Of a DNA stretch of 64,000 nucleotides, positions 1-64,000 are shown in pieces (within the stretch, counting starts at the first letter, position 1; the number at the start of each line of letters is the position of its first letter). The stretch is taken from assembly GCF_006345805.1 (NCBI RefSeq), contig NC_043018.1, positions 29,946,001-30,010,000 of the forward strand. Direction: 5' to 3'. A program made the position numbers and the translations under genes. A model generated the notes under the pieces. The model saw only the letters and a program-made list of their open reading frames with translations. It made no database searches and was not told where the DNA came from. This DNA is from Octopus sinensis. Lineage: Eukaryota.

Positions 1-768
1 TAAACCTGTCGTGCTGTAAAAGACGCGTTCAGTTTCCAGTAACCAGGACCCTGCCTATGAGTCTTATCTAAGTCAAGTGTACAAGTCACAAACTTGTGAT
101 CTGTGTAACTGACTATATGAAATTGTGGACAACCTACACTATTTTTATCTATTGTCCTACAGAATACTCTATCTAAGTATGATCTGGACGACCCGATGCG
201 GTTACTCCATGTCCACATTGGCACATTCGGGTGGTCCAGTCGGTACCTGTCAGACAGTTGGAAACGTCTGAGCAGGTCTTTGAGGCATTTGCATCCCCTT
301 CTATTGCTATCTCTGCCCACGTAGTCTAGATGCGTGTCCAGGGTGGCATTCCAATCCCCCACTAAAAGTAAAGGACGAGACGTTCCCATGAAAGACTCGA
401 AAGAAATCTGGTCGGCCTGTTAAGGACGGAGCATAAACTGCTATCAGTCGAAAAGCACACTCATTGCTGCCATCGACATCCAAAACGACCAGCCTACCCT
501 CCGTGTCTAGGAAAATTGCTCTTACTTTGAGATCCAGACTCTTCCAGAGAAGCACCACGGTGCCACCTCCGCCCATTCTCGATAGACACGGAGAAAAATA
601 AATGTTGAAATGCGTACCGAAACTGTGCTGGAGTGCCCGCGAGCTGTGGAGTCTGGTCTCACTGATGGCTATGATATTCAGATTTAGTGACTTGATGTTA
701 TTTAACAGGTAGCCTTGTTTCTAAGGCGACCCCAAGCCATGTACATTTATACTGCCTATTCTGAGAAT
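1..768 (-). pseudogene. Copy A ORF2 N-terminus (APE endonuclease), disrupted
   Basis: GGGGTVVLL..AVYAPS..GRPDFFR matches 49/60 aa to copy B; ATG replaced by ATT, TGG replaced by TAG, and frameshifts. Confidence 0.85.
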
Positions 769-870
769 GTTACGATAAAAAATTGTGTTTTGCACACGAA
801 AAGAAAGTGCAAAAAAGGAAAGAGAGAGAGAAAAGGTTACTTGTTGTTCGAAAGTCCTTTGTTTTTCACC

Positions 871-3051
871 TCACAGTCTTCTTCCATGAGGTTTTTGTAT
901 AGTTTCTTTGATGAATATTTTTGAAACCTCCCTACTGCATGAGGGTAAAGAGATTTCAGGGTGCTGTATGTGTTCTGTTACGTGTATTATTTTAATGTGT
1001 TGTGGTGGTGTTGTGCGTGGCTGGTTATTTGTTTTTATGTCGTTTTCAGTTATGTTGCTGTTTGACCTAATGTGTTCCATTAGGTCGTGGTTGTTTGTGT
1101 TTATGGCTGTCAACATTGTTGGGGGGTTCGATGATGGTGTGTTTGTGTTGATGTGTTTGTTTTCTGTGGATGTTTTTGTTTCGGGAGTGGTGAATCTTCC
1201 TGCTTTGTTTGTTATCTTTTCTTTTCTTTTTTTCCCCTTTTTCTTCTCCCCCCCTGTGGCTATTTGCCAATCTTCTGTGTCTTCTTCGTCTAATGACAAA
1301 TCAGAGGAATCAGAGCTTGGAAGAGGGAAAATATTGGGGTCTATTGTAGACTGTGTTGATTTTGTTGTTGGTGTTGGTTGGTGAGTGTTAGGTTGTGGTG
1401 TATGCGGTTTTGGAGGTGGGGTGTGGGTATTTTGTGTTTGAGTGATTGTAGGTATTTTTGTGTTGTTTGGGGTGTCAATTTTGTGGGGATTTAGAGTAGT
1501 AATTGTTTCTTCATTTTCGATGAGTGTCTTTTTGGCAGTTGTCCTTGGTTTGGGAGTTGGTTTATTCTTGGTTGTTGTTGTTGTTGGTGTTGCTTCTGTT
1601 CTTGGTGCAGTTGGTGTGGTTGTTTGGTTGGTGAGGTTTTTTTGTTTTTTTTTCTGTGATTAGTCCTGTTTGTACAATTTGTGGTGTGGGTAGTAAAGCT
1701 GGCTTTTTTTGTTTTTTCCGGCTGCTGTTGTTGTTGCTGTTGTTTTCTTGCGGCATATTTGCAATATTTTTTTAGGTGTTGCTCACTGCCGCATATGTAG
1801 CAACGTGGTCTTCTGCCATCGACGACCACATACAACTTGTGGTCTTCTGATACACATATCTGGGTGGGCATTTTCTTTATGTCCTCTTGGTTTATATGTA
1901 GTAGAAATTCTACACTTTTTCCCACCCAGTTTTTGTGTTCCGTGACCGTAGTTTCTAAAATTGTGAAATCTTCCATTTTCACACATAAGGCCTTTACTAG
2001 CCATAGATTGTTTGCTATTTTTGGGACATTGTTTAAAGTGATCTTAGTCACTTTCTGTCCACGATAGCTTGGTGTTAGTTGAAGTTCATCTGAATGAAGA
2101 GTTAGCGTTGAGAAACGTCTTGCTAACTCTTCAGTGTGGAAGACCACTTGTATGTGTGCGAACTTGTTCCCCCAGGTCACATACTCTTTGTAGTTCCAGA
2201 TGGGTTTCAAGCATTTTTCGATTTTGCTTGTGTTAGCCTTCTCTGGACTTTTTGTTTTCTTATTAATTACTTTATATATAATAGTTCTTTTTTTTTTCAT
2301 TTTCTAATATTTCTTGTGATATGTTTATTTTTACTATACCATCTACTTCTGTTATTAAAATATTCGTATCTTTTATCTGCTGTGCAGTAAAATATACTGT
2401 TGTTTTTTTTTCTTTTATCGCCTCGGCGAAATTTGTTGTTGTTTTGTTATTGTTGCTGGTGGTGATGTTGTTGTTGGCTGCAGTTGGTAAAATCGGTGTA
2501 TTTGGTTTGATTGTGCAAGTAGGAAGGGGTGGAAAATTACTTGCGTAGTTTATCCCTGTATTCAAGCAGCTTTTGTCAATTTGTTTGGTGGTCACAGTTT
2601 TTTGTTTATTCCCTTCAGTTCTTGTTGTTGGAGTAGACAAGGTCTGAACGGGATTGCTGTTGTTGTTATTGTTGTTTTTGTTGTTGGCGGTGGTGTCAGT
2701 GGCAGAAGAGACAGCCGTGGCAGCAGATGTCGAAATGGTGGCGCAAATGTTGTTATTCTTGTTGTCATTGTTATTGTTGTTGTTGTTGGTAGTTGAGGTA
2801 GTGGATGAGGTGGCGGTGGTGGTGGTGGTGGAGGCGGTGGTGGTAGCAGTAGTAGTCCCGTTGTTGTTGTTGTTAGTGGTGGTGGTGACAGTGCTGTTAT
2901 CGCAAGTGGTTGCAGCGTTCACTGCCACGTCATTCAGGTTTGCACTTTGCGTGCATGAGTTCTTTTTTTCTTCTCCTAGCGTTTCCAGACTAGGAGAATG
3001 TTGGTCGATAAAGGAACGCGACCAGCGTTCTACAATACAATTTCTCGACAT
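871..3051 (-). pseudogene. Copy A ORF1 (Thr/Asn-rich N-terminus, RRM-like core, CCHC zinc knuckle), split by frameshifts
   Basis: ORFs 2272-3051, 1491-2300 and 871-1299 align in order with the ORF1 pieces of B and C; one break is at an A homopolymer. Confidence 0.8.
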
Positions 3052-3246
3052 TTTCGAAATGTCGAGAAAAATTACACAAATTAAATAGGGTTGAAACTGC
3101 CCCTAGGGGCGAATTCCTCCCTTGGAAAAGCACTCAAACAAAAGTTGGGTGCCTTACATACCTTATTTACAAAAATGTACACAAAATATGGGCTATAAAT
3201 AGTCAAAATAAACGATTACCTTCGGAGCCGAAGTGACAGCACGTCC

Positions 3247-3248
<2 letters not shown>

Positions 3249-3336
<88 letters not shown>

Positions 3337-3375
3337 TGATAGATAGATAGATAGACAGATAATAGATAGATAGAT

Positions 3376-3416
<41 letters not shown>

Positions 3417-3587
3417 CAGATAGATAGATAGATAGATAATGATAGATAGATAGATAGATAGATAGATGATAGATAGATAGACAGATAAAGATAGAGATAG
3501 ATAGATGATAGATAATAGATAGATAGATAGATAGATAGATATAGGAATAGATAGATAATAGATAGATAGATAGATAGATAGATAGAT

Positions 3588-3629
<42 letters not shown>

Positions 3630-3712
3630 CAGACAGAGGGACTGACGGAGAGACGGACAGGGAGACCGGCAGAACGACAGACCGACAGGCAGGCAGATAG
3701 ATAGATAGATAA

Positions 3713-3762
<50 letters not shown>

Positions 3763-3782
3763 TGATAGATAGATAGATAGAT
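3249..3782. repeat. (GATA)n microsatellite (~530 bp, some GACA variants) between the 3' end of B and the 5' end of A
   Basis: Directly visible. Confidence 0.98.
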
Positions 3783-4075
3783 AACTTTTTATTGTAGCCA
3801 CACAGGGCTAAACACAGAATAAAAATGGACGAAATACAACGTAGAATTTTTTCTTTTCGAGGTGGGATGGGTGGGGCACAAAAAAAAAACACGTTTGATC
3901 AATAGGGATCTGTGGGTTGTGTGGTGTATAAAAAAGCAATATATATATATATAAGGTTCACAGTTTAGGTGTAGCCTTGGAAAGAAAAAAACCTACAAAA
4001 AAGACCAAGGTCACCTCAGACAATTCGAAAAAGAACACATGAGTAAGTCGCCTTACTTCTCGTTGTCTCTTTTGG

Positions 4076-7000
4076 TTACAGATTTATGCTTAAAATAGTG
4101 TCGTCTTTCATACTGACCATTTTTGCCACTTTTACCCACTTTTTATTAAAACATTCGTTCGACAAAGCCTTCCTCTCTATTCTCATCCTCCTTTTCAAGT
4201 GGTACTTGAAAAAGTTGACGAGAGGCTGACCAGAGAGGAAGGTGTTTGTTTGCAGTCCTTTCAAACGCGTCCACCACACACATTCTTTCGCCATAGCCAT
4301 CAGCGTAACGAAAACCGTTTTCCCTTCCCGTTTAAAGGAAGGTGGTGGAACAATATTCACGATAGACTCGGCCGATAGGCGAGCCTGACCTACACGTGAC
4401 AACAGCTGTTCGACGAAGGACCACAGCTCTGAAATATCTGGACACTGCACGAGTGCGTGCAGAACGGTTTCGTCGCTCTGACCGCAGCTCGGGCAGGTCG
4501 GTCCGGTGATGGTTTTCGAACCGTGTCTGTAGCTCTTCTCTCGAACAGGTAGTGCGTCTCGATAGCACTGCCAAGCCAGGGATTTCTGAAAGTTATCCAT
4601 AGGCCCCGGCCCGAACGTCGTCCTGAACAGGCGGGTTAGGAATTCTTCGTCAACGCCCAGGTTTGCCCCGAGTGTGTCGTCGGACCTCCCCTCCACTAGT
4701 CCTCTATAGAACGCTTTAGTCGTTTGTAAGTTGCACAAGTTTGACCCCGGTCGGCGAGCTGCTGTAGAGCTTGGCGACACTCTCAGTGCCAATTGCCCAG
4801 TTTCGGTCTCTTTTTGATCCACGTTTGCAGTTCGGTCAGTGAGACGAGCTGCGGGAAGTCGCGCCTCACAAACGGCGCCCACACCTGTTCACCGTCGTCG
4901 ATGAAGTTCCAGAGATGTCGCAGTCTCAGCGCATGCCTGCGCATCATCAACCACGGCATGCCCAGTCCTCCATTCAACGGATGTTGACAGCAAATGGACT
5001 TCCTCACCATCGGAACGCCACCCTTCCACAGGAAGCGGAAGAGTATGCGTTCCAGTTTGGTGATGGTGGCGTCGACACAAGGTGCGACGGTCAGGCGGTA
5101 ATCGATGACGGATGCGATGTACGCATTCGCCACCTCCACCCGGCCTTTTAGAGACAGCTTTCTCTCGGCCCATGTTTGGCTGAGAGCGACCACTCTACTC
5201 GTGATCTCGTCCCACTTCTTATCCATTTGGAGGTCCGGACTGAACCAGACCCCGAGCAATTTAACCGGTCCGTCCGTCCAGCGTCCCACTACTGAGCCGC
5301 AGTCGGACGGCATGGGCTTGCTTCTCCAGGTGCCGAGTAGCAAACCCACTGACTTTTCCGGGTTAATCTTTGCTCCCGTCACCGTTTCATATTTTCTTAG
5401 TGTCTCGCCTATCATCATGATGTGTTTGTCGCTCGACACTATGACGGTGACATCTTCCGCATATGGCGACACGCTCGTCCCGCAACCCAGTTCCCGTGGG
5501 ATGCCCCTCAGTGTCGCCAGCTTCCGCAGTAGCGGCTCGAGAGTCAATACATACAGAAGCGCCGACAGGGGACACCCCTGACGGACCGAACGCATGATGT
5601 CAAACGGTTTCGACAGGTGACCGTTCACCCGAATCACCGATCGGATGCCGCTATACAAGGCAGCGATCCAACCGCGGAAGACGGGACCGAAGCCAGCCGC
5701 CCTGAGGACGGCCGCCAAGTACCGATGGTCGACCCTATCGAAGGCTTTAGACTGATCCAAATTTATCAGCGCCCCACACATGCCAGGATCCTTAACTACC
5801 CTGTCCACAATGTAGCGCATCAGATGGAGGTTGTCATGTATGGTTCTACCCGGCACGGCGCATGTTTGCGCCCTGTCGACCAGTTTACCAATGACAAGCG
5901 CCAACCTCTCGGCTATTACTTTGGCCAAAATTTTCAAATCTGCGTTGAGTAGAGTGATGGGCCTAAAATTATCTATAAAATTCCCCTTGTTTGAGTCTTT
6001 CTTCAGCAACGTCACTACACCTCGGCTCACGAAACCGGGGATTCTCCCGTTTTGTTGCTAGTTGCAGTAGACTGATGCCAAGAGGTCGCCAAACAAGTCT
6101 GGCATTCGACAATACAGCTCGTAGGGTAAACCATCCAATCCAGGCGACTTATCCCTCGCGCAGCCCGCCATCGCATCCCACACGTCAGCGGCTGTGATGG
6201 GACTTTCACAACACTCCGCTTCTCTTGCCGAGAGCCGCGGCAGGTCGGTCAGGTAGGCACTGAAATCCATCCCGCGTTCCGACCCACCACCATCGCACCA
6301 AACAGTCGAGCAAAGTGCTGTTGAAAGGCCTCACACATCCTTTCGGGTTCGAGTAAACTGCATCCCTGTTGATCTATTAGAGACCGAATGGTTGATCTGT
6401 TGCCACGCTGCGCCTCCGCTACCCGGGCCTCTCGCGCAGCTTCGATCCCTTCGTTCCTTAAGGCACGCATTTTAGCTCTGACGACGCAACCTTCGTGCTT
6501 GGCGTTGAGGGGTTGGTCGAGGGCCATCCTCGATGCCAGCACGTTGGTTGCGCTGCCAGTGGTAAGTGCCTCTTCTAGTTTCTTAACTAAGTCTCCCTCT
6601 ACTCTATTTCGTTCTATCGCTAATTCCTTGCTAAACCTAATTGATTCCGATTTTATTGCCATTTTCAGGGCGTACCACCAGCGGTTGTTGACGACGGCTC
6701 CCGTCAGCGCCCTCTTAATTAACTCGCTAATCCGGTTCCTGTAAACCTGTCGCGCTAACAGCGACGTGTTCAGTTTCCACTAACCGGGACCCTGCCTATG
6801 TGTTTTATCTAAGTCGAGCGTACACGTAACAATTTTGATCTGTGTAGCTGACTATTTAAATTGTGGACATCCACACTATCCCTATCCGCTGTCCTGCATA
6901 GAATTCTATCTAGATAAGATCTCGACGATCCGACGCGATTTGTCCAAGTCCACGTTGGCACGTTCGGATGGTCGAGTCGGAACCTGTCAGACAAATGGAA

Positions 7001-7522
7001 ACGTCTGAGCAGGTCTTTGAGGCTCTTACACCCCCTTCTATTCCTATCCCTTCCCACATAATCTAGATGTGTGTCCAAGGTAGCGTTCCAATCCCCTACT
7101 AACAGTAAAGGTCTAGACGTACCCAGGAAAACCTCTAGACGTCTGAAGAAATCCGCCCGGCCCGTTAAGGACGGTGCATAAACTGCCATCAGACGGAATG
7201 CACACCCATTTCTGCCATCCACGTCCAAGACAACCAGCTTACCCTCCGGGTCTAGGAATATTGCTCTTACTTTTACATTTAGACTCTTTCGAAAAAGTAC
7301 CGCAGTACCTCCACCACCCATGTTCGGCAGACAGGGAGAAAAATAAATGTCAAATCGATTGCCAAACATGGACTCGAGGGCCCGCGGCTTACTGAGTCTG
7401 GTTTCATTGATAGCTACTATATCAAGGTCCAGTGACTTGATGTCGTTTAGAAGGTAACCTTGCTTCCAAGCCGACGCCAAGCCACGCGCATTCACACAAC
7501 CTAATTTAAGCATACTTGACAT
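4076..7522 (-). pseudogene. Copy B ORF2 (APE endonuclease + reverse transcriptase + C-terminal zinc-binding domain)
   Basis: NARGL, ETRL, GDWN, YLDRI, SDHK-like APE motifs; FRPITLLNADLK, DQSKAFDRV, QGCPLS RT motifs; YADD mutated to YAED; CPSC..ETVLHALVQC; frameshifts near 6830-6880 and 6270, stops at 6058 and 4783. Confidence 0.95.
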
Positions 7523-7587
7523 TTACGAAAATTGTGTTTTACACACTATATTAGAAGAGACAAGAGGCAAGAAGGGAGGTCACTTAC

Positions 7588-9482
7588 TCATTTTAAAAGT
7601 TTCATTTTTTCTTCTTCTTCTTTTTGTTTGTTTTTGATGAGGTGTTTGTATAGTTTTTTCGACAGGTATCGTTGATACCCGCCTACCGCATTCGGAAATA
7701 TTGTTTTCAGTATGTGGTGTTGTGCTTGTGTTATGTGTAAAATTCTGATGTGTTTCGGTGGTGTGGTGTGCGGATGATTGTTTGTCTTAAAGTCATCTTC
7801 ACAGATGACCATGTTAGATTTGATGTAGTCCATTAATTCTTTATTGTCTGTGTCTATTGCAGTTAGTTGTGTGTGTGGTTTTACGGGTTCATTACTTTTT
7901 TGATTGTCTAGGGGGATGTTGTCCGGAGTTAGATATCTCCCTGCTTTACTTCCTTGTTTGGTGGGTTTTTTGGATCTTTTTCTTTTACCCCCTGTGGCTA
8001 TTTGCCATTCCGTCGAACTTTCGTCGTCCGACGTATTAGTATGGGGTAGAGGCAAAACATTTGCATTACTATGTATGCTTGTATAAATTGTTGATGTTTT
8101 GTGCGGTGTTTGTGTTGTTGTGGTGTTAGGGGTAGCATTTGTCTTCTCGTCAGTTTTTCTGTCTTTTTAATTGTCGTCCTGGTGTGGGTGTGGGTCTATT
8201 TTTTGTTAATTCAACAGGTTTAATTGGTTGTGAAGTCAACGGTGATTGTGTTGGTACTGTTTCTTTTCTTGGTGATGTTGTCGGGTTTGTTCGTCGTTGG
8301 TTGTTGTTTTTCTTGGCATTGTTCCATAATTGAGTGTGTTGGTGTTGGTGTTGGCAACAAAGGGATTTTATTTGTTTTCTGATTTGTTCTTTCTTGTTTT
8401 TTCTGTACCAGATCGCACTTGGCAATCAAATGTTCGGGGCTGCCACATTTGTAGCATCTAGGCTTTTTGCCTTCTGCCACAACATATAGGCATTGCCCAT
8501 TCTCCAAGTGGATCTTATCCGGTAGGCTCTCGATAGAGGCCCCCTCAATCTGGATGGTCACCACTATTGTTTTCCCACCCCAAATGTCGCCAGGGTACAC
8601 GGCGGTCTCCAAAATATTAATATTTTTTAAATGGTAACAGATTTCCCCTGTTATCCATTTGTTAGGAAGCTCGGGAGGTACATTTTTAATAGTGATTCGA
8701 CTCACTCTCTGGTTTTTGTAGTATGGGACCATGATGATTTCATCATTTCCCAGAGACTCAGTAGAGTGAGCTTTTGCCACTTCCTGGTTAGGGAAGCGGA
8801 CCACTACTGTGTTAAACTGGGGACCCCAGTTTATATACTCTTTTTCTTTCATTATGTTTTTTAAACATTTTTCCACATCAGTTTTTGTAATCTGTTCATT
8901 TAGATTTTTGTTTTTTCTAATAATTTTATATACAATTCTCTTATTTTCTATTTCTTGCTTTATGTGTTGAGGTGTATGCAGCACTAAATCTTGTCCACGG
9001 GTTGTAAAGAGAGCTCTAGTTTCTATGAGCTCTTCATTTGTGAATGTTACTATTTCTTTCTTCTGGCGAAGAGTGTCTGCGAAATTTACTGTTGTTGATT
9101 TTTTTTGTATTAACATCTTTACTATTAGATAGTTCATTTTTATTCTTGTTCTTGTTGTTGCTGTTTTTTTTTGTCAATAGTTTTCGTGCGAGTTTTTTTT
9201 TTTATCATTTATGTTGGTCGTGGTAGTGGTGGTGGTGGTGGTGGAGGTTGTGGTGGAGGTGGTGGTGGTAGCAGTAGTAGTCTCGTGGTTGCTGTTGTTA
9301 GTGGTGGTGGTAGCGGTGGTGACAGGGCTGTTACCGCACGTGGTTGCAGCGTTCATTTCACCGATATTTATATTTGTACTTGGCGCGCGGACGTTCTTTT
9401 TTTCTCCTATTGTTTCCAAACTAGGAAAATGCTTGTCAATAAAAGAACGCGACCAGCGTTCTACAATAAAATTTCTAGACAT
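7588..9482 (-). pseudogene. Copy B ORF1, frameshifted
   Basis: Pieces 9174-9482, 8220-9137 (CYKCGSPEHLIAKC knuckle) and 7588-8055; several breaks lie at A homopolymers. Confidence 0.85.
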
Positions 9483-9678
9483 TTTCTAATGTCAAGAAGA
9501 AAATTACAGAAATGAAATGGGGTTGAAACTGCCTCTAGGGGCGAATTCCTCCCTTGGAAAAGCACTGAAACGAAAGTTGGGTGCCTTACACAACTTATTT
9601 ACAAAAATGTTCACAAAAATTGAGCTATAAATAGTCAAAATAAATGATTACCTTCGGAGTCGAAGTGACAGCACGTCC

Positions 9679-9692
9679 ATAGACAGACAGAC

Positions 9693-9760
<68 letters not shown>
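9679..9760. repeat. (GACA)/(GATA)n at the 5' junction of copy B
   Basis: Directly visible. Confidence 0.97.
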
Positions 9761-9762
<2 letters not shown>

Positions 9763-9851
9763 GTTTCTTTATTGGCCACACAGGGCTGCACACAGTTGGG
9801 ACAAGTTACAAGGTAGAGCTTTTCTTTTGGGGGATGAAGAGAACAAAAAAC
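9761..9851 (-). mobile_element. ~90-bp 5'-truncated 3' end of a related Tx1 family, flanked on both sides by (TATC)n
   Basis: CATCCC..AAAAGAAAA..TCTAC.TTGTA..GTCC..CTGTGT..AGCCCTGTGTGG..AATAAA aligns with the 3' UTR end of B (3783-3890). Confidence 0.8.
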
Positions 9852-10454
9852 AGATAGATAGATAGATAGATAAACACTATACAAATATATATAGGCACAA
9901 TGAATTATCCAATACCCAAGTATCATTGTTACTCTACATATATCTGCGTGGATGTGTGTATACGAGTGCGTCAGTGTGCATGTGCATGTGCATCCGTGCG
10001 TGTGTGATTGTTTGCGTGCATGTGTGTGTATGTGCCTGTGTGTGTGTATGTGCGTGGGTTTTTTTGCTAGACTTTGCTGACTTGTGTGTTCCAGAGAGAA
10101 AAGATGATTAATTCACCATCACTCAGTGGCACTCTCTGATCAATTGTGTATACATTCTTTCTGTGTACAGAAGTACTATATACCTCTTTATGCAGCTTCT
10201 AACCACACATCTCACCTCTGACCTTTTATACAAATAACAATTTGGTGATGACCATTTCTTTAGATCTTAAATACATTAGAAAAATGCATAATATATTTAT
10301 ATATATATATATATATATTCGTACATATCTATCGATATATATATATACATATATATATATATATTATATATATATATATATATACACACACAAAAACATG
10401 TATGTGTACGTGTGTGTGTATTCATATATTCATACATATCTGTCTATCGATATG

Positions 10455-10491
<37 letters not shown>

Positions 10492-10692
10492 GCATATATA
10501 TACATATATTCAGACATATCTATCCATCTATATATGTATGTATGTATGTAAGTATATATATATAGATAGATAGAGAGATAGATAAATATATAGATAGAGA
10601 GAGAGAGATGGATAGATAAATAGAGAGAGTGATGTGGGTATGTATATATATATGTATATATATATATGTATATATATATGTATGTAAAAATA

Positions 10693-10731
<39 letters not shown>

Positions 10732-10738
10732 TGTATAT

Positions 10739-10773
<35 letters not shown>

Positions 10774-10774
10774 G

Positions 10775-10819
<45 letters not shown>

Positions 10820-11120
10820 CATTTTATATATATATCATTTTGCTCCCTACTTTTGTATTCATGTATCTATTTATATATCTAGTTTCCTTTTCCTTCTTTC
10901 AGTGTCACTATTACCATAAATATTGACCCAGTGTTCTTATGTACCTAGCTGTTTACTTAGCTACCTACATACCGACCTACCTGCCTACCAACCTACCAAC
11001 CTACATACCTACCTACCTACCTACCTACCTACCTACCTACTGACCTATTACATTTATGAATACACAAGTATATTACGTCTGTTGTGTATGTGTGTACATT
11101 GTCATATTATATATGAATAT

Positions 11121-11154
<34 letters not shown>

Positions 11155-11194
11155 CATATATGTGTGTGCGTGTGTGTGAGTACATTTATATAAG

Positions 11195-11227
11195 TATAGA
11201 TAGATAGATAGATAGATACATACATAC

Positions 11228-11286
<59 letters not shown>

Positions 11287-11287
11287 T
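11195..11287. repeat. (GATA)n microsatellite with no inserted element
   Basis: Directly visible. Confidence 0.9.
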
Positions 11288-11482
11288 ATGCATATATGTT
11301 TATCTATATATCTTCCTATATATATAAGGCTATTTATGTACCTATACATCATTATGTTATATATATTTATGTATATAGATAAACCGATATATAGATAATA
11401 TTCATATATACGCGTGTGTCTGTGTACATATATACATACATATATATTATATAATTATGTATATGTGTACATAAATATATAT

Positions 11483-11557
<75 letters not shown>

Positions 11558-11882
11558 TACATACATACTTACTGTCCGATCATCCAGTCTATATGAATAA
11601 CAATGTTGGTTTTCCATTCTTTTAATGTATTTTAAAATCTAAGGAAATGGACATCGCCAAATTGTTATTTGAGTAAAATGTCACAGGTCAAATGTGTAGA
11701 GAGTAAATACAAAGAGGAGTGTATATTATTTCTATATACATTAAAAAAAAGCAAAAAAATGTTTACACAATTGATCAGACAGAAACACTAAGTGATGGCG
11801 AATTAATCATCATTCCTCTCTGGAACGCACAACTCAGCAATCTCTAGGGAAACTCACACACACGTGCGCCCGTATATATGTA

Positions 11883-11918
<36 letters not shown>

Positions 11919-12103
11919 TAAGCAATAAGGGTTTAGCAACGAGTTGCCTTACCACATACCGAATTTAGAAATAGCAGTCAAAGGGTTATAGCTATTTCTT
12001 CTACTAAAAAGGGAGATCTCAGTAAAAACAGCATTTGGAAGGCAGACACAAACAGGTAAGAGAGAATGAATTGACTGCAATCTATCATACATTTTTTTAG
12101 TTA

Positions 12104-12217
12104 TCCACGGACGTACGTTTCGAAATCAAGTCTTAAGGAAAGCATAAGAACTAAATATTAAATATTAAATAATAAATAATTCTATCTTACCGAAACTTCT
12201 TTTCTCTTCAGCGTAGA
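12104..12217 (-). ncRNA. Mirror copy of the intron-split hammerhead in the inverted arm (intron 12132-12190)
   Basis: Reverse complement of 12528-12641. Confidence 0.78.
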
Positions 12218-12527
12218 ATACTATAATCATAAAAGCCTCGAATGAGGCCTTTACATGCCGAAGACTACTTGGTGTAATTGATAATTTTTCCAAATTAATT
12301 AATTTCACCCTTCATTATTACGGATAACCATATTTTATCTCAGTAGATGACCACAGCATCTTGTTTTGGCTACACGCGGGTGGGAAGGGGCTGTTGACAC
12401 AATCGTTTCATTCACAAATTGAATTCGGTGATACCAGTTGCGGATTCTAGCTCGCTCTGATACTGAGTGGAGTTGGTGCCTTCTGGTATCTCAAAATTCA
12501 ATATATAATCATTTATGATTATAGTAT

Positions 12528-12641
12528 TCTACGCTGAAGAGAAAAGAAGTTTCGGTAAGATAGAATTATTTATTATTTAATATTTAATATTTAGTTCTTA
12601 TGCTTTCCTTAAGACTTGATTTCGAAACGTACGTCCGTGGA
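12528..12641 (+). ncRNA. Type I hammerhead ribozyme with a putative 59-nt intron (12555-12613) in loop II
   Basis: Stem I TCTACG/CGTGGA; CTGAAGA core; stem II GAAAAGAAGT/ACTTGATTTC; GAAA; stem III ACGT/ACGT; GTC cleavage triplet (cut after 12635). Confidence 0.8.
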
Positions 12642-12985
12642 TAACTAAAAAAATGTATGATAGATTGCAGTCAATTCATTCTCTCTTACCTGTTTGTGTC
12701 TGCCTTCCAATGCTGTTTTTACTGAGATCTCCCTTTTTAGTAGAAGAAATAGCTATAAACCTTTGACTGCTATTTCTAAATTCGGTATGTGGTAAGGCAA
12801 CTCGTTGCTAAACCCTTATTGCTTAGTATTACTTAAATTTTCCTCGAATGAGGCTTTTACATGCCGAAGACTACTTGGTGTAATTGATAATTTTTCCAAA
12901 TTAATTAATTTCACCCTTCATTATTATATATATATATATATATATATACTTACCACACAGCCACCCCTGTGCCTATATATATATA

Positions 12986-13318
12986 GGCGCAGGGGTGGCT
13001 GTGTGGTAAGTAGCTTGCTAACCAACCACATGGTTCCGGGTTCAGTCCTTGGGTAAGTGTCTTCTGCTATAGCCCCGGGCCGACCAATGCCTTGTGAGTG
13101 GATTTGGTAGACGGAAACTGAAAGAAGCTTGTCGTATATATGAATATATATATGTGTGTGTTTGTGTGTCTGTGTTTGTCCCCGGTTCGGCAAATAGAGA
13201 CCGATAGAATAAGTACTGAGCTTACAAAAAGAATAAGTCCCGGGGTCGAGTTGCTCGACTAAAGGCGGTGCTCCAGCATGGCCGCAGTCAAATGACTGAA
13301 ACAAGTAAAAGAGTAAAG
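12986..13318 (+). mobile_element. tRNA-derived SINE, family 1 (possibly Meta-domain type)
   Basis: Head GGCGCAGG.GTGGCTGTGTGGTAAG with A/B-box-like motifs; body GGCCGACCAA.GCCTTGTGAGTGGATTTGGTAGACGGAAACTG; many copies in the window. Confidence 0.85.
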
Positions 13319-13325
13319 AATATAT

Positions 13326-13397
<72 letters not shown>

Positions 13398-13614
13398 CAA
13401 ATATACATATACATATACAAATGCATATATATAGATATATATATATGTGTGTGTATGTATATATTGCTATACTGGGGAGGGTCATATTGTGTCAATCAGG
13501 CACACGGACTATTTGTTTGATCTTCCCTTTATCTTTATTATCTTTATTTTTCCTATTATTCTATTAGCTTATTGGTCAAAGTTCTTTCATCACACGTTCT
13601 GTGACCGCCAACCA

Positions 13615-13990
13615 TTTTCTGTACCATATGTCTCCTCTTGTTTTGAGTTCAAATTCCGCCGAGGTCAACTTTGCCTTTTATACTTTCGGGGTCGATAAAT
13701 TAAGTACCAGTGAAACGCTAGGGTTGATGTAATTGACTACCCCCCCCCCACACACACACACACTCCTCCAAAATTTCAGGTCCTGAGCCTTCAATAGATT
13801 ACTGTTAAGAATGCGTCAAGCTAGAATTGCCCGTTAGCACGTCGGCCAAAATGCTTAGCGGCATTCGTCCGTCTTTATTATCTGAGTTCAAATTCTGCCC
13901 AGGTCGAATTAACTACCAGCTGTACATTTACGTCGATGGAATCGACTCTCCACTCCCCGATATTGCAGCTCTTCTGCCAGCATTTGAAAT
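13615..13990 (+). mobile_element. Two partial SINE family 2 copies (Nin-like core)
   Basis: GAGTTCAAATTCCGCCGAGGTCAACTTTGCCTTT..TTTCGGGGTCGATAAA. Confidence 0.65.
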
Positions 13991-14189
13991 CAACATAAAT
14001 ATTCCTGTCCAGACCTTATGTCTCTGGTTATGTAACTCATGTAATCTCACTAACTGAGTCAATGCAGAATAAAGAAGTAGTTTTAAATAAATTACCAGAA
14101 ACGCACCAAAGCATTACGAAAGAAATGACAGGATATTCCCTTGTCGTTTCTCTTTTTAATGTTGTCAACGGACTAAAAGATACACTTTA

Positions 14190-14612
14190 AACTCTACATT
14201 CTTTTACTCCTCTACTTGTTTCAGTCATTTTACTGCGGCCATGCTGGAGCACCGCCTTTATAGTCGAGAAAATCGACCCCAGAGCTTATTCTTTGTAAGC
14301 CTAGTACTTATTCTATCGGGCTCTTTTGCCGAATCGCTAAGTGACGGGGACATAAGCACACCTGCAATGCTAGGGGAACAAATATAGACACACAAACATA
14401 CACAAACACACATACACACACACACACACACACATATATATACATATATACGACGGGCTTCTTTCAGTTTCCGTCTACCAAATCCACTCACAAGGCTTTG
14501 GTCGGCCCGAGGCTATAGTAGAAGACACTTGCCCAAGGTGCCACGCAGTGGGACTGAACCCGGAACCATGTGGTTGGTAAACAAGCTACTTACCACACAG
14601 CCACTCCTGCAC
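14190..14612 (-). mobile_element. SINE family 1, near full-length
   Basis: Reverse complement of the family 1 sequence. Confidence 0.85.
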
Positions 14613-15222
14613 CTACTCCTGCACATTGAGGAACTTTATTAAAGAAATATTGTATCTCTAGCTCTAGGCTCCTTAGGTATGGTTACCTGTTTTCCCTGGC
14701 GTATAAGTAGCGACCCTGAAAGGATGAAAGGCAAAGTCGACCTCAGTGGAATTTGAACTTGAAATGTGAAGCGGGTCAAAATGCCGCTCCGTCTTTTGGA
14801 CAGCATGCTAAACATTATTCTTGCTCACTGCGTTACAAGACAGTATTACTGGTTTCAAATTTTTGCACAAGGCTCCTTGGGTATGGTTACCTGTTTTCCA
14901 TGGCGTATAAGTAACCGAGAATACAAAATCCCCTCTGAACAAGTCGCCAGTCTGTCGCAGGGTTCTTCATTTAGATCTGAGAGGAATGGACCACTGTGAA
15001 ATGAAATGTTTTACTCAAGAGCACAAAGTATCGCTCGGTACGGGAGTCGAAACCGTGATATTGCGATCGTGAGTGCAGCACCTTAACCATAAAGCTACGT
15101 GCGTTCAATCTGAGAAACATACCTCCATGTTACTGCGTGTTTCGGGTAATTCTTCCAGAAAGAATATGTGCGATTGTATAATGTATTTCTTCTCTGTTTG
15201 ATGTATCCTTATTTGAACCACG

Positions 15223-15450
15223 GTCTTCAACGCAGTCAGCAAGTTTGAGGAACAAAGAAGAGACGCACTTAAAGACAAGATACGCAGGAGGAAGGCGCGA
15301 GCCGCCTCTGACACCACACAGGATGTTACCTTCGTCTGTGGACACTGCTCACGGACCTGCTTTTCCCATATCGGACTTGTCAGTCATGAGCGTGCATGCA
15401 CGCGACGTGGACAACCTTCCTGATCTTCGTTCGCGAAGCCGAGCCATGAT
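15223..15450 (+). mobile_element. RTE/BovB-like LINE 3' fragment
   Basis: Translates to VFNAVSKFEEQRR...FVCGHCSRTCFSHIGLVSHERAC..*, followed by the short 3' end GATCTTCGTTCGCGAAGCC. Confidence 0.75.
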
Positions 15451-16189
15451 TTGTACTACAATGGTGTTATTCCTTCGACCAGAAGGGTAACCATCGATTT
15501 TTTCAAAAGATTCTTCACAAAAGTTTTTTCCGGAAACCTCTTTCGCAATGACTCTTTTCCATGCGAATTTTGTTCAGAGTTTGAGTGCCGCATGAACCAT
15601 GAATCATTTAAGCTTGTTATCAGCTGTCAAAGCTCTTTTCTCCATGTTTTCTCTTCTTTTTATCAGATGAGATTTCTGCGATATTAATGCATCATTTTAA
15701 TCCCTTTTAGTAATTTCTCTTGATCTCATATGAGCAGGAGAAGAAATACGGCAATCTTTTTGGATTTCAATATTGAATACATACGCTGTTCGGTCTAACA
15801 GTACACCTCTATGTTTTACCTCACCGATTCTCAAACATTTTTCGCTTATTGACCGCTTTGATTCTATTTTACTCTGGTGGACCTCCATATCCATTTCTAG
15901 TTTTAACACTTCATTACATTTTTCTAGTTAAATATTATAAGGAATTTTTAAAATATTTTGTATATCGTTGAAGCGTAACTGATTTGTTAACAAATCTTAT
16001 ATAGAACTCCAAGGGTCATGTTCGTGTGTTTACGTTTCCGTAACTCGTAACAGTTCGGCAAAAGAGACTAACATAGTGTGTACCATGCTTTAAAAAATTA
16101 ATAATTAATAGGGTCGATTCGTCAAACTGGTACCCCAACATGGCTGCAACCTAATGACTGGCACAAATAAAAGATAAAAGGTAGTTTGT

Positions 16190-16380
16190 TAACTGTGTGG
16201 TAAGTAGCTTGTTTACCAACCACACGGTTCCGGGTTCAGTCCCACTGCGTGGCACTTTGGGCAAGTGCCTTCTACTATAGCCTCGGGCCGACCAAATCTT
16301 TGTGAGTGGATTTGGTAGAAGGAAACTGAAAGAAGCCCGTATATATATGTGTGTGTGTGTGTGTGTGTTTGTGTGTCTGT
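16190..16380 (+). mobile_element. SINE family 1, 5' half
   Basis: Head and core motifs as in the other copies. Confidence 0.8.
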
Positions 16381-16514
16381 GAACATCGGTGGGTCTTCTC
16401 TCATTACCAATAGGCCTTTTTGCATGATCACATCATAAAAGGTAAACCTCCACGAGAAAGAGACACTGCAGGAATTGCTTAAACATATTGCAAGATCTTC
16501 ACTTATTGGTAATA

Positions 16515-17099
16515 ATAGCACTATGACCCGGCGTTGCCGAGTCTAGTGCTAGTGCTTGTTGTTCGTTGCAGGATCGTTTTATGGCATTCTTAAGGAATGG
16601 TAGCATATCAAGCATATTTGGTCTTTCAGGAAAACCCCGCTCTCTTGACATTCACTTGGTCTGACTCGTTAATTATTCCCTGCATTTCTCAAATGAAAAA
16701 AGCGTGCACGTTTGAAAGCCAAAACACATGATAACCCGTCTTCACAAAACACAAAAATGCGCTGAGTCATACAGACTATCTGCAAATGCGCACGCGTATT
16801 CAACCGTCAAGGGTAAAATTATCTCCGTCCAATCAAAAAACAGCTGGCAGTCTATTGGCGTATCTACAAATTTCTGTTTTAGCGATTTTTAATGGATATG
16901 CCCATAACTTATGGGCATTAGGGGTCGGTTTATCAATTTTTTAATGACTTTCTGGGGTGACTGGGGAAATGAAACGATCTTCACGACCACCTCAGACAGT
17001 TTTGGAAGCTCATAGAAAATGCGAGCCATTCACGTGAAAAACTGTGGACACACAGACACACAGATACATAGATATTTTGCCATATATAGATATAGAGAT
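16515..17099 (+). mobile_element. Helitron-like non-autonomous element
   Basis: Starts A.TAGCA..GACCCGGCGTTGCC; ends with an ACAG/ACAC repeat and ATATATAGATATAGAGAT; same terminal pattern as 23748-24139. Confidence 0.5.
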
Positions 17100-17247
17100 A
17101 AGCTGTCGGAATATTGAAAACCCTTCTGTACATTCAACAGGTTCTTAAGGTTACAAGCATTATGCCTCAGTAAACAGTACACTTCACTTGAGAAGGGCAG
17201 TGGGGATTAAAATCTCCTTTGCCTATATACGGTTCAAACTATGTTCA

Positions 17248-19336
17248 TCATCATCATCATTGTTCGACCGTGGTCGAGACAATGGAATTTACCATGTTGC
17301 GCCAGACTTCACGGTCCATCATAGCATTACGGAGGTCCTGTTGCTGGATGCCTGTATCCCTGGAGATTACATCAGGGTAGGAGAGTGTGCGCCCTCTGGT
17401 GTTGCGAGTAGATGGCTTCCAGAGGAGAAGAGTAGAAATTACTTCTTTTTCAGCTCTAAAACAATGTCCAGCAAACTGGACTCTCCTACCCTTCACAAGA
17501 GATGACACAGGTGGTAATTTCCCATATATTTGCATTTTAGTTGGATGGCGCCTCCACGAGAGATTTTGAGCTCTCATAAGGAGGCGAGTGTAGGTTCCAT
17601 CCAACCGCCTCTCAAGCTTCTTTGATAACGTCCAGGTTTCTGAGCCATATAGTAGGATTGGTTCGACTGTGGCTTTGAGTATTTCAAGTTTGAAGTCTCT
17701 ACTTAGATTTGATGACCAGATCTTATGCATGTCATTACAGGCTGACCAGGCCATACCCTTTCTAGTTAGAAAGTCTTTTCCAGATGATGATATGTATGAC
17801 CCAAGATATTTATAATCAGAAACCATATTTAAAGGTGCACTGTTGAGAGTGTGGATGATGCAATCACTGTTGGACAGGCACTTGTTTATGTATTCAGTTT
17901 TGGTCTCATTAAGGTAAAGACCTACACAATTTGAGGCTTGTTCAAGAGATTGTAAAAGAGACTGGGCATTGGAGAGAGAATCACTGATAAGAGCGATGTC
18001 GTCAGCAAAGTCAGTGTCTGTCAAGTACTCAGCTGGGTGTCTGGAACTTCTTCTTGGTTTTATTTCAAAGCCCTTGCCAGAGATAGTATCAACTGACATA
18101 CGTAGCACATAATCAACAACAATGATGAAAAGAAATGGGGCGAGTGTGTCTCCCTGCAGTATTCCGGCCTCGATCGAGAAAGATGATGTTTCTCCATCAG
18201 GGGTTAAGATGGTTGAAGACGTATCTGTGTAGAGGACCTTGATGGCAGAAATAATTTTGTCTGGTATCCCATAGAGCTTAAGGATTTCAAACATCTTGCA
18301 CCTATCTACAGAATCGAACGCTTTAGAAAAGTCTACAAATACCATTGCAAGATCGCGATTAAATGCTTTTGATTCTTCAATAAGTCTGCGCAGGCATAGT
18401 ATCTGGCTCAGCGTTGAGCGCCCATGTCTGAATCCATTTTGGTTCTTTCGGAGCAAAGGTTCAACAAAAAGGACAAGACGATTTAGGATCAGTTTGTTGT
18501 ACAGTTTTGCAGCAATTGACATTAGAGATATGCCCCTGTAGTTGGTGACGAGGGAGAAATCGCCTTTTTTGGGTATTGGAATGATTTGAGACTGGTGCCA
18601 AATCTTTGGAGCGACAAAGGTGGAAAGTGTGTGGTTGCAGAGGTTAAGCAAAAGTGTGTGAAATCTATCATCCTTCCAAATCACAGCCGAAATGTTGTCG
18701 GGACCAAATGCTTTCGAGGCTTTTAGTTGCTTGGTGGCTGCTGTTAGTTCAAATATGGTAAAAGGGGAGGTGTTGCTGTCCAGCGTGTCTGATATAGGCA
18801 CACTTGGGAGAGTGGGGTTATCAGGGATTTTAGCATTCTTCCCAAGGAGGTTTTTAAAATGGGTTGACCAATTTTCTAAACGCTTCTTAGCTGATCCCCC
18901 TTTAATTCTAATTGATGACCCAGAATTTTTGCCTGATAGGTCTTTGATGGATTTCCAGGCGAGATGGTGTTTTTTACTAATGTGCTCTTTCGATAGTTTA
19001 CTAATTTTGCCATTGATAAATTCGACCTCGGCGTTCAAGTAAGCCTCATCAAGATTCTTCCTGGCAGCTATGAGTTGGATCTTCAGTGACTGGGATGGAG
19101 AACGGTGGTAAGCTAGTGATATAGACTTTAGATGGTTTCTGGCTTCGATGACATTTGGGGAATTAGAAGGTTTGCTCTGGCCCCTACTCTTCCTTTTGGG
19201 AAGAGCAGCCAGTGCAACTTCCTCTGTTGATTTGATGAGGCTGCTGTATACTTCCTCAATGTTCTCAGCATCTATTTCAGAAGTAGACAGAGATTGAAAT
19301 TTGTTATAGACCTCAATAGTAAATTGTTTGGACATA
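17248..19336 (-). mobile_element. 5'-truncated RTE/RTEX-type LINE, young, with 14-bp TSD
   Basis: TSD TCAAACTATGTTCA at 17234-17247 and 19337-19350; (TGA)n tail starting at the stop codon. Confidence 0.92.
17257..19335 (-). CDS. Uninterrupted 692-aa reverse transcriptase ORF (endonuclease removed by truncation)
   Basis: YRGISLMS, QNGFR, DFSKAFDSV, GILQGDTLAP, FADD, YLGS, LLYGSETW, FAGHC motifs. Confidence 0.85.
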   Translation of the reverse strand: MSKQFTIEVYNKFQSLSTSEIDAENIEEVYSSLIKSTEEVALAALPKRKSRGQSKPSNSPNVIEARNHLKSISLAYHRSPSQSLKIQLIAARKNLDEAYLNAEVEFINGKISKLSKEHISKKHHLAWKSIKDLSGKNSGSSIRIKGGSAKKRLENWSTHFKNLLGKNAKIPDNPTLPSVPISDTLDSNTSPFTIFELTAATKQLKASKAFGPDNISAVIWKDDRFHTLLLNLCNHTLSTFVAPKIWHQSQIIPIPKKGDFSLVTNYRGISLMSIAAKLYNKLILNRLVLFVEPLLRKNQNGFRHGRSTLSQILCLRRLIEESKAFNRDLAMVFVDFSKAFDSVDRCKMFEILKLYGIPDKIISAIKVLYTDTSSTILTPDGETSSFSIEAGILQGDTLAPFLFIIVVDYVLRMSVDTISGKGFEIKPRRSSRHPAEYLTDTDFADDIALISDSLSNAQSLLQSLEQASNCVGLYLNETKTEYINKCLSNSDCIIHTLNSAPLNMVSDYKYLGSYISSSGKDFLTRKGMAWSACNDMHKIWSSNLSRDFKLEILKATVEPILLYGSETWTLSKKLERRLDGTYTRLLMRAQNLSWRRHPTKMQIYGKLPPVSSLVKGRRVQFAGHCFRAEKEVISTLLLWKPSTRNTRGRTLSYPDVISRDTGIQQQDLRNAMMDREVWRNMVNSIVSTTVEQ

Positions 19337-19410
19337 TCAAACTATGTTCACTCGTCAAGCAAAACCAACTTTATACATAAAATTTTGAAATTGTAAATAT
19401 GCATTTGTGT

Positions 19411-19660
19411 AGGCGCATGGTTCAGTGGTTAGGGTGTTACACTCATGGTTGTAAGATTGCAGTTTCGATTCCTGGATCGAGCGAGCGATGCTTTGTGTTC
19501 TTGAGCAAAATACTTCATTTCGCCTTGCTTCAGTCCACTTAGCACACAAAAAGGAGTAATCCTGCGAGGGAAGGGTGTTCCGGACAACAAGTAACATATA
19601 CGCTAGATAATCCGGGAAAACTGGCCGTGAGAGCCTATGCCTCGAAAGGACCTGTGATGT
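19411..19660 (+). mobile_element. tRNA-derived SINE, family 4 (CORE-like), degenerate
   Basis: GGCGCATGGTTCAGTGGTTAGGG..GTTTCGATTCC..GTGTTCTTGAGCAAAATACTT. Confidence 0.65.
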
Positions 19661-20073
19661 ACATATGCACACACATACACACACACACATGCATACATAC
19701 ATATACATATATGCATAATACAAAAACGATGTATGCATATGTATTTATGCATGTATGTGTATATGAAAGATAATGAGTGTACGTGTGTATATTTGTATGT
19801 TTGTGTGTGTGTGTGTGTGTGCGTGAGAAAGAGAGAGAGTGAATACAAATACATTTAGCTGAACATGCTCGAACACACACACACGCAGACATATACACAC
19901 ACTCACGCGCGCACGCAGACACACACACATATACACGTACACACATATACACGTACACCCATTAGCTTTCATATACACTTAGATGCATACATACATACAT
20001 ACATACATTACACACAATGAGCGAGTGTGTGTTTTACTATTCAACTCATGGACATTAAAGTCAATGGGTGTGC

Positions 20074-20117
<44 letters not shown>

Positions 20118-20314
20118 CGCGCATGCGAGCGTGTGTTACACTTTTCAGCTCCCTCACCGACTTCAAAGCAAATGTCGGCTTCAGCAGGACATGGAATCAA
20201 AAGTAACCAAAACGAATTCTCTACGGAAATTACCATACCATCAGATGGAAAAACTGGCAAGTTCGAAACCCCAATAAAAACAATACTCCTTTGATCCTTT
20301 TTGCGATACACACA

Positions 20315-20412
<98 letters not shown>

Positions 20413-20431
20413 AGAAACATACATATATATA

Positions 20432-21297
20432 CACAGGCTGCAGTGAATATATTGTCGTCTAAATTACGTAAAAACGAAAATAACCCTGACATCTCATTTT
20501 AACAGATATATTTACCACAATTGAATAAAAATATCTTGAAATATTAATGAGTAAATCTATTTAATAAAATCGCCATTGGCTGCAACCCACGGCCTCCAAA
20601 TGACTTCAGAATTTCCTACAACTCTTCCACCCGGTCTCCTTATTTAGGTCGGTGAATACTGCCATAATCCTTGCCTTCAGTTCATTTTTGGTGTTACAAG
20701 TTTTGTTGGTCTCTCATTCAACTGCGCCCCACATATAATGATCAAAGGGGTTCCAAGCTGAGGAGTTAGGTGGCCAGATTTTAGGGGTGATGTTACAGAA
20801 ATTGTCTGAGAGCCATGACTGGGTTCTCCTGCTTTTGTGGAATGTTACAGGGTCCTGTTGCAAAACATATCGTCTTCCACCAGCCACCCTCTTGACCCAG
20901 GTCAGCACTACCTCCTCCAGGCACTAGATGTAAACCTCCGTGTTGAATCTGAGGCCGTGTGGGAAGATGAATGGAAGCATAACGTCGACATCACTAGTGA
21001 TCACTCTAAACACCATGATGTTGACAGGATGTTTAATTTTTTTCATTCTCGATACATGAACTGTCCTCAGATTTATAACCAAATACTCTGAAATGATCGT
21101 ATTGGAGTTTCCGGCGCGAATGCGAGGCAGTACAGCATGTTGTTTCCAAATTTCTAGCACAGTGAATTGCGTAATGGTGCTGTTATTTCTCAGAGGCGGT
21201 ACCCAACTGACCCTACTATACTATGTAGTCAGTAAAATCAGAAACAATGCGCGAAATTTAAAATACAAAATGGCGACAAATTACCCATCACACTCTG
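20432..21297 (-). mobile_element. Degenerate, deleted Tc1/mariner element of maT (DD37D-like) type
   Basis: HPVNIMVF.VITSD..., YVLQQD...IWPPNS..NPFD.YMWGAVE (36 aa between 2nd and 3rd D as read); degenerate TIRs next to TA. Confidence 0.75.
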
Positions 21298-21353
<56 letters not shown>

Positions 21354-21766
21354 TGTATGTGTGTAAGTATGCATGAATGTATGTATCTATGCACGTGTGT
21401 ATCTGTATACATATGTGCGTGTTTGTATATATATCAAAAGGAAAGGATACAGACTTTTGATAAGGGCAGAACATTTTGTAACATTTGTAATTCTGAACTC
21501 TTCTATATTCTTTTCGCCAAGATTCCCCTAGTAAACACACTCATAGAAAAATCGTACAAATGTAAACATTGGCAGAAACACACTTTCCACTCATATAAAT
21601 GATAAAGATAACCACTGTAGTTTTAACAATTAGCTTCACGTCCACACCACTGCCATAGACAAATTCTTTCATATGCCTCCGAACATTCTTTCAATCAAAG
21701 TTTTCTTCCTCCTCCCTACCTATTGCTCCGTTATATGTTCCATTGCTACTAAATATCTTTGACGTA

Positions 21767-21829
<63 letters not shown>

Positions 21830-22443
21830 ATCAAACACACAGACACAAATTTTTCACCTTACTACTACGTATATTTGACGTTTGTCTCTCTCACACACAC
21901 AATCACACACACACACAGATACGAATGCAGTTATATACACACACTCATACACACACAAACACTCGCACTCATTAACACAAGCACACACCTGCACATCCCA
22001 ATACATACAGCATACATATTGTCCCCTACCTATTTTTACCACTTCCTTCTTCTACGCATTTTTGACGTCAATGCTTATAACGGATTTTTTTTAAAAACAC
22101 TCATTATCACTGTGGTCACCATGTAGGCAATCATCAAACTTTTTTGTTCGTCTTGTGGCTGAGAGAGGCTCCTTATCTTTCCTGATAAATGCACCCTTTA
22201 TTCCTTCGGAATAAAAGTATGCTGTCTTCGAAACATGTGTCGAGAGTAAAGGAATTTTGTTAACATCTTCGTTCGACTCCATTCTTTCATTTATTCATAT
22301 AAAAAACACACAAACTTCCACACAAGAACCCGGAGATTCTACCCTTGACAGGTCGGTTCAACCGTGTTTTCTGACGTGAATTTGCTACCCAGGTATCGGT
22401 TAAACGAATTTTCCATGCTAGGATAATTCATTCACCTACTTAA

Positions 22444-22530
<87 letters not shown>

Positions 22531-22533
<3 letters not shown>

Positions 22534-22885
22534 AAAATAGTAAAGTGTGAAAAAACGACAGAAGGCTTAAATGTTAAAAAATATATATATTTGTGTCAAA
22601 ATGTCTGGAGAATATTGGAAAAATTTTTTTCCTTTCCTTAAAATGACATAATTTAAAAATTTTTAAAGAAATTACCGGTTTCGCGTGTAGCTTTTCAAAT
22701 TTCTTGTGACAAGAAATTTGAAAAGCTACACGCGAAACCGGTAATTTCTTTAAAAATTTTAAAATTATGTCATTTTAAGGAAAGGAAAAAAATTTTTCCA
22801 ATATTCTCCAGACATTTTGACACAAATATATATATTTTTTAACATTTAAGCCTTCTGTCGTTTTTTCACACTTTACTATTTTCTT
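22531..22885. repeat. 355-bp near-perfect palindrome (177-bp arms, 1-nt centre at 22708) in (TA)n
   Basis: Arms are reverse complements with one mismatch seen. Confidence 0.95.
22711..22750 (+). ncRNA. Minimal type I hammerhead, U3-A8 core variant (mirror copy 22666-22705 minus)
   Basis: Stem I AAGAAAT/ATTTCTT; core TTGAAAA; stem II GC-TACAC-GC; GAA; stem III ACC/GGT; GTA triplet. Confidence 0.6.
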
Positions 22886-22926
22886 ATATATTCACCCACG
22901 TGCTTTACCAAACAAACTTTCTTATC

Positions 22927-22975
<49 letters not shown>

Positions 22976-23747
22976 ATATATATATATAATATATATATAA
23001 TATATATATCTATATATATATATCCATACGTGTATATATACAGAATTTTACATGTTGGAGTGAGGCCTTAATATGCAAAAGAATTTTGGGAGGTGGGTAA
23101 AGTTTGTAAACCGCAGTTACAGGTGTTCTTGCCGAAAGAAAACTTGCAGTTGTATATGCTGGCCTGAAAGTGATTTTTATTTTATTTTTTGTTGTCAAAA
23201 TTATACGTTATGAAAATCGTGTATAGAAGTAAATAATGGTTCAAGAACTATAAATTTATGTACTTTATAAAAAAATCACAAATTAAATTTTAAATTTTAA
23301 AGTTAATTAGACTTATAATTTAACTTATGCGTTCATGAAGTTATGTAGTTGTAAACATATATATACGGAGTTGCGTAGAATTAGAATATAATTTTGCTGA
23401 AAATTATAAGCTATTAAATTGTCTATGGAAATAAATATGGTAGCAAAGACTATTATTAATTTAGGAAATTTATGATATTATATGTTGGCGAGTGATAGAT
23501 AAATGGTAGGGAATCAAAATCAAATTAATATCTCAAGCATTAAGAAAATATGTGTTCACAACATCGAGTTGTAGCATAGTTACTTATATATAAGTATGCA
23601 GTATTATGGACCCATTTCAGCAGATCTTAACAATCGGTTATTGGATAACAACGGATGGTGTTCTCTGAGGAGCATAAGGTGTGACTTAAACATGTTTAAC
23701 CGGTTATCTAATATCCACTGTGTAACCGACTAGTAAGATTGACTGTA

Positions 23748-24139
23748 ATCTATATATATAAAGTTGAAGTTGTCTGTGCATCGCAGGTTTGGTAGCCTTC
23801 AACTAACACTATCTTCTCCGAGACCCTGCGGCACAAATTGACCAAACTTGAGAGTTTGATACAAGAGAGTTTGCTCTTCCTTCCGTAAAAGGAAAAATTC
23901 AAATTGGACCATGTTAACACCAAAAAATTATTTACATCAAAAAGGTGCTTTTTTTATAAAAAATCCCTAATTTTATGATTTTTTGACTGCTCTGTCGCCA
24001 TTTTTCAGTGTATTTCAACCAGAAAAATGTTCACTTAAAGAGAATAACAAGCTACATAAGGCAAAATTTTTACTTTTCAAAAATTCCAATTCTAAAGGGT
24101 CGAAACACACCCGAGCAATGCCGGGCGATACTGCTAGTA
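23748..24139 (-). mobile_element. Helitron-like non-autonomous element
   Basis: Minus strand starts TACTAGCAGTATCGCCCGGCATTGCTCGG and ends CTTTATATATATAGAT. Confidence 0.55.
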
Positions 24140-24621
24140 GTCTATACTTTGATATTGACAAAATGTGATTGCATATATTTACTGATTTATAGATTCTTAC
24201 GAGACAACGAATGTCTGTATATAGGCGCGCTCGTATGCGCGCGCGTAGGTGTGTGTGTATGTGTGTATTTACGTGCGTACATCTGTGGGTGTGTGCGTAG
24301 CTATCAGGAATACAACTTTACGAAACAAATCTTTTCTTTAATTCATCGCACCGATAATCTACGGACATTTATGCAAGTAAAATTACGTAATATGTTAATA
24401 GTGAAACATGAATGCGAATAATTCATATTTTTATTGCTTTTTCTTTTGTCTTGCTCGATTATGTTTCGTTTGCTAAATTTTTCTTGAGAACATTTCTTAG
24501 TGGTGAGACCATAGCGGATCTATTTCTAGCATAAGGTTGTCCACATAGTGGTTTCTCTCTAATATGTATATAATACAATTTTACTGAACTTTCAATTTTT
24601 TATTCATGTGTGTGTGCGTGC

Positions 24622-24706
<85 letters not shown>

Positions 24707-25369
24707 GGGGTTATATGTTTTGAAAAATCGAGAGACAAATAGTTTTATGTTATAGACTAGGCACGGGCAGCCTTTTTCGCGAATAAGATGGCATGAGACA
24801 GAAATTAACATCAAGCAGGCCGCACAAGACATAGCTCATGATGAGGTGGGCCGCACCTCTAGTAACTTTTTAGTTAATTTTTCTTTAGCCGTGCCCTTCA
24901 GAAAGTCCCATGGATCGTAGTTTGCTCATAACTGTTATGAACTAAACTATTTCAGTACCTCACAACTAACACTCTTACTCAACTACCAACCTGTTACAAC
25001 TATCAGCCTTTCAGCACCTCTTTTTTGTTTATTAACCTTCCTTTTTTTATCCTTGTAGATTTTGAAAACTCGGGAATTTTTTCATGGATTGTTTTGAGAT
25101 TACTTTGAAGTTGCGTACAAATTTTGGAAAGATTTTTTTCAGAAACTGTACCTTCGTTTCAAACAGAACAATCATTAAGCTTATGTATGTATATGTATAT
25201 CTATTTTTATCTGTCTGTTCGACTTTGTTTCCGTCGGTCTGTCTTTCTGTCGGTTTATCTTTCTGTGCAGAGAGAAAATGTAAATACTATAAAGTAATTT
25301 AATTGACTTCAGCTGTTCCTCCAGACTCATAACAAAATTCATTGACGTCATCGCTAGTCTACATTCACA

Positions 25370-25600
25370 ATGACTACAACGACGAGGATGACGACGACGA
25401 TGGCGACGATGAGGAGGAAGAAGGGAAAGAGGTGGATGGTGGTGGTTGTGGTGGTTGTGGTGGTTGCAGAGATCATTATGATGATGATAACGATAATAAT
25501 AATGATGATGATGATGATATTATCAAGATCATGACATTCATGGTGATGATGATGATGATGAAGTGGATGATGATGGAGATGACGATAAGGATGTTAATAA
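25370..25600. repeat. Degenerate (GAT/GAC/GGT)n trinucleotide repeat
   Basis: Directly visible. Confidence 0.85.
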
Positions 25601-25609
25601 TCTTTTCTT

Positions 25610-25995
25610 CTCTAAGCACAAGGCCCGAAATTTTGAGGGAGGGACCAGTCGATTAGATCGACCCCAGTACGCAACTGGTAATTAATTTATCGACCCCGAA
25701 AGGATGAAAGGCAAAGTCGACTTCGGCGAAATTTGAACTCAGATCGTAGCGGCAGACAAAATACCTATTTCTTTACTACCCACAGGGGGCTAAGCACAGA
25801 GAGGACAAACAAGGATAGACAAACGGATTAAGTCGATTATATCGACCCCAGTGCGTAACTGGTACTTATTTAATCGATCCCGAAAGGATGAAAGGCAAAG
25901 TCGATCTCGGCGGAATTTGAACTCAGAACGTAGAGGCAGACGAGATACCGCTAAGCATTTCGCCCGGCGTGCTTAACGTTTCTGCCAGCTCACTG
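25610..25995 (-). mobile_element. SINE family 2, composite/dimeric
   Basis: Two copies of ATCGACCCCGAAAGGATGAAAGGCAAAGTCGA with a head ending at 25992. Confidence 0.8.
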
Positions 25996-26029
25996 CCATG
26001 AATGATGATGAATAATGAAATGATGACAA

Positions 26030-26268
26030 GATTATAATGTTGTTCATGATGATGATGATGGTGGTGGTGGTGCTGATTAGGATGAGGTTTGAGATCATGA
26101 TGACGATGATGATGATGAGGTGGTGGCGGTGGTGGTGGTGGTGGTGGTAGTGGCGTCGGCGGTGGTAATGATGGCAGTGGTGGCGGCGGTGGTGGTGGTA
26201 GTGGTGGTGTTGAGGTGGATGATAATTGTTAAGTTAATGATGATGATGATGATCATGATGATTACGAC

Positions 26269-26311
<43 letters not shown>

Positions 26312-26340
26312 GTGTTGATGACGACGACGACGAAGAAGAA
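26030..26340. repeat. (GAT/GGT)n trinucleotide repeat
   Basis: Directly visible. Confidence 0.9.
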
Positions 26341-26686
26341 GACGCTAACGCACTTGATATTTACGCAGCCATTGTTACCTTTTTGTTTATATTCAATCTG
26401 TTTTTACAGATTCTTATCTGTTTATCCATTTAGTTTTAGTTCCATTTTATACCCTATTATTATCGCCCAATCAATTTTGATTTTTGTTCCTTTTTTTTTT
26501 GCTTATAGTTTGGCAACAGATTCCAGAGAAATGTTTTGAAAGGCGTCAATGATTCTTTCTCTAAAATACAAAAATTCCAAAACATTTTTACAAAAAAGGA
26601 ACTTCATTTCGAGAAACACTGAATGTATTTAGCATATATATACATACATATATATATTATATGTGTGTGTTGTGTGTGTGTGTATG

Positions 26687-26722
<36 letters not shown>

Positions 26723-26822
26723 ATATTATATATATATACATACATATACATATATATATATATGTATATATATATCCATATATATATATATGTATGTGTA
26801 TATATAAATATATATATATGTA

Positions 26823-26876
<54 letters not shown>

Positions 26877-26929
26877 ATGTATATTATATATGTGTGTGTG
26901 TGTGTATGTATATATACATACACAATTTT

Positions 26930-27545
26930 TACACATTTACTTGTTTCAGCCATTTTACTGTGGCTATGCTGGAGCACCGCCTTCAGTCGAGCAAATCGAC
27001 CCAAGAGCTTATTCTTTGTAAACCTACTGCTTATTCTAAAACCGCTAAGTTACGGGGACATAAACACACCAGTATCGGTTGTCAAGCGATGTTGGGGGGA
27101 CAAACATGCATATATATACATATATACGACGGGCTTCTTTCAGTTTCCGTCTACCAAATCCACTCACAAGGCTTTGGTCGACCCGAGGCTATAGTAGAAG
27201 CCACTCGCCCAAGGTGCCACGAAGTGGGACTGAACCCGGAACCGTGTGTGTGTATATATATATATATGTATGTGTTTTTTGTTTGTATCTGCGTTTGTAT
27301 ATATGTATATGTTTGTGTGAGAGTGTTTATGCATCTGTCCGCCCACCATCTCTTGACAACCGATGCTGGTGTGTTTACGTCCCCGTAACTTAGCAGTTCG
27401 GCAAAGAGACCGATAGAATAAGTATTCTATACTAGGTTTACAATACTAGGCGTACAAAGAATAAGTTCTGGGGTCGATTTGTTTGACTAAAGGCGGTGCT
27501 CCATCATGGCCGCAGTCAAAATGACTGAAATAAATAAACGATTAA
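26930..27545. mobile_element. Two SINE family 1 copies in opposite orientation (26930-27245 minus, ~27290-27545 plus)
   Basis: Family 1 motifs. Confidence 0.75.
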
Positions 27546-28338
27546 AAGAAGAGAATAAAATAGAATGCGTGTGTTCGCGTACATGCGTGTGCGGTAGCGC
27601 GGGTGTGTGTATGTATGCATAGGTATATGCATATGTAGAAAAATTTATGACAATAAGTAGGAAACAGGTGTGGCATTAAAACTTAATAGAACATACACGC
27701 GTTTCAGAACAATGCCGAAATCATAAAATTGCTGTAGTAGAAACGTTATGCAATTAGGCACTTTACCTCATCAGTGTCCTGCAATAAATACAACAATCGC
27801 TGTTACAGCTCCAAATGTATACACTTCACTACCGTTATGCAAATGATCAACAACCGTATAAAATAGTAGAGGAGAGACAAACCATCAAATCAAAGCATCA
27901 ACCAGAGAACGTGAGAGATGAGGGTAGGAAAGGAGAGAGAATGAAAAGAGAAAACTTACAAATCATAAAAAAGAAATAGAAGGAAAGATAATATGAAGGG
28001 GGAAGAACACTAATCAATTTGAAAGCAATTGGTCAGCTAGGTCGTAAATCATTTGGGGGCTGTCTGGAAGATATATAGAAACAAGTCCAATGCTAAAAAC
28101 ATGAAACCACATATACACAGACATACACACAAGCACGCACACTCGTACATGAACAAACACATGTAGACAAGCACGTACACAGCACACATATACATATGTA
28201 TACATAGAAATTACACACGTACACATAAATCCATAGACACATACCGATGCAACCATACAAATATACATACGTACATATATAAATATATATATATACATAT
28301 ATACATATACATATATATATATATGTATATATATATTC

Positions 28339-28388
<50 letters not shown>

Positions 28389-29282
28389 ACATATATATAT
28401 ATATATATATATGTTTATATATAAATATATATATATTCATTTATATATATACATATATACATATATATATCTATATATGTCTATGTATATATGTATATAT
28501 ATATATAAATGAATATATATATATTTATATATATACATATATATATATATGTGTATATATATATATGAATATGTATATATGTATATATATACGCATATAT
28601 ATGCATAAACAAACGCACAGGTTCACATATATAACTATTATAAACGGCACATCCAAGCAACAAGCCATTAACTTGTCTCTATCAATCGAACTGTACAAAT
28701 GCTAATCTATAGAAACACACAAATATATAAATATATACACGGTTACGCAGTACGTACATACACAAATAAAATGCAGAAAAATGTCTTAACACTGAAACGT
28801 GCACATACGTAACCATACCCACCCATACTCGTACAAATATACATACGTGCGAAAATGTATAACCATACATGCGTTAACAAACACATTTGTACGTGGGTCT
28901 ATGTATTCGTAAAGAGTGAAATAGCGCAAAATGTCAAACGGGTACGCTACGTAGGGTCATGCGTGGGTGGGTGGTAAGAATTTTGCTTCCCAACCACATT
29001 GTTCCGGGTTCAGTCGCACCGCCTTCTATCTTGGGCAAGAACCTTATTCTATAACTTTGGGCCGACCAAAGCCTTGTGAGTAGCTTTAATAGATGGAAAC
29101 TGAAAGAAGCCTGTTATACGTGTATGTGTGTGTTTTTATGTCTTTGTGTCTACGTTTGTCCATCACACCGCTGTTTGGTAATCGGTGTTGGCGTGTTTAT
29201 GTCCCGTACCCTAGTGGTTCATCCAAAGCGCTGAATTGGGAAAAGTACTTCTTTGAGTTCCCACCTGCCAAATCAACTCACA

Positions 29283-29385
29283 AGGCCTGGTGCTATAGTA
29301 GAGGGCCTGGTGCTATAGTAGAGGGCTTGGCTCTATAGTAGAGAGCCTGGTGCTATAGTAGAGAGTTTGATGCTATAGAAGAAGA
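29283..29385. repeat. 20-bp minisatellite (GGCCTGGTGCTATAGTAGAG x~5) inside a SINE family 1 relic
   Basis: Unit resembles the SINE segment GGCCCGAGGCTATAGTAGAAG. Confidence 0.8.
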
Positions 29386-30071
29386 GACTTGCAGTACCAT
29401 GCAGTGAAACCGAACCGTAAACCATATTTGGGAAAGAAATTTCCTGCCACGCAGTCATGCCTATTATAGAAAAGACGTCGTAACGGCCTATACAGTGAGG
29501 CTCACGTGACACATTCGGAGATGGAATGATAAATTGGGAAACAAGGGAAAGATTTTATTTGGTAAATCAGAACCCATTAAAAGTCAACCCATTAAAACAA
29601 CAACAACTCATTAAACCGGCAATCCATTAAAACAACCCATTAAAATGACAGCCCATTAAAATATCAACTCATTAAAAGCCAAGGGGCATTTTCATTAGAA
29701 AAGAACTCCATTTCTAATTAACTTAAACTGTTAATTACTCTATTAGAATACGCCACTGAAAATCTTAACTTTTGCCCTTCACTTGTTTCAGTTACTGGAC
29801 TCCAGTCATGATGGGGCACTGCCTTGCAGGGTTTTTTTTCCGAATAAATCGACCCCTGGACTTTTCTTAAAGCTTAGTACTTGTTCTACCTGTTTCTTCT
29901 ATTGTATTTCGCTCTACTCAACATTTAAATACACAAATCGACTTGTACGTATTTGTCTAAATTTTCTATTATTAATATTATTATTATTATTATTATTATT
30001 GTTGTTGTTGTTATTATTATTATATATGTATACATATATATATATATATATTATGTAAGTATGTATATATA

Positions 30072-30113
<42 letters not shown>

Positions 30114-30134
30114 CATATATATAGATACATATAC

Positions 30135-30179
<45 letters not shown>

Positions 30180-30216
30180 GATAGATACATATACATATAC
30201 ATATATATATATATAC

Positions 30217-30268
<52 letters not shown>

Positions 30269-30609
30269 TATAATATATATATTATATATATATATATATA
30301 TACATACATATAAACGATGGGATTCTTTCAGTTTCTGGCCACCAAATCCACCCGCGAGGCCTTGGTCTTCTTGGTTTTTGTTTTTTACAATGAAAATTTG
30401 AAGCGACGCCATTACGCAAAAATAATTAAACAACTATAGAAAATTAACTCTCAACTTAAACAGGAAGAAAATCTTTAATTAATGATATTGTAATTAAGTG
30501 TGAAACTTCAAGAGATATAACAAGGATGGAACTTGAAATTGCCTGTGTGCAATTGTGTATATGCGTGTTTCGTTGTGTGTGCGTGGTGTGTGTGTGTGTG
30601 TGTGTGTGT

Positions 30610-30660
<51 letters not shown>

Positions 30661-30901
30661 GTTGCTTTTTCAGAGATATTGTTTGAAAAAAATATCCTGA
30701 AGTGATTATAACCAATGACAGAAAAATCTTTCACCATTCTCTTTATAAGAATATCATACTTTGGCTCTGGTCTTAAGAATTATTGTTTTTTGATGCGTTT
30801 TCTTATTAAGAAGTTTATGTCTGGATAGTATTTTATATGTTATGTGTACGCATGTGTATATATATATATATGTATATATATATATTATATATATATATAA
30901 T

Positions 30902-30957
<56 letters not shown>

Positions 30958-31949
30958 ATATATAATATACATATGTGTGTATGTATGTATGTATATATGT
31001 ATGATTGAACGTATGTATATCTTTCTGTATGAGTCTGCGTATTTATGACTGTATGTGCGTGTAAATTTGTGCTTGTGTGTGTGAGCATGCGTATATATTA
31101 ATGTGTATATATGTAATTGTGCGTTTGCATTCATCAAAGGAAAAATCAATCATTTCACTAATCTTTATTATCTTTTCCTTTTTGCTATTCTTCTTCCTCC
31201 TTCTCTTTTTCCTTCTCGTCTTCTAGTTCTTCTCGTCATTGTCCTCTTCCTCCTTCTCCACAACTCCTCTCCTCTTCCATAACCAGACTTATTCACACAA
31301 ACGCACCACAAATTGAAGTCGAAACCCAGTAAAGCAGATCTAACCGTCTAATACAGACGACCTGAAGTGGAAAAATATATTTAAGCAAAGCAGAAAGAGT
31401 TGCTTTTCAATGACGGTTATCGATTAAGTCACGTGAAGAGATTTCGATTTGTTTCTTATTGTTATTCGTTTTCTTCTTCTTAAGGTCCGTTCTGCGAAAA
31501 GTACCGATGTGGATGGAATAATCAATGAATGAGAGTTTATGGAGAGGAACTACAATGGTGCTTAACTTGAAAGACATAATCAGAGCTCGGATATGAATAA
31601 AATAATAATAAAAAGAATGGGGAAAAACATTAGACGAATCACTATATTTGGAGTTTGATAGGAACAAAGTATTTTAGCGAGATATATTATAAGCTATTAT
31701 ATCTTACTGTAGATTCAAAGACAAATCTAAAAATATATCCTACTATGATAAATCATATACTATTGGTTTAATAAAAAATCAAGGGTAAAGAAGTAAAATG
31801 ATGACAAAACTGAACAAAAAAGCGATCGGTCAGAAGTGTGTATCAAGCCAGTATTTCTTGGCCGCAAAATTTCCAATTTCAGATTTTGGTACAAGGCCAG
31901 CAGTTTGTGGGGAGTGGGTAAGTTGGGTTTTTTTTGTTGTTTATTCCTT

Positions 31950-32240
31950 CGCGAGCCATGCCTGGCTCATAAGGACCGGTTTCCCGGTTTCTTGGCGTAT
32001 AGGTTCCCCACCTGGACGGGACGCCGGCCCGTCGTAGGTCAGCTGCAAGATGCAGGAGGAAAGAGTGATAGAAAGTTGTGGCGAAAGAGTCAACAGAAGT
32101 TCGCCATAACCTGCTGCTGGAGCCACGAGGAGCTTAGGTGTTTTCATTCATAAACACACACATCGCCCGGTCTGAGATTCGAACCCGCGATCCCTCGACC
32201 GCGAGTCCGCTGTTCTAACGACTAGGCCATGAGCCTCCAC
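31950..32240 (-). mobile_element. tRNA-derived SINE, family 3
   Basis: Minus head GTGGAGGCTCATGGCCTAGTCGTTAGAACAGCGGACTCGCGG..GGTTCGAATC. Confidence 0.8.
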
Positions 32241-32640
32241 ACAGAGAGGCTAAGTCGATTATATTGACCCCAGTGTAGAATTGTTATTTATTTCATCGAC
32301 CCCGAAAGGATGAATGGCAAAGTCGACTCCGGTGAAATTTGAACTCAGAACGTAAAGACGAACGAAATATCACCAGGCATCTTGCCGAGCGTGTAAACAA
32401 TTCTGCCAGCTCACTCCCTTATTGGCCGCTATAATATTGACTTCAGATTTTGATACAAGGCAAGTAGTTTTGGGGAAGGGGCCGAGTCAATTAAATTGGC
32501 CCCAGTATTCAGTTATTACTTATTTTATTGACCCCGAAATGATGAAAGGCAAACCCGAATCCGGTGGAATTTTGAACTCAGAACGTAAACACGAATGAAA
32601 TGCGGCTAAGCATCTTGTCCAGCTTGTTAACGATCCGGCC
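32240..32640 (-). mobile_element. Two degenerate SINE family 2 copies
   Basis: GACCCCGAAAGGATGAA.GGCAAA core seen twice. Confidence 0.7.
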
Positions 32641-33619
32641 ATCCATGAAGTAACAATGCCTCTATGTGGTCGCTAAACCAGTTATATATAGTTAGAGCCA
32701 AATCTTCAAATAACACCCTAACGTCTTTGAAAATTATATTTTGGCTAGGGAGAGGGGGGCAACGTAGATCAATGCATGAGGGGGTATCCTGTCTTTAAAA
32801 GTATTGCGAAAGGCCTGGTTGGAGGCCTACCCTTCCGGGTTCTTTTACATGGCTTAGAAAAACTGAAGGACCGCTACAGTGTGTGAATCTGAGAGGAGAA
32901 TATATTGAATGAAATCATAATTAACTGATCCTGTATTTTCTTTGACCCAAACCCAGGTACTTTTCAGCGCCGCCCCCCACACCGCGTAAATGGGATCATA
33001 TTCCTATTTTATCATAAAGTTAGGATAAAAGGGCCGGTGCGATGCTAGAATACAATATTAACTGAGCTTCCAAAACTCTACTTACTAACTTCATGATTTT
33101 ATACTTGATCTATGTAAGCAGTGGTAGCACTCTGAACGTGATGGGTGCTTCGTTGACCAGACACTTGATCTTTCATTTTCCATTTTTTTTTATTTTTTAC
33201 TTGTTTCAGTCATTTGACTGCAGCCGTGATGGGGCACCGTGATGGGGCACCGGCTTCTAACATTTCAATTCTAGTACCCTATTTTTAAAGTCTGGTACTT
33301 AACTTATTGGTCCTGCTTTATCAAACCGCTAAGTCACGAAGACATAAGCAAACACCGGTTGTCAAGCGGTGGTGTAGGGCGAGCACAGCACAAACACACG
33401 CACACACATACACACTGTTATAACTTAAAACGAATAATGATATTGTGATCAGATAATAACTTTATAAACGAACGAAGAAGACATTGCAACATTTCCAAAC
33501 CGAAGTGCCAAAATGGCGAACTGTAACTTCAGTTGTCCATGTTGCAAAATAAGCAGTCTGGACCACTGTAAGTGTACTAAGGCGAAAAGTGTAAATCCAC
33601 AACAACGAGACGATGTTGT

Positions 33620-33913
33620 TTGCTCCTTCTCGAGCCACGCCTGTCTCATAAAGGCCGGTTCCCCAGTTTCTTGGCGTATAGGTTCGCCACCTGGACGGGA
33701 CGCCGGTCCCTCGCAGGCGAGCTGCAAGATGAAAGTGTGACAGAAAGTTGTGGCGAAAGAGTCAGCAGAAGTTTTGCAATTACCTTCTGCCGGAGCCGCG
33801 TGGAGCTTTAGGTGTTTCGCTCATAAACACACACATCGCCCGGTCTGAGATTCGAACCGGCGATCCCTCGACCGTGAGTCCGCTGCTCTAACCACTAGGC
33901 CATGCGCCTCCGC
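33620..33913 (-). mobile_element. SINE family 3
   Basis: Similar to 31950-32240. Confidence 0.8.
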
Positions 33914-34309
33914 ATATCTAATGTCACCTGATAGAGTCAATAAAGTGTCCCTTCGGACAAATCGATCTAAGCTTAAATAATAAATGATGTGGGCGTGAAG
34001 AACATCACATGATAAAATCGTGTCCTTTGACTGGATGACACTTAATAAATACTGTTTTGTGTCGAGACAAATGGAGTTGTCTCACACACATATATTATTC
34101 AGAAACAGTATACAGACTAATGCTTCTTCTCTCCATTTTTCAACTCTTCTCTCTTTTCTCTCTTAACAAATTGTCTTGTGTAATTATTATTGGCAATAAT
34201 CAGCGTTGATCTCCACCGCTGACGGATGACATCACAATATACAATAGCTAGTGGGAGATTTTGTGATCATAGTTGTCGCTGTTGTTGTGCTTACTTGAAC
34301 AAAGCTGGC

Positions 34310-34748
34310 TACCCGCATGGTTCTTGGTCTCAAGCATTTGTCTTATGAAGAAAGGCTGAAGTCGCTCGATCTTTATTCTCTAGAAAAACGACGACGACGT
34401 GGTGATCTCACTCTCGCTCACAATATCATAAGCGGAAAGTGTAACCTCTCGAAGGAGCTGTTCTTCACTCCTGCTCCAGAGCGTCGGCTGCGGGGTCACT
34501 CCGAAAAGCTCTATCTGCGACGATTTCATTTCAATCGAAGGAGAGGTGTTTTGTCCGTCCGGGTTGCGGATCCGTGGAATAAGCTACCGGATGAGATAGT
34601 GAAAATGCCGACGACCGCTCGGTTTAAAGTCTCTCTTGACCAGAAATGGCCTGAACTCTTTGCATGAACACCCCCCTGTACATAACTCCATGTCCCCCTA
34701 CATGGCCTTGCTTTTTGCTTTTTGAGCCAAAATATTAACTTAACTTAT
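34310..34748 (+). mobile_element. CR1-type LINE 3' fragment with (TTAAC)n tail
   Basis: LSYEERLKSLDLYSLEKRRRRGDL...LRGHS.KL...RVADPWNKLP..V...FK..LD. Confidence 0.85.
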
Positions 34749-35207
34749 TTTCATAAATTTGTCCTAAACGACAATCCTTGTTTTCAGATTTTTAGTTAAT
34801 CCCTGTTTCTTACATTCTAAGTAAAAAAAGCTTTACTTTCATAAACCCTAAGTTACTCCGGTGGCTGACAAAAGTTGGGAATACGTATCATATATGATGC
34901 TGCATATCACATACGATACGCAGGAGAGGCAAAGGATTAAACTAAGATCAGGGTTTATTCGCTTCTGATCCTTCCCCTATCCAAAGCATTTTCATTATCC
35001 TAAACGTCTATGCTTGTTTTCAGATTGTTGGCTAGCCCTTGTTTCATACGTTCTGACTAATATAAAGCTATATTTTCTAAGTACCAAATTACCCTAATGA
35101 TTGAAGAAAAAATTCATGTCCAGTAAGTTCACCGTCATTATTTCATCGCTGGGTAGGTTCACCGTCAGCAATTCAGTTTTGGGGTTTTTTTACCCCCCAA
35201 TAAAATA

Positions 35208-35768
35208 TTGGGTTGTCTGGAAAGTTCGTGTCGATTTATAGTAGCTTACCTTTCAACTTATTTTAGAACATGGTTGAGTCCATAAAATAGGACTACACCT
35301 CCATTTAGAACACAGTTTGAACTATCTTTTCGTGGAAGAAGGTTTATGTTCCTATAACCTGTGTTAATTCTGTAACCCTTGAAAATGGAAGATAAGACAG
35401 TTCATTTTTGGCACTTGCTGCTTTGGGAACCAGACAAAATTTGCTGCAGCTCGGCTTGGATGTGTTATCCCACCCTCCGTAGTCACCAGATATTGCTCCT
35501 TCGGATTTTCACTTATTCAGGTCTCTGCAGAATAGTCTTAATGGTAAAAATTTCAATTCCTTGGATGACGTAAAAAGATACCTTGATGAATTCTTTGCCA
35601 TGAAATCACCTCAATTCTGGGAAGAAGGTATTTTCAAGTTAAAGGAAGGATGGAGACGCATTGTGCAACAAAATGGTTCATATTTGGTTGATTAAAAATG
35701 TAATGGCAAGTATGTATTGACCTTTTTCTTTCCTTTAAAAATCAGCACGAACATTCCGGACAACCCAA
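35208..35768 (+). mobile_element. Internally deleted mariner (561 bp) with ~30-bp TIRs and TA TSD
   Basis: TA-TTGGGTTGTC.GGAA.GTTCGTG ... CACGAAC.TTCCGGACAACCCAA-TA; residual HPP*SPDIAPSDFHLFRSLQN...W..IVQQNGSY. Confidence 0.9.
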
Positions 35769-36309
35769 TAGCTTTTAACTATTAATGGTGAAATACTATG
35801 GATGTGTTTTCTCGGTAAACTTTCCTCGCGGTGAACTTACTTCACGGTGAATTGATGATGGTGATCTTACCTGTAATCGAAAAAATAGTTAAGAATGTGT
35901 AACGTATGTAATGCATAGACGCCATGTGACACACAAGACAGGCAGAAGGTTAAATGAAGAAGGAAATGGTATCATTCCACGTAAGAGTGCAGAAAGATAC
36001 AGCATTGGTTATTAGGGGTGGTAGGGTGAGAGAACAAACAAAGAAGACGAAACTAAAATGTGAAACAGCAAACACAACAGTAATAACTGCAACCACAAAA
36101 AATTTCACTAGTTGATATATTGTGGTGCCATCTGTCGGCGGCGGAGATCAACGCTGATTATTGCCAATAATTATACAAGACAATTTGCTAAGAGAGAAGA
36201 GGTTAAAAATGGAAAGGAGAAATAAAAATAAGAAAAGAATAATGGACATTGTTTCTGAATAACTGTGTCAGTTCTATTGTGGCAGATCATCAATAAATTG
36301 AGTAGGAGT

Positions 36310-36665
36310 GGAGTAGGGTGGTGGTGGTGGTGGTGGTGGTGGTGGTGGTGGTGAACGTTGTCGTCGTTGTGCTAGTGATGCTGGCGGTTCTGGGGCTGGT
36401 GGTGAATCTCGTGCTCGTGGTGGTGGTGGTCGTGGTCGTCGTCGTCGTCGTCGTGCGAGTGGTGCCGGCGGTTCTGGGGCTGGTGGTGAATCTCGTGCTC
36501 GTGGTGGTGGTGGTGGTGGTCGTCGTCGTCGTCGTGCTAGTGGTGCCGGCGGTTCTGGTGTTGGTGGTGAATCTCGTGCTCGTGGTCGTCATCGTGGTGG
36601 TGGTCGTCGTTGTCGTCGTCGTCGTTGCCGTCGTTGTAATCGTTGTAGCCACCGTCGTCATCATT
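36310..36665. repeat. (NGT)n trinucleotide repeat with three higher-order units
   Basis: GGTGCCGGCGGTTCTGG..TGGTGGTGAATCTCGTGCTCGTGG recurs three times. Confidence 0.85.
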
Positions 36666-37394
36666 GTCCAGAAAGGTTAGTGTATTTTCGTGTTTATCTT
36701 TGCTTCGTTAATCACTAATAAATGAATTAATTGCCTTTGCAAAGGTAAATTGTGATAAAAGTAGAATAGATTTCGAGAGGTGACCGCTAGGGGACGCTGT
36801 CGGAGCCTCATACGTGACAGCTGGCAATAACGCAATTCTTGTTACTATTACTACTACCACCACCACCACTACAACCACTACAACTATTACGACTACTACT
36901 ACTACTACTGTTACTATTACTACTATTACTACTACTATTAGTGTTGGTGTTCTGTCTTTTACTCATGGTTGTCTGGTTAAGAAGTTCGCTTTGTAAACAC
37001 GTGGTTTTGTGTTCAGACCCATTGCGCGGCACCTTGAGTAAGAGTCTTCTAATATAGCCCCGCGTTGACCAATGACTTCTGAGTGAATTTGGCAGACGGA
37101 AACTGTGAAGAAGCACCTCACACACATATGTATATACAGTGTGAGCGTGTCCTTTATGTTCAGCTTACTCAGCACCCAGTCCCCGAATGACAACCCGTGA
37201 TGGTTTGTTTATTCCCCCTGTAACCTAGCGACTCGATAAAAGAAGCTGATATAATTAGTTCCAGATTTTAAAAGATAAAGACTAGGCTTGATTTTCGGCT
37301 AAACCCTTCAAGGCAGTGCCCTAGAATGGCTGCAGTACAATGAGTGATACAAGTAAAGGATGAAAGAAACGCTGCTACCGCCATAGATTGTGTC

Positions 37395-38450
37395 TATTAA
37401 CACCTACCACAAGCAATACTAAGGAGCACTCCGTCGGTTACGACGACGAGGGTCCCAGCTGATGAGCATTCCACAGACACGTGTACCCTTAACGTAGTTC
37501 TCAGGGATATTCAGCGTGACACAAAGTGTAACAAGGCCGGCCCTTTGAAATACAGGTACTGCGCATTATTGCCAGCTGAATTGAATAGAGGGACAAAACG
37601 CATCGCCAGGAATTGAACGCATGACCTTACAATAGTGATTCGAACGCCCTAACCATTAATCCACGCGCCTTCATCAACCTATGCTAATTATTAATGATCT
37701 ATAATAAAATAAGACAAGGCGTAGCGCTTTGTGAGAAGGTGGACTGCACTGAGCCCACCAGCGATTTCCACAAACAACAACAAAATTAAAGTAGCAACGT
37801 AGGGTTCAAAGCTAATCAAAGCTGTAAAGGGTAAAGAGCCCCTTCGGTCATGAATGACCATGGGATTGCACCTAGAAACCTACCCTCCGAGGCAAAATTC
37901 CGTGTAAGGTTGTTTTATTAATGACCAGTAGTTACCCATGCATTAATTATTCTTTCGCAAATATATATTCGTTATGAGAATCTGCCCAGTGTGATCTAAT
38001 TGGACATATAACGGACAAATAAAATGATGAGAGACTGTATAAAAGAAATAGTAAAATGGAACTGCGAGCTTGGGTGGGGCTCGTAAGTTATTCCATTTTT
38101 TCATTTCACAAACACATCATCCGTTATATGTACTACACGTTTTGTGTTGTCAGTCCTTGTAATGTCCATTCTATGTTGGGACTTTATGCCTAAATAAAGA
38201 GAGGAGTAGTTACCCATGCATACCAGCTTCCCCTCTCCACGCCACCGATGTTATCCAAAGGAAAGGCAAAGGGGCCGATGCAGCTTGGAGCCGGTGACGT
38301 CACAACTCATTTCTACAGCTGAGTGAACTGGAATAACAGAAATAAAATATCTTGCTCAAGAACACATCACGCGGCCCGGCCCGGGAATAGAACTCACTAC
38401 GTCATGATTGTGAGCCCTCAACGCTCTAACCACTGAGCGATGCGCCTTCA
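37395..38450 (-). mobile_element. Cluster of degenerate SINE family 4-like copies
   Basis: Heads at ~37670 and ~38445; shared CAGCTGA.TG.A.T.GA..AAC core. Confidence 0.5.
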
Positions 38451-39177
38451 CGATGTACACCACACATAAAGTAGTTGATCCCATCTAACCTAGACTTCTA
38501 CAAGGTTGACTGGAAATCGGTTCAAGAAGAGATCATAAAAGAAAAAGATGGTCCATAATTTTAGGTTTGGAAACGTAGTCGTGTGAAACTCAAAGATTAT
38601 ATCTGTCATATTCATTAGATTTTTCTCAAAACTAACCGTCAATGCACTCAGAAGCAGTGTTCGAAACAAGACAGTTCTTATGGGACAAAGAAAACGGTCT
38701 CAAATCGCTTAAATAAACAATTTGATAAAATCGAGAAGTCCCAGCTCAAAAAACACACTTTCAGAGATATAAAATAAACACAAGAGTCTCTCATGAATCA
38801 GAAAGAGAAGAAAGAGAAAACAGAGCCATTGAAAATATTAAAATGAAAATTTGCAAAAGAATCTCCGTGGTGCGTTACAAGATAGGGCCACGTTTTGAAG
38901 AAAATGTCTCACTGACTGCAGATCCCATATGAATAAGTGAAATATAAAATACACGATTCTAAAGTGTTACCAGTTGTCCACTTAGGGATATGCATATATA
39001 TGAGCTTCATGAAATCTTGTATAACGAATTACGGGTTCTCTACTAGTAAATAACATATATATATATATATATATATATTTATTTACTTGTAGAGATATAA
39101 TCAATATAAGGGTAGCAAAAAATTCAATAGAAATTTTTTCGCCACCAGCGGTCTACTGAGAAAGAGAAAATAGCCAC

Positions 39178-39224
<47 letters not shown>

Positions 39225-39239
39225 GTTAACATAAACATA

Positions 39240-39402
39240 ACGACGTAAGAAATTTGTAAAGCTAAACGCGAAACCGGTCTTTCTTCTAAACTATGTCATT
39301 GTAAGAAAAAAATTTATAATATTCTTCAGATATATTGACTTAAATATATATTCTTTAAGCTTTTAAAACAAGCCTTCTGTAGTTTTTTCACTTTTTACTA
39401 TT
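39240..39402 (+). mobile_element. Diverged single-arm relative of the 22531-22885 palindrome
   Basis: AAGAAATTTGTAAAGCTAAACGCGAAACCGGTC ... GCCTTCTGT.GTTTTTTCAC; (TA)n on both sides. Confidence 0.75.
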
Positions 39403-39451
<49 letters not shown>

Positions 39452-39639
39452 TTTATACATACATGTATATACATATATCTTATATACATATATATATATA
39501 CATATATGTGTATATATATATATTATATATATATATATATATATATCCATATATATAGAATACATATATATATAATATATATACCTAGATCCTACCCTAA
39601 AAATATTTAAGGTTTTGTGTCTAGAGTTGAAAGGACTAT

Positions 39640-40013
39640 TGTCCTTGCTGCTGTTGAGCGAAGCGGTCTTCGTCCTCTTGGGAGAAGTCTGAAACGTGGT
39701 CCTTTGCTATTAGTAAGAGCCGCAGAAGAGAAAGCAGGTCAACCTCCGACACAGAGAGCATCGACGGATGGATGAATGCGCATCCAGGCTCAGCAGTTGC
39801 ATAGGAAATCGGGTACAAGAAACAGGAAGAAAGAGTGAAAGAAAGTTGGAGCGAAAGAGTACAACAGGGGTCGCCACCACCCCCTGCCGGAGCCTCGTGG
39901 AGCTTTAGGTGTTTTCGCTCAAAAAACACCCACAACACCCGATCTGGGAATCGAAACCGCGACCCTCCGACTGCGAGTCCGCTGCCCTAACCACTGGGCC
40001 ATTGCGCCTCCAC
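39640..40013 (-). mobile_element. SINE family 3 with a longer 3' region
   Basis: Head GTGGAGGCGCAATGGCCCAGTGGTTAGGGCAGCGGACTCGC. Confidence 0.8.
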
Positions 40014-42168
40014 TACTGGTGCTTCTGTGTTTCGTGTTGTCGTTGTGGTAATTGTTCTTCTTGTAGTTATTCTTCTGGTTGATGTTGTTGCTCTTTCCTG
40101 CTGTTGTTGCTGTTGCCTTTCACCTTTTTCGGAGTCGATGAATTAAGTACCAGTTCCGTACTGGGATCGACCTAATCAACTGACAACCCACTCTCCAAAA
40201 CTTTTGGGTCTTGTGCCTAAAGTAGCAAATAATATGCGAGAGTATGAGGGTGAGGTTGTACTATTCCACTCTCAATTTTTTCGTGTCTTGAATATTCTTT
40301 ATTTCTATTCGGCAGTTGCTATTTCTGTTACAACCAATAGGCAGTTGTCAATCCATATATATATATATATAAAATACACACACACATGTATATATCTGTA
40401 CATATATACATATATATATATACACGCATACATATATGCATGTGTATATATATATGTATATACACACATACAAACATACTCGTGAGTGTGGGGTTTATTG
40501 TATTACAGTAATAGCATGCAAGTAAATTTGCTGTATTTCATTTTCCTCTTTCCATGTTTTTTATTACAAATTAGATTTGTCTTCCAATATTCCAGCTTCA
40601 TTTTCTTCCACAACCAAAGAAAAGGAGAAATCTTTCCATCATTATTCTACTAGTTTCAACCATTAACATCAATATATATCTACTTTGTCATACACACAGG
40701 ACTCCTGCGCTCTCTCTTTCTTCTTTCCCTCTCTCTCTTTCTCTCTTCTTTCTCTCTTTCTCCTCTCTCTCTCTCACTTTCCCTCCCTCTTTTTCTCGCT
40801 CCTGTCTTTCTAACATTCTTCTCTCTCAAATTATGTATCGCTGTTTATCTTATTGTTCACCATAGCCTAAACCTTAAACTGAAGGTATTAAGTAACCTGT
40901 TAGAGAGAGGATATCACGTGATATAGCTACACACCACCGCCGCTACCAACGATAACCTATATTGGTTTCAAATTTTGGCACAAGACCAACAGTTTTTTGG
41001 GGGGAGGACTAAGTTGATGACATCGTCCCTAGTTTTCAACTAGTACTTATTTTATCGATCCGGAAGGATAAAAGGCAAAGTCGACCTTCGCGGAATTTGA
41101 ATTCAAACATAAAGACAGATGAAATGCCGCTAAGCGTTTTGCCTTGTGTACTAATGATTCTGCAAGCTTTCTCTTTAACAAGCCTTTTTGCTATAGGCAC
41201 AAGGCCTGAATTTTGTGGGGAGGGGGCTAGTCGATAACATAGATCCTAGTGTTCAACTGGTATGTATTTTATCAACTCTGGAAGCAATAATCATAATCCC
41301 ATCAGACTTTATCCGAATGCTCAAAATATCACTGTTTCTAGACAAACTTATTAATAAAATAAGTCATAGAATCTCCCCTCTAAAAGGATTCGTATATTTC
41401 CATCTAATATTGATTTATCATCTTTAAGGAGACCAACTGACAGACTTGTTCGTACTCACTTCATCCTTCTTTACGTTTGGAACTCCTCTTTACGTTCGGA
41501 ATTCCTCCGTCGTTACGTTCGGAATTTGCCTTTCATCATTTCGGGGTCGATAAAATAAGTACCAGTTGAACACTAGTATCGGTGTATTTGACTTAATCCT
41601 TCCTCTATAATTACAAACCTTGTGCCAAAAATTTTAATCCAATGTTAATTTATCATCTAATAATATTATCAACTAATATTATAAAACAGTCATAGGTTTA
41701 CCCAATCTGAAAAGGTAGACGTATTTAATACAAATTTATCAACTAAAATAAACAAAGATCCTCTTAGTATTTCACCCAATAATACTCTACCAATGCAGCG
41801 TATTCTAAAAAAAAAAATAGAAAAATACATATTTGGTATATTATTTCGTTTTCCTTAGATGTAAAAACACAAGAGCTACGAATTTGTTTTTTCTTTTTCA
41901 TACTTGGGAAATTTTTTGGCCTCATCATAAATATTACTAAATCTTAATAAACCAACCGTCTGGTTATACAACACCAAACTTAACGTATATGACTATAAGT
42001 TGAATAGATACGAATTTTACTTTAAACATTATAACCAAGATAGTAGAAATAATTATATTAGTTGTGTCTGGGGAGAGTCATTTTCTTTTTGTGCCTTATA
42101 ATTTAACACAATCACCGGTAAAATTTCCAAGAATCTTGCAAACCAAATCCAAAAATGAAATAATTATA

Positions 42169-43320
42169 TTAGGTTGTCCGGAAAGTTCTGAGCATTTTAA
42201 GCTAAATCTTTTAACGCTTCATTGAACACACCTGAAACGTGCATCTTTTCTTTGTTCCTGACTAAAAATAGATTTGTCTTTCATTCTGGTTATCTTTTGT
42301 TGACATTTGAAATGGATAACCAAAAATTCCATATTCACGTTGTAATATTTTTCTTTTTTACAAAAGGAAAAAATCCTGCAAAGACTTGCAAAAACATTTG
42401 TGAAGTTTATGGTGATGATGTTGCAGTGGGTGAATCGAAGGTGGTTTGTAAAATTTAAAGCAAGTGAGTTTAGCTTGGAAGATAAGAGTCGCCATCGAAG
42501 ACCTTCAAATTTGGATGAAAATGTTTTCAAGGCAAAAATCGAAAACTCAAATATCACGACTAGAGAACTTGCTGATAAGTTGGAAGTTTCTAAACGTACG
42601 GCCCATGAACACCTAGTGAAGCTAGGATGCATTTCCTGATATAATGCATGGGTCCCTCACACATTCTCAGAAATGAATTGCTTGGACCGGTATTCCGTTT
42701 GTGATATGCTTTGAAACGGAATGAAATCATGCCTATTTTGAATTAAAACTAGAAATGAAAAAATGGATTGTGAACGAAAACGTAGAGCAAAAAAGATCCA
42801 GGCGTTTATCCCCCAAAGCAGCAACCAAAGACGAATATCCATGCGAGAAAAGCCATGCTTTGTGTTTCGGGGAATTTTAAAGGCATTATTTTTTATGAGC
42901 TTCTCCCACAAAACCAGACCATTAATTCTGATGTGTACTGTCGTCAGCTGGCTAATTTGAACCAATGTATCAAATAATTGAGGCCGACGACTGAAAACAA
43001 GAAAGGGGTAGTGTTTAACAAGACAACATGTGTCTTGGGCTACCCGAATAAGGTTACATAAACTTGGCTGAGATCTGTTACCCCATCTACCATATTCTGT
43101 TGATATTGTGCCTTCCAACTACCACTTGTTTTAGTCCCTGCAGAACTCATTGCAAGGGAAAACATTTAATGGTTTATATGGAGTCGAGTCAAAATGCATC
43201 TAGAAAACTTTTTCTTCAAAACCAGTCAAATTTTATGCTGGTGAAATATTTAAATTGCCTGAGATGGACAAGGTTATTAATAATAATGGAAATTATTTCA
43301 TTGAATAAAATTTATTGAAT
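42169..43320 (+). mobile_element. Decayed mariner (DD34D-type) transposon
   Basis: Left TIR like the 35208 element; FFFTKGKNPAKTCKNICEVYGDD, F..SEFSLEDK.R..RP, TTRELADKL.VS, WVPH remnants. Confidence 0.8.
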
Positions 43321-43839
43321 GGTCAAATATTTATATCCCTTTTTGTATATTAAAATATATACAATTCTTTCTACTATAGCCTCAAGACTTGAAATTTTAG
43401 TGAATGAGACTAGTCAATAATGATATTAAGAATGAAATAATGATAATAAGCCCTGATGCAGTACCAGGCGCTGGCTTCTATGGCTTGTGATCTTAATTGA
43501 TAGAAAGTGTTGTCATGTACATAATTTGTCTTGGTATAAAAAATGGGCTACAGCAAATATTCTGCTCAGTACGACAGACTTGCTTCTCAATTCTTTGACC
43601 TTAACCAGTTGAGTATGTCCATTAATGGCTGACAATATGTGCACCTGTGACCGCGCGCAGAAGTAGTGGGTGAGCATCATAACCATGTGTTGAGAGGGAT
43701 TCTTTGGGGTTTTAATAATTCATCTTTGGAAATATGGGTGTTTCGTTCAACATCCTAAAACAACCCTTATTCAGAGACCTTTTGAGCAGGGTGGGCTACT
43801 CAGCCTGAAGAAAATTTTAGACACACAAACATATACACA

Positions 43840-43879
<40 letters not shown>

Positions 43880-43892
43880 CATACATACATAC

Positions 43893-43967
<75 letters not shown>

Positions 43968-43974
43968 ATATATA

Positions 43975-44140
43975 TATATATGACGGGCCTCTTTCAGTTT
44001 CCGTCTACCAAATCCACTCACAAGGCTTTGGTCGGCCCGAGGCTATGGTAGAGGACACTTGCCCAAGGTGCCACGCAGTGGGACTGAACCTGGAGCCATG
44101 TGGTTCGTAAGCAAACTACTTACCACACAGCCACTCCTAC
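43975..44140 (-). mobile_element. SINE family 1, 5' half
   Basis: Family 1 motifs. Confidence 0.85.
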
Positions 44141-44309
44141 GAAATTTTTTTATTTATCTCGTTCAAGTTTATCAATTATGTATCTTTATATATTAATTAA
44201 GTAACTATTTTGGGTGGTGACCTTTGTATTTTAGCTGCAGAAATAGCTGTAGAATTTACGAATGAAATATTGAAATATCAGTGAGATTTTTGTATTTTCA
44301 AGTATATGT

Positions 44310-44345
<36 letters not shown>

Positions 44346-44945
44346 GCGTGTGTGCATGTATGTACGTGTGTCTGTGTTGTGATATGTATATGTGTGCGTG
44401 CGTGTTGCTGTGCATTTGTGTCTGTGTAAGTGAAGTAACAAAGACGGAGAGCTTTTTAAAATGGGTAAATGGAAAGTTTAATGACCTTTATATATTTGAG
44501 ATACAAAGCCCATCAGATGTGAACGAGATAAACAAACGAAGTGCTGTGCTGAAAACTCAACATGACCGGATCTGTGTAAGCTCTTAGTTCTTTATTCTGT
44601 TCACTTCTGACGATCGGCCTTTCTGCTTGAAACATACAAAGCTTACTAAACTTTTCCCTTTCACATCGTATGGAGTTCTCTGCCTTCATTATTTTGTTAT
44701 TTCACATCTGAATTGCAACGCTTCTAGCAAGCTGCAGCGCTCTTCATATCTATATATATATATACATCGTAATATATTTGTCCATCCAACATAGCCCTTA
44801 ATCCTTCAATAACATGAAAGAGACCAGTAAATAATGCGTTTCTGTATAGCGACAATTTAGTCATAATGGGTTTTGGTGAACTCTGTAAAAAAGGGCAAAT
44901 TGAAATACGAACAAAGATATTTTTCCGCTAGCTGTGACATTTCTT

Positions 44946-44949
<4 letters not shown>

Positions 44950-45024
<75 letters not shown>

Positions 45025-45290
45025 TGCTTGCTTTCCCTCTCTCTCGTTCTCTCTCTCCCTCGCTCTTTCTCTCTCTCCATCTCTCTCTCGTTCTCTTTCT
45101 TTCTTTCTTTCTTTCTCTCACTCTCGCTCTCTCTTTCTTTCTTTCTCTTTCTCTCTCGTCCCCTCTCTCCCTCGCTCTTTCTCTCTCTCTCTCGTTCATT
45201 CTCTTTCTTTCTTTCTTTCTCTCTCTCTCTCGTCCTCTTTCTCCCTCGTTCTTTCTCTCTCCCCTCTCTCTCTCTCTCCCTCTTAATATA
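44950..45290. repeat. (CT)n polypyrimidine microsatellite
   Basis: Directly visible. Confidence 0.95.
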
Positions 45291-45618
45291 AATTCAATTT
45301 TCCTCTCCTCGGTTTCATTCTTGTTCACTCTCTTTTCTTTCTCTATCTTCCTCTCTTTCTCTCTTTCTCACTCGCTCACTCCGCCTTACAACTTTTCCTC
45401 CTCTTTCTCCTTGATATTCTTCTCAATCTCCACATTTTTCTTCATCTCTAACTTATTCTTCATCGTCTCATTTCCGTCTTCTCATTTCCATTTTTCCCTT
45501 TTAGTCCTTTTCATTTTTCTTTCTACCTTTCTTTCATTCTTCTTCTATTTTTCCCTTCACTTTACCGCCATTCCATTCTTCCCTTTTCCATTTTAGTATA
45601 TCTCTCCCATTTTACATT

Positions 45619-45653
<35 letters not shown>

Positions 45654-45901
45654 TATATATATATATCTTTCCTTATCCACTTCCATTTTGCTCGCTCTCA
45701 CCTCGATCTCTTCTTCCCCAATAAATTCTTTGACAATTTCATCAAAAAGTAACAACAATTTTGGACACACAGACAGACAAGCTTGCCATTTATGGATGTT
45801 TGCATCTAACAAAAATATTGTTTACAAACTGTCAAAAATAATGTTCCACTTCTACAACTGAACAATGAAAAACATTTCCGATTTCGTTTATTTCATATAT
45901 A

Positions 45902-45947
<46 letters not shown>

Positions 45948-46035
45948 CGTGTGTGTATATATATATGTATGTATGTATATGTATATACGTATATATATAT
46001 ATATATATATAATATATATATATATATGTATGTAC

Positions 46036-46101
<66 letters not shown>

Positions 46102-46197
46102 CGGGAGGCTTTATGAAAATAAACAAAAGACGAAGGCAGGTGGAGTACAAGCAAACAACTGTATTAGTATGGCGCTCAGGAATATAAATAAAACAAG

Positions 46198-46235
46198 TCT
46201 TTTACGTTTCGAGCCTACGCTCTTCAACAGAAAGA
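46198..46235 (-). ncRNA. Hammerhead-like motif, non-canonical core
   Basis: TCTTT-CTGTTGA-A-GAGC/GTAG/GCTC-GAA-ACGT-A-AAAGA; A6 changed to U, extra A before stem II. Confidence 0.4.
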
Positions 46236-46748
46236 TACACAGAAAAGAAACACGGAGAGAAACAAGGAGAGAAAAAAAAATGCGTGCAGAAGCTAGCGAT
46301 TCAACATGGCGATTCTGTATATATATATATACACATATACATATACATATATATATAATATATATATATTATATATATATATATATATTACTCTTTTACT
46401 CTTTTACTTGTTTCAGTCATTTTAGTCGAGCAAATCGACCCCGGGACTTATTCTTTGTAAGCCCAGTCTCTTTTGCCGAACCGCTAAGTGACGGGGACGT
46501 AAACACACCAGCATCGGTTGTCAAGTAATGCTAGGGGGACAAACACAGACACACAAACGCACACATATATATATACATATATATACGACAGGCTTCTTTC
46601 AGTTTCCGTCTACCAAATCCACTCACAAGGCATTGGTCGGCCCGGGGCTAAAGCAGAAGACACTTGCCCAAGATGCCACGCAGTGGGATTGAACCTGGAA
46701 CCAAGTGGTTGGCTAGCAAGCTACTTACCACACAGCCACTCCTGCGCC

Positions 46749-46784
<36 letters not shown>

Positions 46785-47001
46785 AGCGCAGGCGTGGCTG
46801 TGTGATAAGAAGCTTGGTTCGCTATCACACAGTTCTGGGTGCAGTCCACTGCGTGACACATTGGGCGAGCATCTTTTACGTTTCGAGCCTACGCTCTTCT
46901 ATAGAAAGGGAACAGAAAAAAAAACAGGAGAGAAAAAAAAATGCGTGCAGAAGCTAGCGATTCAACATGGCGATTCTGTATATATATATATATATATATA
47001 T

Positions 47002-47040
<39 letters not shown>

Positions 47041-47415
47041 TATATATATATATATTACTCTTTTACTCTTTTACTTGTTTCAGTCATTTTAGTCGAGCAA
47101 ATCGACCCCGGGACTTATTCTTTGTAAGCCCAGTCTCTTTTGCCGAACCGCTAAGTGACGGGGACGTAAACACACCAGCATCGGTTGTCAAGTAATGCTA
47201 GGGGGACAAACACAGACACACAAACGCACACATATATATATACATATATATACGACAGGCTTCTTTCAGTTTCCGTCTACCAAATCCACTCACAAGGCAT
47301 TGGTCGGCCCGGGGCTAAAGCAGAAGACACTTGCCCAAGATGCCACGCAGTGGGATTGAACCTGGAACCAAGTGGTTGGCTAGCAAGCTACTTACCACAC
47401 AGCCACTCCTGCGCC

Positions 47416-47451
<36 letters not shown>

Positions 47452-47640
47452 AGCGCAGGCGTGGCTGTGTGATAAGAAGCTTGGTTCGCTATCACACAGT
47501 TCTGGGTGCAGTCCACTGCGTGACACATTGGGCGAGCATCTTTTACGTTTCGAGCCTACGCTCTTCTATAGAAAGGGACACAGAAAAAAAACAAGGAGAG
47601 AAAAAATGTGTGTAGTGGCTAACGATCTATCATGGCGAAT
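46198..47640. repeat. Recent tandem duplication, ~670-bp unit (hammerhead-like element + (TA)n + SINE family 1 minus + SINE head), two full units and one partial
   Basis: ORFs 46518-46805 and 47185-47472 are identical (667-bp offset); TCTTTTACGTTTCGAGCCTACGCTCTTC occurs three times. Confidence 0.9.
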
Positions 47641-48200
47641 ATATATATATATATATTAGTGACAGAGGCAGAATTAATACTGAGAGGTAACATATATCCA
47701 CACTTAAAAGTGAATGTTCTGTTGGTTTCTTCTAGATGTAGCATGACTTGGGTCTAAGCAAAGAAAAAATACTGTAGCCACGGATATCATAGCTAGGGAT
47801 ATCATTGCTTGTTTACATCTGACGTCTTAATACGAAACGTTGTAGCAACAATCAGTGCTGTCTATGGTTTCTATAGAATATATGTAGAAGCAACCTTAAA
47901 AATAATGAAGCAACTGACTTAGAAAAACATGTAGTATACTTCTTTGTGGATTGTGTTTCCTTAACGAAGTGCCACGTAGCCACGAACCTTTAATGTTTGC
48001 TGAAATAACTGACCAACGTTTGAGCATCAGCGTTACCAGATTGGGAATTGAGACCGAACAGACGCTCATACATAGAAGAGCAGAACAGCAGGGGATATTA
48101 CTGCTACTACACCTACTAAAGTCAAGTACGACGAATAGGCGACTGGGATGTTGATACACATACTAGGGTGAGAGGAAACGTCTACTAATAACCCTATTAT

Positions 48201-48556
48201 CACCTTGATCACCTTGACCAACCAGTCCGTCTGGAGTCGATTTGACACCGCTGGTCACAGCACGCTGTCCACTCCTCTTTGGATCGCACCTTTCTCATCC
48301 ACGTGATCCCAATCGTCCTCCTGAAATCGTAACTCCACCGTCGTGGAGGCCTTCCGGGTGGTCGTTCCCGCTCGCGCGGGTACCACTCGACAACTGCGCA
48401 GGTCCACCGATTATCGGCGACGTGTCCAGCCCATCTAAACTTGCTGCGTGTATACTCTGCGATGACATCCCTCACGCCGGACTTCTTTCTGATGATCTCG
48501 CTACTGATGTGCTCTCTCAATGAGATACCAAGCATTGACCTTTCCATGGCTCTTTG
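48201..48556 (-). mobile_element. RTE-type LINE 3' fragment with 13-bp TSD
   Basis: MERSMLGISLREHI...KFRWAGHV...W.PR..RPPGRPPRRW; (GGTGATCAA) tail; ATAACCCTATTAT at 48188-48200 and 48557-48569. Confidence 0.88.
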
Positions 48557-49136
48557 ATAACCCTATTATAACTTATATTTTATTATAAAATAAAAGGCAA
48601 TAACGCAAATGCTACACGTCAATGCGCAAAATGTGATTATTTAAGGAATTCTGTAATGAATTGTAATGAAGATTTATTTCCCGATGTTAAAATGAAAATT
48701 TTTTGTTTATAATGGAAAGAGAGAAAAATTAGGCTTTCTAAAGAAACATGTAATAATTTTTAAAGAATAAAGAATGTCAAAATTCATATAGGAAACAGCA
48801 GTTCGATCTTTATTGGAAATAGATCAATCATTTAATACACAGATTGCCTATATAGGGTTCCGCTTCACACAATCACGCACGCACACTCATAGATACACAT
48901 GCACACTGACACACATACATATACAATTAAAACATCAATACGTATGCACATGTGATTATATAAATATGTATATATATGTCCATGATTATATATACACATA
49001 TTTATGTAACACATAGATATGTATGCATGTACATAGACATATATTTACATATATATGTGTGTATGTTTGTGTGTGTGTATATATATATTGATACATGCAT
49101 ATAAGTGTGATAAATGTATATATGTATATATTATAT

Positions 49137-49172
<36 letters not shown>

Positions 49173-49180
49173 ATATATTA

Positions 49181-49216
<36 letters not shown>

Positions 49217-49229
49217 TGTATGTATGTAT

Positions 49230-49846
49230 AGGCGCAGGAGTGACTGTGCGGTAAGTCTCTTGCTTACCGACAACCCAACCACACGATTCCGGGTTCAGTC
49301 CCACTGCGTGGCATCTTGGGCAAGTGTCTTCTACTATAGCCTCGGGTCGACCAAAGCCTTGTGAGTGGATTTGGTAGATGGAAACTGAAAGAAGCTCGTC
49401 GTACATATATATACATACATATTCTTTCTTTCTTTCTTTTCTTTTACTTGTTTCAGTCATTTGACTGCGGCCATGCTGGGGCACCGCCTTTAGTCGAGCA
49501 AATCGACCCCAGGACTTATTCTTTGTAAGCCCAGTACTTATTCTATCGGTCTCTTTTGCCGAACCGCTAAGTGACGGGGACGTAAACACACCAGCATCGG
49601 TTGTCAAGCAATGCTAGGGGGACAAACACAGACACACAAACATATACACACACACTTACATATATATATATATATATACATATATACGACAGGCTTCTTT
49701 CAGTTTCCGTCTACCAAATCCACTCACAAGGCATTGGTCGGCCCGGGGCTATAGCAGAGGACACTTGCCCAAGATGTCACGCAGTGGGACTGAACCCGGA
49801 ACCATGTGGTTGGTTAGCAAGCTACTTACCACACAGCCACCCTGCG

Positions 49847-49894
<48 letters not shown>

Positions 49895-50128
49895 TATAAT
49901 ATATATATGTGTGTGTGTATATATATAATGTATGTCTGTGTTTGTCCTCCCACATCGTTTGACAACAGATGTTGGTGTTTTTACGTCCCCGTAAGCTAGC
50001 GGTTCGCTAAAAGACACCGATAGAATAAGTACTAGGCTTACAAAGAATAAGTCCCTGGGATCGATTTGCTCGACTAAAGGCGGTGCTCCAAAATGGCCAC
50101 TGTCAAATGACTGAAACAAATAAAAGAG
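49230..50128. mobile_element. Nested SINE family 1 copies: minus copy 49430-49849 lying between a plus 5' half and a plus 3' half
   Basis: Family 1 motifs. Confidence 0.8.
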
Positions 50129-50237
50129 AATATATTATATATATAATATATATATATATATATAATATATATATATCTGTGTGTGTATGTGTGTTTGTGT
50201 ATCTATGTAACTATATACATATTGATACACGCATATT

Positions 50238-50277
<40 letters not shown>

Positions 50278-51237
50278 TGCAAATATCCATATATATATAT
50301 ATATATATGGTATGCAAGGAGCATTGAACTTGTCCATGTGAGTGTCTATGTACTCATGTCAATATAACTGCAGTAGTTCTCTATCTAATTGGATGTTATG
50401 AACTCTCTAGAACACCTCATTAAAATGACATACTTTATCACTATATATAAAATATATAAATACCTATCTACACAGTTATAAACAGCTACATATATTAACG
50501 AATAAGCACACACACACATACGTGTGCGAGTGTATAGTTGTGTATTTATGTATGAACGCATGCATATATACGTATATGTATATATATGTATCTTTATCTT
50601 CATCGTCCTAAGTTTTATAGCGCAATTTGATGTCTCAAAGTTACATTATTATATGAATTGTGACAGGCATATCTATGTGTGTGTTTATATGTGTGTATGA
50701 GTGTGCCTCTGTGTGGGCAGTATGTGTGTCTCTGTGTTTCTGTGCCAATATGAGTATGTGTATGCGTGTATATTATGTAGCATTGTTGCCTGACCAATCG
50801 TATTAAACTATGACAATTTCTCTTGAAGCAAGGAAAAAACCCAAACATTGGTATAAAATAAGTTTGCGTTGCAGAGTGCAATAAAAAAAACTATTTATTC
50901 CATCTGTATTGTAAAATATGAGGAAATTCAGGAAGCAAGAAGCTCCGCCCTACATGCTTGTGTATGTGTGTGTATATGTCCATGTGTGTGTGTGCCTGTG
51001 TGTATGTGTGTGTGTGTGTGTGCGTGTACATACATAAAGGCAAATCGTGAACGTATATGTGTTTGTGTTTATTGCAATGAGGTGGAAATGTGTAGGCGTG
51101 TTTACGTGTATTTTTGCACACACACCAATACACATTAACAAATCTTCATACCCACACATACACATGCCAGTGTATATGTGCACACGTCAGTGCAAAGATA
51201 TAGACACGTACATTAATTATATACACATATACTCTGC

Positions 51238-51520
<283 letters not shown>

Positions 51521-51971
51521 GATATATATTGATAAAAACGGTAAGATAACAAAAGAAAGAAAGAGACCTCAATATTATATATTATTTTACAGATATAGAT
51601 ATAGATATATAGATATTTTACAACCTAAAGCCAAAATTATAGACGCCACTAAAGTGACAGAGGGTACGAAGGGATCCCAGAATTGCTAGAAATAAGAGTC
51701 AAAATAAATCTATAGCCACAGATAGTACCATTTTAATGACTGGCGGGGGAGACACGCTCCCTATATATGTTATCTTGGTTATCTTTTACCGCCTTGAAAA
51801 ATGTTTAGTCGAATGAATTGACCCCAATACTTTATTTTTAAGCCTGGTAATTATTCTTTCGATTTATTTTGCCAAGCAGCTAAACAACGGGCGTAAACCC
51901 TCCAACACCGGTTGTCAAGCGGTGTCGGGCGACAAAGACTAAGACCGAAATACACACACACACACACATAC

Positions 51972-52041
<70 letters not shown>

Positions 52042-52047
52042 TATATA

Positions 52048-52085
<38 letters not shown>

Positions 52086-52313
52086 GGCAAGCTTCATTCA
52101 TTCCGTCTACCAACTCCATTCACATGGCTTAAGTCGGCCCGAAGCTATAGTAGAGACATTTGCTCAAGATTCCACGCAGTAAAGCCAAGCCCAGTACCAG
52201 GGGAAGCAAGCTTTTTAAGGCACAGCTACTTTGCATCTATATCCCTTTATCTTTATATATACATGTGTGTTTGTGTATGTATATATATATATATAAATAT
52301 GCAAATATTTATA

Positions 52314-52347
<34 letters not shown>

Positions 52348-52480
52348 TAATAATAATAATAGGGAGTATAACTCCAAACTTACAGGGAAAAACTTAGTTA
52401 TTATATAATATTTATCATTCATTTTATACTTTTTGCAAAAAAAAAAATAAAAATTTATATATATATAAAAGAGTAAAGAG

Positions 52481-52518
<38 letters not shown>

Positions 52519-52528
52519 ATATATATAT

Positions 52529-52832
52529 CACGTGATCACGTGACCGACCAGACCATCAGATGTTGTTACACATCGCTGGTCACAATGCGTTCGCATTGTT
52601 TTAGCCTTCGAATGACGCCACCTCGCTGGCTAAGCGAGCAGGCCAACAGAAGAAAGAGTGGGAGAAAGAGTGGTGGAAGAGTACAGCAGGGATCACCATC
52701 CCCTGCCGGAGCTTCGTGGAGCTTTAGGTGTTTTTGCTCAATAAACACTCACAAGGCCCGGTCTGGGAATCGAAACCGCGATCCTACGACCGCGAGTCCG
52801 CTGCCATAACCACTGGGCTATTGCGCCTCCAC
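52529..52832 (-). mobile_element. SINE family 3, full-length, in (TA)/(CA) repeats
   Basis: tRNA-like head; ends CACGTGATCACGTG. Confidence 0.85.
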
Positions 52833-52879
52833 ACACACACACACACACACACACATACATATGTATATATATATATAAT

Positions 52880-52965
<86 letters not shown>

Positions 52966-53255
52966 TAATTATATATATTATTTGTTATTTATCTATTGGT
53001 TATTTATCTATTGGTTATTTATCTATTGGTTTATGTCCATCACTGTTTGTGTTGCATAATAGTGGATTTATCTAATTCATATTTTATATATACATATATA
53101 TATATATATGTGTGTGTGTGTGTTTGTGTGTGTATGTATATGTATGTATATATAATGAAGAAAGTGGGAAAATCCTTCAAATGTGATACAAATATGCAGT
53201 TTGGCACAGCTATGATTTAAAACATGCTCTTCAAGATAGACAAGATAGCTAACGG

Positions 53256-54326
53256 GAAAATGTCGGCCAAAATCCAAGATGGCGTCCAACATTAAAAACT
53301 AATAATTGCTATGAACAGGAAATAGTTTTTTATGCAATATTTTACACAAACAGCTTTACATTTTCCTTTTGAAGGATATTTTCTACCTTCTTCACTCATT
53401 CAGGTTATACAGGTTTTATCATCAATCAAATGCATGGACAGGCACAAAGCGAAGCACAATGAAGAGGTGTTTTCTTTCATGTGCAACGTTCTGCACACTG
53501 TTTTGCATTGGCACTTTTTAAGTGCTTGGCGTTGTTCTACTATGGTTCTTTGTTCAATCCAGTGAACAGTGAAAGCGCCATCGTCATTATTTTTCTACCT
53601 CCAGATGATTGGTGATGGCAGTGCTGCCTTCGCCAGGAAGGCCTAGCCTCATATGTGCTCCGTCTGATATACAGCTCTCCCTGATATACATAACCTGAAT
53701 TAGTGAAGAAGTTAGTAGAAAAATCCTCCAAAAGGTAAATGTAAGGCTATTTGTGTAAAATATATATTTCTTTATATATATATTTGTGTAAAATATAAAT
53801 TCCTTTATATACCAGAAACGACGACCAGAAACCAACTACACTTTATTGCCCACAAGGAGCTAAACATAGAGGGTCAAACAAGGATAGACAAAGGGATTAA
53901 GTACGTAAATGGTACTTAATTTATCAACCCCGAAAGGATGAAAGGCAAAGTCGACCTCGGCGGAATTTGAACTCACAACGTAACGGCAGACGAAATACCT
54001 ATTTCTTTACTACCCACAAGGGGCTAAACACAGAGGGGACAAAAAAGGACAGACAAAGGGATTAAGTCGATTACATCGACCCCAGTGCGTAAATGGTACT
54101 TAATTTATCGACCCCGAAAAGATGAAAGGCAAAGTCGACCTCGGCGGAAATTGAACTCAGAACGTAACGGCAGACGAAATACGGCTACGCATTTCGCCCG
54201 GCATGCTAACGTTTCAGCCAGCTCGCCGCCTTAATTTGTGTAAAATATAGTAAAACCTATTTCCTGTTCATCGCAATTATTAATCTTTAATGTTGGACGC
54301 CGTCTTGGATTTGGGCCGCCATTTTC
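53256..54326 (-). mobile_element. Deleted DNA transposon with ~95-bp TIRs and a Cys-rich (CXC-like) coding relic; SINE family 2 dimer nested at ~53835-54232
   Basis: 53256-53350 and 54235-54326 are inverted (CCAAGA[T/C]GGCGTCCAACATTAAA...); minus frame RAVYQ.EHI*G*A.L..ALPSP.IW...W...LKKCQCK..C. Confidence 0.6.
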
Positions 54327-54709
54327 GATTTTCTATAATGAAGGTAAAGTAGTAGAACGAAACATAAAGTGTAGCTGGTTTCTGGTCGTCTCAACTTCTG
54401 TTGTGCCACTGGTTTTATTGATGAATGCACAGAAATGCTGAGCAACACTTTATTCACTTAAAGGAACTTCTTGGAATCTCGGAACGTTTGCAGGAAAGTG
54501 GCTTTACTTGGTCACGAACTGACTTCCACCGCACACACACATACACACACACACACACACACACTCACACATACATACATATATATTCATATATATATGT
54601 GTATGTGTGTGTGTGTATGTATGCACATATATATGTGTACGCATATGGACATAGATATACATATAAACGTGTATACATCTATGTATATGTATATACATAT
54701 ATATATATG

Positions 54710-54767
<58 letters not shown>

Positions 54768-55518
54768 TATATATATACATACATACATACATACGTACAT
54801 ACATACATACATACATATGTATGTATGTATGTATGTATATTGTCGTGTATCTTTATGTTGTGCTTGATCAGAGGATTTATATTCGAAACATCTCAGAACA
54901 CGAAGCTAATCATTCAGAAAAACTTTACATGATTTAACTTCGATTATCTGTCAAAATAATTTCAGATTCCTTAATCTGTCAATAGATTTCAGAAAGCGAA
55001 ATCATCAAAAACCCATAAATTTTCCGTTCCCTAAAAAAACAAACGATGTAATATTTTTATCATCATCATCATCATCATCATCATCATTATTATTATTATC
55101 ATTGTATTTGGTGTTGTTTCTTTTGTAATATGCAAAAGACAAAAAATAAAGTTTTTGATGAATCGATTAACAAGTTGATGTAAACGTTATATCGATCATT
55201 CTATCCACCCGCCCTCAACCGAAAAAAAATGATCAAACTGCATTCAAAAGACGATGATAATTAGTAATGTTTTACAATGTAGAAGAGGTATATATTGATT
55301 AATTAAATCATTTATTGATTTCTCGATTGATTTTAATTGATAAACCCACCACCCATCTCTACTGGAAGGATAAAAAGCCTGTGTTGATCTCGGTGGTATT
55401 TGAAATCAGAATGTAAAACCATCGCTAGCGAAATTAGCCAAGCATTTCGTCTGAGGTTCTGAGTTTCTGCTATGGAAACTAGCGTTTATTGATTCCTTGG
55501 ATCTGGGTTCAATTTGTC

Positions 55519-56525
55519 ACAAGATCACAGTGGAATACTTTTTTTTTCTTTCGTGTATGAGACAGTGCTGCTGAAACTGCAACCGCTGCTGCTTCAAACA
55601 CGTCTAATTGGCTACGGTTATTTCGTTCAGTACGAATGGAACTGCGAGATTAGAGGAACGGTTTGAGCGCTCGCTCGATAGGACGGTGGTGCCAGGCTGC
55701 TTCTGAAGGAAAATAGTTGAATGCCTTAAAGCTGGAACCGTAAAAGTATCACAACCCTCAGGTGCATGTCTTAGTTCGGTGCATGCCGTCCGCCCGCTAA
55801 GCACTCACCGTGAGCGAGGGCAGCTAGCGGCGGCAAGCAGCGGCGGCAGAATTGTTACAGTAGGGCGTTGCTTCGTCACCGTCTTCTCCCGGTATATTAG
55901 AAGAGACCGTGAAGGAAAGGATCGCTTGCATGCAACACGACGAGCCGTTCGGAGTGACGCGCTTTGTATGGCAGCTACAAAAATACGATCTATTAAGTTT
56001 TTCCTTGTGAACAATGAACCCTAAACTGATCCCCCAAAGGATCACTTGACTAATTGCCAAGGAACTACTCAGCAACATTCCACACTCTCACCCCACCCCG
56101 CACCTGACCCGCAGATACGCTGTCTTTCCTCTCTGTCTTTTCTGCCGCCAGTTTTTGTAACATAAGCTCCTTGCAGCTGGCCAATCATTCGATGCCCTCA
56201 CTTACCCCCTCTCTCCTGTTTTTCCATACTATCTTGCTCCTATCCGCTTCGCAGAGCCCCATACTAACGCCCTTTTTTTTACAGTCCTTACATTTGAGAA
56301 GTTATTGTGCTGAAATTCTTTCCCTGTTAAAATTGTATCTCTAACCCTCAACTCAGTTTTCATCGGTGCGAAGATCAGTAACACCGCGTAAGTTTTATAA
56401 ATCTTGAGTTGGTCCCTCCACGACAAATTATCAAAAGGGATAACAAGATCACAGTGGAATACTATTTTTCTTTCGAGTATGAGACAGTGCTACTGAAACT
56501 GCAACAGTTGCTGCTTCAAATACGT
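55519..56525. repeat. ~920-bp CpG-rich unit bounded by ~85-bp direct repeats (55519-55603, 56443-56525)
   Basis: ACAAGATCACAGTGGAATAC...GAGACAGTGCT.CTGAAACTGCAAC..GCTTCAAA.ACGT seen twice, about 90% similar by eye. Confidence 0.75.
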
Positions 56526-57109
56526 TCTTTAAAGACAGTTCTTTAAAATTCCAATCAACAAAAACTGGATCTTAATGGCGATGTGTTGGGGAGCGAAAGA
56601 CGTTGTGTAATAAGAATTTGCGTACATTTCTCTGAAATTGGGTTTCTTTGGTGAAGCTAATCCCTCTCACTGATTGAAGGAATTTAAATGAGTTTGAACT
56701 TACTACAAGACCCGTAGTTTTGGGGGAAGGGGCAAGTTGATTACATATATTTCAGAGCTTAACTGATGCTTATTTTATTGATCCGAAAGGATGGAAGGCA
56801 AAGTCTACCTCGACGGAATTTGAATTCAGAACGTAAAGAACCGGAAGAAATATTACCACATATTTTGTCCGACATGCTTGTGATTCTGTTAGCTCTAGGC
56901 TTTTAGATAAATTTAAATAATGACGTTGTAAATTATTATCTCTACACAAAGCACAAATAGTAAAGCGAAAATAGTTTATATTTTAATCGAAAAATTAATC
57001 GTTGAGGAAAAAATAATTACTGTTAATGATGTAGAAAACTCATTTTAATGAAGCTATACAATGCGGTAGTATTAATTTGAAGTTTGTCCAGGTGACAACT
57101 TTAGACCAT

Positions 57110-57338
57110 GGCGAGCTGGCTGAAACGCTAGCACGCCGGGTGAAATGCTTAGCAGTATTTCGTCTGCCGCTACGTTCTGAGTTCAAATTCCGCCGAGGTC
57201 GACTTTGCCTTTCATCCTTTCGGGGTCGATTAAATAAGTACCAGTTACGTACTGGGGTCGATGTAATCGACTTAATCTGCTTGTCTGTCCTTTTTTGTCC
57301 TCTCTGTGTTTAGCCCCTTGTGGGTAGTAAAGAAATAG
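57110..57338 (+). mobile_element. SINE family 2, full-length
   Basis: GGCGAGCTGGC.GAAACG.TAGCACGCCGG ... GTGGGTAGTAAAGAAATAG. Confidence 0.88.
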
Positions 57339-57779
57339 ATTCTCGTCAGCCAATCATATGATTCAAAGGCTTACTAAGAACTTACTGAGATAAATAGAAG
57401 TATTTTGCATAAAGAACTGTTACTGATTATGAAAATAAAATAACGGTTTCTTAACATACGTACTAGGCTAAGAATCTTGAGAGGGGCTTAAGCGATACTA
57501 TCGGCGCCACTATCTGAAGATGTTTCAAGGGCGGTTTAAACACCACAAATCGATGTGTGACTATAAGTATTGAAATTTAATTAGTTCAAATTAAGCTAAT
57601 AGCAATTGCAGTTTTTCGATACATTAGTAAGTTACTAGCGGGGATTGACGCATAAATGATAGAGACTATAAGCAATGGAATAGTTCAAACGATGTTGAAA
57701 ACCATGTGGGAAATAAATACAGAGTGTTTCATTACTTCTTGCAAACCAGTGAGCCATTCGATCAGGAGTTGCTATAACA

Positions 57780-58230
57780 TTCCAATGCTTCAGTAAATAC
57801 TTATTAACGTTGCAACATTTGATGAAGAACTCTGATCTGCTACTTGAAAGTAGACTTATTAAGACTGCAAAACATGAAACTCTTTTCAGTTATGCATAAC
57901 CTGCAACTTTGCGTACCATTTCTATATAGCTTGTATGTCTCGGGGAACTTCCATTTAATGTTGATGGTGGTAGCTTGTTATTTCAAATTCTAGATTTAAC
58001 TGGTTTCTTTCAGTTTTCCTCTATTTTATATTTCTGAGGTCGAAATTATCGCCTAAGTTTCATTGTTTAAATTTACCAGTTATCAAAGGGGCAAAGTAAT
58101 TACGCGGAATATATAGATTTGGTTTGCTTCCGTTTCATCCAGTTTGGTTTTGTGGAGGTAACCCCTATCTGGTAGATAATTTCTTCAATTGTGAATAGTT
58201 AAGCGTAGTCGTACTGGGATGTCTACATGC
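57780..58230 (-). pseudogene. Decayed Penelope-like element GIY-YIG endonuclease C-terminus
   Basis: EEIIYQ..VT, then NIKWKF.ETY..Y.NGT.SCRLC.TEK..M...LNK/(frameshift)RSEF..KC...NKYLLK, matching the I.W..Y..C.LC..EK..LN.RSE...C pattern of Penelope-like ORF ends. Confidence 0.6.
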
Positions 58231-58834
58231 AGAGTTTAACTACTGTTGATTCGGTTGATCTGATTGTTGATTTTCCCTTATCGATGGTACTGTTGTAAAA
58301 TATCTTGTGTGTTTGCATATCTACAAACACACATGAATGTGTGTGTGTGTTCGTGTGTGTATGTGTGATAGAAAGACAGAGAGCAAGAGAGAGGGAGAAG
58401 GAAGAGAATATGAGAGAAAATAATGAGGGAGGAGAAAAGAGTTGCGGGGATAGATAGGATGACTGATAGATTTAAAATGTTAAGTTCGCGTATTCCGGAA
58501 ATGGTGTTTTTATGTCCGGAACTGAAATATTTCTGTCAGATTTTAGTCTAAAGTTGTAAAATGGGATAAACATAACACTTGATAACTGGCATTAATGACA
58601 AAATTTTCTCTTTAATAACAAAATAACTTTTAATTATCTATTGCAACATTTACTTTCATTGAATAAATATTGATTATATGTGAGTGTGTGTCTGTGTGTG
58701 TGTACGCGCGTGTTTGTATGTGTGAGTGTATGTGTATGAGTATGGTTCCTTCTGTTTGTGTCTGCTGGACTTTCAGACGCTTTTGCTTCCTAATACACAC
58801 ACAGCTATCTGTCAATCTCTCTACCTGCCTGCCT

Positions 58835-58863
58835 ATCCATCTATCTATCTATCTATCTATCTA

Positions 58864-58907
<44 letters not shown>
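58835..58907. repeat. (TATC)n at the 5' junction of copy C
   Basis: Directly visible. Confidence 0.95.
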
Positions 58908-59103
58908 GGACGTGCTGTCACTTCGGCTCCGAAGGTAATCGTTTATTTTGACTATTTATAGCCCATATTTTGTGTACATTTTTGTAAATAAGTTGTGTAA
59001 GGCACCCAACTTTCGTTTGAGTGCTTTTCCAAGGGAGGAATTCGCCCCTAGGGGCAATTTCAACCCCATTCCATTTCTGTAATTTTCTTCTCAACATTAG
59101 AAA

Positions 59104-60979
59104 ATGTCGAGAAATTGTATTGTAGAACGCTGGTCGCGTTCCTTTATCGACCAACATTTTCCTAGTTTGGAAACGCTAGGAGAAGAAAAAAAGAACTCAT
59201 GCACGCAAAGTGCAAACATGAATAACGGTCGAATGAACGCTGCAACCACGTGCGGTAACAGCCCTGTCACCACCGCCACCACCACCACTAACAACAGCAA
59301 CCACGAGACTACTACTGCTACCACCACCACCTCCACCACCAACACCACCACCACCACCACCACCACCATGACCAACATAAATGATAAAAATAAAACTCAC
59401 ACGAAAACTATTGACAAAAACAACAACAACAACAAGAACAACAATAAAAATGAACTATCTAATAGTGAAGATGTTAATATAACAGAATTAACAAACCAAC
59501 AAATTTCGCTGACACTCTGCGTCAGAAGAAACAGATTATACATTTCACGAACGAAGAACTTTTAGAAACAAGATCTCTCTTTACAACCAGAGGGCAAGAT
59601 TTACTGCTACATACACCTCAACACATAAAGCAAGAAATAGAAAATAAGACAATTATTTATAAAATTATAAGAATAAACAAAAAACTAAATGAACAGATTA
59701 CAAAAACGGATGTAGAAAAATGTTTAAAAAACATAATGAAAAAAAAGAATACATAAACTGGGGTCCCCAGTTTCACACAGTAGTGGTCCGCTTCCCTAAC
59801 CAGGAAGATGCAAAAGCTCACTCTACTGAGTCTTTGGAAAATGATGATATCATCATGGTCCCATACTACAAAAATCAGAGAGTGAGTTGAATCACTATGT
59901 ACCCCCGATATTCCTAACAAATGGATAACAGGGGCAATCTGTTATCATTTGAAAACTATCAATATTTTGGAAACCGCCGTGTACCGAAACGACAATTGGG
60001 GTGGGAAAACTATAGTGGTGACCATACAGATTGAAGGGGCCTCTATCGAGAGCCTACCGGATAAGATCCACTTGGAAAATGGGCAAAGCCTATATATTAT
60101 AGCAGAAGGCAAAAACCTAGATGCTACAACTGTGGCAGCCCCGAACATTTCATTGCCAAGTGCGCTCTGGTACAGAAAAAACAAGAAAGAACAAATCAGA
60201 AAACAAATAAAAAACCCTTGTTGCCAACACCAACACCAACACACTCAATTATGGAACAATGCCAAGAAAAACAACAAACCAGCAAACAAACCCCAACAAC
60301 ATCACCAAGAAACGAAACAGTACCAACACAATCACCGTTGACGTCACAACCAATTCAACATGTTGAATCAACAGAAAATAGACCAACACCCACACCGAGG
60401 ACGACAATTAAAAAGACAGAAAACAGTGACGAGAAGACAAATTCTACCCCTAACACCACAACAACACAAACACCGCACAAAACATCAACAATTTTTACAA
60501 GCATATATATTTATGCAAATGCTTTGCCTTTACCTTCTACTGATACGTCGGACGACGAAAGTTCGACGGAATGGCAAATAGCCACAGGGGGTAAAAGGAA
60601 AAGATCCAAAAAATCCACCAAACAAGGAAGTAAAGCAGGGAGATATCTAACTCCGGACAACATCCCCCTAGACAATCAAAAAAGCAATGAACCCGTAAAA
60701 CCACACCCACAACTAACTGCAATAGACACAGACAATAAAGAATTAATGGACTACATCACATACAACACGGTCATCTGTGAAGATGACTTTAAGACAAACA
60801 ATCATCCGCACACCACACCACCGAAACACATCAGAATTTTACACATAACACAAGCACAACACCACATACTGAAAACAATATTTCCGAATGCGGTAGGCGG
60901 GTTTCAACGATACCTGTCGAAAAAACTATACAAACACCTCATCAAAAACAATACAAAAGAAGAAGAAGTAAAAAATTAA
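59104..60979 (+). pseudogene. Copy C ORF1, several small deletions
   Basis: Pieces 59104-59565, 59949-60341 and 60218-60979 align to B ORF1. Confidence 0.85.
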
Positions 60980-61057
60980 ACTTTTAAAATGAGTAAGTGA
61001 CCTCCCCTCTTGCCTCTTGTCTCTTCTAATGTAGTGTGTAAAACACAATTTTCGTAA

Positions 61058-64000
61058 ATGTCAAGTATGCTTAAATTAGGTTGTGTGAATGCGCGTGGCT
61101 TGGCGTCGGCTTGGAAGCAAGGTTACCTTCTAAACAACATCAAGTCACTGAACATGGATATAGTAGCTATCAGTGAAACCAGACTCAGTAAGCCGCGGGC
61201 CCTCGAGTCCATGTTTGGCAATCAATTTGACATTTATTTTTCTCCCTGTCTGCCGAACATGGGTGGTGGAGGTACCGCGGTGCTTTTTCGAAAGAGTCTA
61301 AATGTAAAAGTAAGAGCAATATTCCTAGACCCGGAGGGTAGGCTGGTTTTTTTGGACGTGGATGGCAGAAATGGGTGTGCATTCCGTCTGATGGCAGTTT
61401 ATGCACCGTCCTTAACGGGTCGGGCGGATTTCTTCAGACGTCTAGAGGTTTTCCTGGGTACGTCTAGACATTTACTATTAGTAGGGGATTGGAACGCTAC
61501 CTTGGACACGCATCTAGATTATGTGGGAAGGGATAGGAATAGAAGGGGATGTAAGAGCCTCAAAGACCTGCTCAGACGTTTCCATTTGTCTGACAGGTTC
61601 CGACTCGACCATCCGAACGTGCCAACGTGGACTTGGACAAACCGCGTCGGATCGTCGAGATCTTATCTAGATAGAATTCTATGCAGGACAGCGGATAGGG
61701 ATAGTGTAGGATGTCCACAATTTAAAATAGTCAACTACACAGATCACAAATTTGTTACGTGTACGCTCGACTTAGATAAAACACATAGGCAGGGTCCCGG
61801 TTACTGGAAACTGAACACGTCGCTGTTAGCGCGACAGGTTTACAGGAACCGGATTAGCGAGTTAATTAAGAGGGCGCTGACGAGAGCCGTCGTTAATAAC
61901 CGCTGGTGGTACGCCCTGAAAATGGCAATAAAATCGGAATCAATTAGGTTTAGCAAGGAATTAGCGATAGAACGAAATAGAGTAGAGGGAGACTTGGTTA
62001 AGAAACTAGAAGAGGCACTTACCACTGGCAGCGCAACCAACGTGCTGGCTGCGAGGATGGCCCTCGACCAACACCTCAACGCCAAGCACGAAGGTTGCGT
62101 CGTCAGAGCTAAAATGCGTGCCTTAAGGAACGAAGGGATCGAAGCCGCGCGAGAGGCCCGGGTAGCGGAGGCGCAGCGTGGCAACAGAGCCACCATTCGG
62201 TCTCTAATAGATCAACAGAGATGCAGTTTACTCGAACCCGAAAGGATGTGTGAGGCCTTTCAACAGCACTTTGCTCGATTGTTTGGTGCGAGTGGTGGGT
62301 CGGAACGCGGGATGGATTTCAGTACCTACCTGACCGACCTGCCGCGGCTCTCGGCAAAAGAAGCGGAGTGTTGTGAAAGTCCCATCACAGCCGCTGACAT
62401 GTGGGATGCGATGGCGGGCTGCGCGAGGGATAAGTCGCCTGGATTGGATGGTTTACCCTACGAGCTGTATTGTCAAATGCCAGACTTGTTTGGCGACCTC
62501 TTGGCATCAGTCTACTGCAACTAGCAACAAAACGGGAGAATCCCCGGTTTCGTGAGCCGAGGTGCAGTGACGTTGCTGAAGAAAGACCCAAACAAGGGGA
62601 ATTTTATAGATAATTTCAGGCCCATCACTCTGCTCAACGCAGATTTGAAAATGTTGGCCAAAGTAATAGCCGAGAGGTTGGCGCTTGTCATTGGTAAACT
62701 GGTCGACAGGGCGCAAACATGCGCCGTGCCGGGCAAAACCATACATGACAACCTCCATCTGATGCGCTACATTGTGGACAGGGTAGTTAAGGATCCTGAC
62801 ATGGGTGGGGCGCTGATAAATTTGGATCAGTCTAAAGCCTTCGATAGGGTCGACCATCGGTACTTGGCGGCCGTCCTCAGGGCGGCTGGCTTCGGTCCCG
62901 TCTTCCGCGGTTGGATCGCTGCCTTGTATAGCGGCATCCGATCGGTGATTCGGGTGAACGGTCACCTGTCGAAACCGTTTGACATCACGCGTTCGGTCCG
63001 TCAGGGGTGTCCCCTGTCGGCGCTTCTGTATGTATTGACTCTCGAGCCGCTACTGCGGAAGCTGGCGACACTGAGGGGCATCCCACGGGAACTGGGTTGC
63101 GGGACGAGCGTGTCGGCATATGCGGACGATGTCACCGTCATAGTGACGAGCGACAAACACATCAAGATGATAGGCGAGACACTAAGAAAATACGAAACGG
63201 TGACGGGAGCAAAGATTAACCCGGAAAAGTCAGTGGGTTTGCTACTCGGCACCTGGAGAAGCAAGCCCATGCCGTCCGACTGCGGCTCAGTAGTGGGACG
63301 CTGGACGGACGGACCGGTTAAATTGCTCGGGGTCTGGTTCAGTCCGGACCTCCAAATGGATAAGTACTGGGACGAGATCACGAGTAGAGTGGTCGCTCTC
63401 AGCCAAACATGGGCCGAGAGAAAGCTGTCTCTAAAATGCCGGGCGGAGGTGGCGAACGCGTACATGGCATCCGTCATCGATTACCGCCTGACCGTCGTAC
63501 CTTGTCCCGACGCCACCATCACCAAACTGGAACGCATACTCTTCCGCTTCCTGTGGAAGGGTGGCGTTCCGATGGTGAGGAAGTCCATTTGCTGTCAACA
63601 TCCGTTGTATGGAGGACTGGGCATGCGGTGGTTGATGATGCGCAGGCATGCGCTGAGACTGCGACATCTCTGGAACTTCATCGACGACGGTGAACAGGTG
63701 TGGGCGCCGTTTGTGAGGCGCGACTTCCCGCAGCTCGTCTCACTGACCGAACTGCAAACGTGGATCAAAAAGAGACCGAAACTGGGCGATTGGCACCGAG
63801 AGTGTCGCCAAGCTCTACAGCAGCTCTGCCGACCGGGGTCAAACTTGTGCAACTTACAAACGACTAAAGCGTTCTATAGAGGACTAGTGGAGGGGAGGTC
63901 CGACGACACACTCGGGGCAAACCTGGGCGTCGACGAGGAATTCCTAACCCGCCTGTTCAGGACGACGTTCGGGCCGGGGCCTATGGATAACTTCCAGAAA
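61058..64000 (+). CDS. Copy C ORF2 (APE + RT), open to the window end except for one TAG at 62522-62524
   Basis: 488-aa APE ORF; by manual translation the same frame resumes QQNGRIPG..., includes an intact SAYADDV, and has no further stop to 64000. Confidence 0.75.

What the first reader, a model, noticed from the sequence alone, without database searches (positions are those of the whole stretch)
12528..12641. Hammerhead ribozyme split by a spliceosomal-type intron: splicing would close stem II with a UUCG tetraloop
Seen: every conserved type I hammerhead core base is present (C3-U-G-A-A-G8-A9 at 12534-12540, G10.1-C11.1, G12-A-A-A at 12624-12627, GUC triplet at 12633-12635). Stem I has 6 bp (TCTACG/CGTGGA, one G-U); stem II has 4 bp, a 2x2 loop and 4 bp. 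Loop II holds 59 AT-rich nt starting G|GTAAGA and ending in a pyrimidine tract TTCTTATGCTTTCCTTAAG. Excising 12555-12613 gives AAGU-UUCG-ACUU, a clean tetraloop hairpin. In the unspliced RNA stem II can extend over the acceptor AG, so folding and splicing could compete. Established: Penelope-like elements carry hammerheads and can retain introns in their terminal repeats. Inference: a splicing-gated self-cleaving RNA in a non-autonomous element. I cannot check whether this arrangement is already published, and the unspliced form may also cleave.
Basis: partly seen in the sequence, partly recalled or inferred. Interest (0 to 1): 0.9.

Follow-up and report, generated by a model that had tools for sequence, protein, structure and literature searches.

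The report
Hammerhead ribozyme with long stem II
A real-looking self-cleaving hammerhead RNA motif sits in a small non-coding Penelope-style mobile element, but the stretch read as an intron is more likely a long AT-rich extension of one ribozyme stem, and removing it is predicted to misfold the ribozyme.

Summary
A complete type I hammerhead (HHR) core lies at 12528-12641(+). Rfam's Hammerhead_1 model picks exactly these ends, but at 16.7 bits, below its threshold of 34. A strict descriptor finds 2 hits against 0.005 per shuffled window.

The HHR sits in a roughly 1-kb non-coding insertion. Its layout is an inverted partial copy plus 1.14 direct copies of a 606-nt unit, flanked by (TA)n. That matches the published style of Penelope-like element (PLE) and retrozyme insertions.

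The intron reading is untested and leans against:
- GU/AG, a polypyrimidine tract and a branch-like site are present, at about 1-3% chance post hoc.
- The acceptor is the disfavoured AAG.
- 27 of the 59 nt are a 7-mer tandem repeat.
- The 83-nt stem II folds as one hairpin (z = -2.9) that buries both splice sites.

In the energy model the unspliced RNA holds the native HHR fold (P 0.94-0.99). The hypothetical spliced RNA misfolds (GUUUCGA/UCGAAAC, P 0.96-0.99) and sequesters the catalytic GAAA. So excision would not "close stem II".

No related copies or transcripts could be retrieved, so splicing itself remains untested. This looks like an ordinary new member of a known kind.

The parts
11886..11917 (.). 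(TA)n microsatellite flanking the insertion on the left
   Evidence: Sequence read; repeat families.
11915..12233 (-). Inverted partial copy (segment A') of the element. It is 99.4% identical to 12512-12829, with one 1-nt indel and one substitution, both outside the HHR.
   Evidence: Inverted repeats I1/I2; BLAST.
12104..12217 (-). Second, identical hammerhead copy, including the 59-nt insert
   Evidence: Descriptor scan; pattern match.
12236..12333 (+). Segment B, first copy. It is a short direct terminal repeat, pseudo-LTR-like, with 606-nt spacing to the second copy.
   Evidence: Direct repeat D3 at 93% over 98 nt; 98.8% over 85 nt.
12334..12511 (+). Segment C, the single-copy, GC-richer part of the unit. 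It contains a strong hairpin at 12414-12507.
12512..12829 (+). Segment A, direct copy, carrying the hammerhead
12528..12641 (+). Type I hammerhead motif. Stem I is 12528-12533/12636-12641. The core CUGAAGA is 12534-12540 and the core GAAA is 12624-12627. Helix III is the palindrome ACGUACGU at 12627-12634. C17 is 12635, so the predicted cleavage is between 12635 and 12636.
   Evidence: Sequence; Rfam alignment at 16.7 bits; descriptor against shuffles.
12541..12623 (+). Helix II, an 83-nt imperfect hairpin. It has 4 core-proximal bp, a 2x2 internal loop (12545-46/12618-19), 6 bp, then an AT-rich extension.
   Evidence: MFE -17.2 kcal/mol, z = -2.90, 3 of 200 shuffles as stable; pair probabilities 0.90-0.996.
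12555..12613 (+). I interpret it as the distal part of the helix II hairpin.
   Evidence: Signals and chance rates; splice sites paired with P 0.9-1.0; excision is predicted to misfold the HHR.
12567..12593 (+). Tandem repeat of the 7-mer TATTTAA, 3.9 copies, at the apex of helix II
   Evidence: Tandem Repeats Finder, 95% matches.
12842..12926 (+). Segment B, second copy, at the 3' end of the direct unit
12925..12950 (.). (TA)n microsatellite flanking the insertion on the right

Best explanation
The feature is a canonical-core type I hammerhead ribozyme belonging to a young, non-coding element of about 0.6 kb. A Penelope-like retrotransposon machinery (reverse transcriptase plus GIY-YIG endonuclease) inserted the element into a (TA)n microsatellite, giving the typical inverted plus partial-tandem layout.

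The 83 nt between G10.1 and C11.1 form an unusually long, AT-rich, imperfect helix II. After the canonical 4 bp there is a 2x2 internal loop where loop 2 normally sits. The helix then continues, and a 7-mer slippage array at its apex has lengthened it.

Inferred mechanism:
- In transcripts that carry two sense copies, or between two transcripts, the palindromic helix III (ACGUACGU) pairs intermolecularly. This forms the active dimeric hammerhead.
- Each copy cleaves after C12635. The product is a unit-length (606-nt), highly self-paired RNA, which may be circularised by a host ligase and copied back into DNA by a Penelope-like element.
- The long helix II stabilises the active fold against a competing GUUUCG/CGAAAC pairing.
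- The GU...polypyrimidine...AG look of the insert is a by-product of a purine-rich 5' arm pairing with a pyrimidine-rich 3' arm in AT-rich sequence.

What is shown: the motif, the anatomy, the predicted folds and the lack of coding capacity. What is inferred: cleavage, dimer action, circularisation and the mobilising element.

At this particular locus each strand carries only one sense copy opposite an antisense copy. The locus itself is therefore probably not self-processing.
For: - Core and helices are at the stated coordinates. Rfam Hammerhead_1 aligns end to end.
- The strict descriptor gives 2 observed hits against 0.005 per shuffled window.
- The architecture matches the published 'canonical metazoan' type I HHR: helix I of 6 bp, helix II of 4 bp, and helix III of 1-2 bp with a small palindromic loop, acting as a dimer (PMC4209133).
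- Monomer helix III pairs have P about 0.04. The dimer cofold is -55.8 against 2 x -21.7 kcal/mol, with an 8-bp intermolecular helix III.
- Helix II folds as a single hairpin with z = -2.90. Native pairs have P 0.94-0.99 and GAAA is unpaired with P 0.95-0.99 in the unspliced RNA.
- A 7-mer tandem array sits at the apex.
- The element anatomy is (TA)n flanks, a 319-nt inverted copy, and direct B repeats 606 nt apart. PLEs are reported to prefer (TA)n targets and to make complex tandem/inverted pseudo-LTRs (PMC8557442).
- No ORF is longer than 51 codons in any frame of the unit.
- The unit folded as a circle gives -161.2 against -123.7 +/- 6.4 kcal/mol for shuffles, z = -5.8, and keeps the HHR fold. 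This agrees with the 'highly self-paired' retrozyme RNAs of PMC7229834.
Against: - The Rfam score is below the gathering threshold (16.7 against 34).
- No homologous copies could be retrieved, so there is no covariation support for any helix and no evidence that the long helix II is a family trait rather than a peculiarity of this copy.
- The unit (606 nt) is longer than the ~170-400 nt reported for animal retrozymes. Only 1.14 direct units are present, so tandem organisation is not shown.
- No Penelope-like RT/EN gene is in the window.
- The intron-like signals are rarer than chance alone predicts, at 0.3-3%.
- Nearest-neighbour folding ignores tertiary contacts and proteins.
Confidence: 0.68

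Rival explanations
1. The 59 nt (12555-12613) are a genuine U2-type spliceosomal intron retained in genomic copies, as Penelope-like elements are known to do, and splicing changes ribozyme activity. Given the folding results, the direction would be the opposite of the reader's proposal. Unspliced RNA would be cleavage-competent, and spliced RNA would be locked in an inactive fold.
For: - G|GUAAGA is a strong donor.
- There is a UUUAAU branch-like site 26 nt upstream of the acceptor.
- 13 of 16 positions before the AG are pyrimidines.
- Such a combination is found at 0.31 per kb of strand in the window, about 0.03 per 83 nt. In composition-matched shuffles of the insert it appears in 0.3-1%.
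- PLEs retain introns, and the Penelope intron abuts its HHR so that spliced and unspliced forms have different HHRs (PMC4209133; PMC8557442).
Against: - The acceptor is AAG. By general knowledge of metazoan 3' splice sites this is the rare -3 purine case.
- An earlier UAG at 12592-12594 lies between the candidate branch point and the proposed acceptor.
- Donor, branch A and acceptor are all base-paired with P 0.9-1.0 in the predicted ensemble.
- Nearly half of the 'intron' is a 7-mer slippage array.
- The two arms are complementary, which an intron does not need (z = -2.9).
- Both retrotransposed copies kept the insert.
- No transcript or intronless copy was found, though none could be searched for in the source organism.
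Confidence: 0.08
2. The hammerhead is a decaying relic. A canonical short stem II/loop 2 was disrupted in this lineage by AT-rich slippage or a small insertion, and the motif no longer cleaves. The two identical copies simply record one recent insertion event of a dead or dying template.
For: - The 7-mer tandem array is inside the loop, and the genome is extremely microsatellite-rich.
- The Rfam score is below threshold.
- Core-proximal helix II is weak: one G-C plus three A-U pairs, then A.A/G.G mismatches.
- The locus has one sense copy per strand, and a 319-bp inverted repeat would dominate folding.
Against: - All 15 core positions, G10.1-C11.1 and A15.1-U16.1 are intact in a sequence whose flanks are AT-rich.
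- The insertion is young, with 2 differences in 319 nt between arms. That implies a recently active template.
- The extended helix is predicted to favour, not disturb, the native fold.
- The whole unit is strongly structured (z = -5.8).
Confidence: 0.2
3. The hammerhead-like motif is a chance match with no ribozyme ancestry.
For: It is below the Rfam gathering score, with E = 0.36 even on a 401-nt search.
Against: - The strict descriptor is expected at 0.005 per window.
- The Rfam alignment covers model positions 1-45 of 45.
- The architecture and the element context both match published PLE/retrozyme biology.
Confidence: 0.03

Closest known systems
Classical metazoan type I hammerheads of non-LTR retrozymes and satellite repeats (Cervera & de la Pena 2020, PMC7229834; architecture described in PMC4209133)
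   Same: - Type I topology and a complete core.
- Helix I of 6 bp, followed by an internal loop and a closing stem.
- Helix II with 4 bp before the loop 2 position.
- Helix III of 2 bp capped by a palindromic tetraloop, which implies dimer action.
- A non-coding host element whose RNA is predicted to be highly self-paired.
   Different: - Loop 2 is replaced by a 2x2 internal loop that opens into an extension of about 70 nt, AT-rich and containing a 7-mer array.
- The unit is 606 nt, against ~170-400 nt reported.
- Only 1.14 direct units plus an inverted copy are present, not a tandem array.
- No expression or circular RNA data exist.
Hammerheads in the pseudo-LTRs of Penelope-like elements, including the Drosophila virilis Penelope HHR next to the 75-bp intron (PMC4209133; PMC8557442)
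   Same: - The insertion style: (TA)n target and tandem/inverted partial copies.
- An HHR in the repeated non-coding part.
- A longer-than-usual helix II is reported for PLE HHRs (7-8 bp).
- There is a published precedent that an intron boundary can touch a PLE hammerhead, so that spliced and unspliced RNAs have different HHRs.
   Different: - No RT/EN ORF is present here.
- In D. virilis the intron ends at the 5' edge of helix I and is experimentally documented. Here the candidate lies inside helix II and is undocumented.
- PLE 'min-HHRs' lack helix III, whereas this one has the canonical palindromic helix III.
Discontinuous hammerhead with a very large loop in rodent Clec2 3' UTRs (cited in PMC3088659)
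   Same: The hammerhead halves are separated by a long insert, which has been discussed as a possible handle for regulation.
   Different: That insert separates the substrate and enzyme strands by hundreds of nt in a host mRNA. Here the insert is a simple hairpin extension of helix II in a mobile element.

Membership tests
Type I hammerhead ribozyme (Rfam RF00163) | Conserved core: C3-U4-G5-A6-N7-G8-A9, G12-A13-A14, and the cleavage triplet N-U-H with C17 | tested here: met
   CUGAAGA at 12534-12540, GAAA at 12624-12627 and GUC at 12633-12635.
Type I hammerhead ribozyme (Rfam RF00163) | Three helices around the core with G10.1-C11.1 and A15.1-U16.1, and helix I open-ended | tested here: met
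   Stem I has 6 bp. Helix II starts with G12541-C12623. A12627-U12634 closes helix III.
Type I hammerhead ribozyme (Rfam RF00163) | Score at or above the curated Rfam gathering threshold | tested here: not met
   16.7 bits against 34; no hit at gathering in the whole window. The deficit is attributable to the 79-nt insertion in helix II.
Type I hammerhead ribozyme (Rfam RF00163) | Helices supported by covariation among homologues | tested here: inconclusive
   Only two copies are available and their HHRs are identical. No relatives were found in viral or metagenome collections or through protein look-ups.
Type I hammerhead ribozyme (Rfam RF00163) | Site-specific self-cleavage | not testable with these tools
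   This needs in vitro transcription or mapping of RNA ends.
U2-type spliceosomal intron | GU...AG termini with a donor close to the consensus | tested here: met
   G|GUAAGA at 12554|12555 and AG at 12612-12613.
U2-type spliceosomal intron | Branch-site-like sequence and polypyrimidine tract upstream of the acceptor | tested here: met
   UUUAAU at 12583-12588. 13 of 16 positions in 12595-12610 are pyrimidines. All of these are predicted to be base-paired.
U2-type spliceosomal intron | Pyrimidine at position -3 of the acceptor (YAG) | tested here: not met
   The acceptor is AAG (12611-12613). An upstream UAG at 12592-12594 intervenes.
U2-type spliceosomal intron | Signals clearly beyond chance | tested here: inconclusive
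0.31 candidates per kb of strand in the window. In composition-matched shuffles of the insert, 0.3-1% carry such signals.
U2-type spliceosomal intron | Evidence of excision: spliced transcripts or precisely intronless copies | not testable with these tools
   No transcript data are reachable. The source genome is apparently absent from the searchable protein and contig collections: the best RTE relative is only 83-84% identical and comes from a marine metagenome.
Non-LTR retrozyme / non-autonomous Penelope-like element derivative | Carries a type I HHR and has no coding capacity | tested here: met
   The longest stop-free stretch is 51 codons in six frames of the dimerised unit. No PLE RT/EN motifs occur in the window.
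Non-LTR retrozyme / non-autonomous Penelope-like element derivative | Head-to-tail tandem copies, each with an HHR | tested here: not met
   Only 1.14 direct units (12236-12926) with a single sense HHR are present. The second HHR is in the inverted partial copy.
Non-LTR retrozyme / non-autonomous Penelope-like element derivative | PLE-type insertion anatomy: microsatellite target and tandem and/or inverted partial copies (pseudo-LTRs) | tested here: met
   (TA)n lies on both sides, there is a 319-nt inverted copy, and 85-98-nt direct terminal repeats are present. This was compared with the description in PMC8557442.
Non-LTR retrozyme / non-autonomous Penelope-like element derivative | Highly self-paired unit-length RNA, expressed as linear and circular forms | tested here: inconclusive
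   In silico the circular fold has z = -5.8. Expression and circularity are not testable here. The unit size of 606 nt is outside the reported ~170-400 nt.

The most novel reading that the evidence does not exclude
The 59 nt are a real intron lodged inside helix II of a hammerhead, and splicing acts as an OFF switch. Unspliced transcripts fold into the active ribozyme and are processed. Spliced transcripts flip into the GUUUCGA/UCGAAAC fold that hides the catalytic GAAA and so survive uncleaved.
Probability: 0.06. Interest if true: 0.8.

Novelty: new member of a known kind. Interest (0 to 1): 0.3.

Why it matters
As it stands, this adds one more hammerhead-bearing, Penelope-style non-autonomous element. 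The host is apparently a marine invertebrate genome. Its unusual feature is an 83-nt helix II that appears to have grown by 7-mer slippage and yet is predicted to stabilise the active fold.

That is a useful reminder that standard hammerhead models, such as the Rfam gathering threshold or descriptors with short loops, miss copies with long stem insertions. It also shows that AT-rich hairpins with purine-rich 5' arms mimic intron signals.

If the minority reading were true, and this were a real intron whose removal flips the ribozyme fold, it would be the first natural coupling of spliceosomal splicing to a small ribozyme's conformational switch. It would extend the single published hint from Drosophila virilis Penelope.

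Tried and rejected
- **Exact and gapped DNA pattern scans for relatives.** Two scans of viral contigs found nothing. Two scans of JGI metagenome contigs gave 0 hits and 9 hits. All 9 lack stem I complementarity and are unrelated chance matches.
- **Protein-route trick to fetch family copies through spurious ORFs.** The 47-aa ORF just downstream of the HHR has no word-sharing candidate among 5.8 billion proteins. I ran no further search on other short ORFs, because the RTE result shows the source genome is not represented.
- **Sampling the host genome through the RTE LINE ORF.** The exact ORF is not on record. Homologues top out at 83-84% identity and sit on contigs of about 3.5 kb from an ENA marine (Tara Oceans project) metagenome. 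That gives no usable genomic flanks.
- **Literature searches.** I searched for an intron inside a hammerhead stem and for the sequence itself. Only the D. virilis helix I/intron juxtaposition was found. A search for the neighbouring SINE sequence, meant to fix the organism, found nothing. The cephalopod attribution rests on my memory only.
- **Looking for a Penelope-like RT/EN in the window.** Motif scanning found none. The 692-aa RT ORF is RTE-like (FADD motif).
- **Chance motif.** Rejected on the basis of the shuffles.
- **tRNA-related primer sites or genes in or near the element.** None were found.

Full report
**Observation**

- TCTACG (12528-33) pairs with CGTGGA (12636-41).
- CUGAAGA occupies 12534-40.
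- G12541 and C12623 form the 10.1-11.1 pair.
- GAAA is at 12624-27 and GUC at 12633-35.
- The 59 nt at 12555-12613 begin GTAAGA and end TTCTTATGCTTTCCTTAAG.

Rfam's Hammerhead_1 model aligns to exactly these ends over all 45 model positions. It scores only 16.7 bits (gathering score 34), with E = 0.36 on a 401-nt search. Nothing in the window passes gathering. The 79-nt insertion in helix II explains the low score.

I wrote a strict descriptor requiring the core, stem I of at least 6 bp, stem II of at least 4 bp and a cleavage triplet. It finds two hits in the window, against a mean of 0.005 per dinucleotide-shuffled window (1 of 200 shuffles with any hit). The motif is real in the statistical sense.

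- The second hit is an identical copy on the minus strand (12217-12104). It lies in a 319-nt inverted repeat (11915-12233 against 12512-12829) that differs by one indel and one substitution, both outside the ribozyme.
- Helix III is the palindrome ACGUACGU, that is two base pairs closing a GUAC loop. Published work describes this as the hallmark of classical metazoan type I hammerheads that act as dimers (PMC4209133).
- In the energy model the monomer helix III pairs have P of about 0.04. Two molecules cofold to -55.8 kcal/mol, against 2 x -21.7, with an 8-bp intermolecular helix III.
- Beyond the 6-bp stem I there is a 2x2 internal loop and a 4-bp closing stem. Helix II likewise has exactly 4 bp before a 2x2 internal loop. 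These are the canonical positions of loops 1 and 2.

**Surroundings**

The layout is: (TA)n | inverted segment A' | B | C | A (with the HHR) | 12 nt | B | (TA)n, spanning 11886-12950. The two B copies are 606 nt apart, so the direct part is 1.14 copies of a 606-nt unit.
- No frame of the dimerised unit stays open for more than 51 codons.
- No tRNA-like feature is present.
- No Penelope-type RT or GIY-YIG motifs occur anywhere in the window.
- Folded as a circle, the unit reaches -161.2 kcal/mol, against -123.7 +/- 6.4 for shuffles (z = -5.8), and the hammerhead helices survive in that global fold.

Three properties are reported for Penelope-like elements: a preference for (TA)n targets, complex tandem/inverted pseudo-LTRs, and retention of introns (PMC8557442). 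Non-coding repeats with type I hammerheads that give highly self-paired RNAs are the animal 'retrozymes' (PMC7229834). A 2026 preprint argues that these derive from Penelope-like element termini.

The element fits that world, with three differences. It is longer than the ~170-400 nt reported. It is not in a tandem array here. And each strand carries one sense and one antisense ribozyme, so a read-through transcript would form a 319-bp duplex rather than a ribozyme.

**Is the insert an intron?**

The signals exist. There is a good donor (G|GUAAGA), a UUUAAU about 26 nt upstream of the acceptor, and a pyrimidine-rich run. They are uncommon by chance:
- GTRAG...Y(at least 12 of 16)...AG candidates of 45-120 nt occur at 0.31 per kb of strand in this window, or about 0.03 per 83 nt.
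- They occur in 1% of shuffles that keep each hairpin arm's composition, and in 0.3% of shuffles of the whole insert.

Several things weigh against an intron:
- These figures come from a post hoc observation.
- The acceptor is AAG, and an upstream UAG intervenes.
- 27 of the 59 nt are a 3.9-copy TATTTAA tandem array, in a genome saturated with microsatellites.
- The two ends of the 'intron' are complementary to each other. The 83-nt helix II folds as one continuous imperfect hairpin with z = -2.90 (3 of 200 shuffles as stable).
- A hairpin whose 5' arm is purine-rich necessarily has a pyrimidine-rich 3' arm. So the 'polypyrimidine tract' is not independent evidence.
- The donor GG and AAG, the candidate branch A and the acceptor AG are all paired with P 0.9-1.0.

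**Does excision close stem II?**

On paper it does. In the nearest-neighbour model it does not.
- The unspliced 114-mer has native helix II pairs at P 0.94-0.99, and G12-A13-A14 unpaired at P 0.95-0.99.
- The hypothetical spliced 55-mer has an MFE of -10.7 kcal/mol in a different fold. GUUUCGA (the end of 'exon 1' plus A12614) pairs with UCGAAAC and buries the catalytic GAAA.
- The native hammerhead fold of the spliced form scores -7.2 kcal/mol, and its pairs have P of about 0.01.
- This holds at 15, 25 and 37 C, with or without 18-nt flanks. The alternative fold has P 0.96-0.99.

The long helix is therefore predicted to protect the active fold. If splicing did occur, it would switch the ribozyme off rather than on. 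These are thermodynamic predictions that ignore tertiary contacts and proteins.

**Related sequences**

I could not obtain any.
- Exact and gapped pattern scans of viral and JGI metagenome contigs gave nothing related.
- The ORF-based route failed.
- The window's intact RTE-like RT ORF has its best relatives at only 83-84% identity, on short contigs from an ENA marine metagenome. Its exact sequence is not on record. The source genome is therefore evidently not in the searchable collections.
- Conservation of GT/AG, stem covariation, intronless copies and junction reads all remain untested.
- The organism is probably a marine invertebrate. The adjacent SINE-like repeat reminds me of octopus SINEs, but that is memory only and I could not confirm it.

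**Comparison with what is known**

I found no report of an intron inside a hammerhead stem. Longer-than-usual helix II is reported for Penelope-like element hammerheads. Relaxed descriptors with longer loops have been needed to find some of them.

**Verdict**

The feature is a hammerhead of the classical dimer-type architecture, in a young, non-coding, Penelope-style insertion, with an unusually long, slippage-expanded helix II.
- The intron reading gets about 8% and the specific OFF-switch version about 6%.
- The 'splicing closes stem II' mechanism is contradicted by the folding calculations.
- Novelty: a new member of a known kind.
- Interest: 0.3.

Noticed in passing
window 22525-22891: A near-perfect palindrome (183-nt arms, 1 nt between them, 99% complementary) is embedded in (TA)n on both sides. 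It could be a foldback insertion or another inverted-copy insertion into a TA microsatellite. My descriptor finds no hammerhead in it.
   Followed up: partly
window 1-9700 and 58864-63826: Two large copies of a LINE lie in inverted orientation at the two ends of the window, with arms 83-98% identical. One has an RVT_1 ORF at 4783-6030(-). The other has an Exo_endo_phos ORF at 61058-62524(+).
   Followed up: partly
window 17257-19335 (-): An intact 692-aa RTE-like reverse transcriptase ORF (FADD motif). Its best relatives in 5.8 billion proteins are only 83-84% identical and come from short contigs of an ENA marine metagenome (locus L001). This implies the source genome is not in that collection.
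   Followed up: yes
window 12947-13310: A 37-nt-arm palindrome (12947-13012) lies directly downstream of the element, followed by a SINE-like repeat. It resembles cephalopod SINEs from memory only. ARAGORN finds no tRNA there.
   Followed up: partly
window 12414-12507: A strong hairpin in the single-copy segment C of the element. Its weak mir-317 match (13.3 bits against a gathering score of 56) is almost certainly noise.
   Followed up: no
window 11915-12829: Any transcript crossing the whole insertion would contain a 319-bp, 99.4% complementary inverted repeat with a 278-nt spacer. That makes a long double-stranded RNA hairpin, a potential substrate for RNA editing or RNA interference.
   Followed up: no
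L005:2835-2936, L007:3263-3351, L009:12193-12285: Three metagenome contigs share a conserved segment of about 100 nt that matched the hammerhead core pattern by chance. It has no stem I pairing and is unrelated to the window element.
   Followed up: partly
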